Below are positions 1 to 13,559 of a stretch of DNA of 13,559 nt, piece after piece; positions within the stretch are counted from its first letter, which is position 1, and every line of letters starts with the position of its first letter. The DNA comes from Candidatus Thorarchaeota archaeon (GTDB lineage Archaea; Asgardarchaeota; Thorarchaeia; Thorarchaeales; Thorarchaeaceae). A program made the translations under genes and the position numbers. The stretch is taken from assembly GCA_038893995.1 (NCBI GenBank), contig JAWAQK010000059.1:1-13559 (forward strand). Reading direction: 5' to 3'. Under the pieces are notes generated by a model. The model was not told the origin of the DNA. It saw only the letters and a list, made by a program, of their open reading frames with translations, and made no database searches.

Positions 1-280
1 ATCTTGAGAAGAACTGGGACTCTATGTCAATGAGAGCAATCAACCGGCCAATCCACTCGACCAGCAACTCGTAGAGGTCGATGCCTCGAACTATGACATG
101 GGTGCACACTCTGGGCATCACTGACGAGACGTCAAGTATCGTGTCGAATGTGGCAATGGCAGCCATCTCAAACGCACCTGATAGCGTTGGAGCCCAACAC
201 TCAATGACGATATCTGCTGTGTGTTCGTGAATCCTGAAACCTCTATCCAAACCTGACAACCCCGGGTCAAGAAACTCCAT
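1..280 (-). CDS. Archease (tRNA splicing/RtcB ligase cofactor family), N-terminal part, truncated by the left window edge
   Basis: Manual minus-strand translation from ATG at 280: MEFLDPGLSGLDRGFRIHEHTADIVIECWAPTLSGAFEMAAIATFDTILDVSSVMPRVCTHVIVRGIDLYELLVEWIGRLIALIDIESQFFSR. It is open to the edge and shows the archease signature (G-F-x-x-x-x-HTAD, LYELLVEWI). It is not in the supplied ORF track because it has no stop inside the window. Confidence 0.85.
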   Translation of the reverse strand, partial: MEFLDPGLSGLDRGFRIHEHTADIVIECWAPTLSGAFEMAAIATFDTILDVSSVMPRVCTHVIVRGIDLYELLVEWIGRLIALIDIESQFFSR

Positions 281-289
281 ACAAGAAGC

Positions 290-297
290 TTAAAAGG
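290..297 (+). promoter_or_regulatory. TATA-box-like element TTAAAAGG, probably driving tRNA-Ser
   Basis: AT-rich element in the 57-bp gap between archease and tRNA-Ser, about 40-48 nt upstream of the mature tRNA 5' end, leaving room for a short 5' leader. Confidence 0.4.
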
Positions 298-337
298 CGT
301 TCTCGAGAGGACTGTATTGCGCGACGCCGCTGTAAGA

Positions 338-454
338 GCCGAGGTAGCCAAGTTGGACAACGGCGCCGGTCTTGAGAACCGGTGTGCTCTGCACTCAGGA
401 GTTCAAAGACTACCAACACCTCGTTGGGTCGGACATATCTCCTCCTCGGCGCCA
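338..454 (+). tRNA. tRNA-Ser(UGA) with a 30-nt intron in the T-loop; CCA encoded
   Basis: Acceptor GCCGAGG (338-344) pairs perfectly with CCTCGGC (444-450), followed by G73 (451) and CCA (452-454). D-arm GCCA-AGTTGGACAA-CGGC. Anticodon arm CCGGT-CTTGAGA-ACCGG (anticodon TGA at 373-375). Class II variable arm GTGC-TCT-GCAC (384-394). T-stem AGGAG (397-401) pairs with CTCCT (439-443). Removing 407-436 restores a TTCAAAT T-loop. Confidence 0.9.
407..436 (+). other. tRNA-Ser intron at position 58/59 (58/59 and 59/60 give the same spliced product)
   Basis: A 3-4-3 bulge-helix-bulge can be drawn: outer helix GGA/TCT (398-400/438-440, one G-U), central helix GTTC/GGAC (401-404/431-434, one G-U), bulges AAA (405-407) and ATA (435-437), inner helix GAC..CCAAC/GTTGG-GTC (408-417/423-430) with a TA bulge and loop ACCTC. 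Confidence 0.82.
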
Positions 455-475
455 CAGAACAGTCAGGTGTGTGCA

Positions 476-2074
476 CTACGAGCTGAGATCTCGAGCCAGG
501 TATTCACCAAGGTCAACATATCCAAGCTGACGATAGTACTCCTTCACGCCTATTCCGCTGTTGACCAGGATTCTTGAGGCGCCACACTCCGTTGCAATGG
601 CTTCGGCCTCTCTCAACAGTCGTTCGCCAAGACCCATGTGCTGCCATGCAGACCTGTCCCTTCGACCCAGCTCCAACATGGGTCCGTACACCCTGAGTTC
701 TCTGATGATCGCGCACGGCTTCTCTAAGATCTCTGGTCGGTGAGCCCCGTCGCTTGGCCTCCTGAGTCTGAGGAATGCTGCAATGACATCAGACTCAGGA
801 TCTTCGAAGGATAAGAAAATCTCCATTCCACGTGAGGCCTCATAGTCACGACGGACCAAGACGAGGTCGTTGCAGTTGACATGAGAACCAGTACGGACCT
901 CGTAGTGTCCGACCTCACGGAAACGTATGGTGGGATTCCTCCATCCCTCTGCGATCATCCTTTGTTCCACCAGCTCCCTCAGATTTCCCACATCAAGGCC
1001 GGCACGGATCTGGTGCAACGGGATATCCCTCTGCATCCGCTGTAGACGCACGTATTCAGGCATCTTGGCCAGCGCCCTCGCCAGCATGTCCACTAGTACT
1101 TCCGTACTATAGGGTCTATAGATACCCTGTTGGTACCACTCGTGGAGCTTCGTGTTCTCGACCACGACAGTCGGATAGATCTTTAACATGTCAGGACGAA
1201 AACGCGGGTCTGAGAAGAGCTGCTCAAACATTGCCAGGTCGCTCTCGGGTGTGGATCCTGGCAGACCAGGCATGATGTGGTAGGCCACCTTCAGACCAGC
1301 ATCGCGAACAAGCTGGGTCGCTCGCACTGTTGCATCCACCGTGTGTCCTCGTTCAACTAGCTCCAAGATTGAGTCGTAGAGCGTCTGAACACCCAACTCA
1401 ACTCTAGTTGCGCCCATCTCGAGCATCTGATCAACGCTCTCAGGTGTGATGCAGTCAGGTCTGGTCTCGAAGGTCACTCCTACGGCCCGGACGGCAGATC
1501 TCTCGTTGACCTGTTTGGCCACAGAGAGCGATCCACTCACGGTGCCGTTCATTGCATCCAGGCATGACTTCACGAACCACTCACGATACTCGCGTTTCTT
1601 CGAACACCAGTCACCGCCCATGACTATCAGCTCAGTCTTCTGGGTAGGATGCCCGATTGCCCTGAGCTGCGCAAGCCTGCTCTCAACCTGTCTGTAGGGA
1701 TCATATCCATTCTGGATGCCTCTCAGAGTGGCGGGCTCATGACCAGTATAACTCTGCGGTACTCCATACTCAGGCCCCCCTGGGCAATATGCACACTTGC
1801 CGTGGGGGCATCTTTGAGGCTCGGTCATGACTGCAACAACAGCAACGCCAGAGATCGTTCTTACTGGACGTTTCTTCAGGAGTTGTGACAGAATCGGTCT
1901 CTCCTCAGGCGTTGCGAACTGTAGCAGATCCGCGTTGGAGGGGACACGAGGCAGACCGTGCTTCTTGCATTCCGTATTCTTGATACGATTGATCTCTGAC
2001 CTCGAAGCGGATTCAAGAGCGAGTATCGCAGATATCATTGCTCGACACGCGGAATGGAACTGGCGCATATCCAT
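476..2074 (-). CDS. elp3: Elp3-family radical SAM/GNAT tRNA uridine(34) acetyltransferase
   Basis: ORF 476..2185(-) contains KHGLPRVPSNADLL, RCPHGKCAYCPGGP (radical SAM Cys cluster), TYTGHEPA-like/NGYDPYRQ, GVTFETRPD, GATRVELGVQT, AYHIMPGLPGS and a C-terminal GNAT part (GLGERLLREAEAIA..GVKEYYRQLGY). Start placed at the internal ATG at 2074 because a TATA-like TATTAAAT lies about 30-38 nt upstream and the first 37 residues do not look Elp3-like. Confidence 0.95.
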   Translation of the reverse strand: MDMRQFHSACRAMISAILALESASRSEINRIKNTECKKHGLPRVPSNADLLQFATPEERPILSQLLKKRPVRTISGVAVVAVMTEPQRCPHGKCAYCPGGPEYGVPQSYTGHEPATLRGIQNGYDPYRQVESRLAQLRAIGHPTQKTELIVMGGDWCSKKREYREWFVKSCLDAMNGTVSGSLSVAKQVNERSAVRAVGVTFETRPDCITPESVDQMLEMGATRVELGVQTLYDSILELVERGHTVDATVRATQLVRDAGLKVAYHIMPGLPGSTPESDLAMFEQLFSDPRFRPDMLKIYPTVVVENTKLHEWYQQGIYRPYSTEVLVDMLARALAKMPEYVRLQRMQRDIPLHQIRAGLDVGNLRELVEQRMIAEGWRNPTIRFREVGHYEVRTGSHVNCNDLVLVRRDYEASRGMEIFLSFEDPESDVIAAFLRLRRPSDGAHRPEILEKPCAIIRELRVYGPMLELGRRDRSAWQHMGLGERLLREAEAIATECGASRILVNSGIGVKEYYRQLGYVDLGEYLARDLSS

Positions 2075-2103
2075 CTGAGTCCTGTGTACTCGGGCGTCGG
2101 CGG

Positions 2104-2112
2104 CATTTAATA
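2104..2112 (-). promoter_or_regulatory. TATA-box-like element for elp3 (minus strand TATTAAATG)
   Basis: AT-rich element about 30-38 nt upstream of the ATG at 2074, the spacing expected for an archaeal promoter with a short leader. Confidence 0.45.
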
Positions 2113-2354
2113 CTGCACGGTGTAGCCAAGAGGAAATGCCGAACCTACAGAGGAGGGTATCAGAGCGAGTACGTCTGGTGATCATGGATCAGGATACTGC
2201 AGAAGTCGGAGTACACCATTCAGTCAGGCGAGCTCACGGGTTTCGTGGTCCGCCAGGCACTGACTCGATGTGAGGAACAAGGTTAGTCTGTCGGGATATC
2301 TTTTTATGTACATGACAGGAGAGAGGTAGGAAGTACCGAAAGGAGAAGAATACA

Positions 2355-2516
2355 ATGCCCGGTTCACACGGTTCATTGACAAAGGCGGGCAAGGTAAGAG
2401 AGTCAACACCAAAGGTCCCAGCCCGCGAACGGCACACACCTATCCCGCGAATAAGAAACAAGCGAAACTACATCAAGAGATTTGTCCGCGGGTCTGCAGT
2501 GGGCATGGGCGTATAG
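2355..2516 (+). CDS. rps30e: Small ribosomal subunit protein eS30 (S30e), 53 aa
   Basis: Manual translation: MPGSHGSLTKAGKVRESTPKVPARERHTPIPRIRNKRNYIKRFVRGSAVGMGV*. It matches the S30e pattern (HGSLTKAGKVR..TPK..., PR.RNKRNYIKRFV). AGGAG at 2341-2345 lies ahead of the ATG, with a TATA-like tttttatg around 2301-2308. It is below the ORF-track length threshold. Confidence 0.93.
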   Translation: MPGSHGSLTKAGKVRESTPKVPARERHTPIPRIRNKRNYIKRFVRGSAVGMGV

Positions 2517-2522
2517 AGTATT

Positions 2523-3350
2523 TCATAGGGGCTCCCTGACGCCACTGCCATTTCTCCTATAGCGACCAAACTCCTCGATCTTAGAGATCGTTTCGCCGCT
2601 GAATACAGGACCGTCCATACACACAAGCAGTCCATCAGGGTCGAGAGCGCAAGTACCGCAGAGACCACACCCACACTTCATGAATCGCTCCAGTGAGAAC
2701 TGGAAGGGAATCCGGTATTGCGCCAGGATAGCGTAGAGTGTCGTCAACATTGCCTCAGGACCACAAGCATAGGCAGCATCGAAGGTAGTATTGTGTAGGA
2801 GATGTCTGACAACATCTGTAACAAGACCTCTGGTTCCGGCCGAACCGTCGTCAGTCGAGACTGACATGCGTAGAGAGCCGCTGACTACAGAGAACTCGTC
2901 AACGTACAGCAGACGCTCTCGACTACGTGCTCCATTGACGAACACGACGTCGGCCTGACGTTCCATAAGATTGTAGAGTAGCGGACGCAATGGTGCGGAA
3001 CCTATTCCGCCCCCAACAACGAGGACATGATGACCCCGTATCTCAAAACCTCTGCCAAATGGTCCTCTCAGCCCCAGCAGATCGCCCTCTTCCACCGAGA
3101 TCAACGCTTCAGTAGTATCTCCGACTGACTGAACCGTAATGGCGGCCTCTGGATAGCGAATGAGAGAAACACTCATTGGTACTTCATCACCGGCACCGGG
3201 AACCATCACCATGAGGAACTGCCCCGCTCCATAAGTCCTGTCGGGGGTATCGAATATGAGAGTCGCGCAATTGGGATTCTCCTGGATCTTCCTCTTGACA
3301 GGAACTACTACAGGTCTTCCGAACATCTTTTCTACATCCAACTCAATCAC
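2523..3350 (-). CDS. pyrK: Dihydroorotate dehydrogenase electron transfer subunit (FAD/2Fe-2S)
   Basis: ORF protein has an FNR-like fold: GAGQFLMVMVPG, HHVLVVGGGIGSAPLRPLLY, AYACGPEAMLTTLY, and a C-terminal MKCGCGLCGTCALDPDGLLVCMDGPVF cluster. GTG start at 3350 overlaps the pyrD stop. Confidence 0.93.
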   Translation of the reverse strand: MIELDVEKMFGRPVVVPVKRKIQENPNCATLIFDTPDRTYGAGQFLMVMVPGAGDEVPMSVSLIRYPEAAITVQSVGDTTEALISVEEGDLLGLRGPFGRGFEIRGHHVLVVGGGIGSAPLRPLLYNLMERQADVVFVNGARSRERLLYVDEFSVVSGSLRMSVSTDDGSAGTRGLVTDVVRHLLHNTTFDAAYACGPEAMLTTLYAILAQYRIPFQFSLERFMKCGCGLCGTCALDPDGLLVCMDGPVFSGETISKIEEFGRYRRNGSGVREPL

Positions 3351-4213
3351 CTTGATGCCAGTCCGATCAGTTCGCTCACGTCTCTAAAGCCCTCTGAGTC
3401 AAGGTATCTCCTGACACCATCCTTTATTCTTGTGAAGATGTCGAAGCCACTCATCAGTGCAGTTCCAATCTGGATTGCACTGGCGCCAGCGAGATGCATC
3501 TCGACTGCATCCTCCCAGCTACAGACACCCCCCACACCAACTACTGGTATGTTCAGGGCATTATAGAGGTCATAAACACACCTAACTGCAATCGGAAAGA
3601 TAGGCGGACCTGACAATCCTCCAATCCTGTTACCCAGCACAGGACGTCTAGAGTAGATGTCTATCTTCATGCCTCGGACCGTATTGATCGCGACAACAGC
3701 ATCAGCTCCTGCCTCCTCCGCGGCTTTTCCGATCGAAACTATGTCAGAAGCATTTGGTGTCAACTTGGCGAGGACGGGACACTCAACCACATCCTTGACA
3801 GAACTCACGTAGGCGTGTGTCAACTCAGGGTCATGCGCAATTTGACTGATCTCAGCATGCGGACAAGAGAGATTGAGTTCAAGTGCATCGGGCCTCATCA
3901 GAGATGCCTTCTGCGCCACCTGAACTATTTCTTCGACACTCGTGCCAAAGATGCTCATCACGACTGGAATTCCATCACGTTTCAGCGCATCCATCTCCAC
4001 AGAGAATGCATCTATTCCAGGGTTAGATAGTCCCACTGAATTTAGCAGACCTCCATGTGATGTTGCCAATACCGGTCCAGAGTGACCATGGCGCGGGTGT
4101 AGGCCGATCGACTTCGTCACCACTGCGTCCGCCCCATGTCTGAAGACGCGTTTCAAGATGGCAGCACTCGTACCCAGTATCCCGGAGGCAAGCCAGTATC
4201 CAACTATCTTCAA
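3347..4213 (-). CDS. pyrD: Dihydroorotate dehydrogenase, class 1B catalytic subunit
   Basis: ORF protein contains [117 protein letters not shown]. Start at 4213 is TTG. Confidence 0.95.
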
Positions 4214-4405
4214 TCCATCATCAATGCATGGGCTCTGCCTTGCTCATGTAATAAGGTAGATGGAATTACACATCGCTCGATAGTCGACCGGTAAGCGTCT
4301 GTACGTGTGAAGCTCATGTGAGTGGTCTTAAGCAGACCGACCTCCTTCACGACACAGTCATACTTATTCGGAGGGACGTCCACGCTTGCATGGAGGCCTG
4401 CTCGC

Positions 4406-5656
4406 ATGGTGGTCTATCTGACTAGCACTATCTGCGGTTACTTTGCTACCGATAAGGATGGTCAAGTCTTGGTATCCGAAGTGGTCTATCCAGACGTGAC
4501 CGACGCGGCAACCGAGTTCGTGAATCTTGGCCGTGGTGGAATGACAGAAGGACTCAGGCGCATTGTAACCAAGATGATAGAGAATGGACACCGTGAGATA
4601 GTTGTCGAGGACCGCATGCTAGCGAGAGCTCTCTCGGAGTTTAGAGATCTGAGCGTGTCAGTCGATGAGCAGTCAAGGGAGATCAAGTGGTTCCGCAGCT
4701 TGCATGACTCCATGATGCTGGAGAGAGGCATCGTATCCTCCGAGGAGGACCTGCGTCGATTCAGACATTCTGTATCGCTGCTTGTTGCCGAAGTGTCCCT
4801 CAGAGAAGCTTGCAGAGAGAGAGATCTGCTCGTAAAGCAGGCAATCAATGCGGTCGATGACTTGAACAAGTCAATAAACATCATTACAATGAGGGCTAAG
4901 GAATGGTATTCGTTCCATAGCCCGTCCGTGAGTATGATCGTTGACGACCCTGAGGTCCTCTCGCAGATAATCACAGGGGAGTACGACCACACAGAACTTG
5001 AGAGCAGGCTTGCCGAACTTGGACACCCAACAACAATCTTTGAATCCTTGAGCAAATCTGAGCTAAACAGGATAGGAGGCGCACTCTCTGAAACTGACAT
5101 TGAGGCAATCAGGTCCCTCGGCAAACTCATAGGAGTTCTCCTGCAGGTAAAGAGAGGACTCGAGCACTACGTAGAGTTGATGATGCGCGAGGTGGCCCCG
5201 AACCTAAGTGCCCTTGTCGAACCCCTGGTCGCCGCCCGACTGATAGACGGCGCAGGGTCTCTGGCCGATCTTGCAAGGCGACCATCCAGTACAGTACAAG
5301 TGCTTGGAGCTGAACGGGCGCTCTTTAGGAGTCTAAGGACAGGGACTGCTCCACCAAAGCATGGACTCATATTTCAACTTCCAGAGGTTCATTCGGCCCC
5401 GCTGTGGCAGAGAGGCAGGATTGCAAGGGCATTCGCAGGGAAGATTGCAATCGCAGCACGAGTGGATGCATACTCAAAGCGGGATGTCAGCGAACAACTC
5501 CGGCAGGACCTAGAGCGAAGACTGATCGAGATCCGAAACCGGTCCAGACCTCGGCTCACTCATGCTACTACTACCAGATCAAGACCGTCTACTGAGAAGG
5601 GCACACGCACAGGGCGCCGGAAGGCACCCAGGAAACGTGGAGGGAGAAACAATTGA
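4406..5656 (+). CDS. nop5: Nop5/Nop56/58-family C/D box sRNP core protein
   Basis: ORF 4322..5656(+). The family-like N-terminus MVVYLTSTICGYFATD starts at ATG 4406. C-terminal Nop domain: APNLSALVEPLVAARLIDGAGSLADLARRPSSTVQVLGAERALFRSLRTGTAPPKHGLIFQLPEVHSAPLWQRGRIARAFAGKIAIAARVDAYSKRD, then a basic tail. GGAGG lies at 4392-4396. Confidence 0.95.
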   Translation: MVVYLTSTICGYFATDKDGQVLVSEVVYPDVTDAATEFVNLGRGGMTEGLRRIVTKMIENGHREIVVEDRMLARALSEFRDLSVSVDEQSREIKWFRSLHDSMMLERGIVSSEEDLRRFRHSVSLLVAEVSLREACRERDLLVKQAINAVDDLNKSINIITMRAKEWYSFHSPSVSMIVDDPEVLSQIITGEYDHTELESRLAELGHPTTIFESLSKSELNRIGGALSETDIEAIRSLGKLIGVLLQVKRGLEHYVELMMREVAPNLSALVEPLVAARLIDGAGSLADLARRPSSTVQVLGAERALFRSLRTGTAPPKHGLIFQLPEVHSAPLWQRGRIARAFAGKIAIAARVDAYSKRDVSEQLRQDLERRLIEIRNRSRPRLTHATTTRSRPSTEKGTRTGRRKAPRKRGGRNN

Positions 5657-6339
5657 AGATCGCTCCGCACAAATTCCCAGGCGTCTTTACCATTTCAGAC
5701 GAGAGGGGATACCAGCTGGGGACGCGCGCACTCGTAGCGGGTCAGAGCGTATACGGTGAGAGGACGATTACGGAGAATGATACAGAATACAGACTTTGGT
5801 CCCCCAGACGATCTAAGCTGGCCGCAGCAATTCAGAATGGACTCCAGGAGTTTCCAATCCAGCCCGGGAGCCATGTGCTGTACCTAGGCGCCGCATCCGG
5901 AACAACTGTGAGCCATGTCTCTGATATTGTTGGGCCTGAGGGATGTGTGTTTGCGGTCGAGTTCTCTGCGACTGTCGCACGCGCCCTGTTTCAACTTGCT
6001 CATGTTCGACAGAACGTAAACCCGATAGTAGCGGACGCAAGACACCCGACTCAATACTTGCCACTCTTGAGAACTCCTGTAGACGTAGTGTACCAGGACG
6101 TTGCCCAGCCAGACCAGGCCAGAATTCTTGCATTGAACATGAGAGCGGCCTCGTCCTATGGGGGGTGGGGAATGATTGCAATCAAGGCACGGAGTGTCTC
6201 ATCTACTACCCCTGTGACAGAGATCTACCGAAGAGAAACTGCGGCTCTAGAATCATTAGGACTTGAGGTAGTTGAACGAGTCATGCTCGATCCGTTCGAG
6301 AGAGATCATATCATGGTTACTGTCAGGTCGACGGGGTGA
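5653..6339 (+). CDS. flpA: Fibrillarin-like rRNA/tRNA 2'-O-methyltransferase
   Basis: ORF protein contains YRLWSPRRSKLAAAIQNGL, PGSHVLYLGAASGTTVSHVSDIVGPEGCVFAVEFS, VVYQDVAQPDQARILALNMR, GWGMIAIKARS. TTG start overlaps the nop5 stop by 4 bp. Confidence 0.96.
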   Translation: MKIAPHKFPGVFTISDERGYQLGTRALVAGQSVYGERTITENDTEYRLWSPRRSKLAAAIQNGLQEFPIQPGSHVLYLGAASGTTVSHVSDIVGPEGCVFAVEFSATVARALFQLAHVRQNVNPIVADARHPTQYLPLLRTPVDVVYQDVAQPDQARILALNMRAASSYGGWGMIAIKARSVSSTTPVTEIYRRETAALESLGLEVVERVMLDPFERDHIMVTVRSTG

Positions 6340-6779
6340 CCTACATGAGTGAATTGATAGAGAGGATACTGAAGAGGGAGATCGACAGTATCAACAATCA
6401 TCTGCCCAAGAAACGGGTGTCGCTTGAGAATCTAAGAGACAATGAGAACCCGTACTATGAAACGAGGGGCGGCGAGAGGTCATCGATATTCAGGTCGGAG
6501 ATCGAGTTTCTGCTGAACGAGGTCCCCAAGACACTTCATGCAGACTTCATGGTGCCGATCGTTGTACTCCGAAGGATAGACCTGGGACCTGGAACATACT
6601 CTGTGACGGGGGGAACACCAGAGTTGTTCCTCGTCCAGCGCATGGTTGGTCAGGTCGACCTACAGTGGGGATCTCTGAGCAGATGGCAAGTAGTTGATAG
6701 GCTATCCAAGCCTCAGGTCCAACAGTTGAGGAGAAGACTTCCCTCTGCAACGTGTGTGGGATTCACTACTTCCACATAG
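6336..6779 (+). CDS. UPF0216/DUF61 family protein
   Basis: Pattern INNHLPKKRVSLENLRDNENPYYETRGGERSSIFRSEIEFLLNEVP..LHADFMVPIVVLRR...RRRLPSATCVGF fits DUF61 from memory. GTG start overlaps the flpA stop by 4 bp; an ATG follows at 6345. Confidence 0.8.
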   Translation: MTYMSELIERILKREIDSINNHLPKKRVSLENLRDNENPYYETRGGERSSIFRSEIEFLLNEVPKTLHADFMVPIVVLRRIDLGPGTYSVTGGTPELFLVQRMVGQVDLQWGSLSRWQVVDRLSKPQVQQLRRRLPSATCVGFTTST

Positions 6780-6847
6780 AGGAAGTGACCTGTTCAGCAA
6801 TGCTGAAAAGTCATCTGTACATCTATAGATGAGGTGAACCCGTCAAG

Positions 6848-7813
6848 TTGACCAAAGAAAGAAATCAGCTTCTAGAACAGGTGAAGACTGAACTGGCAGA
6901 TGCTGGGTTCCTTGTGTCCTCCGACTGCGATGTGAGACCCAGCTGCTTTGACATCGTTGCACGAAAGGACGACCAGCTGGTGCTTGTGAAGGTCCTTGCC
7001 AACGTCGGGGCACTCACAAACCAGGATGCCAGCGCGCTGAAACGGGTCGCCGGGTTCTTCAATGCAGTCCCCCTGGTCATTGGCAACAAGACGCAGAGAG
7101 GTCAACTTGAGGATAACACCGTCTACAAGAGATACGGGATAACCACCATCACGACGTCTATACTCCGGAGGGTGCTGAGATCTGACGAACTTCCCATGGA
7201 ATATGTCCAGCGGGGAGGACGTTTTGTGACAATAGACAGTGTGAAACTCAGAGAAACTAGAACAGTGCGTAGGATGACTAAAGAAGACCTAGCGGAGTGT
7301 GTCAACGTTTCAGCAAGGGCAATCCTTGCCTACGAGAAGAACGAGATTGATGTCAGTGTCGAAGTAGCTGAGCGACTTGAGAAGGTCCTAGAAACCGACC
7401 TGATCATCCCTATCGACCCCCTGAGAGCGTCCCTGCCCGACAACAGCCCCCTGGACAGCAATGTGCCGCAGGAAGAGGAGTTGTCATATATAGAGCGCAA
7501 GGTGACAGACTTCCTGGGCCAGCTTGGTATGACTGTACTCTGGACAAATCGAGCACCGTTCCATATAGCAGCAAGAGAGAGAGGACCTCCTATCCTTTCG
7601 GGTATTGGATCCATTCGAAACCCTGGTTTTCAGAGGAGGACTGAGATACTGAAGAGTGTTTCTGAGGTAACAGAGTCAGATGCCGTCCTCATAGTCGAGG
7701 ATCAAGACGGACCTGAGATGACAGATCTGCCAGTCGTTTATCAACAGGAACTAGAAGAAATCGACGAACCTACCGAACTGAAGAGGATCTTATCCGAACG
7801 ACTGGATGGTTGA
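6848..7813 (+). CDS. Putative archaeal HTH-type transcriptional regulator (COG1395-like), restriction-endonuclease-like N-terminal part plus HTH
   Basis: N-terminus LVSSDCDVRPSCFDIVARKDDQLVLVKVLANVGAL; HTH-like MTKEDLAECVNVSARAILAYEKNEIDVSVEVAERLEKVLETDLIIPID; C-terminal PFHIAARERGPPILSGIGS. TTG start preceded by gaggtga. Confidence 0.78.
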   Translation: MTKERNQLLEQVKTELADAGFLVSSDCDVRPSCFDIVARKDDQLVLVKVLANVGALTNQDASALKRVAGFFNAVPLVIGNKTQRGQLEDNTVYKRYGITTITTSILRRVLRSDELPMEYVQRGGRFVTIDSVKLRETRTVRRMTKEDLAECVNVSARAILAYEKNEIDVSVEVAERLEKVLETDLIIPIDPLRASLPDNSPLDSNVPQEEELSYIERKVTDFLGQLGMTVLWTNRAPFHIAARERGPPILSGIGSIRNPGFQRRTEILKSVSEVTESDAVLIVEDQDGPEMTDLPVVYQQELEEIDEPTELKRILSERLDG

Positions 7814-8473
7814 AGCACGCCCATCAAGTTCGCGGATCAAGGTGTTGACCGACTGCCATGTTCTGCGCACAAAGGAAGGCAGTCGGCCATGTTCGACGAT
7901 GATGGATCGGACGAAGTCAGTGGTCTTGGGATCGGAGGGGTATCCGGAACCAAAGTCACCATACCTCCTGCGAATCTCCGCCACCGCAAGATCGCGTCGT
8001 ACTTTTGCAACAACGGACGCGGCAGAGACAACGGTGTATCTTGTGTCTGCTTTGTATTCCGAGATGATCTGGCAGTTTTGTCCGCAAACGCCAGCCTCCT
8101 GAGCAATTCTCTCGCCGAACCTAGAGGGGTCATTTCCTATAGCATCAACATAGACTACACTTGGTTGCAGCCTTCTGACTATTGATGCGAAAGCAATGCG
8201 TTCGAGTTCATTCAGGCTGACGCCTTGTTCCCTACTGAGATCGATCTGTGAGGCCTTTATCTCCTCCACGAGTACTTCGTCTGCGAGCTCATAGATTAGG
8301 AACGACAGTTCAGTCCTTCGTCTTGGGGACAACTCCTTTGAGTCCCGTACTCCTATTCGCTTCAAGACTTCTATCCGCGAGGGAGAAAGCAGTACGCCAC
8401 ACACCATTATGGGGCCAATGATTGGGCCTCGGCCTGCCTCGTCGATACCTGCTACTTGACACGTGTCGTACAT
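7790..8473 (-). CDS. rnhB: Ribonuclease HII
   Basis: ORF protein: VAGIDEAGRGPIIGPIMVCGV, GVRDSKELSPRRR, VYVDAIGNDPSRF, AASVVAKVRRDLAVAEIRRRYGDFGSGYPSDPKT. Confidence 0.95.
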   Translation of the reverse strand: MYDTCQVAGIDEAGRGPIIGPIMVCGVLLSPSRIEVLKRIGVRDSKELSPRRRTELSFLIYELADEVLVEEIKASQIDLSREQGVSLNELERIAFASIVRRLQPSVVYVDAIGNDPSRFGERIAQEAGVCGQNCQIISEYKADTRYTVVSAASVVAKVRRDLAVAEIRRRYGDFGSGYPSDPKTTDFVRSIIVEHGRLPSFVRRTWQSVNTLIRELDGRASTIQSFG

Positions 8474-8596
8474 GCTGCCAATAGTGAGCTCGCTTCTGTC
8501 CTTATGTGCAATTCTGTCCCGTTCACAGAAAGCTTCTTATCACACTGAAATCGTTCAGCTCGCGCAGGTCGCAATAGTACATCTAGCTGCGACGTC

Positions 8597-8703
8597 GGGG
8601 ACGTGGCCTAGCCCGGTAAGGTAGCGGGCTCCAGATCCTATGAGCAGGGGTCATAGAAGGACAAACTCGCAGATCGTGGGTTCAAATCCCACCGTCCCCA
8701 CCA
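8597..8703 (+). tRNA. tRNA-Trp(CCA) with a 30-nt intron at the canonical 37/38 site; CCA encoded
   Basis: GGGGACG (8597-8603) pairs with CGTCCCC (8693-8699), A73 at 8700, CCA at 8701-8703. D-arm GCCT-AGCCCGGTA-AGGT. Anticodon stem GCGGG (8624-8628)/CTCGC (8666-8670), anticodon CCA at 8631-8633. T-arm GTGGG-TTCAAAT-CCCAC. Confidence 0.92.
8635..8664 (+). other. tRNA-Trp intron (37/38)
   Basis: ATCCTATGAGCAGGGGTCATAGAAGGACAA. Bulges AGA (AG^A) and AAA (AA^A) flank a short helix TCC/GGA (with an adjacent C-C), and the inner helix TCCTATGA/TCATAGAA has one mismatch, so this is a slightly relaxed BHB. Confidence 0.85.
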
Positions 8704-8812
8704 CTGTACTGTAGGAGGGTACGACCGTACACCATTTGCATGACTGACCTCTCGTAGTCATGGCCTGTAGAGTTCGATGGACGGTCCCATGAGAACTCTC
8801 ACTAATGACAAT

Positions 8813-8822
8813 GTTTAAAAAA
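8813..8822 (+). promoter_or_regulatory. TATA-box-like element TTTAAAAAAC for 5S rRNA
   Basis: Located about 25-34 nt upstream of the 5S rRNA 5' end. Confidence 0.6.
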
Positions 8823-8846
8823 CTCCCGAATTTCACAGGTCTTCGA

Positions 8847-8961
8847 TGGCGGCCATGGGCGCCGGGGATCACCCATACCCATTCCGAACATGGAAGTTAA
8901 GCCCGGTGTCGTCGTGGGACATGTGCGGTGCGCGAGCCCGCGACAGGCCCACGAGCTGCCA
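8847..8961 (+). rRNA. 5S ribosomal RNA (ends approximate)
   Basis: Conserved CCCATTCCGAACATGGAAGTTAAGCCC core, and a terminal helix TGGCGGC (8847-8853)/GCTGCCA (8955-8961). Confidence 0.93.
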
Positions 8962-9114
8962 CATTCCAATTCATTCTTTGACCATTCAAACTTCCGATTG
9001 TCTTTAGGACCCGGTCTCGGGTGCATTGGACCAGCTGAAACGGAGAAACGGATGTATACCATTTCATAAACAGAAACTGTTAAAGCACAACCGTCATTTG
9101 GCACTTTGATACAC

Positions 9115-10230
9115 ATGCAGGCGGAACTGGGTCAGTTCAACTGGATCGTAAGTCTAGCTTTCTTCGCGTTCATCATTTTCATGAGTCTTTACGGCGCCAA
9201 GATTCAGATGTGGCAATGGCTCAAACAGATAGAGATGGGACTTCTGGAACTAAGGAGCATGTCCACTGATTCCAGACAGAAAGCCATTGATACCTTCAAG
9301 AGGTACGGCAGAGAAGAACAGGATGTTGTCAACGCACTCGACCGCTGGCTTGACTATTTCACCATCATGCCAGTTGATCTGGACCCAGCTGGAGTCTTGA
9401 AGAGACTCGACCATCTACTCGACGAACGCAGAGATAGGTTCCAGGAGTTCGTGTCAGAGATCGCACCGAATGCGGATCAGACAACACGACAGAATCTTGA
9501 AAACACACTTGAGGTAGCTCAGGTGCTCACGCTGATCTTTCGCATTGTGCGTCACTTCTACATCCTTGGAAAGAAGACGGGCAGTCAGCTCATAGTCATG
9601 CAGGTCTATATGCAGATGCCCGAACTCCTCAGGCTAGCAAGGGCATACAACGATGCAATGGACGCCTTCACGGAGGGAAAGCCAATTGGCGACGGTATCG
9701 GGCCCCTTGTGGTCACCAGATTTGCACATGAGCTAGGAGCAACACCCGAGAGCTATGTCCATGAGGTGGACAGAGAAGTGGGGTACTACAATGTCAACTT
9801 CGAGGGCAGGACTGTTTTCGTCCTCAGGGCTACGGGCCCAGGAGGAACAGTTGGAAAACCTGGTTTTGCAGTGAAGAAGATAGTAGAAGATAACAAAGGG
9901 CGAATATCGAGAATAATAACCGTCGATGCGGCCCTCAAACTCGAAGGAGAGGAGCTGGGTAGGATATCCGAGGGCACAGGGGCGGCCATTGGAGACCCGG
10001 GTCCAGAGAAACATGCAATAGAGGACGTGGCGACGCAGAACAATATCGGTATAGAGGCCATTGTCATAAAGGAAGATGAGGCGGCCGCTGTTGGTACAAT
10101 GCAGAAGAAAATACTCGACACAGTACCCGAAGTCATAGAACGGATAAAGCTGGCCATAACAAGGCGGACAAACCCGGGTGACAAGATAATCCTCGCGGGA
10201 ATAGGTAACACGATGGGAATTGGTCTATGA
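9115..10230 (+). CDS. DUF1512-like archaeal membrane-anchored protein of unknown function
   Basis: ORF 9106..10230(+). One N-terminal TM helix (FNWIVSLAFFAFIIFMSLYG), conserved-looking MPVDLDP, KKTGSQLIVMQVYMQMPELLRLA, PIGDGIGPLV, VLRATGPGGTVGKPG, GNTMGIG. ATG 9115 is preferred over TTG 9106. Family name from memory. Confidence 0.75.
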   Translation: MQAELGQFNWIVSLAFFAFIIFMSLYGAKIQMWQWLKQIEMGLLELRSMSTDSRQKAIDTFKRYGREEQDVVNALDRWLDYFTIMPVDLDPAGVLKRLDHLLDERRDRFQEFVSEIAPNADQTTRQNLENTLEVAQVLTLIFRIVRHFYILGKKTGSQLIVMQVYMQMPELLRLARAYNDAMDAFTEGKPIGDGIGPLVVTRFAHELGATPESYVHEVDREVGYYNVNFEGRTVFVLRATGPGGTVGKPGFAVKKIVEDNKGRISRIITVDAALKLEGEELGRISEGTGAAIGDPGPEKHAIEDVATQNNIGIEAIVIKEDEAAAVGTMQKKILDTVPEVIERIKLAITRRTNPGDKIILAGIGNTMGIGL

Positions 10231-10240
10231 GGTGTCAAAT

Positions 10241-10606
10241 ATGGGTGTGGCTACGAAACTGCTGGGCGTAATCCTGATGGGCCTTGGTACAGTGACATTC
10301 CTGATGGGCATGAATATTGAGCCTCCACTATCGATCCTCTGGATAGTATTGGGGCTGTTCTCCCTGTCAATGGGTCTTGGCTTGATCAATGCCAACAGGA
10401 TCCAGCCAAAGGCCAAGTCGGCGCCGCCGACAATCACTGAAGTGAGATGTGACAACAGGTCCTGTGACTTCAAGGAGATCAGAGACTTTCTGTCAGGCGA
10501 CTATGTACTCAAACCAGTTGACCAACCCTGCCCCAAGTGTGGGGCCCGAATGACGGTATACGGCGTCTATGTTGTCAGGGAAGAGGAAGAGAAGCCCTCA
10601 ATCTAG
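10241..10606 (+). CDS. Small membrane protein with two predicted TM helices and a C-terminal zinc ribbon, unknown function
   Basis: From ATG 10241: MGVATKLLGVILMGLGTVTFLMGMNIEPPLSILWIVLGLFSLSMGLGLI..., then C-x4-C ... CPKC (EVRCDNRSCDFKE...QPCPKCGARM). ORF track starts at TTG 10220. Confidence 0.65.
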   Translation: MGVATKLLGVILMGLGTVTFLMGMNIEPPLSILWIVLGLFSLSMGLGLINANRIQPKAKSAPPTITEVRCDNRSCDFKEIRDFLSGDYVLKPVDQPCPKCGARMTVYGVYVVREEEEKPSI

Positions 10607-11499
10607 CCTTCCTGCGTGAGTATCTGGCAACGGTCCTCCGTCACGAACACAGTATGCTCTGACTGGCTTACTGGTCGATTGCTCTTCTCAACGAGCACGG
10701 GGTAGCCGCGGATTGCGCCTAGCTTCATCAGCTTCCGAATCTCGCCAATGAGATCAATTCCACTCTGAGTGGTCCCGATCCACCGTGATGCAAAGGGTAG
10801 ATAGCCATACTTCTTCTTCAGATACTGATAGAGCCGCTCAGTAGTCCCCTCAAGATGAGGTTCTCTTTTCGTGTTGGAGAAAATGTACACGTACTTGCTA
10901 TCTCCTACCTGACGCCCAGATGTGGCGAATGGCTCAATAGCGTATACTTCGCCCGCTTCAATTCTTGTTGAAGAGCCAGCGGGATAATTTGGGATCTGTT
11001 TGCCCCCATGAAGGACGAATCTACCTAGGCTGTGTCCAGTGAGTTCACGTACAGGATTAAGACCGTAGGCACGTATGGTCCTTTCGATCACACCACCCAC
11101 CTCATCTACCGACACCCCAGGCTTCATGGTTGCGATGGCCTCATTGAGGGCGTCATCGGTGGCCTCGACAAACCCATTGAGCGTGCCATCTATGTCCACA
11201 GTCCTGGCGGTATCAGCTATGTAACCGTCGACATGGACACCAACATCTATCTTCACAAGACCAAAATCGGGAATCACAGATTCATCGCCACGCGGCGATG
11301 TGTAATGTGCTGCGACTTCGTTGGTAGAAACATTACAGGGGAACGCGGGCCGGCCGCCTAGTTCGATTATCCTCCTCTCCGAACGGGCACAGATTGTCAC
11401 AACTTTCACGCCCGGCTTGACCAGTTGGCACGCTTCTCTCAGGACCCGAGCTGCAATTCGACCTGCTTTGACTTGACAAGGAGAGGGCTCAATCGGCAT
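10603..11499 (-). CDS. map: Methionine aminopeptidase, type II (archaeal)
   Basis: ORF 10603..11574(-). FPCNVSTNEVAAHYTSPRGDE, VKIDVGVHVDGYIADTARTV, GHSLGRFVLHGGKQIPNY, EAGEVYAIEPFAT. ATG 11499 (MPIEPSPCQVKAGRIAARVL) is preferred because a TTTAAG-like box lies about 33 nt upstream; ATG 11574 remains possible. Confidence 0.93.
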   Translation of the reverse strand: MPIEPSPCQVKAGRIAARVLREACQLVKPGVKVVTICARSERRIIELGGRPAFPCNVSTNEVAAHYTSPRGDESVIPDFGLVKIDVGVHVDGYIADTARTVDIDGTLNGFVEATDDALNEAIATMKPGVSVDEVGGVIERTIRAYGLNPVRELTGHSLGRFVLHGGKQIPNYPAGSSTRIEAGEVYAIEPFATSGRQVGDSKYVYIFSNTKREPHLEGTTERLYQYLKKKYGYLPFASRWIGTTQSGIDLIGEIRKLMKLGAIRGYPVLVEKSNRPVSQSEHTVFVTEDRCQILTQEG

Positions 11500-11599
11500 A
11501 GGAACACCCCGGAAACCTCTGGGTGTTGACTTAAAGAAGTTGTGAAAGACAAGGTTGGGCAAGTGGTCAGACATGAGGCACCGCTAAGATGGTTACTAG

Positions 11600-11611
11600 T
11601 GACAGCTGTCA
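11600..11611. repeat. Perfect 12-bp palindrome TGACAGCTGTCA
   Basis: Read directly from the sequence upstream of map. Confidence 0.9.
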
Positions 11612-12064
11612 GGCGATATTGGGATCAAGTCATCTTCTGACCTGGTCAACTGATGAACTCAGAGTCAAGAACGAGAGGATCACATGCAAGACACAAGATG
11701 AGTCGGAACTAGACTGCAGAGGGGGCCGATGTCTGTAGCCTCACGCTAACTCCCAGCATCACCGTAAGGATTGTGCCCATCTCTGCTGGGCTGATTCCCG
11801 TGAGGCACTTGTGACACCGACCGGGACCTGCCAATATACGATACCGGGGTGACCCATGCTCATCCCAAGACAAGAGCCCCAGTTGCATGAGTCCGTTGCG
11901 GATCGCTGTGATTTGCTTGGCAGGATATGGCTCGGGTTGTCGCCCATTCCTTGCGCTGCACGTCATGGCGTTGGCTCGGTGTGCCCTCGTGAATGGGCCA
12001 TATCACCCGAACAAACTATACTCGTTTCAAGAGGTTATTAGCATTACAGTGGAAGACCAACTGC

Positions 12065-12082
12065 CGTGTCGTCAACGACACG
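12065..12082. repeat. Perfect inverted repeat CGTGTCG-TCAA-CGACACG
   Basis: 7-bp perfect arms with a 4-nt loop in the unassigned map-dnaG region. Confidence 0.9.
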
Positions 12083-12391
12083 TTCAAATACAATCAATCC
12101 ACTAGTCCCGTCAGTGGCTGGGAATACACAACAGATTCAGTCACATTGAAACCACCTGTGGTTTCCATTGCGGAAGTGTCCAGCCAGTAGAGGCCTGTCA
12201 TCATCAATAGAATCTCAGGATTATCATATCACAATTATCACAAATCACTTTCACGGATGTCAGCTGAGGGCAGTACGTCCAGTGACGTCGTGTGAAGAAA
12301 GGGATACCTGTACTCCCACTTGAGGGGACTTGCGGGCAAGTACTGGCTTACATAGAGGAGACCCAGGACAAATAACTCGTAGGAGACGTGC

Positions 12392-13559
12392 ATTGGAATC
12401 GGCTCAGATTTTGATGAAAGCACCGCAAAGTATGTCATCAGAGCCCGCATCGAGGTCGACGGTGTTGTGGATAAGCCCGATGTCATAGGCGCTTTGTTTG
12501 GGCAGACAGAAGGATTGATCGGAGAGGACATGGACCTGCGTGAGTTGCAGCGAACGGGAAGGGTAGGCCGAATTCAGATTGCCATAAAGTCAGAGGCGGG
12601 AGTCAGCCGAGGAGAGATAGTGATCCCCGTTTCCTTGAATAGGACCGCCACAGCCATGCTGGCAGCTGCAATTGAAACCGTTGATCGTGTGGGCCCATGT
12701 ACTGCCAGGGTGACCCTTGAGAAACTTGAGGACATAAGAGGCGCAAAGCGACGAAGAGTCGTCAGCCGCGCGATTAGCATCCTAAAGGGATGGGGCGAAG
12801 AAGTCGCTCCCGACACTGAGAGGATAACCGGCGAAGTGACTAAGGCCAGTCGAAAGATGGTAACCAAGTACGGTCCTGACAAGCTTCCTGCTGGACCTGA
12901 TCTCATGGGGAGCAACGAGATCATCATCGTTGAGGGTCGCGCAGACGTGGTCAATCTCATGAGGAACGGCTTTGACAACACAATAGCACTTGAGGGAACT
13001 CACGTTCCAGCAACGATAATTGACCTCACCAAGAACACTGACAAGACCATTGTGGCCTTTCTAGACGGTGATAGAGGGGGTGACTTGATACTCCGTGAAC
13101 TCATGCAGGTTGCAAGAGTGGACTATATCTCAAGAGCTCCAGAGGGCAAGGAAGTTGAAGAGTTGACAAGACGTGAGATAACAAAAGCTCTTCAGACGAG
13201 GATACCTGCCGAACAGGCACTTGCACTCTTGAGCGAGAAACATGCCTCACCAGTTGCACAGAAGCGAAATGCATCAAAGAGGGTTCAGGAGAGAAAGAGA
13301 AACTCTGAAACAGAAGGCCAACGTGGGTTTCCGCCCAGAAGACCCGTGGATGAATTTCCTGGACCAAGGCCCCATAGTAGAGGTCCGAAGCAGGTAGTAT
13401 CAATTGACGAGGTCTATGTCAGGAGAGCTGCAACAATCAAGGAAACCCTCAAGGCTGTTCTTTTTGACACTAACGGCCAGGAGATCGCTGAGTGCAGCGT
13501 GGCAGACCTGGCGAAGGTGATGGAGTCCTACGATACTGTCGGTGCTGTCGTGTTCGATG
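12392..13559 (+). CDS. dnaG: Archaeal DnaG-like primase (TOPRIM), 3' end beyond window
   Basis: Manual translation from 12392: [ATT]GIGSDFDESTAKYVIRARIEVDGVVDKPDVIGALFGQTEGLIGEDMDLRELQRTGRVGRIQIAIKSEAG...IPVSLNRTATAMLAAAIETVDRVGPC...TOPRIM NEIIIVEGRADVVNLMRNGFDNTIALEGTHVP...TIVAFLDGDRGGDLILREL.... Open to the right edge. Start codon uncertain (see findings). Confidence 0.95.
   Translation, partial: MGIGSDFDESTAKYVIRARIEVDGVVDKPDVIGALFGQTEGLIGEDMDLRELQRTGRVGRIQIAIKSEAGVSRGEIVIPVSLNRTATAMLAAAIETVDRVGPCTARVTLEKLEDIRGAKRRRVVSRAISILKGWGEEVAPDTERITGEVTKASRKMVTKYGPDKLPAGPDLMGSNEIIIVEGRADVVNLMRNGFDNTIALEGTHVPATIIDLTKNTDKTIVAFLDGDRGGDLILRELMQVARVDYISRAPEGKEVEELTRREITKALQTRIPAEQALALLSEKHASPVAQKRNASKRVQERKRNSETEGQRGFPPRRPVDEFPGPRPHSRGPKQVVSIDEVYVRRAATIKETLKAVLFDTNGQEIAECSVADLAKVMESYDTVGAVVFD

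Follow-up and report, generated by a model that had tools for sequence, protein, structure and literature searches.

Positions 338-454 on the forward strand of the window, by which we mean the whole stretch of 13,559 nucleotides of Thorarchaeota DNA analyzed here, very probably hold a spliced, functional tRNA-Ser(UGA) gene with a 30-nt bulge-helix-bulge (BHB) intron at tRNA position 58/59, inside the T-loop. Judging from sequence comparison, we put the probability of this reading at about 0.9. It is supported by the anatomy of the gene, by the canonical tRNA restored when the insert is removed, and by conservation, covariation and synteny. Transcription of the locus, cleavage and ligation of its transcript, and the identities of the enzymes involved are what we infer.

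Structure of the interrupted gene

The class II gene covers 117 nt in two collinear exons. Its layout is GCCGAGG-TA-GCC-AAGTTGGACAAC-GGC-G-CCGGT-CTTGAGA-ACCGG-T-GTGC-TCT-GCAC-TC-AGGAG-TTCAA-AGACTACCAACACCTCGTTGGGTCGGACAT-AT-CTCCT-CCTCGGC-G-CCA. The acceptor stem (338-344/444-450) is built of seven perfect pairs, GCCGAGG with CCTCGGC, and the T-stem (397-401/439-443) of five, AGGAG with CTCCT. Between their 5' strands lie the D-stem (347-349/362-364), the anticodon stem (366-370/378-382) with the loop CTTGAGA and the anticodon TGA at 373-375, and the variable arm (383-396) with a 4-bp stem (384-387/391-394). The D-loop sequence AAGUUGGACAAC is specific to the tRNA-Ser gene of the window. The discriminator base is G451 (G73), and CCA is encoded at 452-454. 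The 5' exon (338-406) corresponds to tRNA positions 1-58, from the 5' strand of the acceptor stem to T-loop positions 54-58 (TTCAA), while the 3' exon (437-454) supplies T-loop positions 59-60 (AT), the 3' strands of the T-stem and acceptor stem, G451 and CCA.

Everything that a sequence-only reading of the window had described, when it called a class II tRNA-Ser(UGA) with perfect acceptor and T-stem, is present. The features expected of a class II tRNA-Ser are all present (variable arm, anticodon, acceptor, G73 and, once spliced, standard D- and T-arms), and the gene is homologous to at least 123 other tRNA-Ser(UGA) genes. At window position 376 (tRNA position 37) G is present in the window and in one relative, L003 (CTTGAGA); A37 (CTTGAAA) is the base in almost every other Asgard-type orthologue.

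The two strands of the T-stem are 37 nt apart in the window, against the usual 7, which bears out the 30-nt T-loop intron proposed in that reading. The intron, AGACTACCAACACCTCGTTGGGTCGGACAT, occupies 407-436. The BHB motif that had been suggested for the junction was also recovered, with the 3-4-3 geometry, by a motif script that looked for a strict hBHBh' arrangement, in which a 4-bp helix stands between two 3-nt bulges, one on each strand, with further helices on either side. The whole motif lies at 398-440. Its central helix H joins GUUC of the exon (401-404, tRNA positions G53-C56) to GGAC of the intron (431-434). Bulge 1 is 405-407 (AA/A) and bulge 2 is 435-437 (AU/A), where the slash marks the predicted cut between 406 and 407 and between 436 and 437, respectively. 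Helix h (398-400/438-440) has 3 bp and helix h' (408-410/428-430) has 3-4 bp, with an inner intron hairpin (413-417/423-427) beyond h'. Against the motif it may be said that helix h is short (2-3 bp) and that h' is offset from the bulge in 3 of 24 aligned sequences.

The excision rule places each cut behind the second nucleotide of the bulge; it removes exactly 407-436 and leaves the loop TTCAAAT. When ARAGORN is given the sequence minus 407-436 it calls a tRNA-Ser(tga) of 87 nt with the T-loop TTCAAAT, as had been expected for the spliced product; the predicted RNA junction 406/437 reads ...GAGUUCAA/AUCUCC.... As an internal control, the same rule applied to the canonical 37/38 introns of orthologues gave correct 7-nt anticodon loops, with H formed by CUUG (32-35) and CAAG and with the correct junction CTTGAA/AACCAG. 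A strict hBHBh' motif that excises exactly 30 nt arose in 0.52% of 200,000 shuffles of the insert. By its strict 3-4-3 motif, by an excision that restores the tRNA, and by a position other than 37/38, the insert can be classed with the archaeal BHB introns.

Nearest-neighbor folding gives another picture. The minimum free energy fold of the gene retains the T-stem and the intron hairpin and lacks the BHB: the fold with an intact T-stem reaches -42.9 kcal/mol and the BHB conformer -38.4 kcal/mol, so that the latter is 4.5 kcal/mol less stable. In the ensemble the H pairs have a probability below 2%, while those of h' have about 0.5. Thermodynamics gives the BHB no support, and it is the comparative evidence that speaks for the motif.

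Two other classes of interrupted gene were considered and rejected. Self-splicing group I and group II introns depend on a catalytic RNA core that is hundreds of nucleotides long; the insert has 30 nt, and no Rfam intron family was found at 250-550 with E values up to 10. A split or permuted tRNA gene, with halves apart or in reversed order, is excluded, since the two exons stand in normal order on one stretch of 117 nt.

Recognition by tRNA finders

The expectation that tRNA finders would miss the unspliced gene proved correct for both programs used. Whether or not its intron options were used, and even at a lowered threshold, ARAGORN reported only a tRNA-Trp in the window and never the tRNA-Ser gene, and Rfam at the gathering threshold found only the tRNA-Trp and a 5S rRNA in the window. 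A search of 250-550 with the Rfam tRNA model RF00005 (E up to 10) yielded one sub-threshold match of 20 bits, against a gathering threshold of 29. In the alignment of this match the T-arm is deleted and the variable arm serves as acceptor strand, and we reject it as an artefact of the insert.

A covariance model placing the T-arm elsewhere would speak against the T-loop intron. For our model, R1, we used 19 intron-less Asgard orthologues, assigned their cloverleaf by hand, and searched the whole window with filters off. Its best match in the window lies at 342-446 (59.6 bits, E ~1e-12), with the T-stem at 397-401/439-443 and a 31-nt insertion in the T-loop. R1 puts the T-arm nowhere else, so this counter-evidence does not occur. 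tRNAscan-SE 2.0 has dedicated BHB models for non-canonical introns (PMC8450103).

Distribution of the intron among orthologues

How widely is this arrangement shared? The 5' half of the gene was used as a pattern to scan 185,579 species-representative genomes, in which at least 119 stretches matched; together with syntenic loci these gave at least 124 tRNA-Ser(UGA) genes, designated L001 and onward. Among the matches listed, 99 of the 124 genes have a 7-nt T-loop, while the remaining 25 have an insert of 28-30 nt at the same 58/59 site, forming a 'loop' of 35-37 nt. All 25 contain a strict 3-4-3 BHB whose excision yields TTCAAAT or TTCGAAT. Besides the window, there are 24 insert-bearing genes with 23 distinct sequences among the matches listed, and every insert carrier among them that is named to lineage belongs to Thorarchaeota or Promethearchaeota. 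Among these matches two genes come from Heimdallarchaeota and one from Hermodarchaeota; all three lack the insert.

The genes were also sorted by taxonomic label and intron content, leaving out L001 as a duplicate; the counts again apply to the matches listed. Under an Asgard label (57 genes) 13 have the T-loop insert only, 6 have the insert together with a 37/38 intron, 20 have a 37/38 intron only, and 18 have none. For the 16 genes labelled only 'archaeon' the corresponding numbers are 1, 4, 2 and 9. Among the 50 genes with a Euryarchaeota-type label the insert does not occur, either alone or with a 37/38 intron (0 and 0); 13 have a 37/38 intron only and 37 have none. The T-loop intron thus may share a gene with the canonical intron, as it does in L014, L020 and others.

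Intron-less orthologues offer a direct comparison with the predicted product. They carry exactly the predicted spliced junction CAGGAGTTCAAATCTCCT (for example, L061 and L028), and those with the same T-arm (L061, L091, L110 and L028) read ...CAGGAGTTCAAATCTCCTCCTCGGCGCCA, which is the predicted spliced product itself. In the retrieved loci a BHB insert at 58/59 was found only in Ser(UGA) genes, apart from one spurious match in L021. One metagenome-assembled genome (MAG), CSMAG_2458, has two tRNA-Ser(UGA) loci, L034 and L080, which may reflect a genuine duplicate or else a bin of mixed content; one of the two copies has both introns (150 nt) and the other the T-loop intron only (117 nt).

Conservation and covariation of the BHB

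Alignment A1 comprises 24 distinct sequences of T-arm plus intron. The cells of the BHB and hairpin are paired in 98.1% of cases, as compared with 82.7% in shuffles and 22-46% when the partners are slid by 1-3 columns. Six of the 13 BHB and hairpin pairs change on both sides (51 cells), and none of 500 shuffles reached the observed covariation score. Helix H is paired in 100% of the sequences; its exon strand is fixed as GUUC and its intron strand appears only as GAAC, GGAC, GAGC or GAAU. The T-stem is likewise 100% paired across the insert, and two of its pairs covary. Mean pairwise identity is 55% in the intron columns (49% in the hairpin part) against 89% in the flanking exon columns. In this alignment, then, the sequence of the intron drifts while its structure is held.

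These data bear on the alternative explanations. If the gene were a pseudogene, that is, a tRNA-Ser inactivated by an insertion of 30 nt that is never removed, UCA codons would be decoded by another copy. Such a gene would go unrecognized by ARAGORN and Rfam, as the unspliced gene does, and the two tRNA-Ser(UGA) loci of CSMAG_2458 make a second copy possible; yet both of these copies have the T-loop intron. The insert stands at the same site in at least 25 genes with exons 89% identical, the T-stem and acceptor stem are perfect, the BHB and hairpin covary, and the promoter block and synteny described below are conserved. A splicing motif would not outlast decay in species so far apart that their Elp3 proteins are only about 66% identical, and we regard inactivation as very improbable. 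The mature RNA might instead keep the insert, as an additional arm of a tRNA with an expanded T-loop. The hairpin of the insert is stable and conserved, with the h' probability of about 0.5 already given, but the canonical tRNA fold relies on the interaction of T-loop and D-loop, and a T-loop of 37 nt would abolish this contact. The conserved GUUC/GRRY helix with its two 3-nt bulges goes beyond a mere hairpin and constitutes the recognition motif of the splicing endonuclease EndA, and related species manage with a plain 7-nt loop. Retention is hardly credible to us.

A real intron might also be cut at another place, either at 59/60 (408-437) or by way of a relaxed motif on an intact T-stem, which is the thermodynamically favored fold. 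Since nucleotides 407 and 437 are both A, excising 408-437 from the window would produce TTCAAAT as well. The orthologues are more informative here: in 15 insert-bearing genes the intron opens with G or T, and in these only a cut at 58/59 yields TTCAAAT or TTCGAAT, which is the loop of intron-less genes, whereas 59/60 would lead to TTCAAGT. This comparison also settles the site in the window. The 3-4-3 geometry, with H conserved in 100% of sequences, favors 58/59 too, and a different cut seems improbable.

Genomic neighborhood and putative promoter

The tRNA-Ser gene lies between an archease gene and an Elp3 gene. The archease gene (1-250, reverse strand), identified by Pfam PF01951 and placed by its coordinates in the near-identical contig L001, starts at 250, runs off the window and is divergent from the tRNA; its NCBI product name is 'archease [Candidatus Thorarchaeota archaeon]'. 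A gene for a SPOUT RNA methyltransferase (PF02598) comes next after archease. The Elp3 gene, of the radical-SAM/GNAT type, occupies 476-2185 of the reverse strand, is annotated as 520 aa (476-2038) and converges on the 3' end of the tRNA. Gene callers placed no protein gene in the gap between Elp3 and archease. Archease is a cofactor of the RtcB tRNA-splicing ligase, and Elp3 is an enzyme that modifies U34 of tRNA. The interrupted tRNA-Ser, itself a tRNA with U34, sits between two tRNA-processing genes.

The Elp3 (with a 100% match), archease and S30e proteins of the window are NCBI proteins of MAGs named 'Candidatus Thorarchaeota archaeon'. A contig of a second MAG (GCA_038825165.1, locus L001) is 99.92% identical to the window over 12 kb and contains the same tRNA locus. 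The order Elp3 - tRNA-Ser - archease is common to L001, L002 and L004, although the Elp3 proteins of L002 and L004 have only 64-66% identity with that of the window. In L003 another gene follows Elp3, yet the tRNA-Ser is still nearby.

Upstream of the tRNA, at 281-302 of the forward strand, there is a candidate BRE/TATA block, ACAAGAAGCTTAAAAGGCGTTC, in which a BRE-like AGAAGC precedes a TATA-like TTAAAA (290-295). The TTAAAA starts 48 nt upstream (-48) of the tRNA 5' end. A nearly identical block, ACAAGAAGCTTAAAAGGCRTTTCC, is found upstream of the Thorarchaeota orthologues for which upstream sequence was analyzed, with TTAAAA starting at -30 to -32 in many of them and at -38 to -65 in others, the window included. 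Since it stands so close to the tRNA in many genomes, we infer that this block would be the BRE/TATA promoter of the tRNA. In some genomes, the window among them, an extra 20-30 nt separate the block ACAAGAAGCTTAAAAGGCRTTTCCAACGG from the tRNA, and in some of these (L002, L003) the segment looks as though it could form a hairpin. The block ACAAGAAGCTTAAAAGGCRTTTCCAACGG includes the palindrome AAGCTT and is located between the divergent tRNA and archease genes, so it could serve both.

Downstream, a T-run terminator after CCA was found neither in the window (455-475) nor in L002 and L003, its two closest relatives; most other orthologues have TTTTCT-like runs directly after CCA. In the window 21 nt separate the 3' end of the tRNA from the stop codon of Elp3.

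The window contains a second interrupted tRNA gene, so that both of its tRNA genes (Ser and Trp) have introns. This is a tRNA-Trp(CCA) at 8597-8703 of the forward strand with a 30-nt intron at 37/38, detected by Rfam (54.6 bits) and by ARAGORN with the intron option. Its BHB, drawn by hand, has a central helix of 3 pairs plus a C·C mismatch, with h' following a 1x1 mismatch. About 140 nt downstream of the tRNA-Trp lies a 5S rRNA gene (8845-8964, forward strand, Rfam 62.1 bits), with a TTTAAAAAA stretch ahead of it at about 8816-8824. The Nop5 gene (4322-5656, forward strand) is a single ORF of 444 aa in the window, and its counterpart in L001 (6380-7633) is called as two genes of 132 and 282 aa. 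In all, 7 mismatches and one gap distinguish the window from L001, and one of them may lie within Nop5.

Proposed splicing pathway and possible origin of the intron

In the pathway that we propose, the conserved BRE/TATA block, some 45 nt ahead of the gene, would first drive its transcription. In the precursor, G53-U54-U55-C56 would leave the T-arm and pair with GGAC of the intron (431-434), forming the 4-bp helix between two 3-nt bulges. EndA would then cleave after the second nucleotide of each bulge, between 406 and 407 and between 436 and 437, and an RtcB-type ligase with archease as cofactor would join the exons. The T-arm would finally refold with the loop UUCAAAU to give a mature tRNA of 87 nt with its encoded CCA.

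The archease gene is the immediate neighbor of the interrupted tRNA. As for the endonuclease, Asgard archaea including a Thorarchaeota genome are described in PMC5829648 as having an (αβ)2 EndA with a broad-specificity L1 loop, together with non-canonical introns. An Atabeyarchaeia genome is listed with two EndA genes (K01170). The sequence-only reading had held that relaxed or noncanonical introns generally need a special type of endonuclease. The position of the present intron is indeed non-canonical, but its motif is strict and not relaxed, so by the motif alone a broad-specificity enzyme may not be strictly required.

How could such an intron arise, and why would it persist? The following reading is in our view improbable as a whole. 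The 58/59 intron may derive from a T-arm that was partly duplicated. TTCGAA is palindromic, and a second copy of it (many introns end ...GAGTCGAAC) would therefore pair with the exon GUUC and create the central helix of a BHB. Many T-loop introns have the end ...GAGTCGAACA(A/C) (A1 columns 34-46; window 426-437), which is like the 5' half of the T-arm, GAGTTCGAA.

The canonical 37/38 introns of Thorarchaeota tRNA-Ser(UGA) show a resemblance of their own. They start with AAYCRG followed by a hairpin like the variable arm, and so resemble the start of the 3' exon; loci with such exon-like introns include L029, L050, L082, L103, L096 and others. Identity between the 37/38 intron and the start of the 3' exon reaches 19 of 24 positions and in several cases exceeds that of all shuffles. 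Some of the intron hairpins are the very element that serves other species as an exonic variable arm (for example, TTTCTTCGGAAGC). From these sequences, the 37/38 introns look like the outcome of partial tandem exon duplication, then GCCAAGCC. Taken together with the T-loop introns, the exon-like 37/38 introns would speak for duplication as a general way of gaining BHB introns.

Under the same improbable reading the 58/59 intron could be an old feature of Thorarchaeota tRNA-Ser(UGA) that selection has kept, and more than a neutral passenger. If it is maintained, it may act as a gate on T-loop maturation, with T54, Ψ55 and m1A58 having to await splicing. Another possibility is that it hides the segment from the T-loop to the 3' end, a common target of integrases, from these enzymes.

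Comparison with known tRNA introns

The intron of the window is a further example of known archaeal BHB splicing. T-arm BHB introns have already been described, so that it extends a known phenomenon and leaves what is known of the workings of such introns unchanged. According to PMC4090602, T-arm BHB introns of Crenarchaeota and their relatives (Thermoproteales, Caldiarchaeum) occur at positions 53/54, 56/57 and 59/60, and PMC6379350 and PMC3293823 also place BHB motifs in the T-loop. Site 58/59 is not among the T-arm positions named in the review text available, whose lists end with 'etc.'. Like the crenarchaeal T-arm introns, that of the window is short and protein-spliced, has an exon-intron 3-4-3 BHB outside 37/38, restores the cloverleaf on excision and may share a gene with a canonical intron. 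Unlike them, it belongs to an Asgard host (Thorarchaeota) and is an orthologous, long-conserved feature of one tRNA gene.

Asgard archaea are rich in such introns. In three complete Asgard genomes 92-95% of tRNA genes have introns, many of them non-canonical or multiple, as reported in PMC11291895. The earlier description of introns outside 37/38 as known but uncommon sets the expectation too low for an Asgard host, for which they are reported as common (PMC5829648, PMC11291895). The introns described there for Atabeyarchaeia and Freyarchaeia (PMC11291895) and for Thorarchaeota SMTZ1-83 (PMC5829648) agree with ours in superphylum and in intron class, and probably in enzyme type, which is reported as (αβ)2 EndA carrying an L1 loop. 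They are also difficult to annotate, and extra introns were found there by structure drawing. The available text of these two papers contains no mention that we could find of a T-loop intron in tRNA-Ser(UGA) or of its spread in Thorarchaeota.

With the canonical 37/38 BHB intron, represented by the tRNA-Trp(CCA) of the window (8597-8703) and by Ser(UGA) orthologues, the T-loop intron has in common the motif, the cutting rule and a length of about 30 nt. The difference lies in the central helix. In the canonical intron it uses anticodon-loop positions 32-35 and extends the anticodon stem, while in the window it uses G53-C56, so that the T-stem must partly unpair and re-register before cleavage. 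T-arm introns also exist in nucleomorph tRNA genes and in nuclear tRNA genes of Cyanidioschyzon merolae (PMC4090602, PMC3728597). There, too, the T-arm is interrupted and a protein endonuclease removes the insert via BHB-like motifs; in contrast to the present case the hosts and the endonuclease are eukaryotic, some inserts have 3 nt, and there is no evolutionary link.

Two points appear to be new: the 58/59 intron as an orthologous feature of Thorarchaeota tRNA-Ser(UGA), and the occurrence of four intron architectures in one gene. Neither was found in the searched literature, so far as its text was available.

The finding has a value for annotation, as ARAGORN and the Rfam tRNA model miss the structure of this gene. 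The same structure is present in at least 24 further genes labelled Thorarchaeota, Promethearchaeota or only 'archaeon'. As tRNA-Ser(UGA) reads UCA codons, an annotation missing the gene would seem to lack an essential decoder. The gene occurs in four states, with no intron, with the canonical intron alone, with the T-loop intron alone and with both, and these offer a clean natural series in which gains and losses of introns can be followed. Asgard archaea are the closest prokaryotic relatives of eukaryotes, and the emerging picture of their intron-rich tRNA genes now includes, with the present locus, a T-loop intron that is well supported, orthologous and long-lived.
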